IMG/VR virus record: IMGVR_UViG_3300036715_001865
Span: 64,001-128,000 of that record
DNA length: 64,000 nt
Reading direction: 5' to 3' (one strand)
DNA from: a virus
Part shown: piece by piece, positions 1 to 64,000 of the stretch
Position numbering within the stretch: the stretch's first letter is position 1
How the letters are laid out: each line of letters opens with the position of its first letter
Notes under the pieces: generated by a model
Seen by the model: only the letters and a program-made list of their open reading frames with translations
What the model was told of the DNA's origin: nothing
Databases searched by the model: none
Made by a program: the position numbers and the translations under genes

Positions 1-5
1 CTCCA

Positions 6-1070
6 TTATAATTGAAACCAGATGTCTCCATCGGCTCCACCTGATGGACCATCCCAAGATACCCACACTTGATGTTGTCCGCCCCAACCAGCTGGCATAT
101 ATGCATGAGAATTCACAAAATCGTAGGTAGCATAATAAGCACCAATGCCACTATTTAAATTGGTAATTGCTGTAGTAATCGCAGCTTCGACCCAACTTTT
201 GTGTACTAACTGGTTTGGATAGATAGGAGTTCTCCCATCATCAACTATATTACCGGATATGGCTATTATTCCATTACCTGCTACACCAGGAGTTCCTCCT
301 GATGCAACAATTGCTGAATCGAACATAACAGAGCTTCCACTGGTCCAAAATTCAAAAGCTGCTGATGATGGACCAGTAAACTTACCCATCTGTATTTCGG
401 GATATTTGGAACTACCTGAACCTTCAATCCACATATTAAGAAAAGCATCATTTGGAGTTGATGTAGTTACTTTTAGTGCACCAGTCATAGTGTCTCCAAC
501 CTTTTTAACAAATGTGCTATTTGCAGCCGCATCGGCTGCAGCATCTGAAATTGAAGTATCCACGTATCCTTTTGTAGCAGCATCAAGTGGATGTCCGGCT
601 CTTGGATCTGCGTTAAGAGTAAGATATCCTGTCATGATATCCCCTATCTTCTGTACAAATGTGGAAGCTGTTGATGACCCTAAATAATGTGAATCTGCAT
701 ATTGTTCTGATATTAGATGTCTCCAACTGTTGAGAGTTGGATCATCACACACGTACATTTCGCTGGTGGTTAAATTAAACCAGGATTGTCCAAGAATTGG
801 CTTGTTGATACCCAATCCTCCACTAGGAGATAAATCTAATCTTGATTTTGGAGTAGCAGGAGATGCAGTTTTTTCCATAACTGCAAAATTTTCCAATAAC
901 CTATAAAAGTTTTGGTCAACTTCTTGTCCCCAACCTGTGCGACCATATCCGTAAAAGGTTAAGTCTGCATCTTGTTGGTGTTGTTCGTAGGGTCCTGAAG
1001 CGGACCCTACGTTAATTTGAAAGCGTAAATTGCCTTGAGAATTTATAATTGTATATGATGTAGTTGCCAT
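6..1070 (-). CDS. Tail fibre / baseplate-associated virion protein
   Basis: N-terminal LTFYGYG..WGQEVDQNFYRLLENFA motif typical of jumbo-phage fibre anchors; two KxGDxMTG motifs, DAATKGYVD, C-terminal GADGDIWF; TATAAATA late promoter upstream. Confidence 0.65.
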   Translation of the reverse strand: MATTSYTIINSQGNLRFQINVGSASGPYEQHQQDADLTFYGYGRTGWGQEVDQNFYRLLENFAVMEKTASPATPKSRLDLSPSGGLGINKPILGQSWFNLTTSEMYVCDDPTLNSWRHLISEQYADSHYLGSSTASTFVQKIGDIMTGYLTLNADPRAGHPLDAATKGYVDTSISDAAADAAANSTFVKKVGDTMTGALKVTTSTPNDAFLNMWIEGSGSSKYPEIQMGKFTGPSSAAFEFWTSGSSVMFDSAIVASGGTPGVAGNGIIAISGNIVDDGRTPIYPNQLVHKSWVEAAITTAITNLNSGIGAYYATYDFVNSHAYMPAGWGGQHQVWVSWDGPSGGADGDIWFQL

Positions 1071-1096
1071 TATACTGGTCCATAGTAGTGATTATG

Positions 1097-1104
1097 TATT
1101 TATA
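1097..1104 (-). promoter_or_regulatory. gp55-type late promoter TATAAATA in the loop of a 13-bp inverted repeat (1082-1094/1107-1119)
   Basis: + strand tatttata, 27 nt before the ATG at 1070. Confidence 0.75.
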
Positions 1105-1105
1105 C

Positions 1106-1405
1106 TTAATCACTACTATCATCATCATAAGAGGATAGCGCATCACTAACCATCCGTAAGGTTCTACTATCTATATCATGTTTTGTTAACATTCTAAGAT
1201 ACTGAACCAAACTATACCCGTCTGTTTGTAATATGTTTGGATTACGTCCTAAACTAGAAATAGTTTGGATTAGATCGGTTATGAGTGTTTTATCTTGAGG
1301 GGTAGCTGACTGTTTTAGCTTTTTCAAAGATTTTGTAGCATCAACAATCAACCCACCAACTGCATTGTCATCCCCTAACACCATTAATTCATATAATAAC
1401 TTCAC
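1106..1405 (-). CDS. Hypothetical protein
   Basis: 99-aa ORF, GTG start with AGGA SD, co-oriented and tightly packed. Confidence 0.6.
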   Translation of the reverse strand: MKLLYELMVLGDDNAVGGLIVDATKSLKKLKQSATPQDKTLITDLIQTISSLGRNPNILQTDGYSLVQYLRMLTKHDIDSRTLRMVSDALSSYDDDSSD

Positions 1406-1446
1406 AATAACATCCTAAATAAATAGTATTTATTGTGAATGTGTTG

Positions 1447-4266
1447 TTATGGGATATAAGAGAATCCTTGTTTCATTTGAATAGTTAATGTATTGTCAAA
1501 TATATGACGAGCTTCTTCTCTGTGTGATATGATATATGTTGATAGTTCTTCTTCCTTAGCTCTACGCTTAATTACCTTTGCAGCCGCCTGAATTCCAACA
1601 GCATCTAAACCAACATCTAATACCTCATCTAACATCCAAATATTTACTTTGGTGTGTAATCGTTGTAAAACATCACTAAATGATAAGGACAGTGCTAGAT
1701 TAACTCGAGCCTTTTGTCCAGCTGATAAATTACCAAAATCTAAGGTATTACCAAATTGAGATATATTAGCAGTCATTTCATGTGTAAATTCAACCGTATG
1801 TCGCAATAGCATCTCTGACAAATAGTATTGCAGTCTAGTATTGAGATAAGGAATGTACTTGTTTAAAAGCATTTTCCTTACAAAACTATCCCGTTTTGTC
1901 AATAACTTCAATAACAGTTTTTGGTGCTCTACTTCTTTTGTTAAAATATTTACCTCTGAAAAATCAATTGAGTCTAGCTTGATGTTAATTAATTCATCTA
2001 ATGCCTCGGTGTGAGGGTTGGTACTAGACAATAACGTATCAATATTAGCCTCTATAGCACTACTTTGGTTTTGTATCTTCAACAAGTCTTTAATATTTGG
2101 TGAAGTAAGTTGTGGCTTTAGGTTGTTTTGAATATTTTCAAGAGCTTCAATGGCTGAGTCCACTTCTGAAAGTTCAATCAACAACTGTTCGTTTGTGTTG
2201 GTTAGTGTACTTACAGAGGATGAAAGCTCATTCAATTTAGTTTCCACATCATTATAATCCTGTAAACAATATGGACATTTATGGGATTGAAGCTGTTCAA
2301 GCTCCTTTGTGTATTTTGTTATTTGTGCTTTATTTGATTTAATGGAGTTTTCCAGTTTATCAAATTGGCCAATATCTACCACCAATTGAAGATTAACTTC
2401 TGTTAATTTATCATGGATTTCCTGTTGTTTTTCTAAATCAACACCCTTTATTTTTGATAATTGGGCTTGTAGTTCCGTTATCTTATTTTTGGTTGTATCT
2501 TCCCAATTAGAGATTCTTGTTTTGGTGTTTGTGATTTGGGAATTGTGTCTAATATGCTCTTGTTGGATTAAATCCAGTCTTGTTTTTTTGATTTTTAGAC
2601 TATTCTCAGTGTCCTTAATAAGCTCCTTCAATGCAACAGCTTTATCAGCTAATACAGTTAATCCCACCAGTCGTTCAAACATACCAGCTTGTTCCGCTTT
2701 TGGCAAATCTAAGAATGGATTCAAAGTCGCACTAAACACAACAATACGCACGAATAAGTCATATGATATCCCAATAACTTCTTCGATATACTTATTTGTA
2801 TTTGTAACACTATCTAATGTTTTATCTTCACCATTGATATAAAAATACACATTATTCCCATTTTTTGATTTCCGTTCTCGCTTAATTAAGTACACATCAT
2901 CTCCAATATCAAATTCAACAGATACTTCCATGTTTTTGTTGTTTATATTGTTGACCAATTTATCCTTGGAAATGTTTGAAACAGGTTTGTCAAATAAAGT
3001 GTACACCAATGCATTCAGTATTGTTGTATTGTGAGTAACAATAAAATCATCAGTAATATATAAATGTTCAGGGCTATCAATCATGATACACTGAGTTTCT
3101 TTTTCTCCTAAATATTCAACCATATCAATTCTCAACCCCGAGTTAGCATATTGGGTATGGCCAATAGATAGCTTTTCTAATTTTCTAGGTAATGTAAACA
3201 ATATATGAGGATTAGGTACTTGTATACTTACCTCATATGATAGTTGACCTTCGACTCGTTCAGAGTTTTGATTTTTATAGAACGGCAATCGTTTAGAAAT
3301 TTTTGCAGTTCCTCCGATACTCCTAATTAAATACTGAACATCTTGTGCTAATTGGTTACTAGAACTAGAAAAACTTATATTTTTCGTTTTTCCAACTGTT
3401 CCATCTGTATCCATAAGACCTTGCAATAATTCCAACTTTTGGTCGTAGTTGCTGTTTATCAAGTATTCAGTTGGAATAAACTTTGTGGATGACTTTGTGT
3501 GTAAAATACCCAATTGAGAAAGTTGCCGCCTAATAGATAATAAATTGTGTGACCCTTTTATATTATTAACAAGTATCCAATCATAATTAGGTGATTTTTT
3601 TCCATACTGCACTAAATGTTGTTTATGAGGTAGTAATAATGACTCGATCCTATCGATAGAGTGGGAATCTGCTGAAGTGAATAATATATATCCCCCACTC
3701 ATACAACCATCTCCCAATAAACTACCAAGTAGGTATGGGTGTATCATAAAATCACTTGGTGGTGTAGTTTTATCTGGTTGTATTTTTGGCACAAAAATAC
3801 TGTATCTGGGATTTTTGTTCTTCCACTCCTCTATTAATGGGATTATTTGTTTAGTGGTAAGGGTCCGAGTACCTCTCTTTCCACTCTGGTCCCACCTGTG
3901 AGAAAATACTTCCCACAAGTGATCTTCATCAGCTTCAGTAGTTCTGCCATCAGAAAATGTGATTTTGTATGTTGGTCTAATACCTTGTGGGTAAACTCCT
4001 ATTATGTTAGCTGTTTTACCATTTGGGGTACTGACTATATCTCCAACTTTACATTCCCCTATTGTTGTCCAACCAATTGGAGTTTTTACTTTACAGTGTA
4101 GTGGTTGAGCTTTACCAGTGCCATTGCCTCCCACACCTTCTGTAGTATCATCTAAATTTTCTCCCATTATTAATGTTGTGCCAACATTTGTAAATTCAAC
4201 CACAGTAGTGTTATTACCGTATGATAAAAAATTACGCATTGAAACAGTTTTAAAAGTAATATTCAT
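1447..4266 (-). CDS. gp46: Rad50/SbcC-like recombination endonuclease ATPase subunit (T4 gp46-like), intein-containing
   Basis: Walker A GGNGTGK|T interrupted by an intein; coiled coil, Zn hook CPYC, signature LSAGQ, Walker B MLDEVLD; adjacent to gp47. Confidence 0.93.
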   Translation of the reverse strand: MNITFKTVSMRNFLSYGNNTTVVEFTNVGTTLIMGENLDDTTEGVGGNGTGKAQPLHCKVKTPIGWTTIGECKVGDIVSTPNGKTANIIGVYPQGIRPTYKITFSDGRTTEADEDHLWEVFSHRWDQSGKRGTRTLTTKQIIPLIEEWKNKNPRYSIFVPKIQPDKTTPPSDFMIHPYLLGSLLGDGCMSGGYILFTSADSHSIDRIESLLLPHKQHLVQYGKKSPNYDWILVNNIKGSHNLLSIRRQLSQLGILHTKSSTKFIPTEYLINSNYDQKLELLQGLMDTDGTVGKTKNISFSSSSNQLAQDVQYLIRSIGGTAKISKRLPFYKNQNSERVEGQLSYEVSIQVPNPHILFTLPRKLEKLSIGHTQYANSGLRIDMVEYLGEKETQCIMIDSPEHLYITDDFIVTHNTTILNALVYTLFDKPVSNISKDKLVNNINNKNMEVSVEFDIGDDVYLIKRERKSKNGNNVYFYINGEDKTLDSVTNTNKYIEEVIGISYDLFVRIVVFSATLNPFLDLPKAEQAGMFERLVGLTVLADKAVALKELIKDTENSLKIKKTRLDLIQQEHIRHNSQITNTKTRISNWEDTTKNKITELQAQLSKIKGVDLEKQQEIHDKLTEVNLQLVVDIGQFDKLENSIKSNKAQITKYTKELEQLQSHKCPYCLQDYNDVETKLNELSSSVSTLTNTNEQLLIELSEVDSAIEALENIQNNLKPQLTSPNIKDLLKIQNQSSAIEANIDTLLSSTNPHTEALDELINIKLDSIDFSEVNILTKEVEHQKLLLKLLTKRDSFVRKMLLNKYIPYLNTRLQYYLSEMLLRHTVEFTHEMTANISQFGNTLDFGNLSAGQKARVNLALSLSFSDVLQRLHTKVNIWMLDEVLDVGLDAVGIQAAAKVIKRRAKEEELSTYIISHREEARHIFDNTLTIQMKQGFSYIP
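3028..4110 (-). mobile_element. 361-aa class-3 (Ala1, W-C-T) intein with LAGLIDADG homing endonuclease
   Basis: Starts AQPL after the Walker A Lys; block B DEDHLW, block F TQCIMI, ends IVTHN followed by Thr+1; LLGSLLGDG and LLQGLMDTDG motifs. Confidence 0.92.
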
Positions 4267-4269
4267 GTG

Positions 4270-5316
4270 TTATGCTAACCTCAAGTATTGTGCAATTAAT
4301 AATTCATTATCGATATGATCTGTGTCAATATCATTTAACATTTGTAACACTAATTCATCTATTGTGCGCAATGATGTATCAGATGTATCTATATCTGAAG
4401 CTTCTGTGTCAGTTATTGCTTCTGATACTTCACTTGACTCATCCATAGAACATTCTCGCAATTGATATTGGGTAGTTAATGTTTGTTTAAGAACAGAGCT
4501 TTCTTCGAAATTAATAGGAACATCAACCAAGCACTTAACTCTGGAATTTGGGTAAATTGACACATTTCCATCCAACACATCTGATAGTTTAACTTTAGTA
4601 TATTTTGGACAATCTTCCCAATTAACAAATGTTTTTTGTTGGGATGTGTGGTTATATACCATTAACCCTCTATCATTATCATCAGCATCACTAAAATTAG
4701 TTGGAAAAGCATTGCCGATGTATACAGTGTTGTTTGTTTGTTGTCGTTTGTGAAAATGTCCTGAAAATATATATGTTGGACCAGTAAAGAGAGTGTGGTC
4801 AGGTCCATTTGTCATAATAACATTATGACCAGTAATAACAAATCCTTTAAATTCAAAATGCCCCCACCAAGTAGCAACATTATCGTATTGTACCAGAGTA
4901 TCATATTCGTGGTGGAATAAATATGGGCAAATTAGTGGTGATGTTTCAATATCATCCACAATTGTTGGTTCAGTGATCATTCTAAAATTTGAAAATTCGT
5001 GAAAAGTAATAGTAGAGTATAGATCACGGTTGTGCCTGTGATATAAATCATGATTACCAATAACAAAAAATATTGGAATCCCAAGGTCATTTAACTTCTT
5101 TGCGCATCGGTGTGAATAATTTAATGTAGACACATTAACGGCAGCTCTGTTTTCATACCAGTCTCCCATAAAGATAACATTATCAGCTTTGTGTTTTATA
5201 GCTTGCAAGCAGAACCAATCAATATAATCAAGACAGTCCTGATTGTGAAGTTCGCTGTTGGATTTTGCACCTACATGTAAATCTGTAAATGCAATAGTGG
5301 TTGTAAGTTTTTTCAT
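4270..5316 (-). CDS. gp47: Mre11/SbcD-like nuclease (T4 gp47-like)
   Basis: Metallophosphoesterase motifs TDLHVG, MGDWYE, GNHD, SGHFH; synteny with gp46 and gp55. Confidence 0.92.
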   Translation of the reverse strand: MKKLTTTIAFTDLHVGAKSNSELHNQDCLDYIDWFCLQAIKHKADNVIFMGDWYENRAAVNVSTLNYSHRCAKKLNDLGIPIFFVIGNHDLYHRHNRDLYSTITFHEFSNFRMITEPTIVDDIETSPLICPYLFHHEYDTLVQYDNVATWWGHFEFKGFVITGHNVIMTNGPDHTLFTGPTYIFSGHFHKRQQTNNTVYIGNAFPTNFSDADDNDRGLMVYNHTSQQKTFVNWEDCPKYTKVKLSDVLDGNVSIYPNSRVKCLVDVPINFEESSVLKQTLTTQYQLRECSMDESSEVSEAITDTEASDIDTSDTSLRTIDELVLQMLNDIDTDHIDNELLIAQYLRLA

Positions 5317-5361
5317 GTATATAATCCCTTATGTGTGATAATTAATGATATTAATCATACT

Positions 5362-5390
5362 ATTATCACACATATCATTAAATTATACAA
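5362..5390 (-). promoter_or_regulatory. Sigma70-like promoter TTGTAT-N17-GATAAT for gp47/gp46
   Basis: Hexamers and 17-nt spacing read directly on the - strand. Confidence 0.55.
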
Positions 5391-5410
5391 CGATATAACA
5401 AGGTTTGATT

Positions 5411-5995
5411 TTATTTTAGGATAGGTTGATACTCTTCAACCTCTATTTCATCCAATTCTTCTAACTCTTCTAATTCTTCTATGACACTAATGTCAAATTC
5501 ATCAACAAAAGAATCTTGTTGTAACTGTTGTTGTAATTCAATAGCAGTTTCTCTGTAGTGGTAATAATCTTGTTCATCTTCTACAAAATGTTGATCAGAA
5601 GCATCTTCAGTGAAACCAAATGAAGGATTCATTCCTTGTTTAACCAATAATAAATCTCTCACAATTCTTTGTCTTTTTTCTTTGTTGAGGTATTGAATAA
5701 ATGAATTTTTAATGCATTGGGTAAAAAAAGCAAATGGATTATTGCTCTTGTTTGGATCGAAACTGTTCCAAGTACGTACTAGCATCATCATGGCGTAGGC
5801 TTGCATGTCGGAATTGTAAGTATAGTTGACAAAGTTTCCTTTTGCAGCATATTTCGCGCATAACAATTGTATCATACGAGCCAGTTTATCATTCATTTTA
5901 CCTTGAGCTTTTGATTCCCCAATAGCTATTAATAGTTCTTTGTTGTTTAAATATTGGATTTTTGGTGGGAGACTTGGAGTGGGTTCAGTGGACAT
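5411..5995 (-). CDS. gp55: Late-transcription sigma factor (T4 gp55-like)
   Basis: YLNNKELL, F.NYTY..DM, FDPNKSNNPFAFFTQCIKNSFIQYLNKEKRQ motifs; acidic tail; gp55-gp47-gp46 synteny. Confidence 0.9.
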   Translation of the reverse strand: MSTEPTPSLPPKIQYLNNKELLIAIGESKAQGKMNDKLARMIQLLCAKYAAKGNFVNYTYNSDMQAYAMMMLVRTWNSFDPNKSNNPFAFFTQCIKNSFIQYLNKEKRQRIVRDLLLVKQGMNPSFGFTEDASDQHFVEDEQDYYHYRETAIELQQQLQQDSFVDEFDISVIEELEELEELDEIEVEEYQPILK

Positions 5996-6024
5996 ATAAT
6001 ACCTATTATAATATGGGTGATGGC

Positions 6025-6053
6025 ATGGTACTATATTTTACAACATAAGTCAA
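6025..6053 (-). promoter_or_regulatory. Sigma70-like promoter TTGACT-N17-TACCAT for gp55
   Basis: Read directly on the - strand upstream of 5995. Confidence 0.55.
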
Positions 6054-6075
6054 CATTTATACCTGGTACGTGTTG

Positions 6076-6083
6076 TATAAATA
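6076..6083 (+). promoter_or_regulatory. Late promoter TATAAATA
   Basis: Exact T4 late -10 box, 30 nt before the ATG at 6113. Confidence 0.75.
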
Positions 6084-6112
6084 TCATATACGATAATTAA
6101 AAGGAAATAACT

Positions 6113-6934
6113 ATGAATATTCCAACTGTTCCATTGGATCCATCAATTCAAATGTTGGGTGAAATAGACGTAACAACACCTAGAGACCAAACAAGTATAA
6201 ACTTCAAAGTAAGACTTGTGTCCATTTTAGAAATGGTGCAAGGAGCTCCAGGAGATTTTAAGCAGGTAATATTTGAAGTAACTCCAACATTAACTGAATC
6301 AAGATCAGTTGATTATTCTGCAGTTCAACCAATACATATGCCTGGAGGGATTCAAGTGTATAAATTTTCAGGAAGTAGGTCGTTTGAATTAAATGCACAT
6401 TTAATTTCACGCAATACAGCCGATGCACTACAAAATATGCTATACCTTCAGACCTTACGTAGTTGGACTATGCCGTTTTTTGGAAATGCCACATCTGTTG
6501 GTGGTTCCAGTTCACCACAACAAGCAGCCTTACCAAAAGATTGGAGCACACCACTTATGACACCAGATCAGCAAATGAAATCAGGGATTGATCAAGTTAA
6601 GTCTGGATCTGCAGGTGGTGCAGGTACTATTAGTTTATTGGGAGCTCCGCCTGAAGTGTTGTATCTATATGGATACTCATCATCAAGTAATGACAACAGA
6701 CAATCAATGAAAGGTGTGAATATAAATCGGATACCAGTGGTATTAACAAATATCAACATATCTTACCCTGAAGATGTGGATTATCTTCCTGTAGAAATCT
6801 CTCCTACTGCAAATACAGAACCGTTCCCTGTAAAAATGGAAGTAACTCTATCCCTAGTAGAAACACATTCACCAACAGAATATGAACAATTTAGTTTAGA
6901 AAATTTTAAAAGTGGTAAATTAGTTAATTTCTAA
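6113..6934 (+). CDS. Baseplate tail-tube initiator/cap-like protein (contractile tube-like fold)
   Basis: First gene of the baseplate block; P.LTESRSV.Y...RSFEL.A.L and P.V.TN.NISYP..V pattern; precedes a gp53-like gene. Confidence 0.5.
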   Translation: MNIPTVPLDPSIQMLGEIDVTTPRDQTSINFKVRLVSILEMVQGAPGDFKQVIFEVTPTLTESRSVDYSAVQPIHMPGGIQVYKFSGSRSFELNAHLISRNTADALQNMLYLQTLRSWTMPFFGNATSVGGSSSPQQAALPKDWSTPLMTPDQQMKSGIDQVKSGSAGGAGTISLLGAPPEVLYLYGYSSSSNDNRQSMKGVNINRIPVVLTNINISYPEDVDYLPVEISPTANTEPFPVKMEVTLSLVETHSPTEYEQFSLENFKSGKLVNF

Positions 6935-6947
6935 TGTCCATCGTTGC

Positions 6948-6955
6948 TATAAATA
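6948..6955 (+). promoter_or_regulatory. Late promoter TATAAATA
   Basis: Exact box upstream of 6975. Confidence 0.7.
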
Positions 6956-6974
6956 TACCAAAAAGGAAACTAAC

Positions 6975-7307
6975 ATGGCACAAAAATCAAATACACAACC
7001 AGGTGGTAGATATTTACAAGGTGGTATTACAGATGATAAGATTGATAGGTTGGGTTGGTGGGAACGCAAAGTATTCCCAACTTCTCATACAGACGTAAAA
7101 TTAACTCTAACTGCAAAATACAATCGCCGCCCTGATTTATTAGCGTATGACCTTTATGGTAAAGCTGGGTTGCAATGGTTCATTTTACAGTACAACACTA
7201 TTTCTGATATAACTACATTTGAGCAAAATTTAACTATAACCGTACCAACCAGAGCTAGGTTATTTAGTGAATTATTGACGAGTGCTCCAAGCAGTTCAAG
7301 AAACTAA
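6975..7307 (+). CDS. gp53: Baseplate wedge protein, LysM-like (T4 gp53/P2 gpX-like)
   Basis: RRPDLLAYDLYGKAGLQWFILQYN motif; position in the baseplate block. Confidence 0.75.
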   Translation: MAQKSNTQPGGRYLQGGITDDKIDRLGWWERKVFPTSHTDVKLTLTAKYNRRPDLLAYDLYGKAGLQWFILQYNTISDITTFEQNLTITVPTRARLFSELLTSAPSSSRN

Positions 7308-7341
7308 ATACACATATAATATAGATAAGGTAACAATATCC

Positions 7342-10300
7342 ATGTCCAGAAAAGCAAACCCATTAGCCAAATATAGATCATATAGTTATTATCATGTTCT
7401 AGCGTTATGTAATTCGTCAGATACTGCATCAGAATTAGCAGGTTCCACAGATTTGGACATGTGGCAAACTTCTAATGTTGGAGGTATATTATCTCCTAAA
7501 ACGATAACAACATCAAGTGGAGAAGGTCAGTATTATGTATTAATTAATGGTTCTACGGATGCAGCACTAACTATTACAAAAGCAAATTGGTCATCATTCA
7601 CTGCTGCATCTGCAACCATGAATGATAGGGGCACATCAATTGCACTTGAAGGTAGTATAACAGTTGCTGAGCCTAGGGGGATTGTATTCTTGGATCAAAT
7701 TGTAAGATGTTGTATATCGATGGGAATTGATAGTGCTAGTGCTTTTTGGGTGTTAAAAACTTTCTTTGTTGGATACACATTTGATATTGGAAGTGGAACA
7801 GATGGGGTTGATCACATAACTGATATTCCACCAGTTGTGTTTTTAACGTATGATGTTGTTGGATCGTTTGGTATTGCGGGGGGTGAATATGAACTTAATT
7901 TTTTTGCAGCAGCCAATAGTGCTGCAAGAATGCCACAATATAGTAAATCAGTTAAGGCTTTGAACTTTAAGGCTGAGGATAACTTTGAAAACACTCTTAA
8001 AAAATTACAGACTGAAGTAACCAACAACTATAAAAAATATTATGCTTGTGTTGAAGAAACTCTTAAAAAGACTCCAGGTACTGAAAAAATTGCAGAAGCA
8101 CTCAGAGAAGTAAAATATGTAATAACTTGTGGGGCTCCATATGCTGGAAATAGTTCATATATTGTATCTGACCAATTAGTACAATTAAAGGACCACCCTG
8201 AGTGTGATTCAAGTAGTAATTTGTCGTTTACGGCTGGGATAAGCATTGAAGATGCAATTCATCGAATAATGGCACATTGTCCACAAATAACCAGAGACGC
8301 GGCGACTGGAGAAGGTGGAAAAAAATATATTGCAAAGATACACTCATGGGTAACTTCAAGAGATATTGGTGGTGGAAAATTAGAATATGAAGTTGGATAT
8401 AGAGTGGATAGACAAGAAGACCCACATAGTATGTCATTCGAAGATGCAGGAAAGAATGTAGATAATATTATTGAATATGATTACATTTATACAGGGAAGA
8501 ATGTTGATATATTAGAATTTGATATCAAGATGAACATGGGTTTAGTTTACCTACAGGGTATGACAATATCAAATGCATACAAACAACCTGGCCAACAAGC
8601 TACAATAATGGGAACTCATCCATCCGTCCGAGATATACAAACTAGACAACAGAGCAAGAATATTCCAGTATACTTTGGGACTAATATTAAATCATCTTGG
8701 ATTAGAAACACCCAAGATACACAAACACAATCTCAGTTTGCTTATAGTATGGAAAAACATGCTTCTTTGGAATCAATTGAAGCTGTAGTTAAAATTACTG
8801 GTAATCCTGCATTGTTGGGGTCTATTAATCAAACTTCCGATCCTAAATTTGTATCTCAACAGATAGTACCTGTGATGCAGGATGATGGATATGCAAAATT
8901 TACCAATTGGACTACTGCCCCTGCTTTTGCCAAAATTAATATTAAAATGCCCCGAAACAATGACGATATGTCATTATTCACTGGTACTCAAACATCAACT
9001 GAGGACCCGTCCCAGTCAAATGATTATGCTGTTGATTTTTGGTTTACAGGACATTATTATATATTAGGCATTGATCATGTTTTTGATAATGGAGAATTTC
9101 ACCAAACATTGCAAGCTATTGGTATTCCAGCTAATAATGCATTTAGTGAGGAGAAAACCAATGATGCTGGAATGGATGTTGTATTAGATGCTCGAGTAGG
9201 GGAATGTTACGAAAATAAAATTGGATGTGGCACAACTTCATCTGGTGACGGAATGGCTAGTGGAACAAATGGACAAGTCCCAGAAGCTCATGAAAGTGTT
9301 AGCTCCCCAAACAACAAAATAGACACCTATAATTACGTCAGTGACAATAAAGATTTATCAAATATTGTAGGATACGATAAAGCACCTGATAGAGTAAAAG
9401 TTGCTATTCACAATGCAGCTCTTAATAATCCACCTATTCAGGAAAGTGATCTTGCACTAATGATTGCATATGAAAGTGGATTTAGATCAGATGTCGTTAA
9501 TAAGTACGGATATAAAGGATTAGGACAATTTGGCGATAGTACGTGGGCTCAGTTTGGTAGTGGAAATCCATTAGATCCAAATGCTAATGCTGATGCAACC
9601 GCTAAATATATGTTGCACAACAGAGCAGTATTCCAACGAGATGTATCCGCAAAAGAACCAAACGTTGTAGACTTATATACTATGCACCAACGTGGTACAA
9701 CTGGTGGAACTAAAATATTAAAAAATATTTACAGTGGGAATGGAGGTGGAAGTGCTGGGATCTCTGATAAATCCGCAAGAGCAAATAGATTACCTATAAA
9801 TCCGTCAAGTGATCAAGTATACCAATCATTCATTGGTTCATTGGGTAAACGCTTAAAGTCGGGAGCAGTGGTAACAAAACCAAGTGCTGGCCCTAGAAAA
9901 CCAGTGGAATCTTTACCAGATCCGTTAGGTGGTGGATTGGTATCTTTGCCTCTGGCCAAGCCGCTACTGGAAAAGAAACAAGATAGTACTATGGTATCAT
10001 CAATTTTAGAGGATTCAAAACTAGGACCATCAAATGTATCAGAAAGTACTCCTAAACGAGCACGCACAGCAAAAGAAGTAATGGCTGCATATGTTAGTTG
10101 TAAAGATGAAGAAAGAAAAACAAATGATCCATCTAAGACGGATAATTGCAATAAAACAGCTAATCAAGAAAACGGTGGAAGTAGTGGAGGTAATAGTGAT
10201 ACAGGACAAGGTGGAGGTGCAGGAGGTGCAGGCAATCATAGAAATGGTGGCAAATTATCTACAAACCAATCAGCAGAATACCAAAGTAAATTAAAAGCAT

Positions 10301-10761
10301 CTAATGGGAATTTGGTAGCTGAATCAAACCACGCAATTAATATATTAAGAGCCAATGGTAGAACAAAAGAAGAGGCAATTGCAATCGTTGCTAATATGCA
10401 TGGAGAGTCTACCATGAACCCAATGGCTGTTGGGGATGGAGGAAGGGCATATGGATTGATGCAGTGGCATCCGGACAGACAAGCTTTATATGCAAATCTG
10501 TATGGACATTCTATGAAAAGTGTTACAGACAAGAGCCAAGCTATGACAGAACAGGTACAATTTGCTAATTGGGAGTTGTCCAATAATGAAGCTCATGGGT
10601 GGCAACAAGCAACTTCAGGGGGAAGCGACTCATCTTCAATTGCTGGTGGATTTGCTAGATATGTTGAAAGACCAAAAGATAAGGCAGGAGCAGCGAGAAC
10701 CAGAGCTCAGATTGCAAAAGGTGTAGCAGGTTCATATGATCCAAACACATTTACAGGGTAA
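7342..10761 (+). CDS. Baseplate hub protein fused to an SLT-type lytic transglycosylase and a C-terminal phage-tail-lysozyme domain
   Basis: N-terminal hub-like region; MIAYESGF..GLGQF (SLT) at ~9380-9720; AIVANMHGES..GDGGRAYGLMQW..QVQF..ERP (tail lysozyme) at ~10320-10730; start MSRK at 7342 preferred. Confidence 0.7.
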   Translation: MSRKANPLAKYRSYSYYHVLALCNSSDTASELAGSTDLDMWQTSNVGGILSPKTITTSSGEGQYYVLINGSTDAALTITKANWSSFTAASATMNDRGTSIALEGSITVAEPRGIVFLDQIVRCCISMGIDSASAFWVLKTFFVGYTFDIGSGTDGVDHITDIPPVVFLTYDVVGSFGIAGGEYELNFFAAANSAARMPQYSKSVKALNFKAEDNFENTLKKLQTEVTNNYKKYYACVEETLKKTPGTEKIAEALREVKYVITCGAPYAGNSSYIVSDQLVQLKDHPECDSSSNLSFTAGISIEDAIHRIMAHCPQITRDAATGEGGKKYIAKIHSWVTSRDIGGGKLEYEVGYRVDRQEDPHSMSFEDAGKNVDNIIEYDYIYTGKNVDILEFDIKMNMGLVYLQGMTISNAYKQPGQQATIMGTHPSVRDIQTRQQSKNIPVYFGTNIKSSWIRNTQDTQTQSQFAYSMEKHASLESIEAVVKITGNPALLGSINQTSDPKFVSQQIVPVMQDDGYAKFTNWTTAPAFAKINIKMPRNNDDMSLFTGTQTSTEDPSQSNDYAVDFWFTGHYYILGIDHVFDNGEFHQTLQAIGIPANNAFSEEKTNDAGMDVVLDARVGECYENKIGCGTTSSGDGMASGTNGQVPEAHESVSSPNNKIDTYNYVSDNKDLSNIVGYDKAPDRVKVAIHNAALNNPPIQESDLALMIAYESGFRSDVVNKYGYKGLGQFGDSTWAQFGSGNPLDPNANADATAKYMLHNRAVFQRDVSAKEPNVVDLYTMHQRGTTGGTKILKNIYSGNGGGSAGISDKSARANRLPINPSSDQVYQSFIGSLGKRLKSGAVVTKPSAGPRKPVESLPDPLGGGLVSLPLAKPLLEKKQDSTMVSSILEDSKLGPSNVSESTPKRARTAKEVMAAYVSCKDEERKTNDPSKTDNCNKTANQENGGSSGGNSDTGQGGGAGGAGNHRNGGKLSTNQSAEYQSKLKASNGNLVAESNHAINILRANGRTKEEAIAIVANMHGESTMNPMAVGDGGRAYGLMQWHPDRQALYANLYGHSMKSVTDKSQAMTEQVQFANWELSNNEAHGWQQATSGGSDSSSIAGGFARYVERPKDKAGAARTRAQIAKGVAGSYDPNTFTG

Positions 10762-10769
10762 TTGTGTCA

Positions 10770-10777
10770 TATAAATA
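10770..10777 (+). promoter_or_regulatory. Late promoter TATAAATA
   Basis: Exact box upstream of 10808. Confidence 0.7.
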
Positions 10778-10807
10778 CACCATAACCATATACATCAGGG
10801 TAAAATA

Positions 10808-12280
10808 ATGTCATTTCAAACAAAACAAAAACAAATTTTGGAAGCCTCTAATGGTGGAGCAAATGCAAAAACATCATTTAGTGATATTATTGCCATTGGA
10901 ACTGTGGTAGATACTGCTGATCCAATGCAGTGGGGAAGAATCAGAGCAGTTGTTCCAGCTTGGGGGGATTCTTATGAACACGAAGTTGAAGGTATGGCAT
11001 GGTGTATGTATGTAACTCCATTTGGGGGACAAACAGCAGTTGGATCACGTGGTGCTGGCGTACAAACCACTGAAGGTGGAATATCATATGGTATGTGGGC
11101 AATACCAAAAGTTGGAGCACAGGTAGTAATTATGAGCTTGGACGAGGAACACCAACAGAGATTATTCATGGGGTGTGTATTTGATGCATTTGCTACTAAT
11201 ACGATGCCACACGGTAGATGGATTTCTGAAGACCATCCTGAATTATCTGATAAGCCTAAGGCTAAGCCTTATGGGCCATTTTCATCAGGAGACAAACTAA
11301 TACAACCATTAGCAGGTAATATACAGAAAGCGTTTGGTAATACCGATAAAGCATTTGAATGGCAATCTAGGGCATCTGATTATGCAGTATCTCGAGTTGA
11401 CGTTAGTCAGTTAAGTTATGCAACCACTAAAGTACAAGACGATAAAGAAGCTGATAATGGAAGTGGTTGGATAAGCACACAGGGGTATCAAGTAAGTAGA
11501 TTTGACCCAAATGGTGGCACTGGAATAAATGAAAAAAACTATGATTCTCAAGTGTATTCATTAACCTCACCAGGATTTCATTCTGTATCTATGGATGATA
11601 GAATGGAAAATTGTAGAATGCGATTAAGAACAATGTCAGGTCATCAAATATTAATGGATGATACCAATGAGCGTATTTATTTATCTACTGCTCAAGGTAA
11701 TAATTGGGTGGAGATGGACCAATCAGGAAACGTTGACATTTTTTCAAATAGTAGAGTGAGTATTAGATCAGCATCAGATATCAATCTTACGTCAGATGCA
11801 TCAATAAGAATGCATGCAAAAGCTGGTATTTACATGCATTCTGATACTGATGCTCGAGTGTTTGCAAAAGCTGGTATACATATCAAATCTGACGATAAGT
11901 TGTTTATTGAGTCAGGCAGTGACACAAATTTTAAGTCTGGTGGAGTGTTGAATATATCATCTCAAGGTGCTACTAATGTTAAATCTGGTCAAAAATTAAA
12001 TTTAACTGGTGGTGGAGCTATTAATGTGAGAGCTGGTGGAAATATATTATTAACTGGATCTCAAATACATTCTAATGGACCACAAGCAGAAGAAGCACAA
12101 AAAGCTGAACCAGCTGAACCAGCACCGTTCACTAATAGAGTGCCAGCACATGAGCCTTGGGCACGTGGATTAACAAAAAAAGATGACTCACATGAATCTG
12201 AACACAAGTACGATGACAAAAAGGTTAATAGGTTTGAAAGAGGGATAGAAATATTACGAGGGTTGTACTGGAGACGATAA
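10808..12280 (+). CDS. gp5: Central baseplate spike (gp5/VgrG-like) without a lysozyme domain
   Basis: OB-fold GTVVDTADPMQWGRIRAVVP, GMWAIPKVGAQV; RLRTMSGHQILMDD; beta-helix repeats; C-terminal RVPAHEPW. Confidence 0.85.
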   Translation: MSFQTKQKQILEASNGGANAKTSFSDIIAIGTVVDTADPMQWGRIRAVVPAWGDSYEHEVEGMAWCMYVTPFGGQTAVGSRGAGVQTTEGGISYGMWAIPKVGAQVVIMSLDEEHQQRLFMGCVFDAFATNTMPHGRWISEDHPELSDKPKAKPYGPFSSGDKLIQPLAGNIQKAFGNTDKAFEWQSRASDYAVSRVDVSQLSYATTKVQDDKEADNGSGWISTQGYQVSRFDPNGGTGINEKNYDSQVYSLTSPGFHSVSMDDRMENCRMRLRTMSGHQILMDDTNERIYLSTAQGNNWVEMDQSGNVDIFSNSRVSIRSASDINLTSDASIRMHAKAGIYMHSDTDARVFAKAGIHIKSDDKLFIESGSDTNFKSGGVLNISSQGATNVKSGQKLNLTGGGAINVRAGGNILLTGSQIHSNGPQAEEAQKAEPAEPAPFTNRVPAHEPWARGLTKKDDSHESEHKYDDKKVNRFERGIEILRGLYWRR

Positions 12281-12284
12281 ATGT

Positions 12285-13850
12285 TTACCTCTTCCAACTC
12301 CATATAACATTTCCACAGTCCCAAAATTTATTATAATTATTATTAACCATATTTTCCCACTCTGTGAGAGTGGGATCAAAGGTTTGTAATTTGGTAACTA
12401 GTTTGTGTTTCTGAAACTGTATCCTAGAAAACACTACCAATGGATTTGAATTTTTGAAATAATAATAATTTGGAGCGGTTACTCCTATTTTATCAAAACC
12501 TATGTACATATACCAATTAGCTTCTCCCCACCTGTAATCATTATAAGAAATAATGGATGTTGGTTGAACTTGCTGCAAAAAGTGTTTGAATAATTTACTT
12601 GCTCCTCCTATTACATTAATATCTACAGCCGAACAAAATCTTATTAATTCAAACTCATAAGCCTTGTTATATCTTGGCCTTCCAAATGTCATTATGGCTA
12701 CTAATTTATTATCATACTCTAGTCCAAATGAATATTTTGCCCCACAGTATCCTTGAGTGTGGTTATGTTCTAAAAATTCTATTGCATTAGCCCGGGGCAC
12801 TTGAACTAGTTTGCATTTTCTTGCTGGTATACTTATCGTTTGGTGTACCATTGATCTGATTCTAGATTTCACAATGTGTTTATTGAAATACCAATCATGT
12901 TCAAAAATATGTACTAATTTTATACCCAACATAGCACATCTATTTGTTTTGTTTATGTGGTATTGTTTATCGTGAAATCGGGCGGAGTGCCAAAAATTCC
13001 CATTAAATTCAAATGCTAAGTTTAACTCTGGAATATACACATCTAATTCCAATGGAGGAATTATGTTTCTACTTGATTGTATTATTTTACAATCAAGTTC
13101 CGACTGGAGAAAATGAACTAGTTCATTTTCTCCAGTCGATGTACCCCAACAAATTTCAATATTGTGTTTTTGTCGATATCTAGTTAAACAACTAGGTGAT
13201 ACCCCCAATTCTAAGGATATATCATACAGTGAACTAATTGCGCATTTATTAGACATCCAAATAGGGTCGTTTAGTTTTAATAAAGAATCTTCAGAAATAT
13301 GTTGCTGTTTAATATATTTAGCTCCATACTTATCTTGCATGGTACTCTCCCTATTGTGGGTACTAAATTCTCCTCTGGGTGGATACAACTGTCCATATTT
13401 TGTATATAGTGTAGATTGAACTGTTTCTTTCCACCCTGGTAGTTGGGTGTTGTGCTCGACCCCATATCGTGCTAACATAGTTTGTTTTTGTTTTTGTTTT
13501 CTGTTACTAATCAGTTCGTGGTTATTATCCCTAGCTTGAATACTTAATTTCCAACTATCTAATTGTGTGTTGTGAGACACTCCGTGATTTGCCATCAATG
13601 TTGCTTTCTGCTTCTCAGCAAATTTAGGTACCATTGCCGAATGGGGTGCACCATACCTAGTTACCATAGTAGCTTGTCTTGATTTCGCTATATCTGGGTC
13701 AGCATACATGCATGCTGTTGAACAATATGTTCCAAATTGTCCTTTAGTTGGTTGCCACCGAACATGATTATCACATTGTTTGCATTTTATAGGAAGAGTT
13801 TTGTTGTGAATAGATAGCCACTCTTGTTGCTTCTTGGTTATTTTTTGCAT
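12285..13850 (-). CDS. Free-standing homing-endonuclease-like protein (Zn finger, K..T..RYG repeats, HTH, Vsr/PD-(D/E)XK-like nuclease, C-terminal GNAT/Mom-like domain; Hef-like)
   Basis: CKQC..CSTAC; ELDVYIPELNLAFEFNGNFWHS; FLEHNH.QG, GGASKLF, IISYND.RW; inserted antisense between gp5 and gp25. Confidence 0.7.
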   Translation of the reverse strand: MQKITKKQQEWLSIHNKTLPIKCKQCDNHVRWQPTKGQFGTYCSTACMYADPDIAKSRQATMVTRYGAPHSAMVPKFAEKQKATLMANHGVSHNTQLDSWKLSIQARDNNHELISNRKQKQKQTMLARYGVEHNTQLPGWKETVQSTLYTKYGQLYPPRGEFSTHNRESTMQDKYGAKYIKQQHISEDSLLKLNDPIWMSNKCAISSLYDISLELGVSPSCLTRYRQKHNIEICWGTSTGENELVHFLQSELDCKIIQSSRNIIPPLELDVYIPELNLAFEFNGNFWHSARFHDKQYHINKTNRCAMLGIKLVHIFEHDWYFNKHIVKSRIRSMVHQTISIPARKCKLVQVPRANAIEFLEHNHTQGYCGAKYSFGLEYDNKLVAIMTFGRPRYNKAYEFELIRFCSAVDINVIGGASKLFKHFLQQVQPTSIISYNDYRWGEANWYMYIGFDKIGVTAPNYYYFKNSNPLVVFSRIQFQKHKLVTKLQTFDPTLTEWENMVNNNYNKFWDCGNVIWSWKR

Positions 13851-13873
13851 GGGGGATAATTATTAGTAATAAG

Positions 13874-13911
13874 TATAAATATATTATACTGTATAAGATG
13901 GAAGAAATCAA
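13874..13911. promoter_or_regulatory. Overlapping divergent promoters: + strand TATAAATA (13874-13881, gp25) and - strand TTGATT-N17-TATAAT (13911-13883, endonuclease)
   Basis: Both motifs read directly with exact spacing. Confidence 0.65.
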
Positions 13912-13912
13912 C

Positions 13913-14293
13913 ATGATAAAAGGTTTATATTCAGGATTTAGTACATATGAGTACCAACACACTAAGTCTTTCGTGTTGTCAGATATTGAGTTGGTAAAAA
14001 TGGATTTATTAAATCACATATATACAAGGAAAGGAGAGCGAGTTATGATGCCAAATTGGGGAACAAGAATTCCTGAATTGGCATTTGAACCACTTGACCA
14101 AATCACTCTTGATATTTTAGAAGAGGACTTAAGAGCAGTTATTGCATTTGACCCTAGAGTACAGTTGTTAGAACTATCAATAATCCCGAAATATGATGAT
14201 AATTATGTAATAGCTGCTGCTAAGTTGTTATACATTGAATTAAATATGACAGGTTCACTAAATCTCCACATTACGTTTGAAGGCAGTTCATAA
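13913..14293 (+). CDS. gp25: Baseplate wedge subunit gp25-like
   Basis: DLLNHIYTRKGERVMMPNWGTRIPELAFEP..DPRV motif; alternative start at 13898. Confidence 0.92.
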   Translation: MIKGLYSGFSTYEYQHTKSFVLSDIELVKMDLLNHIYTRKGERVMMPNWGTRIPELAFEPLDQITLDILEEDLRAVIAFDPRVQLLELSIIPKYDDNYVIAAAKLLYIELNMTGSLNLHITFEGSS

Positions 14294-14329
14294 CCAACTT
14301 TATGTAAGTTATTGATGAGCTGTCACATG

Positions 14330-14337
14330 TATAAATA
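14330..14337 (+). promoter_or_regulatory. Late promoter TATAAATA
   Basis: Exact box upstream of 14370. Confidence 0.7.
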
Positions 14338-14369
14338 ATGATATAAACTGATTAGAAGAGAACATCAAC

Positions 14370-17300
14370 ATGTCAAGACTTGTAGCACGAGCAGAAAATT
14401 GGGAAAAGGTATATGAGGCATTCCACAATGTCAATTTTGCTGCGTTTGATTATAATACTATCAAACAAAGTTTGTTGGATTATATTAAATTATATTTTCC
14501 TGAAACATTTAATGACTACATAGAAAGTTCAGAGTTTATTGCTCTTATTGAGTCTTTTGCGTATGTAGCTGAGTTGATTGCTTATAGGCTGGATATTGAT
14601 GCTCATGAAAACTTTATTACTGTAGCCCAACGCAAAGATTCAATCTTACGATTGGCCAAATTAGTATCCTACTCAGCTGATAGACCATTACCAGCAAGAG
14701 GATTAGTTAAATTAACTTCCGTAAAAACTACAGAAAATCTTATTGATGCTAATGGGATTAATTTATCCAACAGAACAATCCGTTGGAATGATGTTACAAA
14801 TTTGAACTGGAAAGATCAATTTATCCTTGTTATGGATAGAATTTTAACACAAGAATTTGGAACAGTAAAATCATCTGATAGATTTCAAATAGAAAACGTG
14901 TTATTTGAATTGTATGCATTAAATATTAGTCCATTAACCTCTGGAGCTATGCCATATAATGCAACCGTAAACAATAAATCATTGAATATGGAATTAGTAC
15001 CAGTTGAATATAATTCAACTGATGGTATTATTGAACGACGTCCATATAATGGAGCAAATTTTACCCTATTGTATGGTAGAGACGGATTGGGAGATTCATC
15101 AGATACCACAGGATTCTTTTGTTTTACAAAACAAGGAACATTAAGAAGGTTTCGTAAAGAATTTGATGGAGTAACACCTAATCAAACATATGAAATCCCA
15201 ATGAACAACGCCAACGAAACAGATGTTTGGGTTAATAATGTTGATCCCATCACTGGCAAAATTTTAGATATTCCACACCTTTTACCACAAAAAAGAGATA
15301 TACAAACAGGGTATACAGGTGAGTGGGTTCAAGTTGATTTGGCACACGCTCAAAACGTTATTTTTAACACTAACCCACGTAGAGCAAAATATGAAGTAGA
15401 GACTAGAGATAATAGTAGAGCACGAATAATCTTTGGTGATGGGGAATTTGCTGACATTCCATCTGGCACGTTTGACTTTTGGTTACGTGAATCTGTTGAT
15501 GAAGATATTATCATCTCACAATCATCTGTGGTCGATAAAACTATATCAATGACCTATGTGGACCAATATAACAGAACTCAAACATTTTCTTTTACATTCT
15601 CACTAATTAATTCGTTGCAGAATAATTCCTCAGCGGAAACTTTGGAACATATTAGAACTACTGCTCCAGCTGTATACTATTCCCAAGACCGTATGGTTAA
15701 TGGTCAAGATTATAACAATTTCATGTTACAAGATTCTTCGATTTTAAAACTGAGATCGTTGAATAGAACATTTGCAGGGGATTCCAAATATATTACTTGG
15801 CATGACCCAAGTACCACGTATGAAAATGTTAAATTGGTGGGAAACGATGGAGCTTTGTATTTTTACGAAAAAACTGAAGGGCAAGTTACGTCCGTTGTTC
15901 CAGATATTAATAGTTTAATCACTTCTTTTATTGAGCCATTACTATCATCAACTGATATATTTTTGTATGTATCTAGTTTTGGTGTACCCATATCGAAGTT
16001 TAGACGAAGTTTCAATACAACTGAATATGAGAGATTGTCTATTAATTTAACTCCTCCACCTTCACCAACCACAATAAAAATGTATTATAATTTGGTAACA
16101 TTTGATTGGTTTGTGCTTAGAACCTCAGATGACCCAAGCACAAACCTGGATATGTTAGCAGCAGGGTGGCCACAAAGTTTTATTGGAACTCCATTAATCA
16201 CAGTATCTCAACAACAAACAGAACAAAAATATGTTGTTAATAGACAAGCCAAAAGATTGATTTTTCAAAGCCCAACTACAACATTCTGGAATACCAACAA
16301 TGCGTCTAGTGTTATTGATTATAATACATTAGCATCTAATTTTGATAAAATTTGCATCTTGCAAGCAAACTCAAACTATAACCGTGATAGTATCCTAAAA
16401 AGAAATTGGAATTTTAATGTTCTAGGAGTGGAAAGTATTGAAACTGGTATTAACGTTGGATTAACGGATATTAATAGATTATCAGTTATACCTGTTGATG
16501 AAAACGGTGACGGTGTACCTGATCATATGGATATCAATGACAGTAGTAGCCCGTTAGGTTTAGCTGATATAATGAAACCTAAAATTACTGTTGACTTGGT
16601 TGGGGTATTAAATCCATTACCAAGTGCTGGTATCAGAGTGGTGTTACCTATATATTATGTTGTAGGCCAAAGTGACGTATCAGTAACCAGTTTAAGTGGA
16701 AAAGATGTTGTATTTGGTGTTGATTGGATCGAAGATGCAGTTGATGCCACATTAATTTCCAACGCAATTATTCTTAAAGGAAATGTATTGGGCGGTTCGT
16801 TGGTTGAAATTTCAGTGAACGATTATGTGTACTTTGTAAGAGATACTCCATATAGTGAATGGACTGTAGCTGGAAGTACACCGGACAATATGACATATTA
16901 TGTTGTGGAACAATCCATTGATAGGGAATTGGCTAATATAGGTAGTAATGGACTTGGATTAGTTAAGCGTGAAATAGGTAGATCAGATTTGAATTTTATG
17001 TGGTTTCATCATTCACCTCGGTACCATCTTATCGATCCAGCTGCTTCAAATATAATAGACACCCTTATAATTCAAAAGGGATATTTCTTTGCTCTTAAAC
17101 GTTGGTTGGAAGACCCATTAGCACCCGCTCCTATTCCACCTACCCCACTGGATTTGAGATTAGCGTATGGATACCTGTTGAAAAATAAGATGATATCTGA
17201 TACAGTTGTATTACATCCTGGGAAAATAAAATTGTTATTTGGACCAAAAGCTATATTACCAGTTCAATCTAGGTTTAAAGTTATTAGAACATCTGATAAC

Positions 17301-17846
17301 TCAATGACTGATAACCAGATTAAAACTATAATAGTGTCCACCATTCGTAACTTTTTCGACTTAACAGTGTGGGAGTTTGGGGAAACCTTTTATTTTACAG
17401 AATTGGCAACCGCTATACACGCATCATTACCAATAGAAATTTCAACCGTGGTTATGGTACCTGTGTATTCAGGTAGTTATTTTGGTGATTTGTTTCAAAT
17501 TCAAGCTCAAGAGGATGAGTTATTTTACCCTGATATATCTGTAAATGACATTGATATTGTAACAGAAATCAACTCAACAATAATTAAATCTGGAACAAAA
17601 ACAATTTGTCCAATTCAACAACCTAATGTATCAGCTGCAGTAACATATGAGTATGCGGATGAATTTACACAACTAGTGCCAGCAATAACCTGGACGGTAG
17701 TTCACGACTTGGGTTACTACCCAATTGTGAGTGTGTTTGATTCTGCTGCTAATGAAATAGTTCCATTAACAGTTGACCACTTATCTAACAAAAAAATATC
17801 TATCACATTTGGAGCACTGACTGTGGGTACAGTTAGATTAGTTTAA
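14370..17846 (+). CDS. gp6: Baseplate wedge subunit gp6-like
   Basis: FAAFDYNTIKQSL, FNDYIESSEF, A..SILRLAKLVSY, FGDGEF, AET.EHIR..AP..Y.SQDRMV..QDY; follows gp25. Confidence 0.9.
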   Translation: MSRLVARAENWEKVYEAFHNVNFAAFDYNTIKQSLLDYIKLYFPETFNDYIESSEFIALIESFAYVAELIAYRLDIDAHENFITVAQRKDSILRLAKLVSYSADRPLPARGLVKLTSVKTTENLIDANGINLSNRTIRWNDVTNLNWKDQFILVMDRILTQEFGTVKSSDRFQIENVLFELYALNISPLTSGAMPYNATVNNKSLNMELVPVEYNSTDGIIERRPYNGANFTLLYGRDGLGDSSDTTGFFCFTKQGTLRRFRKEFDGVTPNQTYEIPMNNANETDVWVNNVDPITGKILDIPHLLPQKRDIQTGYTGEWVQVDLAHAQNVIFNTNPRRAKYEVETRDNSRARIIFGDGEFADIPSGTFDFWLRESVDEDIIISQSSVVDKTISMTYVDQYNRTQTFSFTFSLINSLQNNSSAETLEHIRTTAPAVYYSQDRMVNGQDYNNFMLQDSSILKLRSLNRTFAGDSKYITWHDPSTTYENVKLVGNDGALYFYEKTEGQVTSVVPDINSLITSFIEPLLSSTDIFLYVSSFGVPISKFRRSFNTTEYERLSINLTPPPSPTTIKMYYNLVTFDWFVLRTSDDPSTNLDMLAAGWPQSFIGTPLITVSQQQTEQKYVVNRQAKRLIFQSPTTTFWNTNNASSVIDYNTLASNFDKICILQANSNYNRDSILKRNWNFNVLGVESIETGINVGLTDINRLSVIPVDENGDGVPDHMDINDSSSPLGLADIMKPKITVDLVGVLNPLPSAGIRVVLPIYYVVGQSDVSVTSLSGKDVVFGVDWIEDAVDATLISNAIILKGNVLGGSLVEISVNDYVYFVRDTPYSEWTVAGSTPDNMTYYVVEQSIDRELANIGSNGLGLVKREIGRSDLNFMWFHHSPRYHLIDPAASNIIDTLIIQKGYFFALKRWLEDPLAPAPIPPTPLDLRLAYGYLLKNKMISDTVVLHPGKIKLLFGPKAILPVQSRFKVIRTSDNSMTDNQIKTIIVSTIRNFFDLTVWEFGETFYFTELATAIHASLPIEISTVVMVPVYSGSYFGDLFQIQAQEDELFYPDISVNDIDIVTEINSTIIKSGTKTICPIQQPNVSAAVTYEYADEFTQLVPAITWTVVHDLGYYPIVSVFDSAANEIVPLTVDHLSNKKISITFGALTVGTVRLV

Positions 17847-17866
17847 AACCATGGGTTTATACCATA

Positions 17867-17911
17867 GGTAACCCTCTTATAAATATTAAAATGATATAAG
17901 AGGAACTTACC
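17867..17911 (+). promoter_or_regulatory. Late promoter TATAAATA (17878-17885) in a hairpin whose 3' arm carries the SD of the giant gene
   Basis: cctcttata 17873-17881 pairs with tataagagg 17895-17903; ggtaa/ttacc outer stem. Confidence 0.7.
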
Positions 17912-17912
17912 T

Positions 17913-20900
17913 GTGGCTAACAACAAATATTCAGATCACAACAAATCACAAATTAACTTTGGTGGATATATACCAGGGGTATATCACTCTGATGTAAATG
18001 ATACTATGACTGATGTAGTATTTGATAGATATTTTACCAAAGATGATACGGTCCAAGTTACTGGGTTTGTTGGAACAGGTAACCCTACAGCATTAATTAA
18101 TAGACAAATTCAAGAGGTGTCATACGATACCCATGACTTAGCACATAGACAAGCATATCAACTTGCACCCACAATTTACAATAAAGTTGGAACTGTTGAA
18201 ACATCTATGTCATTTCAAAACTTCTTAACTCAACTCGAACTTCAAGGTGTTGAAATTAATAGATTGCCAATATGGGGAGCAGCAACTACATTTAACTGGG
18301 TTCCACCTATTAATATTGACATGCTAGTCAACTACCAAGATTATTTCTGGGATGGTGAGACCTTTGCTGATACTCCTCAATATTTTACAATCGAAAATGT
18401 CTGCAATAAATCCACTGACAAACTAACATCTTATAATATGTTGATGCAACAAAGAGGCATTCATGTATCCATAGTTTCAGTTGATTTTGCTACCAATTCA
18501 TTTAACATTCATGGAAAGTGGGATAATATTTTTGTGTTGGATTATTCTTTCCGCACTTCATTATCATCGACTCCTAATTTAGACAATAAAAATTGGAAAA
18601 CCACAAATGTTGTATATGACAATATGGGTGATAATACAAAAGTTACTGTGCAAGAACAAATAGCTCCTACTGTTCAACCAACTTCACCTATTTTAGGAGA
18701 TTGGTGGTTCAATTCTACAACAAATAATCTGTTTATTTGGAGTGGTACTGTATGGAATGAGTACACAGATTCTATCATGTCACAAGTTGTGATTCCAGCT
18801 CTATTTGTTGTAGAAGGTATTTCATTTGATACCAATGCGTTCATAATCAACGGAAAGCAAGATGATATTTTTGCTCCTGGATTTGTGTTTGTCACAAAAG
18901 ATAGTAACAATTCAAACTTACAACAAAAATATTGGACAGTATACTCTGTACACTTTGACGAAATTACTAACAAAACTACGGTCTTTACTGCTGAATCTTT
19001 AGCCCTACGCAGCGAAACACCTCCATCATCCCCCACATTTATTGGACAATGGTGGTATAATCCAGTCACCAAGGTGTTGAGTGCATGGAATGGAACCACT
19101 TGGACAGCGGTATCAAAAAATGTTATTGTAAACATATCATTAGCAGAGTTGATGGTAATATTCCAATCACAGTTGAACTGTAAATGCCAACATGAGCGTG
19201 GTTGGGATATTGGACAATGGGATGATAATAGCATCGGAAATGTTGCTTGGAATACCAATCTATTGGCTACTATTTCATTTGGAGCAGAGTCTGAATGGAT
19301 GATATACAACACCAACCACCCTGAAACTGAAATGGTTGTTAGTGGAGTAATTCAACCATTATCTCTATGGTATGATACTACCACAAATAATTTATATCAA
19401 TTTGGGGATATTATCCACCAATCACCATCTAGTATCGATTATAGTCCTATATGGAATAAAGTTGCAGCAAATTTTTCTGCTGTATTGCAACTAACTACCT
19501 CTCAAGAAAATTGGGACTATAGTATGGATTGTGATGTACAAACGTTAAACCAATGGTCTAGTCAAAATGATTGGCAACATAAAACAGCCATAAACACATT
19601 TGCTAATGTGAAACGAGCACAACTGCCAATTTTTGAGTATGATTCACAATTGGAATTAAATGAATGGACGAAATTTACCCACAAATGGAAATACCGTCAT
19701 GATCCAGCTGGAACATTTATTCCAACTTCTGTAAGTCCATCTAGGTTGGAATTAGAGCCTATTAAAGCATATAGAGTAGCAGTCATTGGTACAAGTTGGT
19801 ACATCTATCTGTTTGATAATCAATTAAGTACATCTGTTAATGTTAATCTAACAGACTTATTTGTTCCAGGATACAAATTTAGGGTGGTGGATGATATTGG
19901 TTCCTCTAGTGTGTTCACAGTTGAGTGGTCAGAATTCAGATCTTTGGTTAATGCAACCGATCCTAGATTAGTAAGTGATAGTATGGCAACTGTTGTTAAA
20001 ATTAAAGAAACTATTTTTAACGCTTCTAGTGTTGGTGGAGGTATCACCAACACTAGAATTGTACCAAATACCACATCTATTGGAGACATTTGGAATGGAT
20101 ACCATATGCATTGGTGTTTAGACGTAAATGCAACAACATCTGTTGCTACTCAACCCCAACCATTGGATATTTTTAAAGCAGATATAACATCTTCTTACCA
20201 AGCTGTTATAGGAAACCCTGATTTGGTAGGATTCTTGCCACAAGTAGCAGCTGTTAATATTGGGAAATCCTTCCAAGAGATTGTAGTTGATATCGATGGT
20301 GTGGATATAATTGATTTAGTACCTACATTAAAGTACAATCCAACAAAAGCTCGACCATACGCAATAGTTGGAAGTGGAATGCTAAGAGTTTATATTAACG
20401 GAATACGTCAATATGGCACATATGATGAAATACCAACAACAGCAGTTATGAATTATACTGCTGTTGGGATTTCTGTTGTTACTAATACAGAGTTCCAATT
20501 TGTAGCAGGGGTACAATTCAAACCAACTATCACTATTCACATCGGTGATGTGGTACGTATGGAAGTTGGTGTTGCTTCATTTAATGATATGGGAGTGTAT
20601 TCAGTCCCAGTTAGAACTATTGAAGATAATGAACAATTTGCTACATTTGTTGGTAGTGGACTTCAACCAACTTACCAAAGTATGTCACAATATGGACTAC
20701 TAGAGCAAGTTAAAACAAGTGTAAATCAGTATCCACAATTTAATATATACAACATTGTTACAGGAGATGTTGTTCTATCATCACCAATCATCACATTTAA
20801 AGAATCACCAACTGTACCTGTTAATAGATCAGTTCAACGTAGAATTGTAACTTCTGGTGATGATTTTGAATTTGAACAACATTTATTAGATGACAACGAT

Positions 20901-23900
20901 AACCATTTATATGGATACAGAAGTGATAAGACTAATAGTGTTGGAAAGTATTGGTTTTGTCCATTAACTTCAAAGTTAATGTTCATGGATAGACATGCGT
21001 GGCGCAACAGTATTATCGTAACCTTGAGTGATGGAAGTACGGTGTTAAGAGCACCAATTGTTAGTGCTATTGAACCGTCAGTTGCGTTATTAGAAAAATC
21101 TATGTGGTACAACACTGAAACAAATGTGTTACATATTCGCAATAGCTCAAATACAGCTTGGATAAACGGCCCATCAGTTATAGTGAATGATATTGATCCA
21201 TCATTGAGAACCATATGGAGACATGGTATAAACAATGAACAATATGTTCCAAAATATGTTGATAAAAATAGAACTGAAGTGGCTATTGGGGCACCAAATG
21301 GTAGTTGGGAAATTCCTGATCAATGGTTTTTCAATCCAGAGCACAAAAATAACAAAACGGTTAAATATTCACAATTACTAACACATTTTTCTTCTATAAT
21401 AGAAAAACAGCAAACCACTCTAGGTTTAATTGGAGGTGGGGTATTCACAAAAGTACAAGCTGAATATAATTATGGTGTTGGTGGGACAATTAAGGAACTA
21501 AATGGAGCATTTGATACTCTTATTTCAGCAATTAATGTTACTAATGTTACTCCTGTTGGAGTAATGGAATATGCTGCTGCCGAATATAATTCAAACCTTC
21601 GATTTGTTCGAGATTTATTCAACAGATCTATTGTAGATTTGTTTAGGTCATATGTGGTTGAAGGAGCAGAATCGTTTTCTAGCTATGTAACAAAAAGTGT
21701 CATATTTGCATATGAAGATAATGATTACACGGCATCTGTATATGGTGATACCACTGCATATGATGAAGTTACAAAAGAAGGGGTAAAAAATTGGATTGCA
21801 ACTGCTCCTATGTTTGGACTAGCTCCAGCCTTTGTCCCACATGTGTTGAATGATGGACAATTCGTCCAAGTGTTTCATCATGATGGCCACAGAACTAACA
21901 TTAACTATACATTAGCAGAAGAAGATGCGGTAGCTAGAAAAATTATATCATTATCAGACCCTAGATACGTGGGATATAAATTAGGTGCACTAGGTGCGTC
22001 CAACCCACCACAAACTGAACAAGAGTTTATAACTATGTTCGGTGGTGAAATTAGATCAGGGGTTTGTTGGTATGATACACAATCTCCTCGAAAATTTTAT
22101 AGATGCAATGTATATTCTGTAGGAGCAGTACATCCATCATTTTATATGGATGGTAAAGAAATTGCGGATGGTATATTATATTACAATACTATAGCCCACT
22201 GTACTTTTAAAAAAATAGGACTAAGCTGGGTAGCTGAAACTGTACCGGGTTCATATGAGTTATCACCAATATGGGCAATAGTTAGTTTTGAAGAATTATT
22301 AGGTGATTTGTATTTGGAATTGGAAACTAGATTGTATGCTAGATGTAAAAACATTAAACCTGTGTATAACTATGCAACTCTAACACCAACTCCAGCTGAG
22401 TCTGTGGTGTTTCAATCTAATTATAGAAAACGATTTGATGAATATACAGTTAATCATTCGGTGCCTGCACCATTAATAAACACACAATATAGACAAATTG
22501 ATGCATTTACGTGGAATTATGTAACTAGCACCATTGTAAGTGCTCCTCATGCTGGAATTGTACCAACAAATTCAGTTTGTTGGCAATCATTGTATACTAA
22601 TTGGTTCGGTACTTCATATCCACATTTAGAACCTTGGAAATTACAAGGGTATTTGAATAAACCAACTTGGTGGGATGCTGAATACTTAGAGTCAACAGTT
22701 GTGAAAAATTGGACACCAAACACACACTATAATACAAATGACAATTTTGTTCATGTTGGGACGAGATATAAAGTTGTAGTATCATATACTTCAGGACCTA
22801 CTTTTGATGTTATAGATGTGGCGAACACCACTACTATAATCAGAAGATGGAAATTTACATATGCCCCTACTAGTACATCTATTGGTATTGGGATGTGGGA
22901 AAACATTCGCAGTGGACAGGTTCCTGTAGGAAGAACATATCCTAATGGAATCATAAGCACAGGAAATTCATACTTAGATGGTCAACAGTTGCAAACATAT
23001 TTGTATTTTGGAGTTAATATTTCAAATAATACAATATCAGGAGGATATACTCCTGACCAACTATTGCCACCATATTATTTAACCAATGATGTTCATATTC
23101 GTTCATTATTCAATTCAATGGTACAAATAAATGCCCCTGATGCTGATTATGTGTTTGGTGATAGTAGTCCAATTGAGTGGCAATGGACTGTGTCTGCTCA
23201 ATATGCATATGATACACCAATAATTGCATTTATCATGCAACCAGTTAATTTTTTACATGCTGCATTTGGGCCAAGATATTCTACAGCTGATTTATTAGAG
23301 GTAGATATTGCATTTGGCCAAGTGTATAGCCATGTGGATACTATGTTTCATGGTGACATGTATAACACCAATCAAGTATATAAAGCTCCAGGGTTGAACC
23401 AATGGTATGTTAATTATAATAGATTTGCAGGGTATGATACAAATGGTGAGTTTAGAGAATTGTGGGTTGGTTGGAAACCATTGTTGACATACCGATTCAA
23501 TGGAATAGTTGATACTGGCACATTAGATGTGTCAAATAAACATTTTAGTTTAATAGACCAAGATTACAATGTAATACTGGCTAATAATGGCGCATTTAAG
23601 GAAATGTGGGTTGATGCGTTCAATGTAAGTGTTGTTGGTATACCACCTGCAATTATTCAATACAATAACCAAGGTAAATGGAAAATGGAAATCAGTAGTT
23701 TGGCAGATATTGCAAGAGATATCTACTACTATGATGTAAAAGCATATCCATTTGTTGTAGACACCACATCAAATGAATGTTATGCATATCGATACACAAT
23801 TACTAATATCGACCAATCAGCTAAACGGTTGTATGTTTCAGGAAACGAAACAGATATTTTTGTACATGGATCCACGGTGACCGTTGCTAGATCTACATCT

Positions 23901-26900
23901 CTAAATGGTAATTATACGGTAGTATCATCTGTTTATGAAGCTAGTGTGGACAGAACAAGAATAAATGTGGCAGAACTGCTTCCAAGTTCATTGGTCGATG
24001 GGGTTGTGTATGTGTCATCATTTGCATTGCCTTGGTCTACTGGGGATATGGTAGTTCTAGGTTCAGACAAAGGATTACCAGCTCCATTAGTACCCAACAC
24101 TCCATATTATGTGGTAAATGTTGGCAATCAAACATTCAAACTAGCAGAAACTTTTAATGATGCATTGATGGGCATTACTATAGATATTACTACTAATGGT
24201 ATGGGCATACACACTGTTGCTGAAATAGTAAGCTCCTTCTTAGTATTTGGTGGTGATGGGCATTCAAAAGAAACTTGGTTCCATTACACATTAGATAAAA
24301 GTAGAATACTTAAGATGGCTGCTCCACAGGTATTAAATGGAATGCAAACCCTTATTAATATAATTGATGGATATGCAGAATATCAGCGTGATCAAGGTAT
24401 AATTTTGGACTCTGCTGACTCTAACGATTTTGATCCAAATAGTGGTAGATTAGTTAATTGGTCTTTAGAAACTGAACGTTTTATTAATTGGGCGTATGGA
24501 TTAAGAAGATCCAGAATGAATGTTAGTGATAGATATGAGTTTAGTGTCAACACAACTGACAATACAATAACTGCAATTGATTCAATCCCAATTTGGGTAA
24601 GTGGAACTGCGATTCAAGTATCTACAACTGGGTCTTTGCCAAGTCCATTGTATGCACCTGACGTGTACTATATTGTACAAACATCTGTACCAGGTGTATT
24701 TAAATTATCAGCATCTCGTGACACTAGCTACCCAGCTTTTCACATCGACTTGCTTACTCAAGGAAGTGGACATTTTTATGTAGCAACCAAAACACTGTTG
24801 GTAAGTTATCCAACTTTTGAAATAAACCCTGCTAGAAATAATATTTGGTTAGATACTCCTGAGGGAGTGTTGTCTAATGTTGTTAGTGGACCATATACTG
24901 ATATCAGAGTGCGTCAAACTATATTTGACCAATATGGTAGACCAATGGGAGCAGATAAATTAATTGTTAACCGTCAAGATAAACGAAATAGAGTATCTGT
25001 GATTCCACAAATAACAAACGATGTTGATTTATTTTACACCGACGACCCTTATAATTATATTCACTTGGGTGGAGGCCATTTCTTCTTAGAAGGGTACGAA
25101 CATTTTATTATATTTAATCCGTATACTGTTGGTGGGGCATTGGTGTATGATTCATTTTTAGGACTAAATTCAAAGAAATTTGAAATGGATTTCTTTAAAA
25201 AAGCAGAATATAACTTGAGACCAACACTTGGAGGATATTTCTTAGATGGACACAAATTCACAAGAAATATTGAAGGTGCTGCTACAGACTTACAAGAGTA
25301 TTATGATGTATATGCTGGTTCTGAAAATACAACAACTAAACATTTATCAAGAGCATTGTTAGGATATACAGGTACTACTGATTATATGAATTTGTTGAAT
25401 GTTAATTCAAAATCACAGTTCATATTCTACCGTGGAATGTTACATGCAAAGGGTTCTGTTGCAAGTATTCTAGCATATATTAACTCTCGTCATTTTGTTG
25501 ATGCTAGTATTGATGACTATTGGGCTGTTAAAATAGCTGACTTTGGTGATAGTAGAATTCGGGTATACCCAGAAGTGTTAATCCACGCTGAAGATGAAGT
25601 GGTTGACGATGTGCGATTGGAATTTGTAGGTTTGTATGATGATCCAAATAGAGAGGATGTTATTGATGCAACCACAAATAAAGGGTTTAATTTGGTAACA
25701 TTTGGAGATGATTCTAGGTGGAATAATTTTCCTGAGCAACGAGCTGAAATCATTCAACCTCTATTTTTAGATGCTGAAGTGTCTGATATAACTAGAATTT
25801 TGGTAGCTCCAGTTCCTCCATCTTCAATGAAAAGTACTGATTTTGAATATTGGTTTAATCTATCAGATTGGTCATTGAGAATGTGGAATGGTGTTGATTG
25901 GAGCACATTAGTTAAAAATAAGATTCAGTTTGATGGAGATTATATGTATTGGAAACACAATAAACCGTGTGATGATGTGCGTATGTTCCGTAAAAATATC
26001 AGATTGGCTTCTACACCAGTTGAAATACGATATGCACACGCTACTGCCTCAACATTTGTGGTTGGTGGAGATTTATCTGCAAGTATGTATGCCACAGCTG
26101 TTATTGAAGTATTAGGCACTGCACTGAATAATGGACAGTATCCAATTTTGGGATCGGTATATGATAACGTAACTAATACCACAACAATTACAGTTAATAA
26201 ACCAGTTGCAGCTGATCAAGGGAACGGTGGAACTATTATTAGATTAACCAATGTATCAATTATCAATGCGTTTGCTCACGATGCAGCAGTTAATTCACCA
26301 AACACTTTAACAATATTTGGGGATGTGTCATCAAGTATATACATTGGAACAAATATCACTATATCCAACAGTGTGGCAAATAATGGTACTTATCTTGTTA
26401 AGAGTTCAGTGTATGATACTATATCAAAAAACACATTAGTATCCATGGATGATACAACACCATTGTTGTATACAGAAATTGGTGGAACCGTGTCTTATAT
26501 TAATATTGATTTTGATATGTACGAGACTATTCCACTAAATCCTCCAGATACTGGTATATATCATTATGAGGCTGTTAATTCTAGTGTTGTAAGATTGGAT
26601 CAATTGGAATTTTATGATATTATTACCATTTATTCAATATCTCCATCACCACACAAGATTAATCCTGCAAAATTAGTGGACAAAAAGACAAATGTGGTTC
26701 AAGAACAGATACCATTATGGCACCCTGCGTTTGGAATCCATGATTATAGATCTGCTCACAATATTGATATTACATCATCTATTGATCCATCTGTATATTC
26801 AACAACATTAAATCTTACTGACAACAGTGGCCAAGTCTGGAATTTTTCCAACGTGGGAACTATTTGGTATGATACATCTAGTGTTGGATATGTGCCTTAT

Positions 26901-29264
26901 TACGACAAAACTATTTTTCCTGATATTAATAATAGGTTATATAAATGGGGAGAATTAGCTGATTATGGTGATATTCACGTATATCAATGGGTACAATCAT
27001 CCACTCCACCTTCACAGTGGGATGTAATAGCAGCTAAACAACAAGGTGATATTTCTATTCCTAAAAAGGAAAAGATAACTGGTACGGCGAAACAATCATT
27101 ATTTAAAAGAACTCGCACAATAACAGATGGCACTATTCATTTTGGTATACCTGCAATCGTGTCGGTTCCATATGGAACTGTACGGAGTGGACAGTTAGTA
27201 TTCTTTACCTCAACTGCAACCTTGCCAACTATTTTACAGCACCAAAATGAATTTGTGCTTACAACAGTTGGTTCTGGAAATCCACAAACTTTTAAATTGG
27301 TGGATCCTGTTAGTGGAGAAGATGTTACAGATTTGGTTGGAACTAGTTTTCCTGGAACGGTTATAAACAGTGGCTCACCAAATCACCCAATTCATACCAT
27401 CAAAACTCGGTTAGAATCTGTGGTGGTTGGTGATGTTTTAACTTTTTCAACTGTTGCTAATGGGGTATTTCCTATGGGAGCTGCTAGTGTTCCAGTTGCA
27501 TCAACAGGATACCAAGAAGCTATATTCACCACATTTAAAACTGATAACTCATTTACTCAATTAGCTAATGATGCAACGTTATATACAGCATCAATCAATG
27601 TTAATGGAACAATTGTTCCAGTTTCCTTAGAAGGGTTAGCAGTTCAAACTATTGGAGATTTAGTTGATCAATTGTCTACACTTTTACTTAGTGTTGCCAC
27701 AGTTAGTGTGGTAAATGGTAATATTAGAATTACGGCAACATCCACATCTAGCCTGGTTACTATCACTGATGGGAACTTGTTTAAATCTATATCAGGTTTT
27801 TGGTTTATAAATGTGATAGGTAATATTAGTTCTGAATACACCATTAGAAACATCATTAATACCAGTAGCCAACAAACGTTTGAGATTAACACATTTAGTA
27901 ATACACCAATTAATATATTGGTTCCTGAAATCGGGTCATTAACTATAACTAATGTGGTTAAACAGGTTACTGTTGTGCCAAAATTTGAAACTGGGGCATG
28001 GGAGAAACAAGTAATTGCAAAACAACAAATTATAGGAGCTTGGTTGAGTAGCACAACAAATGTAGACCCACTTATTCATTGGGAATATTCAACAGGAGAT
28101 GATTTGTGGTATGATCAAGATGAGGTGTCTGTATACTTAAATGGTGTATATATTGGACAAAGTGTTGTATCATACAATCCAATTCAGTTTAGATTTGAAG
28201 TTAGTACTGTTGGGTTTGGTATGACAGTTAATACTTACGATTATATTGATGTTGTAAGATTGTTCCATACTTTAACAAAAGAAGAGCAGGCGTTTGATCC
28301 AGATGTATCTGATGATGGTATTACCACAGTACATTGGAAATTTGATTATGAATTTTCACAAAGTGTGGTATCGGTAAATCTAGCAGGTTCTCAACAAACT
28401 CATTACTATTTTTGGGTAGAACATTCAACTATTGCACCAAATGCTGTGGATAGTATGTCTATTGGAGAGTTGTCTAATACTTTACGTATAATTGATAGTC
28501 CGTACTTAATAGTACAGAAGCCAATGGATGGGGACAATATGTTGTCGTTGTATGGATATGATAGAACTGACTATGGGGTTATATGGGATATGCACGAACC
28601 CAATGATGTGGTAGCAGATGCTACAAATATAATGTACCGCGAAGCTATTATTAGAAATATTGCAACTTTTGTGAATGATAACAGCAAATACATGATCCAG
28701 TTTACAAGAGACTTAGCTTTACGTGATACCTTACCAACAATATATAGCCAGATGAATATTAAAAATAAACATCAAGAATGGTTAATGTTTAGGGAGAAAC
28801 AATCTAACAATATTCCACAATTCTTGTGGGATAAATTAGTTGAGTCCCTAACAGGTCAATCATTGGTGGACATGAGTCCAATTCCATCATTAGACAGAAG
28901 ATTGTATGATGATAAGTATGGAACAAATACACAATATGGGTTATTAGAAGGTCAGTCTTTCGTGGATAAGACCCTAGGAATTAAAACTTTAATGAGTTAC
29001 TTGTTGGATCCAACTCATGATTTTTCACCTATTGATATCAATGATTTCTTTATGCGACATGATTTTACAACCACTGTTGGTATTAAATCAATATTAACTG
29101 AGATATATGATACATTTGGGTCAGAGCATGTTAATAGTATTTGGTTTGAAACCCTGCAAGATGCTTTATCAACAAAAGATAAATACAAAGGACTGATGAA
29201 AACTTCTTGGGTTGCACTTCGTGGTGTCCGTGTTTTGGAAGTAAATGGAATGTTTGACGAATAG
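17913..29264 (+). CDS. Giant 3783-aa virion structural protein (baseplate/tail-associated)
   Basis: Uninterrupted 11.3-kb ORF, GTG start with GAGGA SD and late promoter; repeated GDWWFN..W.G..W and LP.PL....YY.V modules; follows gp6. Confidence 0.75.
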   Translation: MANNKYSDHNKSQINFGGYIPGVYHSDVNDTMTDVVFDRYFTKDDTVQVTGFVGTGNPTALINRQIQEVSYDTHDLAHRQAYQLAPTIYNKVGTVETSMSFQNFLTQLELQGVEINRLPIWGAATTFNWVPPINIDMLVNYQDYFWDGETFADTPQYFTIENVCNKSTDKLTSYNMLMQQRGIHVSIVSVDFATNSFNIHGKWDNIFVLDYSFRTSLSSTPNLDNKNWKTTNVVYDNMGDNTKVTVQEQIAPTVQPTSPILGDWWFNSTTNNLFIWSGTVWNEYTDSIMSQVVIPALFVVEGISFDTNAFIINGKQDDIFAPGFVFVTKDSNNSNLQQKYWTVYSVHFDEITNKTTVFTAESLALRSETPPSSPTFIGQWWYNPVTKVLSAWNGTTWTAVSKNVIVNISLAELMVIFQSQLNCKCQHERGWDIGQWDDNSIGNVAWNTNLLATISFGAESEWMIYNTNHPETEMVVSGVIQPLSLWYDTTTNNLYQFGDIIHQSPSSIDYSPIWNKVAANFSAVLQLTTSQENWDYSMDCDVQTLNQWSSQNDWQHKTAINTFANVKRAQLPIFEYDSQLELNEWTKFTHKWKYRHDPAGTFIPTSVSPSRLELEPIKAYRVAVIGTSWYIYLFDNQLSTSVNVNLTDLFVPGYKFRVVDDIGSSSVFTVEWSEFRSLVNATDPRLVSDSMATVVKIKETIFNASSVGGGITNTRIVPNTTSIGDIWNGYHMHWCLDVNATTSVATQPQPLDIFKADITSSYQAVIGNPDLVGFLPQVAAVNIGKSFQEIVVDIDGVDIIDLVPTLKYNPTKARPYAIVGSGMLRVYINGIRQYGTYDEIPTTAVMNYTAVGISVVTNTEFQFVAGVQFKPTITIHIGDVVRMEVGVASFNDMGVYSVPVRTIEDNEQFATFVGSGLQPTYQSMSQYGLLEQVKTSVNQYPQFNIYNIVTGDVVLSSPIITFKESPTVPVNRSVQRRIVTSGDDFEFEQHLLDDNDNHLYGYRSDKTNSVGKYWFCPLTSKLMFMDRHAWRNSIIVTLSDGSTVLRAPIVSAIEPSVALLEKSMWYNTETNVLHIRNSSNTAWINGPSVIVNDIDPSLRTIWRHGINNEQYVPKYVDKNRTEVAIGAPNGSWEIPDQWFFNPEHKNNKTVKYSQLLTHFSSIIEKQQTTLGLIGGGVFTKVQAEYNYGVGGTIKELNGAFDTLISAINVTNVTPVGVMEYAAAEYNSNLRFVRDLFNRSIVDLFRSYVVEGAESFSSYVTKSVIFAYEDNDYTASVYGDTTAYDEVTKEGVKNWIATAPMFGLAPAFVPHVLNDGQFVQVFHHDGHRTNINYTLAEEDAVARKIISLSDPRYVGYKLGALGASNPPQTEQEFITMFGGEIRSGVCWYDTQSPRKFYRCNVYSVGAVHPSFYMDGKEIADGILYYNTIAHCTFKKIGLSWVAETVPGSYELSPIWAIVSFEELLGDLYLELETRLYARCKNIKPVYNYATLTPTPAESVVFQSNYRKRFDEYTVNHSVPAPLINTQYRQIDAFTWNYVTSTIVSAPHAGIVPTNSVCWQSLYTNWFGTSYPHLEPWKLQGYLNKPTWWDAEYLESTVVKNWTPNTHYNTNDNFVHVGTRYKVVVSYTSGPTFDVIDVANTTTIIRRWKFTYAPTSTSIGIGMWENIRSGQVPVGRTYPNGIISTGNSYLDGQQLQTYLYFGVNISNNTISGGYTPDQLLPPYYLTNDVHIRSLFNSMVQINAPDADYVFGDSSPIEWQWTVSAQYAYDTPIIAFIMQPVNFLHAAFGPRYSTADLLEVDIAFGQVYSHVDTMFHGDMYNTNQVYKAPGLNQWYVNYNRFAGYDTNGEFRELWVGWKPLLTYRFNGIVDTGTLDVSNKHFSLIDQDYNVILANNGAFKEMWVDAFNVSVVGIPPAIIQYNNQGKWKMEISSLADIARDIYYYDVKAYPFVVDTTSNECYAYRYTITNIDQSAKRLYVSGNETDIFVHGSTVTVARSTSLNGNYTVVSSVYEASVDRTRINVAELLPSSLVDGVVYVSSFALPWSTGDMVVLGSDKGLPAPLVPNTPYYVVNVGNQTFKLAETFNDALMGITIDITTNGMGIHTVAEIVSSFLVFGGDGHSKETWFHYTLDKSRILKMAAPQVLNGMQTLINIIDGYAEYQRDQGIILDSADSNDFDPNSGRLVNWSLETERFINWAYGLRRSRMNVSDRYEFSVNTTDNTITAIDSIPIWVSGTAIQVSTTGSLPSPLYAPDVYYIVQTSVPGVFKLSASRDTSYPAFHIDLLTQGSGHFYVATKTLLVSYPTFEINPARNNIWLDTPEGVLSNVVSGPYTDIRVRQTIFDQYGRPMGADKLIVNRQDKRNRVSVIPQITNDVDLFYTDDPYNYIHLGGGHFFLEGYEHFIIFNPYTVGGALVYDSFLGLNSKKFEMDFFKKAEYNLRPTLGGYFLDGHKFTRNIEGAATDLQEYYDVYAGSENTTTKHLSRALLGYTGTTDYMNLLNVNSKSQFIFYRGMLHAKGSVASILAYINSRHFVDASIDDYWAVKIADFGDSRIRVYPEVLIHAEDEVVDDVRLEFVGLYDDPNREDVIDATTNKGFNLVTFGDDSRWNNFPEQRAEIIQPLFLDAEVSDITRILVAPVPPSSMKSTDFEYWFNLSDWSLRMWNGVDWSTLVKNKIQFDGDYMYWKHNKPCDDVRMFRKNIRLASTPVEIRYAHATASTFVVGGDLSASMYATAVIEVLGTALNNGQYPILGSVYDNVTNTTTITVNKPVAADQGNGGTIIRLTNVSIINAFAHDAAVNSPNTLTIFGDVSSSIYIGTNITISNSVANNGTYLVKSSVYDTISKNTLVSMDDTTPLLYTEIGGTVSYINIDFDMYETIPLNPPDTGIYHYEAVNSSVVRLDQLEFYDIITIYSISPSPHKINPAKLVDKKTNVVQEQIPLWHPAFGIHDYRSAHNIDITSSIDPSVYSTTLNLTDNSGQVWNFSNVGTIWYDTSSVGYVPYYDKTIFPDINNRLYKWGELADYGDIHVYQWVQSSTPPSQWDVIAAKQQGDISIPKKEKITGTAKQSLFKRTRTITDGTIHFGIPAIVSVPYGTVRSGQLVFFTSTATLPTILQHQNEFVLTTVGSGNPQTFKLVDPVSGEDVTDLVGTSFPGTVINSGSPNHPIHTIKTRLESVVVGDVLTFSTVANGVFPMGAASVPVASTGYQEAIFTTFKTDNSFTQLANDATLYTASINVNGTIVPVSLEGLAVQTIGDLVDQLSTLLLSVATVSVVNGNIRITATSTSSLVTITDGNLFKSISGFWFINVIGNISSEYTIRNIINTSSQQTFEINTFSNTPINILVPEIGSLTITNVVKQVTVVPKFETGAWEKQVIAKQQIIGAWLSSTTNVDPLIHWEYSTGDDLWYDQDEVSVYLNGVYIGQSVVSYNPIQFRFEVSTVGFGMTVNTYDYIDVVRLFHTLTKEEQAFDPDVSDDGITTVHWKFDYEFSQSVVSVNLAGSQQTHYYFWVEHSTIAPNAVDSMSIGELSNTLRIIDSPYLIVQKPMDGDNMLSLYGYDRTDYGVIWDMHEPNDVVADATNIMYREAIIRNIATFVNDNSKYMIQFTRDLALRDTLPTIYSQMNIKNKHQEWLMFREKQSNNIPQFLWDKLVESLTGQSLVDMSPIPSLDRRLYDDKYGTNTQYGLLEGQSFVDKTLGIKTLMSYLLDPTHDFSPIDINDFFMRHDFTTTVGIKSILTEIYDTFGSEHVNSIWFETLQDALSTKDKYKGLMKTSWVALRGVRVLEVNGMFDE

Positions 29265-29274
29265 AGGATACTAC

Positions 29275-32200
29275 ATGACACAATTAACATCGCAAAAATT
29301 ATTATTTAATATCGATCCAACTGAAGGGTTGGTTCGATATACCAAAGCAGTTAAACCATACCACACAAAAATATTGGATGTGTCCATAGAATATGTGTAT
29401 GCTGAAAGTATATATAGCACAGTTGCTGAACGATGGAACTGGAAGATACATCTAACGAGACCAGAAGGCTCGGTTACAAAAGCGTGTGGATATGGAGTAG
29501 TTTGGGATAATTATCCATTTGTTATTAACGATTTCCCACCAGTAGTTATTAAACAAGCAATTGGAGATACACCAATTACTGTTAAGTTTAATTCATTGGT
29601 TGGATCTCCAACAAAAGTAGCAATAACTGATAATCCCTATGGATATCCACTCCAGGCAGGAGAACCAGTTACTATACGAACTACAGGGAATTTTCCTAAT
29701 ACTATTAATGGACGATTGTCCCCAGGATTGATATATTATGTGGTCAGTAAATTAGGTAATTTATTTGAATTATCAGCAACGCCATATGTTGCTCCTTGGA
29801 TGCCCAATACTTCATATACAACAAATAAGGTGTTTGAACATACTGGAAATCAATATATTGCAATTAATGCGTTCGTATCTGGGAGCACATTTGTGCCAGA
29901 TCCACAAAGTATGGAATTACAATCAATTGCGGTTGGAACCGCTGTGGTAAATTGGGTAGGTGACCACACATATACAATTGGTGATGTATATAGCCATGTT
30001 GGTAGTACATACGTAGTAACAGCTGATTATACATCTGGTGCATCGTATAGTGACGTGTACGATTTTAAAAACACTAAAAAATTAGTACCACTATCCGGTA
30101 TACCATTAGAATTTGTGCCAAATAACAGCTGGCAAGCTTTCCAACAATATCATATTGGTGACATATATGAAGTTGTCGATACAGTGGACAATATCACAAC
30201 TCAACTCACAGTAACTGCTAATTACACATCAGGTAATAATTTTGGTATAATAGATACTGTTCACACAACAGAAACAGTGGTGACTTATGATATCCACAAA
30301 GAATCTCTGTTGTACAATTCTTTTTTGGTGGAGCCTGGAATAGTCACTAGCTATCAATGTGTAGCTACTAATTTAACAGCAAACCAGTTTACTTTTGCCA
30401 CTACACACCCAATTACTGATGTTAATATAGATGCTCATACTTGGACAGTTGATGGGATTTTGTTGTCTTCTGCGTATCAAGTCATAAAATACACAAACAC
30501 AAAAACCACATCATCTGTTACTACATTAGCCAATGATACAACCCCATACACAGCTGATATATCAATTGACGGAACAGTATATAACATATCTGTTCTAGGT
30601 AATACGGCACAAACATTCAATGGTGTAATTAGTGCATTAAATAGTATTATCGTGGGTGGAAACGTCTCAATTGTAGATGGGAAGTTGGTGATCACTTCAA
30701 ATAGCATTGGAAGTATATCAGATGTACAAATTGTTGATGGAAATGTCCATCCATTGTTTGCATCATTGAGTGCTGATTTTGTTGGGTTGATGCCAACAAC
30801 CAATCCTACTATAGCTATTACTGATAATACCATATACATTCACGATAATGGAATTGGTCCTACAACACAGTACACAATTCAAAGTGTTGTTTTGGGAACT
30901 GGTATAGATACTGGAAAGACTAAGATTACTACATATGAACAATTGTCGCTATTATCTCAACCCATAGGCACATTGTGTATTCAGAGTGGATTACCATCAG
31001 TACCAAATTGGGGTCTTGGGTTAGGGGTTACTGTGTCATCTACTGGAGAATTACCAAGTCCACTACAACCAGGAACTACTTACCACTTTGCTCCATCTAA
31101 TCAATTAGGAGTGTTTAATTTATCATCTGCTCACTATCCGTTATCCACATTAGATATGATTGATGTTACCACACTGGGTAGTGGAATTATCACTATCCAA
31201 AAAGCTGAAGTGATATATGAAGGAGCAACTGTTGAAGTAACAGGTAGTTACAATTTGGCCAATGATGGGGAATATTATATCAGAGCCTCAATACCAGAGG
31301 GGAATTACTTTCGGTTATATACGTTACAAAAGGTAGCAAGAACTAGCAGAACACAAGATAGCACTGATGGATTAATGACCATGGGAATAAATGGTGGATA
31401 TTCAGCACCAGATTATTGCCAAAACATAGCTGCATCTGATTTATATACAGACGCGTTTATTGGTGAAAAATTTCATTTTGAATTTGTGGCAGCTCCTCCA
31501 CCTGCTGTTTTACCAGTTATCTCCATAGGGTCAGTTAATATTGACAAGATTAAAAATGAAGGAGATATGGGGGTTACTAACTATACTTTTACATTTACTC
31601 GTAATAACAGTATTGGTGTATCTAGTGTTGATTATTCTGTAGTGGGCGCTCCAGATAGTACACATACTGCTGCAAATGCAACTGATTTTGTTGGTGGCGT
31701 ATATCCATCAGGAACAATAACATTCTTGGACGGAGACACATCCATAATATTAACAATTGAAGTCGCCGGTGACACTACTGTAGAACCAGATGAACGATTC
31801 AACATAATATTAACATCTCCAGTAAATGCAATATTAGGCATTAGTGCCGATTATGGATATGTCATCAATGATGATGTCGCTCCATCAGTTATTAATATTG
31901 CTCAATTGGACAGTGTTAAGAATGAAGGAAGTAGTAGTGGAACTATAGTCCCAACTCCGTATAGTATACTATTACACTTTGAAAATGAGGCCCCCACCAA
32001 TATGATGGATGGATTTAATACCCTGGACTCAAGTGGTAAAGGGAACGTGGTTACCTCATATAACAGGGGTACCTATACCAATTCATCTTATGTTTTTGGG
32101 GTGGGTAGAGATTTAGGGTCAGGGACTGTTGGGAATGCACAAACTATATTCCCCGAAACTTCAGATTTTAATTTTGGCGCAGGTGATTTTACTATTCGGT

Positions 32201-33306
32201 TTAGGTTTGCGGTTACTAATTCTGCAGAGGGGCGGGTACATGGACTACTTAGTAACGGCTATGGTATTTCTGTTGATTGGACTTATGCAACAATTACTGT
32301 ATCGTTATCATACGATGGCATAACCAATGCAGTAGTAACTAGTGGACCCTGTGCAATGTACGAATGGCAAGCTATCTCCATAGAAGTATACAATAGTACA
32401 TTATACCTATACGTCAATGGAGCTTTGGTCAATACCCCAGTTATACTAACCGCTCCAATATACCATCAAGTTGGTAGGGTTATCGCTTTGGGTGCACGAT
32501 GGGATAAAATAACATGGGCTTTAATGGATGAATTTATGATATACCGTGGAACATCATTGGCTCAAGGGGCTTCAAGTTATGCGGTTGAACTTGCACCATT
32601 TCCAAGCTATACGTTTATTCCAGGTACCACCAATACTACATTCACATTTGCTGTTACAAGAGCTAATAGTATTGGAACATCTAGTGTTGATTATTCTGTT
32701 ATTGGAGCAACCGATGGCACGCACTCTGCTGCATCCGCAAATGATTTTGCTGGTGGAGTATTTCCGTCTGGAACAGTAACATTCTTAGATGGTGAAAATA
32801 CAAAAACACTTTCATTTGATGTTATTGGAGATTCAATTGTTGAGGCAGATGAGAGATTTAATGTGGTATTATCCAACCCTGTTAATGCAGTAATTGGTAA
32901 TGGTGCTACCTACGGTTATATAATAAACGTTGATAACCAAACACTACCAACGTTTACTATTAGATCTCGAGTGGAATATCTACTATTAGAAAATAGTACT
33001 GAATTGCACAGCTTCAACATACATCGAAATATAGGGACTGGAACATCTAGTGTTGATTATTCCGTAGTAGGTGCTCCAGATAGCACACATACAGCGGCAG
33101 ATGCAACTGATTTTGTTGGTGGTGTATATCCATCAGGAACGGTAACATTTTTGGACGGAGAAACTGATAAGTTAATATACATTCCAATTGCTGATGATGC
33201 TACAGTTGAGGCAGACGAGAGATTTGATGTAATATTATCCAATCCTGTTAATGCTATTATTGGTATTGGTATGGATTATGGATATATTCGTAACAATGAC
33301 TTATGA
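29275..33306 (+). CDS. Virion adhesin-like structural protein: CBM5/12-like repeats, three Calx-beta domains, LamG/ConA-like domain
   Basis: W...Y..GD.Y...G..Y....YTSG repeats; NEG..FTF.VTR..SVDYSV..DF.GG..PSGT.TFLDG..VE.DERF repeats; LLHFE..GDFTIRF..W..ISIE..LYVNG..MDEF; start MTQL with GAGGA SD. Confidence 0.75.
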   Translation: MTQLTSQKLLFNIDPTEGLVRYTKAVKPYHTKILDVSIEYVYAESIYSTVAERWNWKIHLTRPEGSVTKACGYGVVWDNYPFVINDFPPVVIKQAIGDTPITVKFNSLVGSPTKVAITDNPYGYPLQAGEPVTIRTTGNFPNTINGRLSPGLIYYVVSKLGNLFELSATPYVAPWMPNTSYTTNKVFEHTGNQYIAINAFVSGSTFVPDPQSMELQSIAVGTAVVNWVGDHTYTIGDVYSHVGSTYVVTADYTSGASYSDVYDFKNTKKLVPLSGIPLEFVPNNSWQAFQQYHIGDIYEVVDTVDNITTQLTVTANYTSGNNFGIIDTVHTTETVVTYDIHKESLLYNSFLVEPGIVTSYQCVATNLTANQFTFATTHPITDVNIDAHTWTVDGILLSSAYQVIKYTNTKTTSSVTTLANDTTPYTADISIDGTVYNISVLGNTAQTFNGVISALNSIIVGGNVSIVDGKLVITSNSIGSISDVQIVDGNVHPLFASLSADFVGLMPTTNPTIAITDNTIYIHDNGIGPTTQYTIQSVVLGTGIDTGKTKITTYEQLSLLSQPIGTLCIQSGLPSVPNWGLGLGVTVSSTGELPSPLQPGTTYHFAPSNQLGVFNLSSAHYPLSTLDMIDVTTLGSGIITIQKAEVIYEGATVEVTGSYNLANDGEYYIRASIPEGNYFRLYTLQKVARTSRTQDSTDGLMTMGINGGYSAPDYCQNIAASDLYTDAFIGEKFHFEFVAAPPPAVLPVISIGSVNIDKIKNEGDMGVTNYTFTFTRNNSIGVSSVDYSVVGAPDSTHTAANATDFVGGVYPSGTITFLDGDTSIILTIEVAGDTTVEPDERFNIILTSPVNAILGISADYGYVINDDVAPSVINIAQLDSVKNEGSSSGTIVPTPYSILLHFENEAPTNMMDGFNTLDSSGKGNVVTSYNRGTYTNSSYVFGVGRDLGSGTVGNAQTIFPETSDFNFGAGDFTIRFRFAVTNSAEGRVHGLLSNGYGISVDWTYATITVSLSYDGITNAVVTSGPCAMYEWQAISIEVYNSTLYLYVNGALVNTPVILTAPIYHQVGRVIALGARWDKITWALMDEFMIYRGTSLAQGASSYAVELAPFPSYTFIPGTTNTTFTFAVTRANSIGTSSVDYSVIGATDGTHSAASANDFAGGVFPSGTVTFLDGENTKTLSFDVIGDSIVEADERFNVVLSNPVNAVIGNGATYGYIINVDNQTLPTFTIRSRVEYLLLENSTELHSFNIHRNIGTGTSSVDYSVVGAPDSTHTAADATDFVGGVYPSGTVTFLDGETDKLIYIPIADDATVEADERFDVILSNPVNAIIGIGMDYGYIRNNDL
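31519..33303 (+). repeat. Three Calx-beta coding repeats (31519-31875; 31888-32934 with insertion; 32953-33303)
   Basis: Near-identical DNA in copies 1 and 3 (tctagtgttgattattc..ccagatag..gcaactgattttgttggtgg..tatccatcaggaac). Confidence 0.85.
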
Positions 33307-33330
33307 TGCATTGGGGGTTGAGTGGGCATG

Positions 33331-33370
33331 TAAGGTTGATATAACAGATGGGTCTGTTATATCAATCTTA
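33331..33370. other. 18-bp inverted repeat (one G-U) with a 4-nt loop in an intergenic region
   Basis: taaggttgatataacaga-tggg-tctgttatatcaatctta. Confidence 0.7.
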
Positions 33371-33536
33371 TCTATCTCCACAAATGAACTAGGACTAATG
33401 TCTACTTCACTACGAGCCGTATCCATTCCTGAAACAGAAGACAATCGTGTTATAATAATAACATTCCCATAACCAAAGTGGCAAAAGTGTATTAGTACTT
33501 TTGCCATATATATTAGACCCCATAGGAGAAAAATAA

Positions 33537-34745
33537 ATGTCAAATCTGAACGAAATATCACCAATAACCGTAAATGGACATTGTGTAATCACAGACGATA
33601 CTGGAGAGGTGTTGTTAGATAAACACAATGCAATTCACCCTCAAAATATGGCAAGAATATTCGCAAGAGCATTAGCCAATGAACAAAACTCATATATTAA
33701 CCGTATTGCATTTGGCAACGGTGGAACTATTGTAGATGCTGCATTAACTATTACTTACCGAACCCCAAATGATGGACAAAGTCCAGATATTGCTTCTTGG
33801 GATAGTCGGTTATACCACGAAACGTTTTCAAAAATTATTGACGACGGACAAGTAACATTAAATCCAAATATGGGAGTCGATCCAGGTTCAGCAGATTTGA
33901 ATACTGGAACACGTTCTGGGGGCGGATCAGTTCCATCAAGTGATCCAACAACAATTCCACATATTTCAGGACCTGGTGTTAGAAGTGTTGATCTTGGATT
34001 AACTTCAGAAGTTGTAATATCTGCAACTATTAATGCAGACGAACCAAAAAGTCAATATTTAATTGATACGTTTAATCCAACACAAAATACTGAATCTACT
34101 TTTGTGTTTGATGAGATTGGTTTATATACTGGTGGTTCTGTAGCGATTAATACTGGTGGATATCAGTATGTAGATGTCGGGAATAGAGTATCAACTGATA
34201 ATACCAGTTTGGTCTCTAACGCACCATATTCATTTGATATATCAGTGGATGGTGGAACTACTGTAACTATTAATTTCCACACACCTATAACTGGTGGGTC
34301 AGGAAGTGCTGGTGAAATTTTATATGGTGATTTGTGTCAAGCTATTAATACTGGAAATACTGCTTGGGGGATGTTAGGAACCAGTCCATTACCAAATGGA
34401 GCCATTATGACTATAACTGATCTAACAGGAGGAACATTCTCTTCTATAACAGGCGCAAATTCCTACGGGTTTTTGAAAGTAACTAGTGGTACAACTGGTA
34501 CAGCATCATCTGTGTCTATGTCAGGTGGTACTTTATTTGCTGCTTTGAATGCTCCAGTAGGTGGTGTAGTTCAACCAACTGTAAGTGGTACTGTAGCAGG
34601 ATTACAAAACGCTCCAACTCATGCCTCCACTGAAAGAGAACGATTATTAGCTCATTTAATATTTTCTCCTATTATAAAAACAGCCAACAGAACTCTAAAT
34701 ATCACATACACGCTTACTATATCTGTAGCTCGTACACCTAGATAA
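33537..34745 (+). CDS. Virion structural protein, tail-collar/baseplate-like
   Basis: HNAIHPQNM..RIAFGNGGT, FVFDEIGLY, HLIFSPIIKTANRTLNITYTL; AGGAG SD. Confidence 0.6.
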   Translation: MSNLNEISPITVNGHCVITDDTGEVLLDKHNAIHPQNMARIFARALANEQNSYINRIAFGNGGTIVDAALTITYRTPNDGQSPDIASWDSRLYHETFSKIIDDGQVTLNPNMGVDPGSADLNTGTRSGGGSVPSSDPTTIPHISGPGVRSVDLGLTSEVVISATINADEPKSQYLIDTFNPTQNTESTFVFDEIGLYTGGSVAINTGGYQYVDVGNRVSTDNTSLVSNAPYSFDISVDGGTTVTINFHTPITGGSGSAGEILYGDLCQAINTGNTAWGMLGTSPLPNGAIMTITDLTGGTFSSITGANSYGFLKVTSGTTGTASSVSMSGGTLFAALNAPVGGVVQPTVSGTVAGLQNAPTHASTERERLLAHLIFSPIIKTANRTLNITYTLTISVARTPR

Positions 34746-34767
34746 CCATATCAAAAGGAATTAAATA

Positions 34768-35019
34768 ATGTCAAGAGTAGTAATAACTTCAAGATTTGCA
34801 TATGAGAAAACTGATCCTCCAGCAAATGTGTGGACTATTGTACATAAGTTAAATATAACTAGTCCGGTTGTTCGAGTTTGGGCAACTTCTAATGTTGATG
34901 GCCAGTATACACTATTAACTGTTGGCACTGATTATAATATGCATGTGCCGAATGCGTCAACCGTTACTATAACTTTTACAAATAATGCATTAGTTAAAGG
35001 CAATGCATTAGTAACATAA
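34768..35019 (+). CDS. Small virion protein (W-x-I-x-H-x-L module)
   Basis: VWTIVHKLNITSPVVRVW; resembles the gp6 C-terminal module. Confidence 0.6.
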   Translation: MSRVVITSRFAYEKTDPPANVWTIVHKLNITSPVVRVWATSNVDGQYTLLTVGTDYNMHVPNASTVTITFTNNALVKGNALVT

Positions 35020-35028
35020 GGAAAAACT

Positions 35029-35244
35029 ATGTCATCATACAATCACAATCAACCAATAAGTGCCACAGTTTGGACAATTACACATGGGTTAACAAGCAAG
35101 TTCCTAGCGATTGATGTTTTGGAATTGGTAAGTGGAGGGATACATAGGAAAATAAAACCAGTATCAACTGAAATTATTGATTTTAATATTGTTGCAGTAC
35201 ATTTTGCAACTCCAATAGCTGGAGTTGCAAGAGTCGTAGCTTAA
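35029..35244 (+). CDS. Small virion protein (W-x-I-x-H-x-L module)
   Basis: VWTITHGLTSKFLAIDV; resembles the upstream gene and the gp6 C-terminus. Confidence 0.6.
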   Translation: MSSYNHNQPISATVWTITHGLTSKFLAIDVLELVSGGIHRKIKPVSTEIIDFNIVAVHFATPIAGVARVVA

Positions 35245-36359
35245 TATTCTGTTTCCCACATAACAACAAGATTAAAACCTAATGATTGTATTAGGTTTTC
35301 TCTTTCTATCGTTTTTTGATATAACTCACCCATTGATTTTCCACTCACCTCATTAATTTCTTCAGGGGCATAAATTAGTGGATTTCCGTGCCAATAATCG
35401 CCATGAAATTCATAAATGGTATTTGTCTCTAAACAATATCCATCTGCTCTAAATCTGGTTCCTGGGATTTTCCATTCAGGTATTAAATCAGCTTCCTGTT
35501 GGTCTAGCCAAAGTTGGCATTTGTATGAACTCCAAAAATGTTGTTTGATTTCTATTTCGTGGTTCTTCAAATACCGCAATATAGTCGTTCCAACTATACC
35601 TAGTTCATCAGCTATCTGTGCAGCTGTTTTATTTTGTGTAATATATTGTTCAAATAACCAACTATAATCTTCTATTAATGGGAGAATATCAACCATATGA
35701 GATTGACTAGCACTACTTGTACCATATTTTTGTAGGTTGGTGGATTTTGTTCTAGTTGAAAAATCGATAGTTTTTGAATAGTGAGTCGCCCCATATTTGG
35801 ATTGTGAGGTATTAACACCTTTGTGTTTACATATATCGTGTTGCAATGCATGTATAGTTCCATACTTATTCAACATGGTATTAATACGTTTTTGGTTTAT
35901 GATAGGGTTTTCAAAACTCAAAGAATTACCGTATTTATTGATCATGGTAATAGTTCGTTTTGACTGTATAGTAGAACTATTAAATGGATAAGCTACTCCC
36001 AAATTCCTCATGTTGGTAGTTGTTACTTTTTTGTGAAATTCGGCAGTTTTGGAGAACGAGTCAACTCCATATCTATCCACACAGGTGTCTTTCTTTTTCT
36101 GTTGTACCTTAATATTACAAGCTGGTTGCCCCCCATATCTAATTAGGTTGGTTTGAATACGTTGCTGCTGTGCACACGTTGGACAACCATTGTTGTTTAA
36201 GTGGTTGCCCGGCTGTTGTGAAAACTGTCCATGAGTTGGACATATTATTATGACTTTGGTGGAATTATTGAGATATACCACCTTGCTATAATCATATTTG
36301 TTATTATGGATGATATTAGCTTTGGTGATAAATTGTTCAATAGTCTGTCTTGGTGGCAT
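35241..36359 (-). CDS. Homing-endonuclease-like protein (KYDYS/Zn module, RYG repeats, HTH, Vsr-like nuclease)
   Basis: KYDYSKVVY..CPTHG.F.Q.PGNHL..GCPTC; RADGYCLETNTIYEFHGDYWHG; paralogue of 56581-57663. Confidence 0.75.
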   Translation of the reverse strand: MPPRQTIEQFITKANIIHNNKYDYSKVVYLNNSTKVIIICPTHGQFSQQPGNHLNNNGCPTCAQQQRIQTNLIRYGGQPACNIKVQQKKKDTCVDRYGVDSFSKTAEFHKKVTTTNMRNLGVAYPFNSSTIQSKRTITMINKYGNSLSFENPIINQKRINTMLNKYGTIHALQHDICKHKGVNTSQSKYGATHYSKTIDFSTRTKSTNLQKYGTSSASQSHMVDILPLIEDYSWLFEQYITQNKTAAQIADELGIVGTTILRYLKNHEIEIKQHFWSSYKCQLWLDQQEADLIPEWKIPGTRFRADGYCLETNTIYEFHGDYWHGNPLIYAPEEINEVSGKSMGELYQKTIERENLIQSLGFNLVVMWETEY

Positions 36360-36416
36360 AGAAACCTCTCATTCATAAGATTCTTATATTATAAAGAGGT
36401 TTCTAAATTGAATCAA
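36359..36416 (-). promoter_or_regulatory. TTGATT-N17-TATAAT promoter nested in an 11-bp hairpin covering the SD and start of the endonuclease
   Basis: tagaaacctct 36359-36369 / agaggtttcta 36395-36405; promoter 36416-36388. Confidence 0.65.
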
Positions 36417-36800
36417 CTATTGTGCAACTTGAGCGGTTTGGCCAGCAACAACAGCCCCACCCATTTGACCAGATCTAGGATCCATTACTTTACCATTTGG
36501 AGTAAGTTGACGGACAAGTTGGTGGAAATATGCCAATGCATTCATCCCATTACCCAAAGTTTTTTGTGCCATCAAATCATATAGCTCAAAACTTCTTGAG
36601 TTACGATCCATTAAAATACCAGCAAGGCGTTTTTTATCAATTTCATCCAAGTCATTTGTTTTGAAAAATAATACATTACCACTCGCATCACGTCTCATGA
36701 TTGCACACTCATGTAAAATTCCATCAGCATTTAATTCAATCCACTCAATGTGTGGAAATTCGCGTGACATTTCGTGTTTGTAACTTACTTCTGTTGCCAT
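36417..36800 (-). CDS. Conserved hypothetical phage protein
   Basis: 127-aa ORF with SD; TLGNGMNALAYFHQLV motif seen in jumbo phages. Confidence 0.6.
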   Translation of the reverse strand: MATEVSYKHEMSREFPHIEWIELNADGILHECAIMRRDASGNVLFFKTNDLDEIDKKRLAGILMDRNSRSFELYDLMAQKTLGNGMNALAYFHQLVRQLTPNGKVMDPRSGQMGGAVVAGQTAQVAQ

Positions 36801-36888
36801 TTTTTCATCTCTCTATAAGGTATGTGCATATATTTAGATAGTTTAAATGGTAGGGATTTTTGATGGAAATATTGGTCCCCCAATACAA

Positions 36889-37899
36889 TTAACTTGGAAT
36901 TGGACGTTGAACCCCATCTACTTTTATATCAATAACCTTCCGTAGGCTTTTTGTAACACTTCCAGCTCTACCTTGATTCCCACCAACAACATATATAGTT
37001 CCCGGGCGAGGCCCTGGACCATAATACATAGCTACGTGGCCTGTCCCTCCATCTCTATTAAACACAACAATATCTCCCTTTTGAGCATTTGAAATACCAC
37101 CAGATACTGGATTCCCATATCCTGTATAACTTCCAGCAGCAAGAGATTGGTTAAATTTAAAACAATTTCGCTTTAACATAGCTCCAGTGAACGCAGCACA
37201 CCAAGCTGTTTTATCACCACTTATATCAGGAAACCCCACATCTCCATATAGAGCATTTATATTTGGGTTGTTACCTGTTTCAGTCCACTGTCCAGTTTTT
37301 GCTTCAGCTAATACATTATCCAATGCAGTTCCTAAATCCCCACCAGATGAACAATTTGGATTAGATATAGCAGCAGCAACAGGTTGAACAGGTGGTGCGC
37401 TTGGATCATCCTCCATTTCTGGATGTCCAGCTACACCATTTTCAATGTTTGCTGGGGTGTTATACTTGCTGGTATTATTTAGATTGTGATTATATGTTTG
37501 TTGTTGATGGTGGGTAATTGTTACTTTTTGTTCTGGAGAATTCCCCACAAAGGTTGAGGTGGGTGGTGGTGGGTTGGTATTAGCGGTTGCTGGACTGCTA
37601 CTGCTCCCGCCACCCTCATTTGCAAATACGGTAAATTGTCCTAATACCATATTCAAATCCCCACATATTCGCAAATCTTTATCACGGTGCACTGCAATTC
37701 CTCCAACAAACACGTTAGGACTTCCTTGGACTGATAGAGGAACACAATGTATAAAATCATCTGGACAGTGGGAATCAGGACTTGCTAAATTCCCAATAAC
37801 TATTACGGGTTTGTTGTTTATTGATACAGTTGTTTGAGTAGCATGTATTTCACCATATCCAGCTGTATCTGGATCATTTTCTACGCTTATTAGTGGCAT
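36889..37899 (-). CDS. PAAR-like spike-tip protein fused to a TIGR02594/CHAP-NlpC/P60-like cell-wall peptidase
   Basis: N-terminal V.INNKPV..IGN..H..HC..QGSPNVFVGGIAVHR..D..CG; Pro/Ser linker; C-terminal AWCAAF..GDIVVF..GHVAMY..VVGGNQ. Confidence 0.8.
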   Translation of the reverse strand: MPLISVENDPDTAGYGEIHATQTTVSINNKPVIVIGNLASPDSHCPDDFIHCVPLSVQGSPNVFVGGIAVHRDKDLRICGDLNMVLGQFTVFANEGGGSSSSPATANTNPPPPTSTFVGNSPEQKVTITHHQQQTYNHNLNNTSKYNTPANIENGVAGHPEMEDDPSAPPVQPVAAAISNPNCSSGGDLGTALDNVLAEAKTGQWTETGNNPNINALYGDVGFPDISGDKTAWCAAFTGAMLKRNCFKFNQSLAAGSYTGYGNPVSGGISNAQKGDIVVFNRDGGTGHVAMYYGPGPRPGTIYVVGGNQGRAGSVTKSLRKVIDIKVDGVQRPIPS

Positions 37900-37904
37900 A
37901 TGTT

Positions 37905-37939
37905 GTACCTCATATTAAACTGGTATTTATATGAGGTAC
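37905..37939 (-). promoter_or_regulatory. Late promoter TATAAATA (37931-37924) in a perfect 11-bp hairpin sequestering the GAGG SD of the PAAR gene
   Basis: gtacctcatat 37905-37915 / atatgaggtac 37929-37939. Confidence 0.75.
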
Positions 37940-37952
37940 TTCGTAATTTTCG

Positions 37953-38882
37953 TTACAAACTGAGCATGGGAACAAATAACTCTATACTTTCTCGTATTTT
38001 TACCAATTGAAACCGTCCAGTAAATTGTAAGATATGGAAGTAAGAGAATTTCTTCTTTGTTTGCTCGGCTGCATCTAATGTAGCATCCATTAGATGCCTA
38101 ATGTCTGGTGGCTGCTTTTCCAAATCTATTAAAATTTGGTTATGTTTGAACATTTGGTTTACAGTAAATTCTTCTTTATCTTGATTTGTCCATTTTTCAG
38201 CCATGAAGTTAATAAATTTATAACCATCTCCATCTAAAGCATCATTGTACACCTCTTTGATTCGAGTTGAACGAACCATAGGATATGCGGACTGTATATT
38301 ATCGGTGCTATCACCTCTAACACACTTATGAAATAAATAATATTCAGCATCATTATCAAAGTTCTCAAGGGTATTTTGAACCTTGTCAGTAATAGGAGAT
38401 ATTAATGTCACATTTGGAAATTTCATCAATTGGGCCAAATCACTATCAGCTGATACTAACACAATATCACTATCTAAATTTCGTTGAATAAACCCAGCCA
38501 ATAAATCATCTGCTTCCAGTTCATCATTAAATAATGTCACAACAGTAGTGTGATTTATAATCAACTCTTCAAATTCAGCCAAATGAGCAATAAATTGTTC
38601 ATATTTAAGCTGTTGACTTGGAGTCATATCTTTTCTTCTGTTGCCCTTATATGGTTTTAAATAAGGGTGGGCGGCTGTATATGTTTTCCTCCAACTAGAC
38701 CTATCAAAAGCCATAACGACTTTTTTTGGTCTATATTGTTTGAAATACTTATTAAGAGTGGTGAGCGCCATATGCATACTCATTCCACTAATAACAGACT
38801 CTTCTTCATTAGAATTAGCATAAAAAGACCGATACAACAAATTACTAATATCCAAACACAAATAATCACACGATTTTGCCAT
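37953..38882 (-). CDS. rnh: RNase H / 5'-3' flap exonuclease (T4 rnh-like)
   Basis: LDISNLLYRSF, VMAFD..SWRK, YKGNR, LEADDL, VSADSDLAQL, KCVRGDSTDNI. Confidence 0.9.
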   Translation of the reverse strand: MAKSCDYLCLDISNLLYRSFYANSNEEESVISGMSMHMALTTLNKYFKQYRPKKVVMAFDRSSWRKTYTAAHPYLKPYKGNRRKDMTPSQQLKYEQFIAHLAEFEELIINHTTVVTLFNDELEADDLLAGFIQRNLDSDIVLVSADSDLAQLMKFPNVTLISPITDKVQNTLENFDNDAEYYLFHKCVRGDSTDNIQSAYPMVRSTRIKEVYNDALDGDGYKFINFMAEKWTNQDKEEFTVNQMFKHNQILIDLEKQPPDIRHLMDATLDAAEQTKKKFSYFHILQFTGRFQLVKIRESIELFVPMLSL

Positions 38883-38890
38883 ACTTCCTC

Positions 38891-39313
38891 CTATAGATAG
38901 TCACTTACAGTTTTCTTACTTGCAGTTTCAACAACTCGAGATTCGAATTTATCAACCAAATCTTGATACATTAGTGCAAGCCATTTCTGTACAGCAACAT
39001 CTTCATCCGAAGCTGATATCCCATTTTCTTTTAAATATTGAATAAACGCATCATTCCAATCCAAATTGATTACAATGCCCTTTATTTCATCAATAGATTC
39101 TCCTATAACTTCTACCCACGGATCAGGGCTATTTCGTTTATCGTCATATTTTTGTTGTTTCTCTCTCAGTATTGTTAGCTCTGATGAAGCCTCTTCTAAC
39201 CGAGCCTCCACAAGAGCCCTATCTTCTCGTTCAGCTGTTAGCAAATGCTCTAACTGATCCAATCTACTTTCAACTGATTGTTTTTTCTCTTTTGATTTGT
39301 TGAACCACCACAT
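38891..39313 (-). CDS. Conserved hypothetical protein
   Basis: Coiled coil plus PWVEV..LDWNDAFI..VQKWL motif. Confidence 0.6.
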   Translation of the reverse strand: MWWFNKSKEKKQSVESRLDQLEHLLTAEREDRALVEARLEEASSELTILREKQQKYDDKRNSPDPWVEVIGESIDEIKGIVINLDWNDAFIQYLKENGISASDEDVAVQKWLALMYQDLVDKFESRVVETASKKTVSDYL

Positions 39314-39341
39314 AATAATATCCTTTTAATTATGTTTGTTT

Positions 39342-40094
39342 TTAATTTCGTGCCATAACATACACATCAAGTCCATTAACTGTAAATATTAATGTACCTT
39401 TGGCTGTTATAGAACATTTTCCTGTTTGATTTGTTTTAAAAATAGGTAACAATAAATCAATTGGATATTTGTAAGAGAATGATGCAGGGGTATCATCACC
39501 AATTGATTCCATAGTTGTGGCAAAATGATATTCCAAAGTATCCCCATTAATATCTGTGATGTCTAATGAAACACCTGATTTACTTCCATTAAATGATACC
39601 TCATCAGTCTTCATTGCTACTTTTCCTTTAGCTATCATATTGATTGCTTCTGGAGTGATGTTTATTTCGTAGGTACTTACTCCAGCCCTTACTTTAGGTG
39701 CTTTTATAGTCTGTGGACTAGCACACCTATAATCAATGGTAGTATTCCGGCCTTTCATCATTAAAGACTTAACCCACATAGGCGTTTCTGACGCAACTGT
39801 TCCCACTTTTCCAAACCCAATTAAATTGGAATTACCAGTTGTTACTGCTTCAATTGAAAACCCATCTTGAGATTTTGCAAGTTCCAGGCGAGCTATAAAC
39901 ACCTCAATTCTATTAAGTCCTAATGAACCACACGATAGCGGTGGGACACCCACATCTTGATAAAGCACTACGGTTTGTTCGTCGGACATTGCTCTAACTT
40001 TTCCTGGTTCAATAATTATATTGCTTATATTAACCAATTTTGCTGTAGTAATTACAAGCCGTATAAAGGCTATTTCTTCTGCTGTTAATGTCAT
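39342..40094 (-). CDS. gp45: Probable sliding clamp (gp45-like)
   Basis: 250-aa alternating alpha/beta pattern, position next to the polymerase; TTGAAT-N17-TATAAT promoter (40150-40122). Confidence 0.55.
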   Translation of the reverse strand: MTLTAEEIAFIRLVITTAKLVNISNIIIEPGKVRAMSDEQTVVLYQDVGVPPLSCGSLGLNRIEVFIARLELAKSQDGFSIEAVTTGNSNLIGFGKVGTVASETPMWVKSLMMKGRNTTIDYRCASPQTIKAPKVRAGVSTYEINITPEAINMIAKGKVAMKTDEVSFNGSKSGVSLDITDINGDTLEYHFATTMESIGDDTPASFSYKYPIDLLLPIFKTNQTGKCSITAKGTLIFTVNGLDVYVMARN

Positions 40095-40127
40095 ATTTAA
40101 TCCTTTATCTATGTAACATATATTATA

Positions 40128-40541
40128 CTAGAAAATAAACTCAGATTCAAGCGTTTCTGCCATTTTTGATATGGGGATATATTCCACTATATCATATCCA
40201 TGATTAGTTAACCATTGTGACACCAAATGTCTATGGCAGAATTGATGTGGCAACTCATAACACAAAAGTGTTGCTTCTTCTGTTAATTCATCTACTACTT
40301 GTTGTGGATTTAACTTATGTAATTGGTGATTGTATCGTTCAATATACACCTCCTTTGTTATAATACCTGACTTATACGGAGATACCATGGTATCCCAGCT
40401 AGGAGCTAAATTTGGATACCAATCATACCTCACCCCAAGATTAAACAAATATGTTCTCACTCTAGGGGTCAAACTGCAACTAATTGAGGTTAGTTTAGAT
40501 AGGTGTGTTATATCTGGTCCTTGGTAATAATAGGTATACAT
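40128..40541 (-). CDS. DUF488-like protein
   Basis: LAPSW..Y..RY..QL..L..LLCYE..FCHRHLV..WL motif. Confidence 0.7.
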   Translation of the reverse strand: MYTYYYQGPDITHLSKLTSISCSLTPRVRTYLFNLGVRYDWYPNLAPSWDTMVSPYKSGIITKEVYIERYNHQLHKLNPQQVVDELTEEATLLCYELPHQFCHRHLVSQWLTNHGYDIVEYIPISKMAETLESEFIF

Positions 40542-40542
40542 A

Positions 40543-43263
40543 TTAAAACTCCCATTCTTCTTCAAAAACTAAGCTGTCCTTCGATGGAGGACGTTTATCC
40601 ACAGCTTTTAATATGTTTTGCAGTGGATTATCAACCAATTTTTCGACGTGCAATTTTCTATCAATTACAAAATTATCAGTAAACCAATCAGGAACAAATT
40701 CAGCATCAGTTGGTAACGCAATACTTTTAAATCTGCCACAAGGTACTTTCAAATTAAATACTTTGATCTTCATACCGGACATAATCGGAAAACTAACTTT
40801 ATCTCCATATTCAACCAGCATTTGATTATAATGAATTGCTGCGGCAACGTGTCCTGGTAATCTAGTTCTGTAATCTAGTTCAAACTTTTCCGTGTACTCA
40901 ACCACTCCTTTTATGCCTTTTGGTAGACCAATATCCATAATATCAGGTCTGGTTAATAAATCTTGTTTATAGTCAACGATAGAATATGAAATGTCGCTCC
41001 ACTCTTCCCCTTTTAGATATCGTTCAATAAACCTGTTCAACCGTTTAGATACTGCGACGGGCAAAGTTGTTTTCTTGGTATCTAGCCCCATAACCTTACA
41101 TTTGTCGACAGTTTTACCTTCCACGTCCACTAAATGTAATATGTACCGTTTTTTCTCAACAAATATACCTCTATCTGCAACAACTTCTCTACCACATTTC
41201 ACCAATGAGTCAAATTCTGGTTGACACAAAAATGATTTCTGCATAAATTCTTGATAAGAATTATTAACAACGTCAGCTACATAATCAGATGTTGCAATTG
41301 CCTCTGCAACATTGGTGGCATATGTTTTAAAATACGTACTATCAGTATCACCAGATACGATACAATCAGATTGAAACTTTCCGTTAAAAATAGGTCCATC
41401 TAAGGCTGCATCGGGGGAGTGACCTTTCTCTATAGCTACCTTAGTGGTAGCATACATCGGAATTTCAATATCATACTTTCCTTCAAATATTTGATTAACA
41501 GTGCGACATTGGTGTTTTAAAATCATTCGTGAAGTACCTGTGGTGCTTTCACCCATTCTAACATCAAAAAACCTAAAGTGTAAGTTTGCCAACGCTCCAT
41601 ATAGTGAGTTTAACTTGATTTTATATACATATTGCAACCTGTCATAATATGCTACCTTTTCCTCATCGTGAGCTATCTCAGCTTCTTTTTTCAGTTTTTG
41701 GTAGTATTTTCTTTGTGTAAACCAAGTGGTCAACACTGTTGGTATAATTCCAGGAGCATCTTGGTTAAATGCTGTTCCATAACCCGAAATAGCCCACTTC
41801 ATTGCTATAAAATATTCTTTCCACTCTGCTGCAGTTGCTGTTACTGATTCCTGTGTTTTTTCATACACAAAAGTCAATTCAACATCACTTCCTAATTTTA
41901 TTTCAGTATAAGCATCAACAGTTTCAATAAATTGTCCCATTAACTTCTCAGGAGATATATTGATACTTCTAATAGCTGTTGGATATAATGAATTTATATC
42001 AATAGAACCAATCATTTCATGCATGCCTATTTGAGGCAATAGAACTAACGCACCCTCAATTTGTCTATCAATTAAGGGCGTTTTTATGTTGTTTACAACT
42101 CGTTTAATAACATGATGACAATGATTAACAATAGCTAATTCAGCTAATTTCAATGTGCCACTAACATGTTGGAACAATCCACACGATAGGTGATACATTT
42201 GGTTTGCTAATTCAACATATGCCAACTTTTGTTCAAACCCGTGTAATATTTCACTATCTCGAATGTTGTATCGTACAAAAAAAGCAAAATCATTAATATA
42301 CAAAGAGTGCAATGACCCTTCATAGTGAAGTTTAGGCAACAAAGGAACATCATTCTCATCAACTAATACGTCTTCTGAGATTGTTTCTAATTTGTATGAT
42401 GGCTTCTCACTCATTTCATACTTTTTATATAAAAGCATATAATCAGCCAACATTCTACCACTTAACTCTAATTTAATAAAAGTTTGTAGTACAGCGTTTG
42501 GATCTTTTGATTTAAATTTATTGAAATTATCCTCAACTTCTACAAATGTTGTGTCACCACCATCATAAAACGATAAATCTCGCAATCTTGAAACGCCTAA
42601 TACAATTTCGATACGTTTGCCAATAAACGGAAAGTCAAACCGTTCTGAGTTCCAACCACACAATAAATCACTATCCTGTATCTCTGCTATGAACCATTCC
42701 AGTAGTTCTCGTTCATCTTTACAAATGTGGAATACTGTCTCATAAGACTTATCTAAGGGTACAATATCCTCACACGCCTGTCTTAACATCTCTTCAGTCC
42801 AATTAACTCCATCGTTTGGAGGTACAGCCAAAGCAATCATAGTTTGAGTATGTTCGTGGAATATTGACATAGCATTGATTGGAGCATATGGATTTTTTGG
42901 TCCACTAAATCCCTGATCAAGGTTGTAATCTACCTCGATATCAAGAAAAGATACGTGAAGTTTTGGTGCAGGTATTTTATGATAAGTGTTCGATAACACT
43001 CTAATTTCTGTAGGAATATCACTTTCCCACATTTGTACGCCATGAGAGGCGAATTGTTTGCGTTTCTTGTAAAATAAACTTCTATCCCGTCCACAGTCCA
43101 CTTTTGCAACTGAGGTATCGTATATAGTTTTATGTTTTCCATTTGGATCATCAACATAGAAATAATAAGGAGCATTATAATCAACAGTGGTTCTTTCGCC
43201 ATCTGCTCCACGCTCCCACACTCTAACTACATCATCTAAAGTAATTGCTGAAAGGTAACTCAT
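40543..43263 (-). CDS. gp43: Family B DNA polymerase (gp43-like)
   Basis: ExoI FLDIEVD, ExoII GWNSERFDFP, ExoIII YNIRD; SIDINSLYP, KIKLNSLYG, SGDTDS. Confidence 0.96.
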   Translation of the reverse strand: MSYLSAITLDDVVRVWERGADGERTTVDYNAPYYFYVDDPNGKHKTIYDTSVAKVDCGRDRSLFYKKRKQFASHGVQMWESDIPTEIRVLSNTYHKIPAPKLHVSFLDIEVDYNLDQGFSGPKNPYAPINAMSIFHEHTQTMIALAVPPNDGVNWTEEMLRQACEDIVPLDKSYETVFHICKDERELLEWFIAEIQDSDLLCGWNSERFDFPFIGKRIEIVLGVSRLRDLSFYDGGDTTFVEVEDNFNKFKSKDPNAVLQTFIKLELSGRMLADYMLLYKKYEMSEKPSYKLETISEDVLVDENDVPLLPKLHYEGSLHSLYINDFAFFVRYNIRDSEILHGFEQKLAYVELANQMYHLSCGLFQHVSGTLKLAELAIVNHCHHVIKRVVNNIKTPLIDRQIEGALVLLPQIGMHEMIGSIDINSLYPTAIRSINISPEKLMGQFIETVDAYTEIKLGSDVELTFVYEKTQESVTATAAEWKEYFIAMKWAISGYGTAFNQDAPGIIPTVLTTWFTQRKYYQKLKKEAEIAHDEEKVAYYDRLQYVYKIKLNSLYGALANLHFRFFDVRMGESTTGTSRMILKHQCRTVNQIFEGKYDIEIPMYATTKVAIEKGHSPDAALDGPIFNGKFQSDCIVSGDTDSTYFKTYATNVAEAIATSDYVADVVNNSYQEFMQKSFLCQPEFDSLVKCGREVVADRGIFVEKKRYILHLVDVEGKTVDKCKVMGLDTKKTTLPVAVSKRLNRFIERYLKGEEWSDISYSIVDYKQDLLTRPDIMDIGLPKGIKGVVEYTEKFELDYRTRLPGHVAAAIHYNQMLVEYGDKVSFPIMSGMKIKVFNLKVPCGRFKSIALPTDAEFVPDWFTDNFVIDRKLHVEKLVDNPLQNILKAVDKRPPSKDSLVFEEEWEF

Positions 43264-43285
43264 GCATCCATCCTTGAATGTAAAT

Positions 43286-43312
43286 AAAAAGGGGCTTACG
43301 CCCCCTTTCTTT
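43286..43312. terminator. Intrinsic terminator-like hairpin
   Basis: aaaaaggggcttacgccccctttct; GC stem with A/T tails. Confidence 0.65.
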
Positions 43313-43318
43313 GTGTTT

Positions 43319-43633
43319 TTAATCTTCGTCTTCTAGGGGGTCAGTAACAGTTAATCTCCCACCTGAGAGTGCTTCATACATCAATTCAAAATGTTCTTGT
43401 TCTTCTTGTAAGTCTGCATAATTGCCCTTAAACATAGAGTTGGCAATTTTTCTAACAATTTTCTTATCCACACTAAAAACTGTTGCAGCTTCAGCAATTG
43501 TTTCACTGATTGCTTCTCTACTATCTTCCATTTGTTGCAAATAATGAGTAACAGTTACTATCATTTGCTTGAATTTCTTCAGTTCATCTGGATTGGTAAG
43601 AACGTTTACTGCTTCCTTTTGTTTTTTCGCCAT
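43319..43633 (-). CDS. dsbA: dsDNA-binding protein (T4 DsbA/GapR-like)
   Basis: MAKK start with AGGAG SD; helical L..F..E.I.E.A..F.VDKK..RK.A..F..E..ELMYE pattern; TTGATT-N17-TATAAT promoter 43701-43673. Confidence 0.6.
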   Translation of the reverse strand: MAKKQKEAVNVLTNPDELKKFKQMIVTVTHYLQQMEDSREAISETIAEAATVFSVDKKIVRKIANSMFKGNYADLQEEQEHFELMYEALSGGRLTVTDPLEDED

Positions 43634-43751
43634 TGTAAATCTCCTTTTTGATGGTTTGTATTGTAAACATATATTATACGAGGAATATAGTTTAAAATCA
43701 ACACAATGTTTGTAGATAGGATATCCCACCATTTATAGGTGGGACATACAT

Positions 43752-44258
43752 TTATAACACTTCAATATGGACCATTGATGCTCCATTTTTACCGGGTGAT
43801 AATTTGATATATTCAGCAGCTCCTTGTGACAAATCCAACACTCTATTGGCAATATATGGACCTCGATCGGTAATTGTAACTATCACAGATTTTTTATTCT
43901 GTAAATTTGTTACTCTTACTCGAGCAAATAGTGGTAAAGATTTGTGTGCAGCAGTTAATGCATACATATCAAAAATTTGTCCACTGGCTGTGCGCTTACC
44001 ATGATGTTTTGCACCATAAAATGATGCTAACCCCGTGGTTGAATACCCTTTAAATTTAGCAATCCTTGCTTCAATTGCTTTTTTTCTAGCAGCAACTTTT
44101 TTGGCCTTATTGGCCTTTTTGTCTGTGCTATTATTTGAATGTACTGATACATTCCCCTTATTGTGCGGTTTCTCTTTGGCCTGAGCCATACCACAACCTA
44201 ACAACACCGCTAACATCGTTACAGCAGTGAACTGAGTTAAATGATTTTGTTTTATCAT
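43752..44258 (-). CDS. rlpA: RlpA-like (DPBB) lytic transglycosylase with an N-terminal signal peptide
   Basis: GLASFYG..HGKRTASG..FDM..LTAAHKSLP..RVRVTNL..SVIVTITDRGPY..RVLDLS..AA; hydrophobic AVTMLAVLLGCGMAQA leader. Confidence 0.88.
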   Translation of the reverse strand: MIKQNHLTQFTAVTMLAVLLGCGMAQAKEKPHNKGNVSVHSNNSTDKKANKAKKVAARKKAIEARIAKFKGYSTTGLASFYGAKHHGKRTASGQIFDMYALTAAHKSLPLFARVRVTNLQNKKSVIVTITDRGPYIANRVLDLSQGAAEYIKLSPGKNGASMVHIEVL

Positions 44259-44407
44259 ACTCATTTTCTCCTTGTTCAATGATTTGAACGTTTTATTACT
44301 TACTCATTGATCTATAAAGAACATAGTTAATATTCTCGAAATCAGTATTAAACACAGGATAGACACATCATTATGTCACAACTTGTGTATATACATAATG
44401 GTTACAA

Positions 44408-44485
44408 CTATAAGCTGTATAACAATGATACCATTAAGTATACTTTAATAATGCACACCAATTTAATATGGTGTTGTTTTTTCAT
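44408..44485 (-). CDS. Possible 25-aa hydrophobic peptide or gene remnant
   Basis: ATG with GGAGA SD and a TTGACT-N17-GATAAT promoter (44568-44540). Confidence 0.3.
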   Translation of the reverse strand: MKKQHHIKLVCIIKVYLMVSLLYSL

Positions 44486-44572
44486 AATTAGGTTCTCCAT
44501 AAAAAATGCTCATTAATATATTATTAACGTAAGAAGTATATTATCATCATTTTCAATAATAAAGTCAACATA

Positions 44573-45181
44573 CTAAAACCAACTGAGATAATTCCCAGGA
44601 AATTTACTTGGATCGTATAGATACATAGATTGAGCAGATATGTGTATTCTAGCTTGTACTAAACTGCCAGCATTAACATTTGCTGTCACGTTTATAAAAT
44701 GAGGATCACTTGGGTATACAATTAATGTTCCACGTTGTGGATTAAACCCAAAATGATGTTGTGGAAATTCTAACTTCCCACCATATACCTCATATTCAGG
44801 ATCGAACTCCTGTTCATCTTGATAATCATTTAAAAATAAAATAGCAGATAAGTCTCTTGATCTGGTTCTTAACCATTTCCCTCTAACAAATACACTATTT
44901 TCAACTCCCATAGTTCCCTTACAACCTTCTGTATACCACTCAAATAATATAGGTTCTGTTCCTTTATAATGAATATCATAGTGAGCTTGTATCGAATGCA
45001 TATGTAATTGCAGCTGTTCGTATATGATTTCTTCTGCTCTGTCATTAGATGTGATAGTTACCACATTTTTACCAGATGCGTCCACATTTGGTACTGTGAA
45101 ATTGCACATTTCCAACAATTCTTCACACAATAATGGGGATACAAAATCTTCAATAACATAAAAAGGTGAGGTTTTTTTCAT
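44573..45181 (-). CDS. 2OG-Fe(II) oxygenase-fold protein (prolyl-4-hydroxylase-like), atypical metal ligands
   Basis: RDLSAILFLNDY..YGGKLEFP..NPQRGTLIVYPSDPH; the expected HxD reads GVENS. Confidence 0.75.
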   Translation of the reverse strand: MKKTSPFYVIEDFVSPLLCEELLEMCNFTVPNVDASGKNVVTITSNDRAEEIIYEQLQLHMHSIQAHYDIHYKGTEPILFEWYTEGCKGTMGVENSVFVRGKWLRTRSRDLSAILFLNDYQDEQEFDPEYEVYGGKLEFPQHHFGFNPQRGTLIVYPSDPHFINVTANVNAGSLVQARIHISAQSMYLYDPSKFPGNYLSWF

Positions 45182-45184
45182 ATT

Positions 45185-45742
45185 TTACTCCGTAATACTA
45201 ATTTTATCAAAATGGGTTAATAACTCTTGGAGAGTAATATTATGGCGAACCAGAATTTTCACAGCTTCTTGTACCACTGCACTTCTGTCCACAATTGGTT
45301 CTTGGGAAGGTTGTTCTGTATGTTCTGACTCATCAGCATCTTTATTAACATCAATAACAAAATTTCCTACCTTTAATGCATTTTGGCCGATAAGCACTTG
45401 ACTGTCCATTTTGCTTCTATCATTCAGATTAAAGGATACAGCCTCCATCGGTTGTCCATTAATTTCAATATCTAATTTAATCATTGGACGAGTATTTCCA
45501 CCTGCATCTGCTGACACAATTGTAGTGCTACCATCTAGTTCAGTGGTAATAACACCATCCGAAATAGCTGGACAACGAAATGAAATACTATTATTTGATT
45601 GATTTGGTTGTAAGTCAGTAGCATGCAAGGAGCATATTGTTGCTCCTGTGTCTACTTTACCTTCCACACTTTTATTGAAAGTTGTAAAATTTACTACAAC
45701 TTCATTACCTATAACATTAGGTGTTTGATTTTCTTGGTTCAT
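45185..45742 (-). CDS. Retropepsin-like aspartic peptidase (RimK-associated / 'ATP-dependent Zn protease' family)
   Basis: KVDTGATICSLHA, R..IKL.IEI, NLNDRSKM..VLIGQNAL; start MNQE with GAGGA SD; late promoter 45775-45768. Confidence 0.8.
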   Translation of the reverse strand: MNQENQTPNVIGNEVVVNFTTFNKSVEGKVDTGATICSLHATDLQPNQSNNSISFRCPAISDGVITTELDGSTTIVSADAGGNTRPMIKLDIEINGQPMEAVSFNLNDRSKMDSQVLIGQNALKVGNFVIDVNKDADESEHTEQPSQEPIVDRSAVVQEAVKILVRHNITLQELLTHFDKISITE

Positions 45743-45767
45743 ATTATTTGTCCTCAATAAGCACTAT

Positions 45768-45775
45768 TATTTATA
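45768..45775 (-). promoter_or_regulatory. Late promoter TATAAATA, flanked by a ttgtcct/aggacaa inverted repeat covering the SD
   Basis: + strand tatttata; arms 45748-45754 and 45787-45793. Confidence 0.65.
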
Positions 45776-45800
45776 ACAATGTAAAAAGGACAATTTACTA

Positions 45801-46103
45801 TTATACGCCAGGAGTAGAATTGCCAGTACTTCCAGGGGTCGTTACGCCTGGTTGAACTTGTGGGTTTTGTTGATTTTGTTGGTTTTGTTGTTTATTAGCA
45901 ACAGTATCATCGGCTTGTTTTCTCTTTAACAACGGTGCCAATCTTTTTTGTAGTTGTTGCTTTTGTGCAATTAATGGTTGGGTTCGTTGATTAATTTGAA
46001 TTTCTAAGTTAGCCAAAGCTGTTTGCATATCAGTAATCATCTTATCTGTATTTGCATCCTCTGCTAATATATCCACAAACACCTTGAACGTAAATTGTTT
46101 CAT
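45801..46103 (-). CDS. Hypothetical Gln-rich coiled-coil protein (possible virion/head protein)
   Basis: 100-aa ORF with AGGA SD and a CATAAATA variant upstream. Confidence 0.55.
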   Translation of the reverse strand: MKQFTFKVFVDILAEDANTDKMITDMQTALANLEIQINQRTQPLIAQKQQLQKRLAPLLKRKQADDTVANKQQNQQNQQNPQVQPGVTTPGSTGNSTPGV

Positions 46104-46136
46104 AGTTTATTGTCCTATAATCATTGGTATAGTATT

Positions 46137-46164
46137 TATGAGTTGGTTAGTTGACCAACTCATA
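46137..46164. terminator. 11-bp hairpin after the 46172 ORF
   Basis: tatgagttggt-tagttg-accaactcata. Confidence 0.5.
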
Positions 46165-46171
46165 TCTTACG

Positions 46172-47317
46172 TTATTTGGAGCGAGACATAATAAATTTTG
46201 CAATATCTGATGGGGCCACTCGTCCTCTCAATGGCTGCTGTTTCTTAGTTGGTGCTGGTGAAGCATAAGTACGCTCCTCCTCTTCATGTGAGGTCCCACC
46301 TTTATTGTTATATTGATTGTCGTACTCAGCAGGACTAAAATCATATTGTGGTTCTTGAGCTGGACGTTCATTTTCTTTTCCACTTTCCATATCATGTCCC
46401 CACTTAGCTAATTGAGCCAACCGCTTAGCTTCTTTTTCTTTAATTGTCTGAGCTTTTTGTTGTTCTTCCATATCCAAAAACTGCTCTTCTTGTCTCACTC
46501 TTGCCATTGCTTGATTTTTTGCTTCAGATGCTTGTTTAGTATTTGCTTCAGCTTCTCTTGCCTGTGCTTCAGCCTTGCGGGCCTGGGCATCTGCTCTCAT
46601 CATATCAATAACTTGGGTTAAAAGAGTAGTAACTTGGCCCGTATCCTCAGCTGGAGGTAGTGGATCTTCTGGTGGTAAATCACCTTCTGGAGGTAAATCA
46701 CCTTCTGGGGCAGCTTCGTCACCTTCTGGTGGGACTCCACCCGCAAGTTCTTGCCCCTCCTCATCATCTTCTTCAAGAGCTGGCCAATCCACATCCACAA
46801 TAGTATATCTGTCTTTCAACTTAAACAACACTTCTGCTATTTCAGGACCTACATCATGTGTATCCTTATCACCTAATAGATGTTGGATATCTTGTTCAAA
46901 CCCTTGGGATTGGTCTGTTGGAATTGTTACTTTTACAATTCCACCATTAGCATCGACAAGTCCGAAGGTGGTGGTATCTCGATGATCAACACTTTCTTTA
47001 TCTTCAAGAGATTTTAATTTTGCAATGGCCCCAGTAGTATCAAACGTTGTGGTGGCTCCAGGAATAGCCAAATCCTCAAACATAGCACTAAAGGCTTCTT
47101 TGAGGCCAATTGTTTTCTTTTTCTTTTGAAACTTGCTTGCTTGTTTAGCCGTGTATTTTATAACTTGGGGCTTTGCAGATGCAGAAATTGTTCGTTTGAT
47201 GGCAGATGCAAATAATGGCATACTGCAAGATGCTACACATCCTGCACCTACAGCCCCACCAGCATCATCTTCTGAAAGAAGGTTTCTTAATTTGATTTGT
47301 TCTATGTGTTTGTTCAT
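46172..47317 (-). CDS. Hypothetical acidic/Pro-rich late protein (possible internal head protein)
   Basis: PEGD(L/E) repeats, coiled coil, L-x-E motifs; late promoter 47359-47352. Confidence 0.55.
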   Translation of the reverse strand: MNKHIEQIKLRNLLSEDDAGGAVGAGCVASCSMPLFASAIKRTISASAKPQVIKYTAKQASKFQKKKKTIGLKEAFSAMFEDLAIPGATTTFDTTGAIAKLKSLEDKESVDHRDTTTFGLVDANGGIVKVTIPTDQSQGFEQDIQHLLGDKDTHDVGPEIAEVLFKLKDRYTIVDVDWPALEEDDEEGQELAGGVPPEGDEAAPEGDLPPEGDLPPEDPLPPAEDTGQVTTLLTQVIDMMRADAQARKAEAQAREAEANTKQASEAKNQAMARVRQEEQFLDMEEQQKAQTIKEKEAKRLAQLAKWGHDMESGKENERPAQEPQYDFSPAEYDNQYNNKGGTSHEEEERTYASPAPTKKQQPLRGRVAPSDIAKFIMSRSK

Positions 47318-47318
47318 A

Positions 47319-47368
47319 TTGTTAACCTATTGAAAACTTATTTGATAAGTGTATTTATAGGTTAACAA
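47319..47368 (-). promoter_or_regulatory. Late promoter TATAAATA in a perfect 12-bp hairpin covering the SD
   Basis: ttgttaacctat 47319-47330 / ataggttaacaa 47357-47368. Confidence 0.75.
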
Positions 47369-47390
47369 CTAAACCAGTATTGATTATTTT

Positions 47391-47636
47391 TTACTCAACA
47401 GTTGTTGGTTCTTCTGTTAGTAGTGGAGCTACACTTGTTTGAATGTCTTGTAATAATTTATTTTGAAAATCAGCCAATGCTGCCCTTGCTTTCATAAGTG
47501 CAGCATAGGCTTCCACTTCATCTTGACGAGCACTGTCAATCAACTGAACGATATATTGTGATTCAGGTGATAAACTAGAAACTTCATAGTTGGTATCTTC
47601 AATTGTGATAGATGTGGTTTGTGTAACAGGTAACAT
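47391..47636 (-). CDS. Hypothetical protein
   Basis: 81-aa ORF with AGGAG SD. Confidence 0.6.
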   Translation of the reverse strand: MLPVTQTTSITIEDTNYEVSSLSPESQYIVQLIDSARQDEVEAYAALMKARAALADFQNKLLQDIQTSVAPLLTEEPTTVE

Positions 47637-47683
47637 AATATCTCCTTATATTTTAATTTATTTATCGTTAGTGTTTTTGGGTA

Positions 47684-48976
47684 CTAAATTAAGTCTGCCA
47701 ATGACTTTCGTTTGCCTGGTACTAATACAGGCACAGATTCCACCAACTTTTGTGTTTTGCTAGCTGGTTGGTTTAAAATCCGCAAGTTTTTATTGTCCCA
47801 CACAAGATCGACAGTTTGCCCTACAGCATCACTACTACGGGACTTCGTAAAAATCCACATCATGTCACCAGCAGCCTTCATCGGAGGAGTCATAACAATA
47901 TAAATCATCCAATCTACTGTATTTACTTTTGTTAATCCACCAGCAATATGACTATGATTTAAACTTTCCGCCTCCACTGCTTGTCTATTTAACTGAGATG
48001 CTGTTGCTCCCATCATATTATAATCCAATAATATGTCCCGCAATTGTTCTGTGGAGCGTTTATCTTTTTCTGACACGTTGTCTGCTGATACTTTCTCATT
48101 AGGTGACATAAGATCTAAATAATCAACGATCAATAATGTTGGTAGACTTTTATTTTTAAGCTCATATTCTTTTAAATATGCACGAATTGCGTTAGCATTC
48201 GTACCAATAGGCATACGCTTGATTGTTATCTTACCATTTGTTCCTTTGAGTTTGACTACTCCATCAACAATTTTAGGAATATGATGATCCCAATTTACCG
48301 AAGACACTCCAGTAAACATAGTATCAAACCGTTGAGATACCAACTGTTCTGACATTTCTAAAGTTAGATACAGTACCTCGATTCCTTGGTTAGACATATT
48401 CACTGCTAAATTAGCTAATGATATAGATTTACCACCGCCTGAATTAGCTGCTAATAATAACATTTCAGTTAAGGCTAATCCACCACCCATTGCATCATCA
48501 ACTTCTGTCCACCCAGTTGATATTCTAGGTGGGGTTTTGGCGAATTCTGTAAGTCGAGCTTCTGGATCAGCAAAATAGTCAACGCCTAAATCAGCATCTA
48601 ATGATACTTGAACTGCATTTTTAATTAATTGTTCAATTTGGTCTTGTTTATCAGTACCAATGAGTGCTGCTGATTCAATTACTGCCAACTCAAGAGCTTT
48701 TACCTTACAGAATTGTTCGATTTCATCTGAACAATACGATATTTGGTCTCGAGTAATTATAGGAGCGTCTAACTGTATCCCCGTTTCAGCAAAAATCTGA
48801 TTTGTATTTGGTGTATTATTATACTTGGTATAGTAATCCTGTAGAAAGGCAACTACCTTTCTATATTCAGGATTAAAATAAGTTGATTGTATTATTGATC
48901 TACATACTGCAAAGGTATCTGCAGAAGATACCAAATACTCCAATAGTAGTTTTTGTTTATTCCCTGTTATAATCAC
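47684..48976 (-). CDS. gp41: DnaB-like replicative helicase (gp41-like)
   Basis: Walker A AANSGGGKS, YLTLEMSE, LIVDYLDLM, TASQLNR, K.RSS. Confidence 0.93.
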   Translation of the reverse strand: MIITGNKQKLLLEYLVSSADTFAVCRSIIQSTYFNPEYRKVVAFLQDYYTKYNNTPNTNQIFAETGIQLDAPIITRDQISYCSDEIEQFCKVKALELAVIESAALIGTDKQDQIEQLIKNAVQVSLDADLGVDYFADPEARLTEFAKTPPRISTGWTEVDDAMGGGLALTEMLLLAANSGGGKSISLANLAVNMSNQGIEVLYLTLEMSEQLVSQRFDTMFTGVSSVNWDHHIPKIVDGVVKLKGTNGKITIKRMPIGTNANAIRAYLKEYELKNKSLPTLLIVDYLDLMSPNEKVSADNVSEKDKRSTEQLRDILLDYNMMGATASQLNRQAVEAESLNHSHIAGGLTKVNTVDWMIYIVMTPPMKAAGDMMWIFTKSRSSDAVGQTVDLVWDNKNLRILNQPASKTQKLVESVPVLVPGKRKSLADLI

Positions 48977-49023
48977 ACTATATCTCCATTAGTATAAAGT
49001 TATTATACTATGATTTATATGAT

Positions 49024-50028
49024 TTATACAACAAGAATTTGAGGGTGTGTGGTTTTAATAGAAGTATCTCTTACGTATACTTTCCCGTAATTATACATAA
49101 TTCCATTTGAAGTTGCGCTTTCACTACTAAAGTCAACATACTTATCATATATTCTGTCAACTGCACCATATGGAGGATTTGCCCCCAAAATTAATACCGA
49201 ACCAGGGTCTATATTAATATAATTTGTATGTGTCAGATAAAAGAATCCACCAGCAGGAGGAATTTGTCCCGACAAAAATAGAGCTGTTACTTTGGGATTG
49301 TTGACGATGTCAATGCTCCGAACGTGGTAATTTTTGCCATTCAAAAACACTTGACCAACACCAGCCCAAGGTGAAGTAGCTGTTGGAACAATTGTGATTC
49401 CTTCGTATAGTACAGTTATTGGCGATCCATTTGGAACAATAAAAGTTATTGATATATTGACAACAGGTGCATCTGATAATGTGCAGATTGTTAACACACC
49501 GGTATTGGTTGATGCTTGAGTGGATGCAGTGGTATCAACTACAACAGGTATTGGCATTGGATTAGTTACATTTTGTGACGCCATTGCTACACACTGTGCT
49601 ATTCCTTTCTCAACCTTTGGAAATGTTAGGATGGTGGTATATGGATTTACAGTATTTCGATCAAATATCCCTGTGTATGGGACTAATTGAGACACACCAT
49701 CAATATCTCGATACACAGAGATATTTAAATTTGGTTGACATTGTAAATTGTGTGGTATTGACCACTGTAATGAATCAATATACTGAATATGGTCATATAC
49801 CAATTGGTGCACAACCCAATCTTGCAAATTAGGCACAGAGGGGGTTAATGTTGGAGTATCCATGATATCTTTAGTAAGAGTAACTCTATTCAGCCTACCA
49901 TTACAGTTGGCAGTAATAGTACAACGAGATAATACATCTATTCCTTTTCTGTTAGTCGGCACCCTACACTTGCGGTTGCACACACTACACTGATATACTG
50001 AGTCTCCTCGTACTATTACCTTAGGCAT
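49024..50028 (-). CDS. Hypothetical protein with an N-terminal Cys4 Zn ribbon and a W-x-I-x-H-N-L module (likely structural)
   Basis: CSVC..CTITANC; LQWSIPHNL. Confidence 0.5.
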   Translation of the reverse strand: MPKVIVRGDSVYQCSVCNRKCRVPTNRKGIDVLSRCTITANCNGRLNRVTLTKDIMDTPTLTPSVPNLQDWVVHQLVYDHIQYIDSLQWSIPHNLQCQPNLNISVYRDIDGVSQLVPYTGIFDRNTVNPYTTILTFPKVEKGIAQCVAMASQNVTNPMPIPVVVDTTASTQASTNTGVLTICTLSDAPVVNISITFIVPNGSPITVLYEGITIVPTATSPWAGVGQVFLNGKNYHVRSIDIVNNPKVTALFLSGQIPPAGGFFYLTHTNYINIDPGSVLILGANPPYGAVDRIYDKYVDFSSESATSNGIMYNYGKVYVRDTSIKTTHPQILVV

Positions 50029-50029
50029 T

Positions 50030-50317
50030 TTAGATACCTACAATTTGTATTTTAGACGTACGTTTGTAATATGCCTTTTCGATCTCTGACGGAATGGTAA
50101 CACACTCAGAACAAATTGCATGTTTATAAAAAATGTGGTCACCTGTTGCATTACAGGCACTCATGGGAACCAAGATTAAACCATAGGTATCAGGACCTGT
50201 TTGTTGTGGTTGAATACCTAGTGGTTCAGATAGAACATAACTTTCCTCTGTTTCTTTTTTTAAACTGCCAATTAGTTCATATCCGTTAACCAATGTAAAT
50301 GCTTTTAATGTGCTCAT
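50030..50317 (-). CDS. Small conserved phage protein, possible Sm-like fold
   Basis: L.NG.ELIG..YVLSEP..LVPM pattern. Confidence 0.45.
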   Translation of the reverse strand: MSTLKAFTLVNGYELIGSLKKETEESYVLSEPLGIQPQQTGPDTYGLILVPMSACNATGDHIFYKHAICSECVTIPSEIEKAYYKRTSKIQIVGI

Positions 50318-50347
50318 GTGTTTCCTTGTTAGGTTGTATTATTTATG

Positions 50348-50893
50348 TTAGTGGAACAGGTGTTTGTAGTCCGGCAATACACTTGCCCGAATTACGTAGT
50401 AATAAGGTATACCATAAAAGATTATTTCAGCAGTAGAATACAATCCCCAATATAAATTGGATGTAGAGTATGTATACTTGAGTAGGTCTGTCACAATATC
50501 TATTACTTTGTTGTTATCATGGAACATTTCAAATAAGGTATCCATAACATGCTGGTAATCTTTACTTGAATTTGTAACTTCAGTACTGTACAAAAATTTA
50601 TACGAGTTAATTGGAAACACGTAAAATAAATCTAAGTCGGCAGTATACGCAGTAGGGGAGGGATAAGCAAATACTGCTCTCTGTCTTAACATTGGTACAC
50701 TAGGTTCAAATGCTTTATTAAAGTAGGAAGAAACTTCATCTACCTCCTTCTTTAATCTAACCTTAACCTTTTGCACATCCTGATAAGTTGACGGCAATGC
50801 TTTATATAATGGAATTTCACCAGACTCTTCTAAAAATATAGAACAATCTCGTTTAATTATATTGATGTGGTGTGATAGCGTTTGTTCATCCAT
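50348..50893 (-). CDS. Conserved hypothetical protein
   Basis: 181-aa ORF; CS.FL..PLYK..FN.AF..LRQRAVFA..FYVFPIN. Confidence 0.55.
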   Translation of the reverse strand: MDEQTLSHHINIIKRDCSIFLEESGEIPLYKALPSTYQDVQKVKVRLKKEVDEVSSYFNKAFEPSVPMLRQRAVFAYPSPTAYTADLDLFYVFPINSYKFLYSTEVTNSSKDYQHVMDTLFEMFHDNNKVIDIVTDLLKYTYSTSNLYWGLYSTAEIIFYGIPYYYVIRASVLPDYKHLFH

Positions 50894-50971
50894 ATATTAT
50901 AAAGTATCCACAGACAGTAATGTTCCCCTTTGATTGGGTATTTATGTCTGTGGATGCTTACAGAAAACTAC

Positions 50972-51256
50972 TTAATCAGCTTGGTTGATAAGTTGTACTA
51001 CTTCATCAATAAACTCATTACACTCAGCAATGTTTTTTTGCAGGATGCTTGGGTGACACATCATCACCTCATTTAATTTGTATGCAAACTCTGTTTGCAA
51101 CAGATATGCCCGATTTGGCCCACTTTTTTCTGTTCTAGCTGCTCGCTCAAGTGAGCTGCAAGCCATATTAAAAGTTTTGCACAGATATCGCACGATTGCA
51201 CTGATATCTTTAATAGGTGCTTGTGGTTTTGGTGCTTTGTTGTATGGTTCAGCCAT
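50972..51256 (-). CDS. Hypothetical protein
   Basis: 94-aa ORF with AGGA SD and an upstream sigma70-like promoter. Confidence 0.55.
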   Translation of the reverse strand: MAEPYNKAPKPQAPIKDISAIVRYLCKTFNMACSSLERAARTEKSGPNRAYLLQTEFAYKLNEVMMCHPSILQKNIAECNEFIDEVVQLINQAD

Positions 51257-51479
51257 GTTGTTTGTCCTTATTTAGAGGATTGAAAGAAATTGTGGTGTCA
51301 ATATTTACTTAATTGACTCGACATATTATACACAAAAAATTTTATTTTACAACGCATCGGTAATATCTATACTTTATAATATATAATGCTTTACGATAAC
51401 ACATGTTGGTTGTCCTGGGAAGTTGTATTTTTTTCTGTAAAAAGTTACAATTATTAAATACTTTTTATAGAAAAAATAC

Positions 51480-51899
51480 ATGAAAGTTACAGAACAAATA
51501 GCATACATGAACATGGCACACATCATATCAACATTGTCCCATTGTCACAAACGAAAGGTGGGATGTGTAATCGTAACAGTATCAAACCGATTAGTTGTTG
51601 GATATAATGGTTCAGCACCAGGTGACTGTAACTGCTGCGAAGATCCGGCTGGGAATACATTGCCCAATATAATACATGCTGAACTTAATGCCTTGAATAA
51701 GGTTGATACAGGAGATGTGACAGGAGCTACTCTATTTGTCACATATTGTCCATGTATTCCATGTATGAAGCAAATTATACAACATGGAATTAAAGAAGTA
51801 TTTTTTGGGTCATATCCAACAAAACAATCAGAGATTGATTTTATGAACAATAGTGGGATTATTTGTTCATACCTTGCCCCCACCATTATAGGAGTTTAA
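51480..51899 (+). CDS. cd: dCMP deaminase
   Basis: RKVGCVIV, GYNG, HAELNAL, PCIPC Zn motifs. Confidence 0.92.
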   Translation: MKVTEQIAYMNMAHIISTLSHCHKRKVGCVIVTVSNRLVVGYNGSAPGDCNCCEDPAGNTLPNIIHAELNALNKVDTGDVTGATLFVTYCPCIPCMKQIIQHGIKEVFFGSYPTKQSEIDFMNNSGIICSYLAPTIIGV

Positions 51900-52075
51900 C
51901 TTAACTATACTTGGGATTTCAACCATTGTAAGTAAATATAATCCCAGGCAGTCAACCCAAATTATTTTTAATTGGGGATTTACAAATTACAAAAATGGGG
52001 ACTGGTGACAGTAGAATAGGATTTATTCTTTTTACCCCTCTTAAATACACAACCAACAAATGGAGTTAGGAAATA

Positions 52076-53893
52076 ATGTCGAAGGAACAGACAGTTTTAC
52101 ACGGAATCACAGTTGATTATTCAAGAGATAACAACTATGACATTATCGGGCTTGAACGGTTGCGTGATTCATACATGCAACAAGGTGAAGTAAGTCCACA
52201 AGAACGGTTAGCATACGTTAGTTACAAATTTTCCAGCAACCCCGAACATGCACAACGACTATATGATTATTCAAGCAAATTTTGGTTTGGATATGCGACT
52301 CCCATTTTATCATTTGGTAGAAACGGGTACGGTTTACCCATCTCATGCTTTTTAAATACCGTCACTGATAGTAAAGAAGGATTAGTGGACACCCAATCTG
52401 AAACTAATTGGTTAAGTATGATGGGCGGTGGTGTTGGAGTGTATTGGGGCATCCGTGGCCAAGACGAAAAATCAGTTGGTGTCATCCCCCATATGAAAAT
52501 ATATGACGATTCAACCTTAGCATACAAGCAAGGAACAACTCGTCGTGGCAGCTATGCTATGTATTTAGATATTAGCCACCCAGATATTATTGAATTCTTG
52601 GAGATGCGCAAAGAAACTGGTGACCCTAGAAGAAAGTGTCTTAATTTACACTATGGGGTTAATATCCCAAACACTTTCATGCAAATAATAGAAAACAGCA
52701 TGAAAGACCTCAACTTTGACGACTCGTGGGAACTAAAAGACCCTTCCACAGGAAAGGTTCATGATGTTGTCAGTGCTAGGTATTTATGGGAAAAGGTGTT
52801 AGAACTTCGTGCTGGACAAGGTAGGGGCGAACCATATATTCACTATATCGATAACAGCAACGATGCGCTTGATCCACACTTAAAAGCTCAAGGGTACAAA
52901 ATTAAACAATCAAACCTGTGTTCAGAAATTTTATTACACACAGATGAGTTTAAAACCGCTGTGTGTTGTTTAAGTTCTATCAATTTGGATCATTGGGATG
53001 AATACTGTGATAATTATCAATTCTTCAAAGATATTATGGAGATGTTGGACAACGTATTGCAATATTTTATTGATACTGCCTCACCTCGTATTAGTAGAGC
53101 AGTTCTATCTGCTGTGGAAGAAAGAAGTATTGGGTTAGGAGTAATGGGATTCCATTCTTACTTACAACAAAATGGTATTCCTTTTGATGGCGTGATGGCA
53201 AAAGTTGCAAATCTGCGAATATTCAAACAATTTCAACAAATGAGAGACAGAGCCAATCTTGAACTGGGAGCTGAAAGAGGCTCACCAAAACTGATGGAAG
53301 GTACAGGGAAGCGATTTGCCCACACTTGTGCATTAGCTCCAACTGCAAGTAATGCACTTATTTGTGGTAATGTTAGTGCTAGTGCTGAAATGTGGAGAGC
53401 TAACGCTTTTAGACAAGATACGATGAGTGGAACATTTATTCAAAAGAACACATATTTGGATAAGTTGATACATGAAAAAGTAGCAGCATCTTCTGATAAG
53501 TTGGACTATGATGAAATTTGGATTAATATAGTTCAAGACGAAGGTAGTATCCAAAATATTGATATTTTCACTGAATTGGAAAAAGACATTTTCAAAACTG
53601 CAGCCGAAGCTGATTCTATGTGGGCAGTTGAGCACGTAACAGATAGACAACCTTTTATTGATCAAGGACAGAGCTTTAATATATTCATTAGACCAGATAT
53701 AAGTATCAAAAGGTTGCATGCTATTCACTTTAGTGCTTGGAAGAAAGGAGCAAAGACGATGTATTATGTACGAGCAGAGAAACTTGCAAACACTGAGAAA
53801 GTATCACAACGGATTGAACGCCGAAGAATTGAAGATGATATCGATTTAGTGGCTATCGTAAACGACGAAGAATGTCTTTCTTGTCATGGTTAA
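52076..53893 (+). CDS. nrdA: Class I ribonucleotide reductase alpha subunit, no ATP cone
   Basis: ATPILS, PISCFL, GGGVG, SNLCSEI, CCLSSINL, APTASN, YYVR, C-terminal CLSC. Confidence 0.96.
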   Translation: MSKEQTVLHGITVDYSRDNNYDIIGLERLRDSYMQQGEVSPQERLAYVSYKFSSNPEHAQRLYDYSSKFWFGYATPILSFGRNGYGLPISCFLNTVTDSKEGLVDTQSETNWLSMMGGGVGVYWGIRGQDEKSVGVIPHMKIYDDSTLAYKQGTTRRGSYAMYLDISHPDIIEFLEMRKETGDPRRKCLNLHYGVNIPNTFMQIIENSMKDLNFDDSWELKDPSTGKVHDVVSARYLWEKVLELRAGQGRGEPYIHYIDNSNDALDPHLKAQGYKIKQSNLCSEILLHTDEFKTAVCCLSSINLDHWDEYCDNYQFFKDIMEMLDNVLQYFIDTASPRISRAVLSAVEERSIGLGVMGFHSYLQQNGIPFDGVMAKVANLRIFKQFQQMRDRANLELGAERGSPKLMEGTGKRFAHTCALAPTASNALICGNVSASAEMWRANAFRQDTMSGTFIQKNTYLDKLIHEKVAASSDKLDYDEIWINIVQDEGSIQNIDIFTELEKDIFKTAAEADSMWAVEHVTDRQPFIDQGQSFNIFIRPDISIKRLHAIHFSAWKKGAKTMYYVRAEKLANTEKVSQRIERRRIEDDIDLVAIVNDEECLSCHG

Positions 53894-53911
53894 ACAATAA
53901 TACACACATAA

Positions 53912-53936
53912 GATGGTGGACACGATGTCCACCATC
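53912..53936 (+). other. Perfect 11-bp hairpin between nrdA and nrdB (no U-tail)
   Basis: gatggtggaca-cga-tgtccaccatc. Confidence 0.6.
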
Positions 53937-53956
53937 ACTACCCAAAGGAATAACAA

Positions 53957-55006
53957 ATGACCAAAAAGAAAATTAAATTAACAGACAGTAGAGATGCTTT
54001 TAAACCTTTTCAATACCCTGAATTTTATGATTTGTGGCTTAAACATGAACAAATTCATTGGAGCCATTCTGTTGTGGCAATGCAACAAGATATCAGAGAT
54101 TGGAAAAATGCTCCGGATAACCAGAGAAATTTCTTAACTCAAATTTTGCGATTGTTTACCCAAGGGGACATCGATGTTGCAGGTGCTTATATTGATAATT
54201 ACCTTCCAATCTTCCCACAACCTGAAATTAGAATGATGTTGTTAGGGTTTGCAGCAAGAGAGGCAGTTCACATTGCAGCATATAGTCACCTGATGGAAAG
54301 TTTGGGTTTTGAAGACTCTGTTTACACAGATTTCTTTCAATATCAAGAAATGGCAGCAAAGCATGATTTTTTCAAACAAATTTCTGGAACAGATCATAAC
54401 CAAATCGTTCAACAAATGTGTGCTGTTAGTTCGTTTACTGAAGGTATGCAATTATTCAGCTCATTTGCAATGCTATTAAACTTTGGTCGTAATAATATGT
54501 TTCCTGGTATGACAAAAATTGTTACTTGGAGTATTATTGATGAAAGTTGTTTAATTAAGGATACAGAGGTATTAACCCCTACAGGGTGGAAACCAATTCA
54601 ACACCTTTCACTATCAGACCAGTTGCTACAATTTGACATCAATACTGGAAATACTGAATTTGTACACCCCACTAATCTAACACACACTACTAGAACAGAG
54701 TCATACGTGTTTGAGTCTGATGATATCTACCAACATACAACATCTGATCACAGGATGATAACAAAGAGTGGTGAAAAATTTGTGGATATTACAGCAGATA
54801 TGATAAATGAGGATAATAACCTATTGATAATATCTGGCTCTAAGTTATCAGGAGATGATATATTAACAGATGAGGACAAGGCAACTATTGAATTAATCAT
54901 AACTGCCCAATATCCTGTTCAATGGATTTATGACAAAATTCCATTTGTATCATCTGAATGGGCCCATTCAGCAGTAGAATATTATTTAATGTTGACAACT
55001 CGTTAA
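53957..55006 (+). CDS. nrdB: RNR beta subunit N-terminal part (197 aa) fused to the N-half of a split intein (152 aa)
   Basis: KPFQYP, FTQGDIDV, REAVHIAAY, TEGMQLFSSF, WSIIDES|CLIKDTEVLT; ends at TAA 55004-55006. Confidence 0.93.
   Translation: MTKKKIKLTDSRDAFKPFQYPEFYDLWLKHEQIHWSHSVVAMQQDIRDWKNAPDNQRNFLTQILRLFTQGDIDVAGAYIDNYLPIFPQPEIRMMLLGFAAREAVHIAAYSHLMESLGFEDSVYTDFFQYQEMAAKHDFFKQISGTDHNQIVQQMCAVSSFTEGMQLFSSFAMLLNFGRNNMFPGMTKIVTWSIIDESCLIKDTEVLTPTGWKPIQHLSLSDQLLQFDINTGNTEFVHPTNLTHTTRTESYVFESDDIYQHTTSDHRMITKSGEKFVDITADMINEDNNLLIISGSKLSGDDILTDEDKATIELIITAQYPVQWIYDKIPFVSSEWAHSAVEYYLMLTTR
54548..55003 (+). mobile_element. Split intein, N-fragment
   Basis: Cys1 block A CLIKDTEVLTPTGW, block B TSDHRM; no block F/G before the stop. 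Confidence 0.88.
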
Positions 55007-55028
55007 TTGGAGTATCATCGTCCAGTAA

Positions 55029-55036
55029 TATAAATA
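55029..55036 (+). promoter_or_regulatory. Late promoter TATAAATA for the GIY-YIG endonuclease and nrdB-C
   Basis: Exact box 33 nt before the ATG at 55069; AGGAGA SD at 55059-55064. Confidence 0.75.
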
Positions 55037-55068
55037 CATACACAAACCAAGTTACCACAGGAGAGTGT

Positions 55069-55917
55069 ATGCATTACATAATATACAAGACAACAAATAC
55101 TACTAATGGAAAGATTTATATTGGGTTACACAAACAACTTGCGTTAGATTTTGATGGATATTATGGAAGTGGAACAATATTAAAACGAAGTATTGATAAA
55201 CACGGAATTGATAATTTTAAAAGGGAGACATTGTTTGTGTTTGATACCTTAGCTGAAGTAAGAGCCAAGGAGAAAGAATTGGTAACTGAGGAGTTTTGTA
55301 CCAGGTCAGATAATTATAATATTTCTGTTGGTGGAACAGGAGGTAACACCACAGCAGGTTTAACACCACAACAGAAGATGCTCATAAGCGAAAAAACCAA
55401 ACAGGTAAAATTAGAAAAAGGCTCCAACATTTATAGTGGTGAGAAGTTAAAAAATGCCCAAATTAGAATGAAAAATATACGAATTCAACCTGATAATAGA
55501 GGGTTATGTAGGTCCCAGGAATTAAAGGATAGGTGGTCAACTACCAAAAAAGACAAACACCTAAAGTGGATTACAGATGGTGACACATCTAGGTTGATTC
55601 ACTCAACTGATATCATACCAAATAGTTGGAACATTGGTCGAGATCCTAACTATAAACGGTTTACTGCTCACACACAAGAATCTAAAAATATTATATCTAA
55701 AAAAATTAAAGGAGACAAATGTTATAATAATGGGATAGTCAATTTAAAGTTAAAAGTAGGACAATCACCTCCAGATGGGTTTAAATTAGGTATGATACAA
55801 CACCATCTTCCCAAACATTGGATAACCAATGGTACAATAAATAAAAAACATTTAACCAACACCTCTATACCAACCGGTTGGTATAGAGGTCGAACCATAG
55901 GAAAAAAATATGAATAA
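55069..55917 (+). CDS. Free-standing GIY-YIG (Seg-like) homing endonuclease inside nrdB
   Basis: YIIYKTTN..GKIYIGLH..YYGSG..RE.L..YN; three C-terminal W/Y-x-x-[DN]G..P.GW..GR repeats. Confidence 0.9.
   Translation: MHYIIYKTTNTTNGKIYIGLHKQLALDFDGYYGSGTILKRSIDKHGIDNFKRETLFVFDTLAEVRAKEKELVTEEFCTRSDNYNISVGGTGGNTTAGLTPQQKMLISEKTKQVKLEKGSNIYSGEKLKNAQIRMKNIRIQPDNRGLCRSQELKDRWSTTKKDKHLKWITDGDTSRLIHSTDIIPNSWNIGRDPNYKRFTAHTQESKNIISKKIKGDKCYNNGIVNLKLKVGQSPPDGFKLGMIQHHLPKHWITNGTINKKHLTNTSIPTGWYRGRTIGKKYE
55861..55890. repeat. Perfect 30-bp palindrome
   Basis: acctctataccaacc|ggttggtatagaggt, checked base by base. Confidence 0.95.
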
Positions 55918-56113
55918 CACAATTTTAGAAGCATTCAATACACTCGCCAATGTAGCAGGTGGTACAATAAAGGACAATCAGCTTATTAAAACCCCTACTA
56001 CTAAATTTAATAAACAACACATTACCCACGAGCCTTTAGAGTTCTATTGTGCTACTGTGCCTGGTACTGCATTTGTAATTAGGTCAAAAGGAAAAATATC
56101 AGTAACTGGTAAT
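55910..56113 (+). mobile_element. Split intein, C-fragment
   Basis: Blocks F/G ending GN, followed by a Cys+1 nucleophile. Confidence 0.88.
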
Positions 56114-56515
56114 TGCCACTGTGAAGGTATGACCAAATTATTCAGAACATTCATCAAAGAAAATAGAGAAATTTGGACAGATGAACTAAAAGCACAGTTA
56201 TATGGCATCGCTGAAAAAATGGTCGAATTGGAAGATGGATTTATTAATTTGGCATATGGGGTAATGGACGGAAGTGAGTTTAAACTCCCCCTTTATAAAG
56301 AGGACATGCACAAATATATCAGATATATTGCTGATAGACGACTAATTGCTTTGGGGTTGAAAGGTATCTTCAAACACAAAAAGAATCCTCTGCCTTGGAT
56401 TGACGAAATGTTAGTGTTACCTTCACATAGTAACTTTTTTGAACAAGAAGAGAGCTCCTATAGCAAGGGCGCTCTTACAGGCAACTGGGATGACGTGTGG
56501 GGTACTGTGTCATAA
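55910..56515 (+). CDS. nrdB: C-half of the split intein (68 aa) fused to the RNR beta subunit C-terminal part (133 aa)
   Basis: Own ATG and AGGA SD; EFYCATVPGTAFVIRSKGKISVTGN|CHCEGM; E..FI, Y.RYIADRRL, NPLPW, NFFE..Y. Confidence 0.92.
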   Translation: MNNTILEAFNTLANVAGGTIKDNQLIKTPTTKFNKQHITHEPLEFYCATVPGTAFVIRSKGKISVTGNCHCEGMTKLFRTFIKENREIWTDELKAQLYGIAEKMVELEDGFINLAYGVMDGSEFKLPLYKEDMHKYIRYIADRRLIALGLKGIFKHKKNPLPWIDEMLVLPSHSNFFEQEESSYSKGALTGNWDDVWGTVS

Positions 56516-56519
56516 CTCG

Positions 56520-56577
56520 TTGATTTATTGACACGAATATAGTAAAATCCCAGTTAATACAAATTAACTGGGATTTT
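56520..56577 (+). terminator. 15-bp perfect hairpin with U-tail after nrdB, overlapped by a TTGATT-N17-TAAAAT promoter
   Basis: aaaatcccagttaat-acaa-attaactgggatttt (56544-56577); promoter 56520-56548. Confidence 0.7.
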
Positions 56578-56580
56578 TTT

Positions 56581-57663
56581 ATGGCTACAAAAACAGAAGC
56601 ATTCATCGGCAAGGCGTCAGCTATTCATCAACACAAATATGATTATACATTAGTTGAGTATATTAACAATTCGACTAATGTGATAATTATATGTCCCATC
56701 CACGGAAGATTTACTCAACGTCCAGGAAACCATTTAAGCGGTGCTCAATGTAAGGAGTGCTCAAAGCTCAATAGAGCCGCTACAAATTTAGAAAAATATG
56801 GCCATCCAAATATTGCTCACGGCACAAAGAAAGATAAAATATCAACTACCAATATCGAGCGGTATGGTGTATCACAATCTGCTGCAAGTTCAAATAACAT
56901 CAAAAAACGAAAACAAACATTGTTGGGTAGATATGGGGTAGATAATCCATCTAAAATCTTACAATTTCAAGAAAAACGAAAACAAACCTTTTTAGATAGA
57001 TATGGAGCTGATAACCCATCTAATGTATTGTTGTTTCAAGAAAAACGAAAGCAAACTTTTTTAGATAGATATGGAGTACCAAGCTCATTTAAACGTTTAG
57101 ATAGCATAGAAAAGAGTCGCAACACTTGTATACAACAATACGGAGTGCCACACCACACCCAACGAAATATTAGTCCAACAATTTTAAATAATATATCTGA
57201 TTTTGATTGGTTATATGACCAATATATCACTCAACAAAAATCAGCTACAAAAATAGCAATCGAGCTAGGGGTGACAACAAAAACAATATGCACTTACCTG
57301 AAGAGACAAGAAATAACATTACGAAGAATGGTTAAATTCTCGTGGATGTGCATTGATTGGTTGGATTCTATAATGGACAAAGATAACATATTAATTGTAC
57401 ATTCTCTCAACAGTGGAGAATACAATATACCAAATACCAAACTACATGTGGACGGGTTTTGTGAAGCAACAAATACTGTGTATGAATTTCACGGGGATTA
57501 TTGGCACGGAAATCCAACTAAGTACCACCCTGATAGACTTAATACTACTACAAATTCCACAATGGGTGAGCTATACAAAAAAACCATTGAACGGGAAGAA
57601 AAAATTCGAGAACTTGGATATGAATTGGTGATTATGTGGGAATCTGATTTTAACAACCACTAA
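56581..57663 (+). CDS. Homing-endonuclease-like protein, paralogue of 35241-36359
   Basis: KYDY..CPIHG.F.Q.PGNHL..CKEC; RYG repeats; HVDGFCEATNTVYEFHGDYWHG. Confidence 0.75.
   Translation: MATKTEAFIGKASAIHQHKYDYTLVEYINNSTNVIIICPIHGRFTQRPGNHLSGAQCKECSKLNRAATNLEKYGHPNIAHGTKKDKISTTNIERYGVSQSAASSNNIKKRKQTLLGRYGVDNPSKILQFQEKRKQTFLDRYGADNPSNVLLFQEKRKQTFLDRYGVPSSFKRLDSIEKSRNTCIQQYGVPHHTQRNISPTILNNISDFDWLYDQYITQQKSATKIAIELGVTTKTICTYLKRQEITLRRMVKFSWMCIDWLDSIMDKDNILIVHSLNSGEYNIPNTKLHVDGFCEATNTVYEFHGDYWHGNPTKYHPDRLNTTTNSTMGELYKKTIEREEKIRELGYELVIMWESDFNNH
56896..57080 (+). repeat. 69-bp (23-aa) coding tandem repeat
   Basis: tttcaagaaaaacgaaa.caaac.tttttagatagatatggag at 56965 and 57034; (F)QEKRKQTFLDRYG.DNPS units. 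Confidence 0.8.
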
Positions 57664-57686
57664 ATAAACCCCAATTGGGTTTTATT
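57661..57686. terminator. Bidirectional terminator-like hairpin between convergent genes
   Basis: aaataaaccccaattgggttttattt. Confidence 0.45.
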
Positions 57687-58518
57687 TTACCCCCTCTTCC
57701 AATAAAAGCCAATATATAACTTGTTGGCTTTTATTGCTCCAGATATCGCTCCACTATATAACCCAAACTGTTTTTTCAATTTCTCCCATAGTATTCCAAA
57801 CTTTAACAAGTTCACCATCTATTGTTAGTTGTTGAACTTGTTTTCCACTCCTTTTAGATGGAGTTAATCTAATATCATTTAACTCTTTTATGTTGATTAA
57901 TTTATTATCTAGTACATCCAAATCACCAACCAATCTCCAATAAAACCTCCAACAGTTTGATACTTATATTTTCTAACTGCTACGCTAATATTTCTCCAAG
58001 ATTTTATCTCCAAATCAATGCCTGCTTGTCTCGACGATTTCCATTCTTTTATAACTTCTCCTGTTATAGCATCTATTTGATAGATTTGTTTATCAGTAGC
58101 GTTTCCACCAGGGTTATTTTCTTTCATCTTTTGTTGATGTTGTTCTGTGTGTTTAGTAGGAATAATTTCTCCTGCTTGGATTAGTGCTTTTCTTGTTTGA
58201 CTTATTCTTTGTTGGAAGGTTCGTTATATTTGTGTTTATATCCTCTTCCCCCTGCCTCTAAATTTAAACACATTTTATCATTTAAGATATCTTCTGTTAG
58301 TATTTGATTTTCAACCAAAAATGCTTCTTCTCTTGTCAGACACATTTGTAGTATTTCCCTGGAAAAACATCTCTACCATATTTTTTGATGTAGTTTAACA
58401 TTTTAATACCAGAACCGAGGTAATTATCAGTTAGAATGTTGGTGGAATGAACCGCAATATAAAAATGTTGGGTTAATATACAAGTTGTTTTGTACACACA
58501 ATGGTATTGTTTAGTCAT
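57687..58518 (-). pseudogene. Frameshifted GIY-YIG + 2x NUMOD1 homing endonuclease
   Basis: CVYKTT..FYIAVH..YLGSG; four single-base indels (~58365, ~58239, ~57943, ~57773) restore one ORF ending ..GFYWKRG*. Confidence 0.85.
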
Positions 58519-58572
58519 TGTTGATTTAATTTAAAATATATATTATAATATATTTTTACACAACAATCAACA
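58519..58572. promoter_or_regulatory. Near-palindromic divergent promoter pair, TTGATT-N17-TATAAT on both strands
   Basis: + strand 58521-58549; - strand 58570-58542. Confidence 0.7.
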
Positions 58573-58583
58573 AGGAACCAAAA

Positions 58584-59121
58584 ATGATAATCAGAGATAG
58601 AATAGAGGAGGAAGGTTCACATAAATTTAAAATTTATGTGGACCTTTGAAAAACTTGATGGAGTAATGGTTGACTTTAGCAAATTTGCTGAAGAAGTGAT
58701 CGGACACCATCCCAAAGATTGGGAGATGGACAGAAACGTAAAAAAATCATTTTGGAAAGGAGTGGACAAGTGGGTTAAGGATGGTAATAAGTTTTTTGAA
58801 CTTATGGATCCAATGCCAGATGCTTTTCATTTGTGGGCATATATTGAAAAATATCACCCTACTATATTATCAGCTACTGGACACACCAGACACGCTGAAA
58901 TAGAGAAAAGAAATTGGGTACACAATCATTTAGGACCATCTGTTCCAGTTATTTTAACTGTTGCTGCTGCAGATAAGGCTAATTACATAACACATGACAA
59001 GTGTATATTGATTGACGACCGTATGAAAGCAATTGCGCCTTGGAGAGACAGAGGCGGAATTGGTATTTTACACACAAGTGCACTAGATACAATTGCACAG
59101 CTTATTGAATTGGGATTATAG
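58584..59121 (+). pseudogene. HAD-superfamily 5'(3')-nucleotidase-like gene interrupted by a 10-bp insertion in the DxD motif
   Basis: ATG 58584 with AAGGA SD reads ..KIYVDL*; deleting 58647-58656 gives KIYVDLDGVMVDF; downstream ILSATG and LIDDR..W..GGIGILH. Confidence 0.75.
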
Positions 59122-59122
59122 C

Positions 59123-59512
59123 ATGGGATATATAGCGTTTGAATTAGATGAACAATCCAGAACTAAAATATTGGACTATTTTGCCCCAGCTCATCCAGAT
59201 GTTATAGGTCACCACATTACACTTGAGTTTGGAGTGCCTGAACCAACTAAGGAAAAGTGGAAGGAACTACACAAAAAATACGCAACAGCTAAGATCACTG
59301 GGGTTGCACAAAATGAAAAGGCAAAAGCATTAACCGTGTCATTTGACGGAAATGAGCGTAGGGATGATGGGAAATATTTTCACATCACACTTTCAATTGA
59401 TAGATCATCGGGAGTTAAACCAGTATATTCCAACCAATTATTGGTGGATGAACCAATATGGAATGTTGGATTAATTGTTTTTGTTACTGGAACTGTTAAA
59501 TTTTTCAAATAA
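59123..59512 (+). CDS. 2H phosphoesterase-fold protein
   Basis: Two H-x-T motifs: GHHITLEFG and YFHITLSI. Confidence 0.65.
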   Translation: MGYIAFELDEQSRTKILDYFAPAHPDVIGHHITLEFGVPEPTKEKWKELHKKYATAKITGVAQNEKAKALTVSFDGNERRDDGKYFHITLSIDRSSGVKPVYSNQLLVDEPIWNVGLIVFVTGTVKFFK

Positions 59513-59537
59513 AAAGGGGGCCTAGGCCCCCTTTTTT
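59511..59537. terminator. Bidirectional intrinsic terminator
   Basis: aaaaagggggcctaggcccccttttt between convergent genes. Confidence 0.85.
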
Positions 59538-60879
59538 AATACTTTCCTTTGGTGTATTTCTGTAGTACTTCATTCAACTCTTGCATGTATATTTCTCGTT
59601 GCCTATCTTTGCTTCCAATGATATTTTCATATTCTAGCTTAAGAGTATTTGCTTCCTCTAATAACCTTAATGTTTTAGTATATTCATCTTTTGTAAATCT
59701 GTACACCGGCAAATCTGCAATATAATCAATATACACCACACCAATTTCTACAAGAAGTTCTTTCAATTCAGACCGAGATTGGGTCTTTTTTGATATCCCT
59801 CCTATGTTATTATCGATAGCAGTAATTATGTCTTTATATTTTTGAATATCTACTTCTAATAGCGATAATAAGCGTAAATATCTGTCTACATAGAATGCCA
59901 ATCTCCATTTTGTAAATCTAGCTAATAAATCTAAAGGCGTTAAATTTAACACCGCTGAATGATTAAAATCTAACACATTAAGATTCTCAATGTGTCGCAC
60001 AGTCAACCCTAATAACAGTAGTAATGATTCATTGGTATGAGTAGCCAAATATCCTTTGTGGAATTTTACAGTAATGTTAACAGTGTCTCGTGAACCATCT
60101 GTATAGTCCACAATATTACCTTTTTCGTATTCACTTTCGAGTTTTGAAATTACTTTTTTGTGAGTTTGTCCATATGGTATCTTGTCAATTAATACTGTGG
60201 TAGCTGTTAATATTTTTACATTCCCACTAAAATAATACGCAATACCTCCATCGGTAATTATAGAATCATGAGCAGTGTTATCTGATGGAGTAAACTCTGG
60301 AAATATTTCATCCAAGTCTTCAACACTCGTCCCTTGTAATATTTTTAATTGAGCTCGGATAATATCTCCCAAGTCTCTAGGTAAAATATTTGTGGCAAAT
60401 CCAACTGCAATACCTTCTGCTGGATTTACCAACGCTAGTGGTACTAGTGGTAGAAAATGTTTTGGTTCTTTTTCTGTACTATCGTAGTTATCCACCATTG
60501 GAACAATTTCAATATCTCGCATTACAACATCTTTAGTGAAAGCAGATAATGTTACAGAGGTATATCTGGATGCACCATAAGCAGTGGCATCCAATAAAGT
60601 TCCAAATGCACCAGTTCCTTTAAATAAAGGTATATTATTACCATACGGTGCAGTAATTGTGTTTATTGAACCATCAGGGGCATCATGTGGATGAATCGGC
60701 AAGGTAGCTCCTGCTAATGTAGCAGATTTCCATTTGTGTCTATCTCTAGCTGTCCATAGCACTCTTCTTGCTCCTGATTTTAATCCATCAGTAATAGATG
60801 GAATTGCTCTCATTTGCATTACAAAGAGTGCATATTCTCTTCGTTGTTGGTTAATATATTCTGAACTTGTCCCTGTCAT
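59536..60879 (-). CDS. gp52: Type II topoisomerase A-type subunit (gp52-like)
   Basis: RAIPSITDGLKSGARR, HPH, GAFG..ASRYT catalytic Tyr, GIAVGFATNILP. Confidence 0.92.
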   Translation of the reverse strand: MTGTSSEYINQQRREYALFVMQMRAIPSITDGLKSGARRVLWTARDRHKWKSATLAGATLPIHPHDAPDGSINTITAPYGNNIPLFKGTGAFGTLLDATAYGASRYTSVTLSAFTKDVVMRDIEIVPMVDNYDSTEKEPKHFLPLVPLALVNPAEGIAVGFATNILPRDLGDIIRAQLKILQGTSVEDLDEIFPEFTPSDNTAHDSIITDGGIAYYFSGNVKILTATTVLIDKIPYGQTHKKVISKLESEYEKGNIVDYTDGSRDTVNITVKFHKGYLATHTNESLLLLLGLTVRHIENLNVLDFNHSAVLNLTPLDLLARFTKWRLAFYVDRYLRLLSLLEVDIQKYKDIITAIDNNIGGISKKTQSRSELKELLVEIGVVYIDYIADLPVYRFTKDEYTKTLRLLEEANTLKLEYENIIGSKDRQREIYMQELNEVLQKYTKGKY

Positions 60880-60889
60880 ATTACACCTA

Positions 60890-61591
60890 TTATAAATTAG
60901 TTTGATTTTTTGGGTTTAGATACGCATGGGCAACATCCACAACATCTTTCATATTTTTTGGTGTATAATTAGTGTGTTCCACACATACATTTATATTCCA
61001 TGGCATTAAAGTGTGTTGATGAATATGACCATGAACATTAACACAACCAGGAGGGACATTGTCCAATGGATAATGTGTCAATAATAATTGATAGTCCACA
61101 TCAACATCTTGAACTGTAATAGTCATACATGAAAATTGTTCATCAAATTTCAAATTGTTTAATTTTCCTTTATTGTCCATATCATGATTGCCAATCACAT
61201 GAATCTTGTGTCCTGGAATTTTTTGCAAGATTTGATTCATACCAGACACGTCACCAAATGTAATATCTCCACACCAAATAACAATATCATTTGCTTGAAC
61301 TGTATTGATATAATTACCTATCAAACACTTGTTCATTAAATCCACTGATGGAAATGGTCGCCCCGAATACTTAATAATATTCTTGTGGTTAATATGAATG
61401 TCACTCCAAATCCAAACCTGTCTTCCGTCTGTTGTTTTTCCGTTGTTATCGATGATAAGGGGTACATCTGTTATTGGTGGTATATTCCAATGTTCTGGGT
61501 TCCTTGCTTTTCGTCTTCCACCGTGTGTTACATCAGGAAGTTCTAAATCCAAAATATAATGAGCCAATAGTGTAGTATTTGTAAATTTCAT
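60890..61591 (-). CDS. Calcineurin-like metallophosphoesterase
   Basis: SDIHINH, GDITFG, GNHD, THYP, HGHIH. Confidence 0.88.
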   Translation of the reverse strand: MKFTNTTLLAHYILDLELPDVTHGGRRKARNPEHWNIPPITDVPLIIDNNGKTTDGRQVWIWSDIHINHKNIIKYSGRPFPSVDLMNKCLIGNYINTVQANDIVIWCGDITFGDVSGMNQILQKIPGHKIHVIGNHDMDNKGKLNNLKFDEQFSCMTITVQDVDVDYQLLLTHYPLDNVPPGCVNVHGHIHQHTLMPWNINVCVEHTNYTPKNMKDVVDVAHAYLNPKNQTNL

Positions 61592-61608
61592 GTTTTAATT
61601 CCTCTATT

Positions 61609-63513
61609 TTATTCTATAATAGTTGTGAGCCACGCTTTTCTTAAATCGGCATTTTTACCAAATAACAATTCCATTACCTCTTTCATTTTGCCATCATCCA
61701 CAAACGGTATGACTGATTTCTCGATGTCTCCTAGTATCATTTCCCAATCTACTTTTGACATACTACCCAAACCTTTCATGTATGTAATTTCCCAACCCTT
61801 GTACTTGGTTTTTACTTTTTCATAATCAGATTGTGTTGTAAAATGTATTCTTTTTCCACCCTTTGAAGCAACAACGTTTGGTGCAACTAATCTATAAAAG
61901 ATAGGAGGGCAGTTTGGGTCAAATAATTCAGGCCAAAATTTAAAAAACAAACAAGCAAGTAGTGTAAAAATATCGTCACCATCTCTATCAGCATCTGTTG
62001 CAGGGATAATATATCCATAGTTTAACTTACTTCTATCAGCAGGTTTTCCTGGTGTAAGACCTATTACTGCTAATAACTCTGTAATTTTGCCCATCTTCAA
62101 TGCTTGAGCTGGTGTACAATCCCACACATTGTTGATCTTCCCTGTCAATGCGAATGCTGCAATTGTGTTTGGGTCTCTTGCTTCTGATATTTGAGATTTT
62201 GCTGACAACCCTTCCGTAATTAACAGTCTACATAGTTTGCGGTCAGTGCTAGTAGCATCCAACAATCCATCAACTTTAATGCGTTTGCGTAGTTGTTTTT
62301 CATGAGCGCCAATAGCTTTTGAATTTTCATTAAGGTGATGTCGGTCATTAGCTCGAGCTAACACCTCTTCTAACCAAACATTGGTTGTTTTTGCAAACGT
62401 TTTCCAACTAGAATCCACAGCACTTGTGAATTCTTTTCTCATATCAGGACCAGTTAATCTAGTCTTTGATTGACTGTCATACTCAGGGTTTTTAACCTTC
62501 AAATTAGCCAACACCAACAACCCTTTTCGAATATCATTTCTGGTAATTTCAGCTTTTAATTTTTTAGCTTCTTTTAATAAATGATTTCCTACTCTATCAA
62601 ATAGAACATTGAAAAATTGTGTGTTACACTTTCCACCATCAAATAACAATGAACTATTGACCCAAGTAAACATTTGCTCATCAATCCCATCATGGCCATT
62701 GCATATAATATAAATATCCCCGTGAACATTTTCATCATTTACACTAAAAGTAAAAGTATCTTTTCCTACTGCAATCCTATCAATATACTCTTGTACACCT
62801 CGTTTATAACGAAACTTTTCTCCATTGTATTCAACACTTATATTTGGATTTGTCATCGCAATTTCAACTGCTCTATTGCGAATTAAATTGTCCGGTAGTG
62901 ATATATCCGAAAACACCAACGGATCTAGTTGAAAGCTTAATTCTGTTCCTGTGGTCTTTGCAACCAACTCAGTAATTTTAGGCCTTGATGCTTTATTTGC
63001 ACCATCAACAAATTTCTGGTAGTATTTTTTATTGTCTCGATGTATGGTAATATCTAATTCAGAGCAACAAAAGTTTGTACAAGCTGCGCCCACTCCATTC
63101 ATACCCTGGACACCTATTTGCTTATCTTCAGTAAAGTTTCTACCCGAACGTAATGAACTAAACACTACTTCTGGAGTAAATTTCCCAGAACTATGCTTAT
63201 CAATAGGTACACCTCGACCATTATCACCAATTGTGTATTTTCCTGTTTCAGGTGATGCTTGAATTTTCAACAACTTAACCTTGGAAGAAATCTGGGCAAA
63301 TTCATCCAAACTATTATCAACGATTTCACCGAATGCCTTATACACCGCTGGTATAAATGTAACATCTTCAATTTGTAATACTGGGCTAGATAACAATGGT
63401 ATAGAAAATGTGGTTGGATTGCCACTACCGAAGTATACAGGGTTGCGTAATCTAACATGCTCTCTATCGGTTAATATTTTTATATCTTCTGATGTATATG
63501 TTTTTTCTTTCAT
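61609..63513 (-). CDS. gp39: Type II topoisomerase B-type subunit (GHKL + Toprim; gp39+gp60 in one ORF)
   Basis: EIVDNSLDE, DNGRGVP, GMNGVGA, ITEGLSA, DADRDG, KGLGS. Confidence 0.94.
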   Translation of the reverse strand: MKEKTYTSEDIKILTDREHVRLRNPVYFGSGNPTTFSIPLLSSPVLQIEDVTFIPAVYKAFGEIVDNSLDEFAQISSKVKLLKIQASPETGKYTIGDNGRGVPIDKHSSGKFTPEVVFSSLRSGRNFTEDKQIGVQGMNGVGAACTNFCCSELDITIHRDNKKYYQKFVDGANKASRPKITELVAKTTGTELSFQLDPLVFSDISLPDNLIRNRAVEIAMTNPNISVEYNGEKFRYKRGVQEYIDRIAVGKDTFTFSVNDENVHGDIYIICNGHDGIDEQMFTWVNSSLLFDGGKCNTQFFNVLFDRVGNHLLKEAKKLKAEITRNDIRKGLLVLANLKVKNPEYDSQSKTRLTGPDMRKEFTSAVDSSWKTFAKTTNVWLEEVLARANDRHHLNENSKAIGAHEKQLRKRIKVDGLLDATSTDRKLCRLLITEGLSAKSQISEARDPNTIAAFALTGKINNVWDCTPAQALKMGKITELLAVIGLTPGKPADRSKLNYGYIIPATDADRDGDDIFTLLACLFFKFWPELFDPNCPPIFYRLVAPNVVASKGGKRIHFTTQSDYEKVKTKYKGWEITYMKGLGSMSKVDWEMILGDIEKSVIPFVDDGKMKEVMELLFGKNADLRKAWLTTIIE

Positions 63514-63527
63514 CTAGTTTTATTCTC

Positions 63528-63764
63528 CTAATTGCGGGAAGTGGCTTGTTGAGCTGCTATTAGCCTCTCAACATCATCCATTGCAAAATTTAAAGCACTT
63601 AATAATTGCAATACTGTTTGCCCAGCAGGCATCTGCCGGAGTATATTAAGTTTATCCAGAATTAAACCTTGTTGAGTACCAAGTTGTGTAACATTCATAG
63701 TATCCCACAAATCTGTTCTTATATTAACTTCCCAATCTTCTTTTTTTATTTGTTCATATTCCAT
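63528..63764 (-). CDS. Hypothetical protein
   Basis: 78-aa ORF with AGGA SD. Confidence 0.5.
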   Translation of the reverse strand: MEYEQIKKEDWEVNIRTDLWDTMNVTQLGTQQGLILDKLNILRQMPAGQTVLQLLSALNFAMDDVERLIAAQQATSRN

Positions 63765-63766
63765 TA

Positions 63767-64000
63767 TTATGTTCCTTTTTCACAATATAAATTTATTACT
63801 ACCTTGGCTAAATTACCCGAAACAGTATTCTGCATAATGGTACGTAATGTGTATAATAATCCATGCTTTCGAATAGAATCATTAACATCTTTGCAATCGT
63901 CACTTTTATCTAATGTACTTATACTCCACCCCAAGTCAATTGCTTGTTCAGCTAAAATATGCCCTGACCCATACCTATCCGGTATTACTACTTTAGGTCT
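63767..64000 (-). CDS. C-terminal part of a probable DNA primase (Toprim), truncated by the window edge
   Basis: Manual translation RPKVVIPDRYGSG..LGW..DCKDVNDSIRKHG..*. Confidence 0.65.
   Translation of the reverse strand, partial: RPKVVIPDRYGSGHILAEQAIDLGWSISTLDKSDDCKDVNDSIRKHGLLYTLRTIMQNTVSGNLAKVVINLYCEKGT

Follow-up and report, generated by a model that had tools for sequence, protein, structure and literature searches.

How would a phage obtain a complete ribonucleotide reductase (RNR) beta subunit from a gene that is broken between two residues that bind the same iron site, with a nuclease gene lodged in the break? We suggest that the sole nrdB of this uncultured phage record of at least 190 kb very probably carries an intein of the AceL NrdHF family that is naturally split, a GIY-YIG homing endonuclease gene sitting between its two halves; this reading is drawn from sequence comparison.

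Layout of the nrdB locus

In the window (the whole 64,000-nt stretch analysed here, to which all positions refer), nrdB consists of two open reading frames (ORFs) on the same strand, at 53957-55006 and 55910-56515, and between them lies a GIY-YIG gene of 282 aa at 55069-55917. The N-half (53957..55006, 349 aa) reads ..WSIIDES/CLIKDTEVLT...YYLMLTTR, the slash marking the predicted splice junction; its stop codon (55004-55006) is followed by a 62-nt gap and then by the ATG of the GIY-YIG ORF at 55069. The C-half (55910..56515, 201 aa) reads ..ISVTGN/CHCEGM, and its ATG overlaps the 3' end of the nuclease ORF (TATGAATAA). Shine-Dalgarno (SD) sequences are present at the genes of the locus. Joining the exteins gives a protein of 330 aa and sets apart an N-terminal intein half (IntN) of 152 aa and a C-terminal half (IntC) of 68 aa; ORF layout, gap, overlapping ATG and lengths are all as the initial annotation had claimed. 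The extein genes and their neighbours are as follows.

52076..53893, + strand: nrdA (RNR large subunit, 605 aa), directly upstream, context only; PF02867 (E 3e-94) and PF00317
53957..54547, + strand: nrdB N-extein, 197 aa, ending with an iron ligand (..WSIIDES); PF00268 positions 4-194
56114..56515, + strand: nrdB C-extein, 133 aa plus stop, beginning Cys+1-His (iron ligand); PF00268 positions 188-281
56581..57663, + strand: second free-standing endonuclease-like gene, 360 aa; PF24308 (E 1e-23) and phrog_3339 homing endonuclease (E 4e-18)

The Pfam profile PF00268 is thus divided between the two halves, falling on residues 15-198 of the first and residues 63-160 of the second. The N-extein is 58-63% identical to intein-less alleles that run straight on into the C-extein, which is itself 55-63% identical to relatives. 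These intein-less alleles of related phages read WSIVDETMHAES, with DETMH at the junction site, and the joining of DES to CH therefore restores ExxH spacing: removal of the intein restores a conserved host motif, and it is the second ExxH iron-ligand motif that the junction interrupts, as had been proposed. The gene at 56581..57663, whose product has DUF7487 repeats and a C-terminal ..FHGDYWHGNP.. region, is a neighbour outside the intein cassette.

By analogy with the group I intron of T4 nrdB (PMC3653736), the interruption might be removed at the RNA level, as an intron carrying the GIY-YIG ORF, or it might be an artefact of assembly or sequencing. We give next to no weight to either idea. 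Both flanks encode in-frame intein blocks, and a comparison of 53500-57000 with Rfam at E<=1 returned no RF00028 or related group I intron and a single, irrelevant weak sRNA match, while nothing in the whole window reached a gathering score. The identical arrangement occurs in contigs of three public sequencing runs, one contig from a run other than the likely source agrees with the window at every position of 54687-56471, and the layout is found in relatives as well; a joint at the nrdB locus lacking the endonuclease gene or the intein was found in none of the public-run contigs examined. RNA splicing and a sequencing error, both of which the initial annotation had named as alternatives, are excluded as far as sequence allows.

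It is also conceivable, although very unlikely, that the locus is dead or decaying and that the phage relies on the RNR of its host. Mobile elements have broken RNR genes in other phages, and those genes have been described as degenerating (PMC3653736); a neighbouring gene in the window was read as frameshifted in the initial annotation. Yet both nrdB ORFs are open and of full length, the iron ligands and the radical-site Tyr region are intact, SD sequences are present, and six or more lineages have maintained the arrangement, at 29-71% identity. In the 190-kb record PF00268 falls on the two nrdB halves only; the record is estimated to be 54% complete, and a second, intact nrdB elsewhere is therefore possible.

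Two predicted intein halves and a four-helix relic

The split-intein reading depends on the regions between the exteins and the nuclease gene.

54548..54847, + strand: IntN, HINT N-lobe, about residues 1-100 (phmmer to PDB 6zgq; hhalign)
54848..55006, + strand: IntN tail, about residues 101-152 plus stop, relic helices 1-3 (AlphaFold model of P0003, a contiguous relative; alignment to full-length inteins)
55910..56113, + strand: IntC, 68 aa (hhalign; phmmer to 6zgq)

No Pfam intein or Hint model matched either half, even at E<=10, so that the intein call rests on the match to 6zgq (AceL NrdHF), profile comparisons and motifs. IntN matches 6zgq at E 2.7e-12 over its residues 2-109 (phmmer) and full-length relatives with a probability of 99.6% (hhalign); IntC matches the full-length relatives with a probability of 98.1% over residues 4-68 and, on its own, 6zgq weakly (E 0.046, phmmer). 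Blocks A, B, F and G occur in order. In IntN, block A is CLIKDTEVLT and block B is TSDHRMI, with Thr B:7, His B:10, Arg B:11 and Met B:12; in IntC, block F is EFYCATVPGTAF, with Cys at F:4 (EFYCATVPG), and block G is ISVTGN, whose terminal Asn is followed by the +1 Cys. Catalytic residues are conserved in our alignments A3 and A6, and in A6 the Cys, VP and (T/S)GN of IntC are invariant. Each same-strand ORF thus carries an extein and an intein half, the break falls between blocks B and F, and a free-standing homing endonuclease gene stands between the halves, which is the arrangement of a fractured gene. IntN is acidic (24 D/E vs 10 K/R) and IntC basic (4 D/E vs 7 K/R), exactly the counts given in the initial annotation.

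Both contiguous-intein and intein-less alleles, for which a search had been proposed, were found among relatives. Contiguous inteins occur in P0002 (59% identical in IntN), P0003, P0016, P0018 and P0021, and they show, as judged by alignment, that the two halves would form one intein; the model of a contiguous relative matches 6zgq_B at E 1.5e-9, with a TM of 0.85 on the target (Foldseek). The three-gene layout recurs in at least five other phage lineages (L003/L089-96, L083, L098, L099/100, L101 and L085). The 6zgq homology, the conserved blocks and the contiguous relatives accordingly bear out the initial reading, in which nrdB is a fractured gene, its intein is naturally split and the GIY-YIG gene is free-standing. 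Among viral contigs IntN as a single-protein query had no match, so that scans with alignments were required there, and a word-indexed search with IntC returned one close relative only (P0161). When 50,697 deposited phage genomes were searched with IntN (tblastn), the matches were distant inteins in terminase, polymerase and RtcB genes and none lay in nrdB; by the measure of that collection, the family is so far metagenome-only. A tree of the HINT N-lobe (76 columns) resolved few branches.

About 65 residues of the intein, extra by comparison with AceL NrdHF, are by alignment and structural modelling a relic of four helices left from a LAGLIDADG nuclease domain that has been lost. The IntN tail aligns with LTPLERLLIAIQADG and WVDLSDKSSEWCEEFIEELIE of full-length inteins, and LTDEDKATIELIITA within it is a degenerate LAGLIDADG motif 1, which reads ELIITAQ where relatives have AIQADG. 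In the AlphaFold model of P0003 the corresponding helices span 309-320, 326-334 and 337-350, with a block-mean pLDDT of 93-96, and the fourth helix, in residues 1-25 of IntC, is ILEAFNTLANVAGG. Helices are all that is left, the beta-sheet part of a LAGLIDADG endonuclease (~130 residues) being absent. The initial annotation had taken the long linker remnants as a mark of a recent split. This does not hold: the relic is kept in both split and contiguous relatives at 33-71% identity and, being conserved across lineages, gives no sign of recency.

We propose that the two nrdB genes would be translated separately, and that the acidic IntN and the basic IntC would associate into a HINT fold together with a small four-helix bundle, to which IntN would contribute three helices and IntC one, the relic of a formerly nested LAGLIDADG endonuclease. 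Trans-splicing would then join ..IIDES to CHCEGM.., yielding the second ExxH di-iron ligand motif and a 330-aa NrdB. One might instead suppose that the halves stay unspliced and form an active NrdB non-covalently, as NrdA of Aeromonas phage Aeh1 does around mobE, the intein ends serving as interaction domains only. Such fragmented RNR has a precedent (PMC3045599; described in PMC2677866), and the four-helix relic could serve as a docking module. This is nonetheless highly improbable: the break would leave 220 foreign residues between two ligands of one iron site, all splicing residues have been conserved under divergence, and the homologous AceL NrdHF splices to completion in vitro (PMC7891396).

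The initiating cysteine

If the halves do splice, it must be asked by which route. We used the definition of class 3 inteins of Tori et al. (2009) and Hoffmann et al. (2020), under which a branched thioester must form at the block F Cys. Position 1 is Cys, where class 3 has no Cys, Ser or Thr nucleophile; the Cys at block F position 4 (C2:4) is there, EFYCATVPG aligning with AceL Cys124, and so are a W/M residue at B:12 (HRM) and the Thr at C1:5 (TGN), the same as AceL Met70 and Thr144. Mutagenesis of AceL NrdHF has shown that His B:10, Arg B:11, Met B:12, the block F Cys, the C-terminal Thr-Gly-Asn and the +1 nucleophile matter (PMC7891396), and every one of these residues is present in the phage intein. 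We also recovered the AceL locus, as L085; it shows SIRDE/ALLVGTKV.., a 98-aa IntN and ..FHCLSVPG..VTGN/SMHVE, and its block F reads EFHCLSVPG, with Ala at that Cys in the crystal construct.

Our best guess is that the block F cysteine would still be needed, in a class 3-like or dual mode, and that Cys1 would be an optional or auxiliary nucleophile. Class 1 inteins, however, canonically pair Cys1 with Cys+1 as well, and from sequence alone the initiating cysteine is not distinguishable. There is accordingly an appreciable chance, somewhat short of even, that the same split intein follows the canonical class 1 route, with Cys1 forming the first thioester, Cys+1 taking over and the block F Cys a bystander from class 3 ancestors. 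Both of these cysteines are present, as is the TxxH motif of class 1 inteins (TSDH); AceL behaves like class 1 at position B:12 (PMC7891396); and NrdB inteins at the same site with Cys1, Gly F:4 and Ser+1 must work in this way. Against it stands the behaviour of the block F Cys. Every Cys1 member with a C-part in our alignments keeps that Cys together with Met B:12 and the Thr of TGN, down to ~33% identity, whereas close relatives swap position 1 (Pro in P0021, the sister of P0004; Ser in L101 vs Cys in L086) with the block F Cys retained. Among relatives at large position 1 is A, C, S or P while the Cys of block F stays, and Gly at F:4 occurs only together with Cys1 and Ser+1. Since position 1 varies in this manner, a C1A mutation may be tolerated and may not abolish splicing, and the C1A control suggested in the initial annotation, which presumes class 1 chemistry, is therefore questionable.

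We would also raise, tentatively and as something rather doubtful, the idea that a single family of homologous inteins at this one NrdB/NrdF site runs all the way from class 1 to class 3, the three-cysteine members being natural intermediates if able to use either nucleophile. The family includes Cys1/Gly F:4/Ser+1 members (class 1), members with all three cysteines, the phage intein among them, and members with Ala1 or Pro1 and Cys F:4 (class 3), and the splice junction slides by one codon between intein subgroups. A separate protease origin of class 3 chemistry has been proposed (PMC7664689). Were our suggestion true, class 3 chemistry would have arisen, or reverted, by small steps in a class 1 lineage, which would argue against a protease origin, and three active-site cysteines in an oxygen-dependent enzyme might make splicing redox-gated.

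The endonuclease gene and known fractured systems

The gene between the halves and its surroundings comprise the following.

55029-55036, + strand: TATAAATA, T4-type late-promoter-like motif in the 62-nt gap (motif match; recurs in the homologous gap)
55037..55071, + strand: hairpin over the endonuclease start, with a 7-bp stem (55037-55043 with 55065-55071) that includes the start codon
55069..55917, + strand: free-standing GIY-YIG homing endonuclease gene, 282 aa
55861..55890, + strand: palindrome of 30 bp without a mismatch, near the 3' end of the endonuclease ORF and within it, 20 nt upstream of the ATG of the C-half

The nuclease has an N-terminal GIY-YIG domain (PF19835, SegE_GIY-YIG, residues 5-73, 26.6 bits vs a Pfam cut-off of 25) and a C-terminal, putatively DNA-binding region, and matches the homing endonucleases of phrog_314 over residues 1-214 (E 2e-32). 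It is 53-54% identical to the nucleases in the same place in L003/L083, 39-41% to those in L098/L099, and 29% over residues 5-242 to that of the AceL locus. The late-promoter-like signal and SD that had been claimed for it are there, the latter as AGGAG at 55059-55063. Across the window TATAAATA occurs 12 times vs 11.8 expected, without enrichment, and the only part that counts is therefore its recurrence in the homologous gap, where the motif is found in 5 of 8 related lineages at a chance of ~0.006 per gap. The hairpin over the start has a predicted energy of -15.6 kcal/mol with a z of only -2.0 (RNAfold); similar start-occluding hairpins are found in L096 and L083. We suggest that the endonuclease gene would be expressed from its own late promoter, that the hairpin would cover its start codon in transcripts that read through, as in T4-type phages, and that the endonuclease probably mobilises the cassette. 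As a separate observation, the palindrome is confirmed to be self-complementary and would fold as RNA at -19.7 kcal/mol (z -4.6); it was dropped as a part of the mechanism because it is not conserved in relatives.

A split intein in the RNR beta subunit has been known since 2020, and this locus is a further member. The initial annotation knew of no such precedent, but one exists: AceL NrdHF is a naturally split class 3 intein in RNR beta with published biochemistry and a crystal structure, PDB 6ZGQ, which is the closest solved structure to this intein (Hoffmann, Terhorst, Singh, Kummel, Pietrokovski and Mootz, 2020/21, ChemBioChem; PMC7891396), and both its locus and its nuclease are homologous to those described here. 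The locus is thus no first, and its remaining value is comparative. At one intein site there is now a series of contiguous inteins with a full endonuclease, with a relic as in P0002, or reduced to a mini-intein as in L086, and of split inteins with a relic or, as in AceL, without one; along it position 1 changes and the block F cysteine stays, which offers material on the origin of split inteins and on the interconversion of class 1 and class 3. The four-helix docking relic and the Cys/Cys junction may also give an affinity, extein tolerance and orthogonality unlike those of AceL NrdHF, for which the Kd is 82 nM, and make this intein a candidate ligation tool.

AceL NrdHF is the nearest of the known systems. 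The inteins are homologous (IntN 33% identical), the host protein is RNR beta interrupted in the same ExxH iron-ligand motif, the layout is fractured in the same way, a GIY-YIG gene interrupting the class Ib beta gene in AceL too (PMC7891396), and the source is phage-like in both. They have in common the Met-Cys-Thr triplet, the VPG kink and a penultimate position without His. The phage intein differs in having Cys1 and Cys+1 where AceL has Ala1 and Ser+1, and its splice junction lies one codon further downstream (DEx/C..N/CH vs DE/A..N/SxH). Its halves are longer, 152 + 68 aa vs 98 + 48, because the four-helix LAGLIDADG relic is retained; its host protein is NrdB without an NrdH fusion, and it comes from microbial mat or sediment, AceL from Ace Lake.

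We would further make the distinction from the fractured genes for gp41, IMPDH, NrdA, NrdJ, DnaE and others (Dassa, London, Stoddard, Schueler-Furman and Pietrokovski, 2009; PMC2677866). Those systems likewise have two same-strand ORFs, each with a split-intein half, and a free-standing endonuclease between them, whose gene, GIY-YIG or Vsr-like, has its own control region and hairpin; their inteins, however, belong to another family, and that paper lists no beta-subunit case, nrdB appearing there only as a neighbour. Aeh1 nrdA, too, is a T4-type phage RNR gene divided by a free-standing homing endonuclease gene, mobE, which a late promoter and a hairpin control (Friedrich, Crona, Edgell and co-workers; PMC3045599, and as described in PMC2677866); there, however, the intein is missing, the pieces assemble non-covalently and the subunit is alpha. 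Finally, WCT-motif class 3 inteins beginning with Ser1 or Cys1 were mentioned by Tori et al. (2009), their mechanism then still being under study (PMC2807308). Those inteins are contiguous, have Trp at B:12 and sit in other host proteins, unlike the phage intein, and yet they too combine a nucleophile at the N-terminus with the Cys signature of block F.

The fractured nrdB locus

The split nrdB is a real and well-preserved feature of this phage DNA. Its three ORFs, which the initial annotation had mapped exactly to the base, lie among the following elements:

53957-55006, + strand: nrdB N-half, an ORF of 349 aa
62 nt: gap after the nrdB N-half
55029-55036: late-promoter-like motif TATAAATA, in the 62-nt gap
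55037-55043 with 55065-55071: 7-bp stem pairing the bases just 3' of TATAAATA with the nuclease start codon
55069 (ATG)-55917, + strand: middle ORF (GIY-YIG), 282 aa
55910-56515, + strand: nrdB C-half, 201 aa, its ATG overlapping the end of the middle ORF
56581-57663, + strand: second free-standing endonuclease-like gene, directly 3' of nrdB

The first ORF matches the Pfam RNR small-chain model (PF00268) over profile positions 4-194 and the third over 188-281; the 190-kb IMG/VR record holding the window has no other match to this model. The earlier hand counts proved correct: IntN has 152 aa (24 D/E, 10 K/R), IntC 68 aa (4 D/E, 7 K/R), and the joined exteins 330 aa. The suggested Infernal check for a group I intron found no match to any Rfam intron model. 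Related-phage alleles without the intein read WSIVDETMHAES, the N-extein being directly continuous with the C-extein, which fixes the extein junction. Three public metagenome runs, of microbial mat and sediment, have Logan contigs with the identical sequence; one of these contigs, whose run is not the probable source, reaches from the IntN tail across the nuclease gene and IntC into the C-extein.

The middle ORF carries a SegE-type GIY-YIG domain, matched above the curated Pfam cut-off, and is classed by PHROGs as a homing endonuclease. The gene at 56581-57663 combines DUF7487 repeats with a C-terminal ..VYEFHGDYWHGNP.. region, and its PHROG matches are to homing-endonuclease families; lying beside nrdB, it brings the number of selfish nuclease genes in the nrdA-nrdB region to two. 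In several relatives that lack the intein (L005, L006, L067 and others), the place 3' of nrdB is taken instead by a GIY-YIG-like gene.

Over the whole window, TATAAATA occurs at chance level; it is present in the homologous gap of five of eight lineages, that of the published AceL NrdHF intein included, against a chance expectation of about 0.006 for each gap. Hairpins analogous to the nuclease-start stem occur in two related loci (L096, L083). In T4-type phages (I-TevI; mobE of Aeh1) the start codon is hidden in read-through transcripts, and late transcripts starting within the 5' arm of the hairpin free it; by analogy, we infer that similar masking and late release would govern the nuclease gene here. 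The C-half overlaps the nuclease stop and has its own AGGA, so that its translational coupling to the nuclease gene is possible. The GIY-YIG ORF contains a perfect 30-bp palindrome (55861-55890, + strand) within its 3' end, 20 nt 5' of the C-half start; folded as RNA, this forms a hairpin with an energy of -19.7 kcal/mol (z -4.6). L003, L096, L099 and L085 lack it at the same position, where L098 has a GC hairpin that is unrelated to it.

Relatives and the extra residues of the intein

Of 1.84 billion representative proteins searched, 162 matched at E<=1e-3; many are NrdB/NrdF proteins whose inteins lie at the insertion site seen here and at the first ExxH motif. Many NrdB/NrdF proteins (P0017, P0027, P0029, P0032, P0037, P0044, P0055, P0057, P0106) carry two inteins of the AceL-type family, one per ExxH iron-ligand motif, around extein residues 100-115 and 195-215. 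The three-gene layout is shared with loci L003/L089-96, L083/L093, L098, L099/100 and L101, whose nucleases are 34-54% identical to the window's. Contiguous versions of the intein also exist (P0002, P0003, P0016, P0018, P0021); P0002, with 59% identity to the window IntN, is sister to the window sequence in the tree (support 96/98).

The segment that AceL lacks is among the best-conserved parts of the window intein. In the AlphaFold model of the contiguous P0003 (mean pLDDT 83; block means 93-96 across most of the extra region), a unit of four helices is inserted into a HINT fold; Foldseek matches of the model are R2 proteins and 6zgq_B (E 1.5e-9, TM 0.85 on target). Three helices (309-320, 326-334, 337-350) precede the point where split forms have the nuclease gene and one (357-366) follows it, placing the GIY-YIG gene in the loop between helices 3 and 4. 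Related full-length inteins, in other host proteins (L107, L084, L088) and in NrdF (L087), have at this place an insert of ~200 residues with LAGLIDADG-type motifs; L107 matches PF14528 weakly (E 0.003, below cut-off). In profile comparison the window helices match three parts of that insert in the same order: LTDEDKATIELIITA with LTPLERLLIAIQADG, motif 1 with its acidic residue lost, within a 99.6% alignment; WIYDKIPFVSSEWAHSAVEYYL with WVDLSDKSSEWCEEFIEELIE, at E 7e-4 and a probability of only 26%; and ILEAFNTLANVAGG with ADIVQLIAANAGV, within a 98% alignment. Because of this collinearity, the "linker remnants" are the relic of a nested LAGLIDADG endonuclease whose DNA-binding sheets were lost. 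The initial annotation took their length as a sign of a recent split; the relic is kept at 33-71% identity in split and contiguous members alike, and hence says nothing on that point. Today it probably aids docking of the intein halves.

Four viral contigs (L107, L108, L109, L111) carry the same intein family at about 3501-4508 in a large protein other than RNR, inserted behind ..LDE and having both TGN|CH and the block F Cys; those of L107-109 have a full LAGLIDADG-like domain and that of L111 is a mini-intein. The host motif, DE|CH, resembles a DExH helicase box.

L101 is split and has relic and nuclease; the contiguous L086, a mini-intein, lacks the relic. Their DNA is 91% identical from nrdA across the N-extein and into the HINT N-lobe, as far as the INDYK codons, and unrelated beyond. 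Relic and nuclease were therefore gained or lost together by recombination inside the intein, and the pair supports a cassette-level event. Their first intein residues differ wholly (DE|SFTKETPVFV in L101:2910-3941, DE|CCEHNTLVFV in L086:2880-4331); a conversion patch at the N-junction, or a short frameshift that was compensated, may account for this, and L101 would in that case begin with Ser.

Active-site cysteines and splicing

Given homology to the AceL intein, which is proven to splice, the two halves most likely associate and then trans-splice, which would restore the ExxH motif. The AceL residues that mattered in mutagenesis, His68 and Cys124 (both essential), Arg69, Met70, Thr144, Asn146 and the +1 nucleophile (PMC7891396), all have counterparts in the window intein.

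Across the family at this site we compared the triplet of position 1, block F:4 and +1. Five members read C, G, S and are true class 1; a second group reads A/P, then C, then S/T/C, and is class 3. About a dozen, the window intein among them, read C, C, C. Position 1 is swapped while the block F Cys is retained between P0004 (Cys) and its sister P0021 (Pro), and between L086 (Cys) and L101 (Ser). Since close relatives change position 1 yet keep this Cys, we hold dependence on block F, through a class 3 or dual mechanism, to be somewhat more likely than plain class 1, and the C1A mutant proposed earlier as a loss-of-splicing control may therefore leave splicing intact. The comparative series of relatives and the three-cysteine active site should interest specialists.

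Comparison with AceL NrdHF

Neither IntN nor IntC reaches any Pfam intein model. Against solved structures, IntN strongly matches 6ZGQ, "AceL NrdHF-1-1 intein" (E 2.7e-12), and IntC weakly matches the same chain (E 0.046). Hoffmann et al. (ChemBioChem 2020/21; PMC7891396) described this intein, encoded on a phage-like contig from Ace Lake, as class 3 and naturally split. Its IntN has 98 aa and its IntC 48 aa, the exteins are SIRDE|..|SMHVE, the WCT triplet takes the variant form Met-Cys-Thr, and the penultimate His is lacking (PMC7891396). We found its locus (L085, L102-106) in collections of metagenomes and of viruses. Identity to the window is 33% for IntN, 41% for IntC and, over residues 5-242, 29% for the GIY-YIG protein; since intein and nuclease both match, the whole cassette is homologous, beyond layout. 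In the 2025 INPHARED set, no deposited phage genome has an AceL-type nrdB intein. The locus falls in the general class that Dassa et al. (2009; PMC2677866) list as fractured genes, with NrdA and NrdJ included and the beta subunit absent. Some NrdB C-halves or whole proteins of the group (L098:4971-5825; P0026) bear a C-terminal glutaredoxin/NrdH-like domain (..YSKPGCPQCDQAK.., ..YGRDGCEFCTRAK..), the opposite of the N-terminal NrdH of AceL NrdHF.

AceL NrdHF is the closest known system, and we place the window intein in its family but in no mechanistic class: by sequence it conforms to the strict definition of class 3 except that position 1 holds a nucleophile. Tori et al. (2009; PMC2807308) had already mentioned WCT inteins whose first residue is Ser or Cys. 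The window intein is 74 aa longer than that of AceL NrdHF and has Cys1 and Cys+1, whereas AceL has Ala1 and Ser+1; its junction lies one codon downstream (DEx|C...TGN|CH versus DE|A...TGN|(S/T)xH), and both versions restore ExxH.
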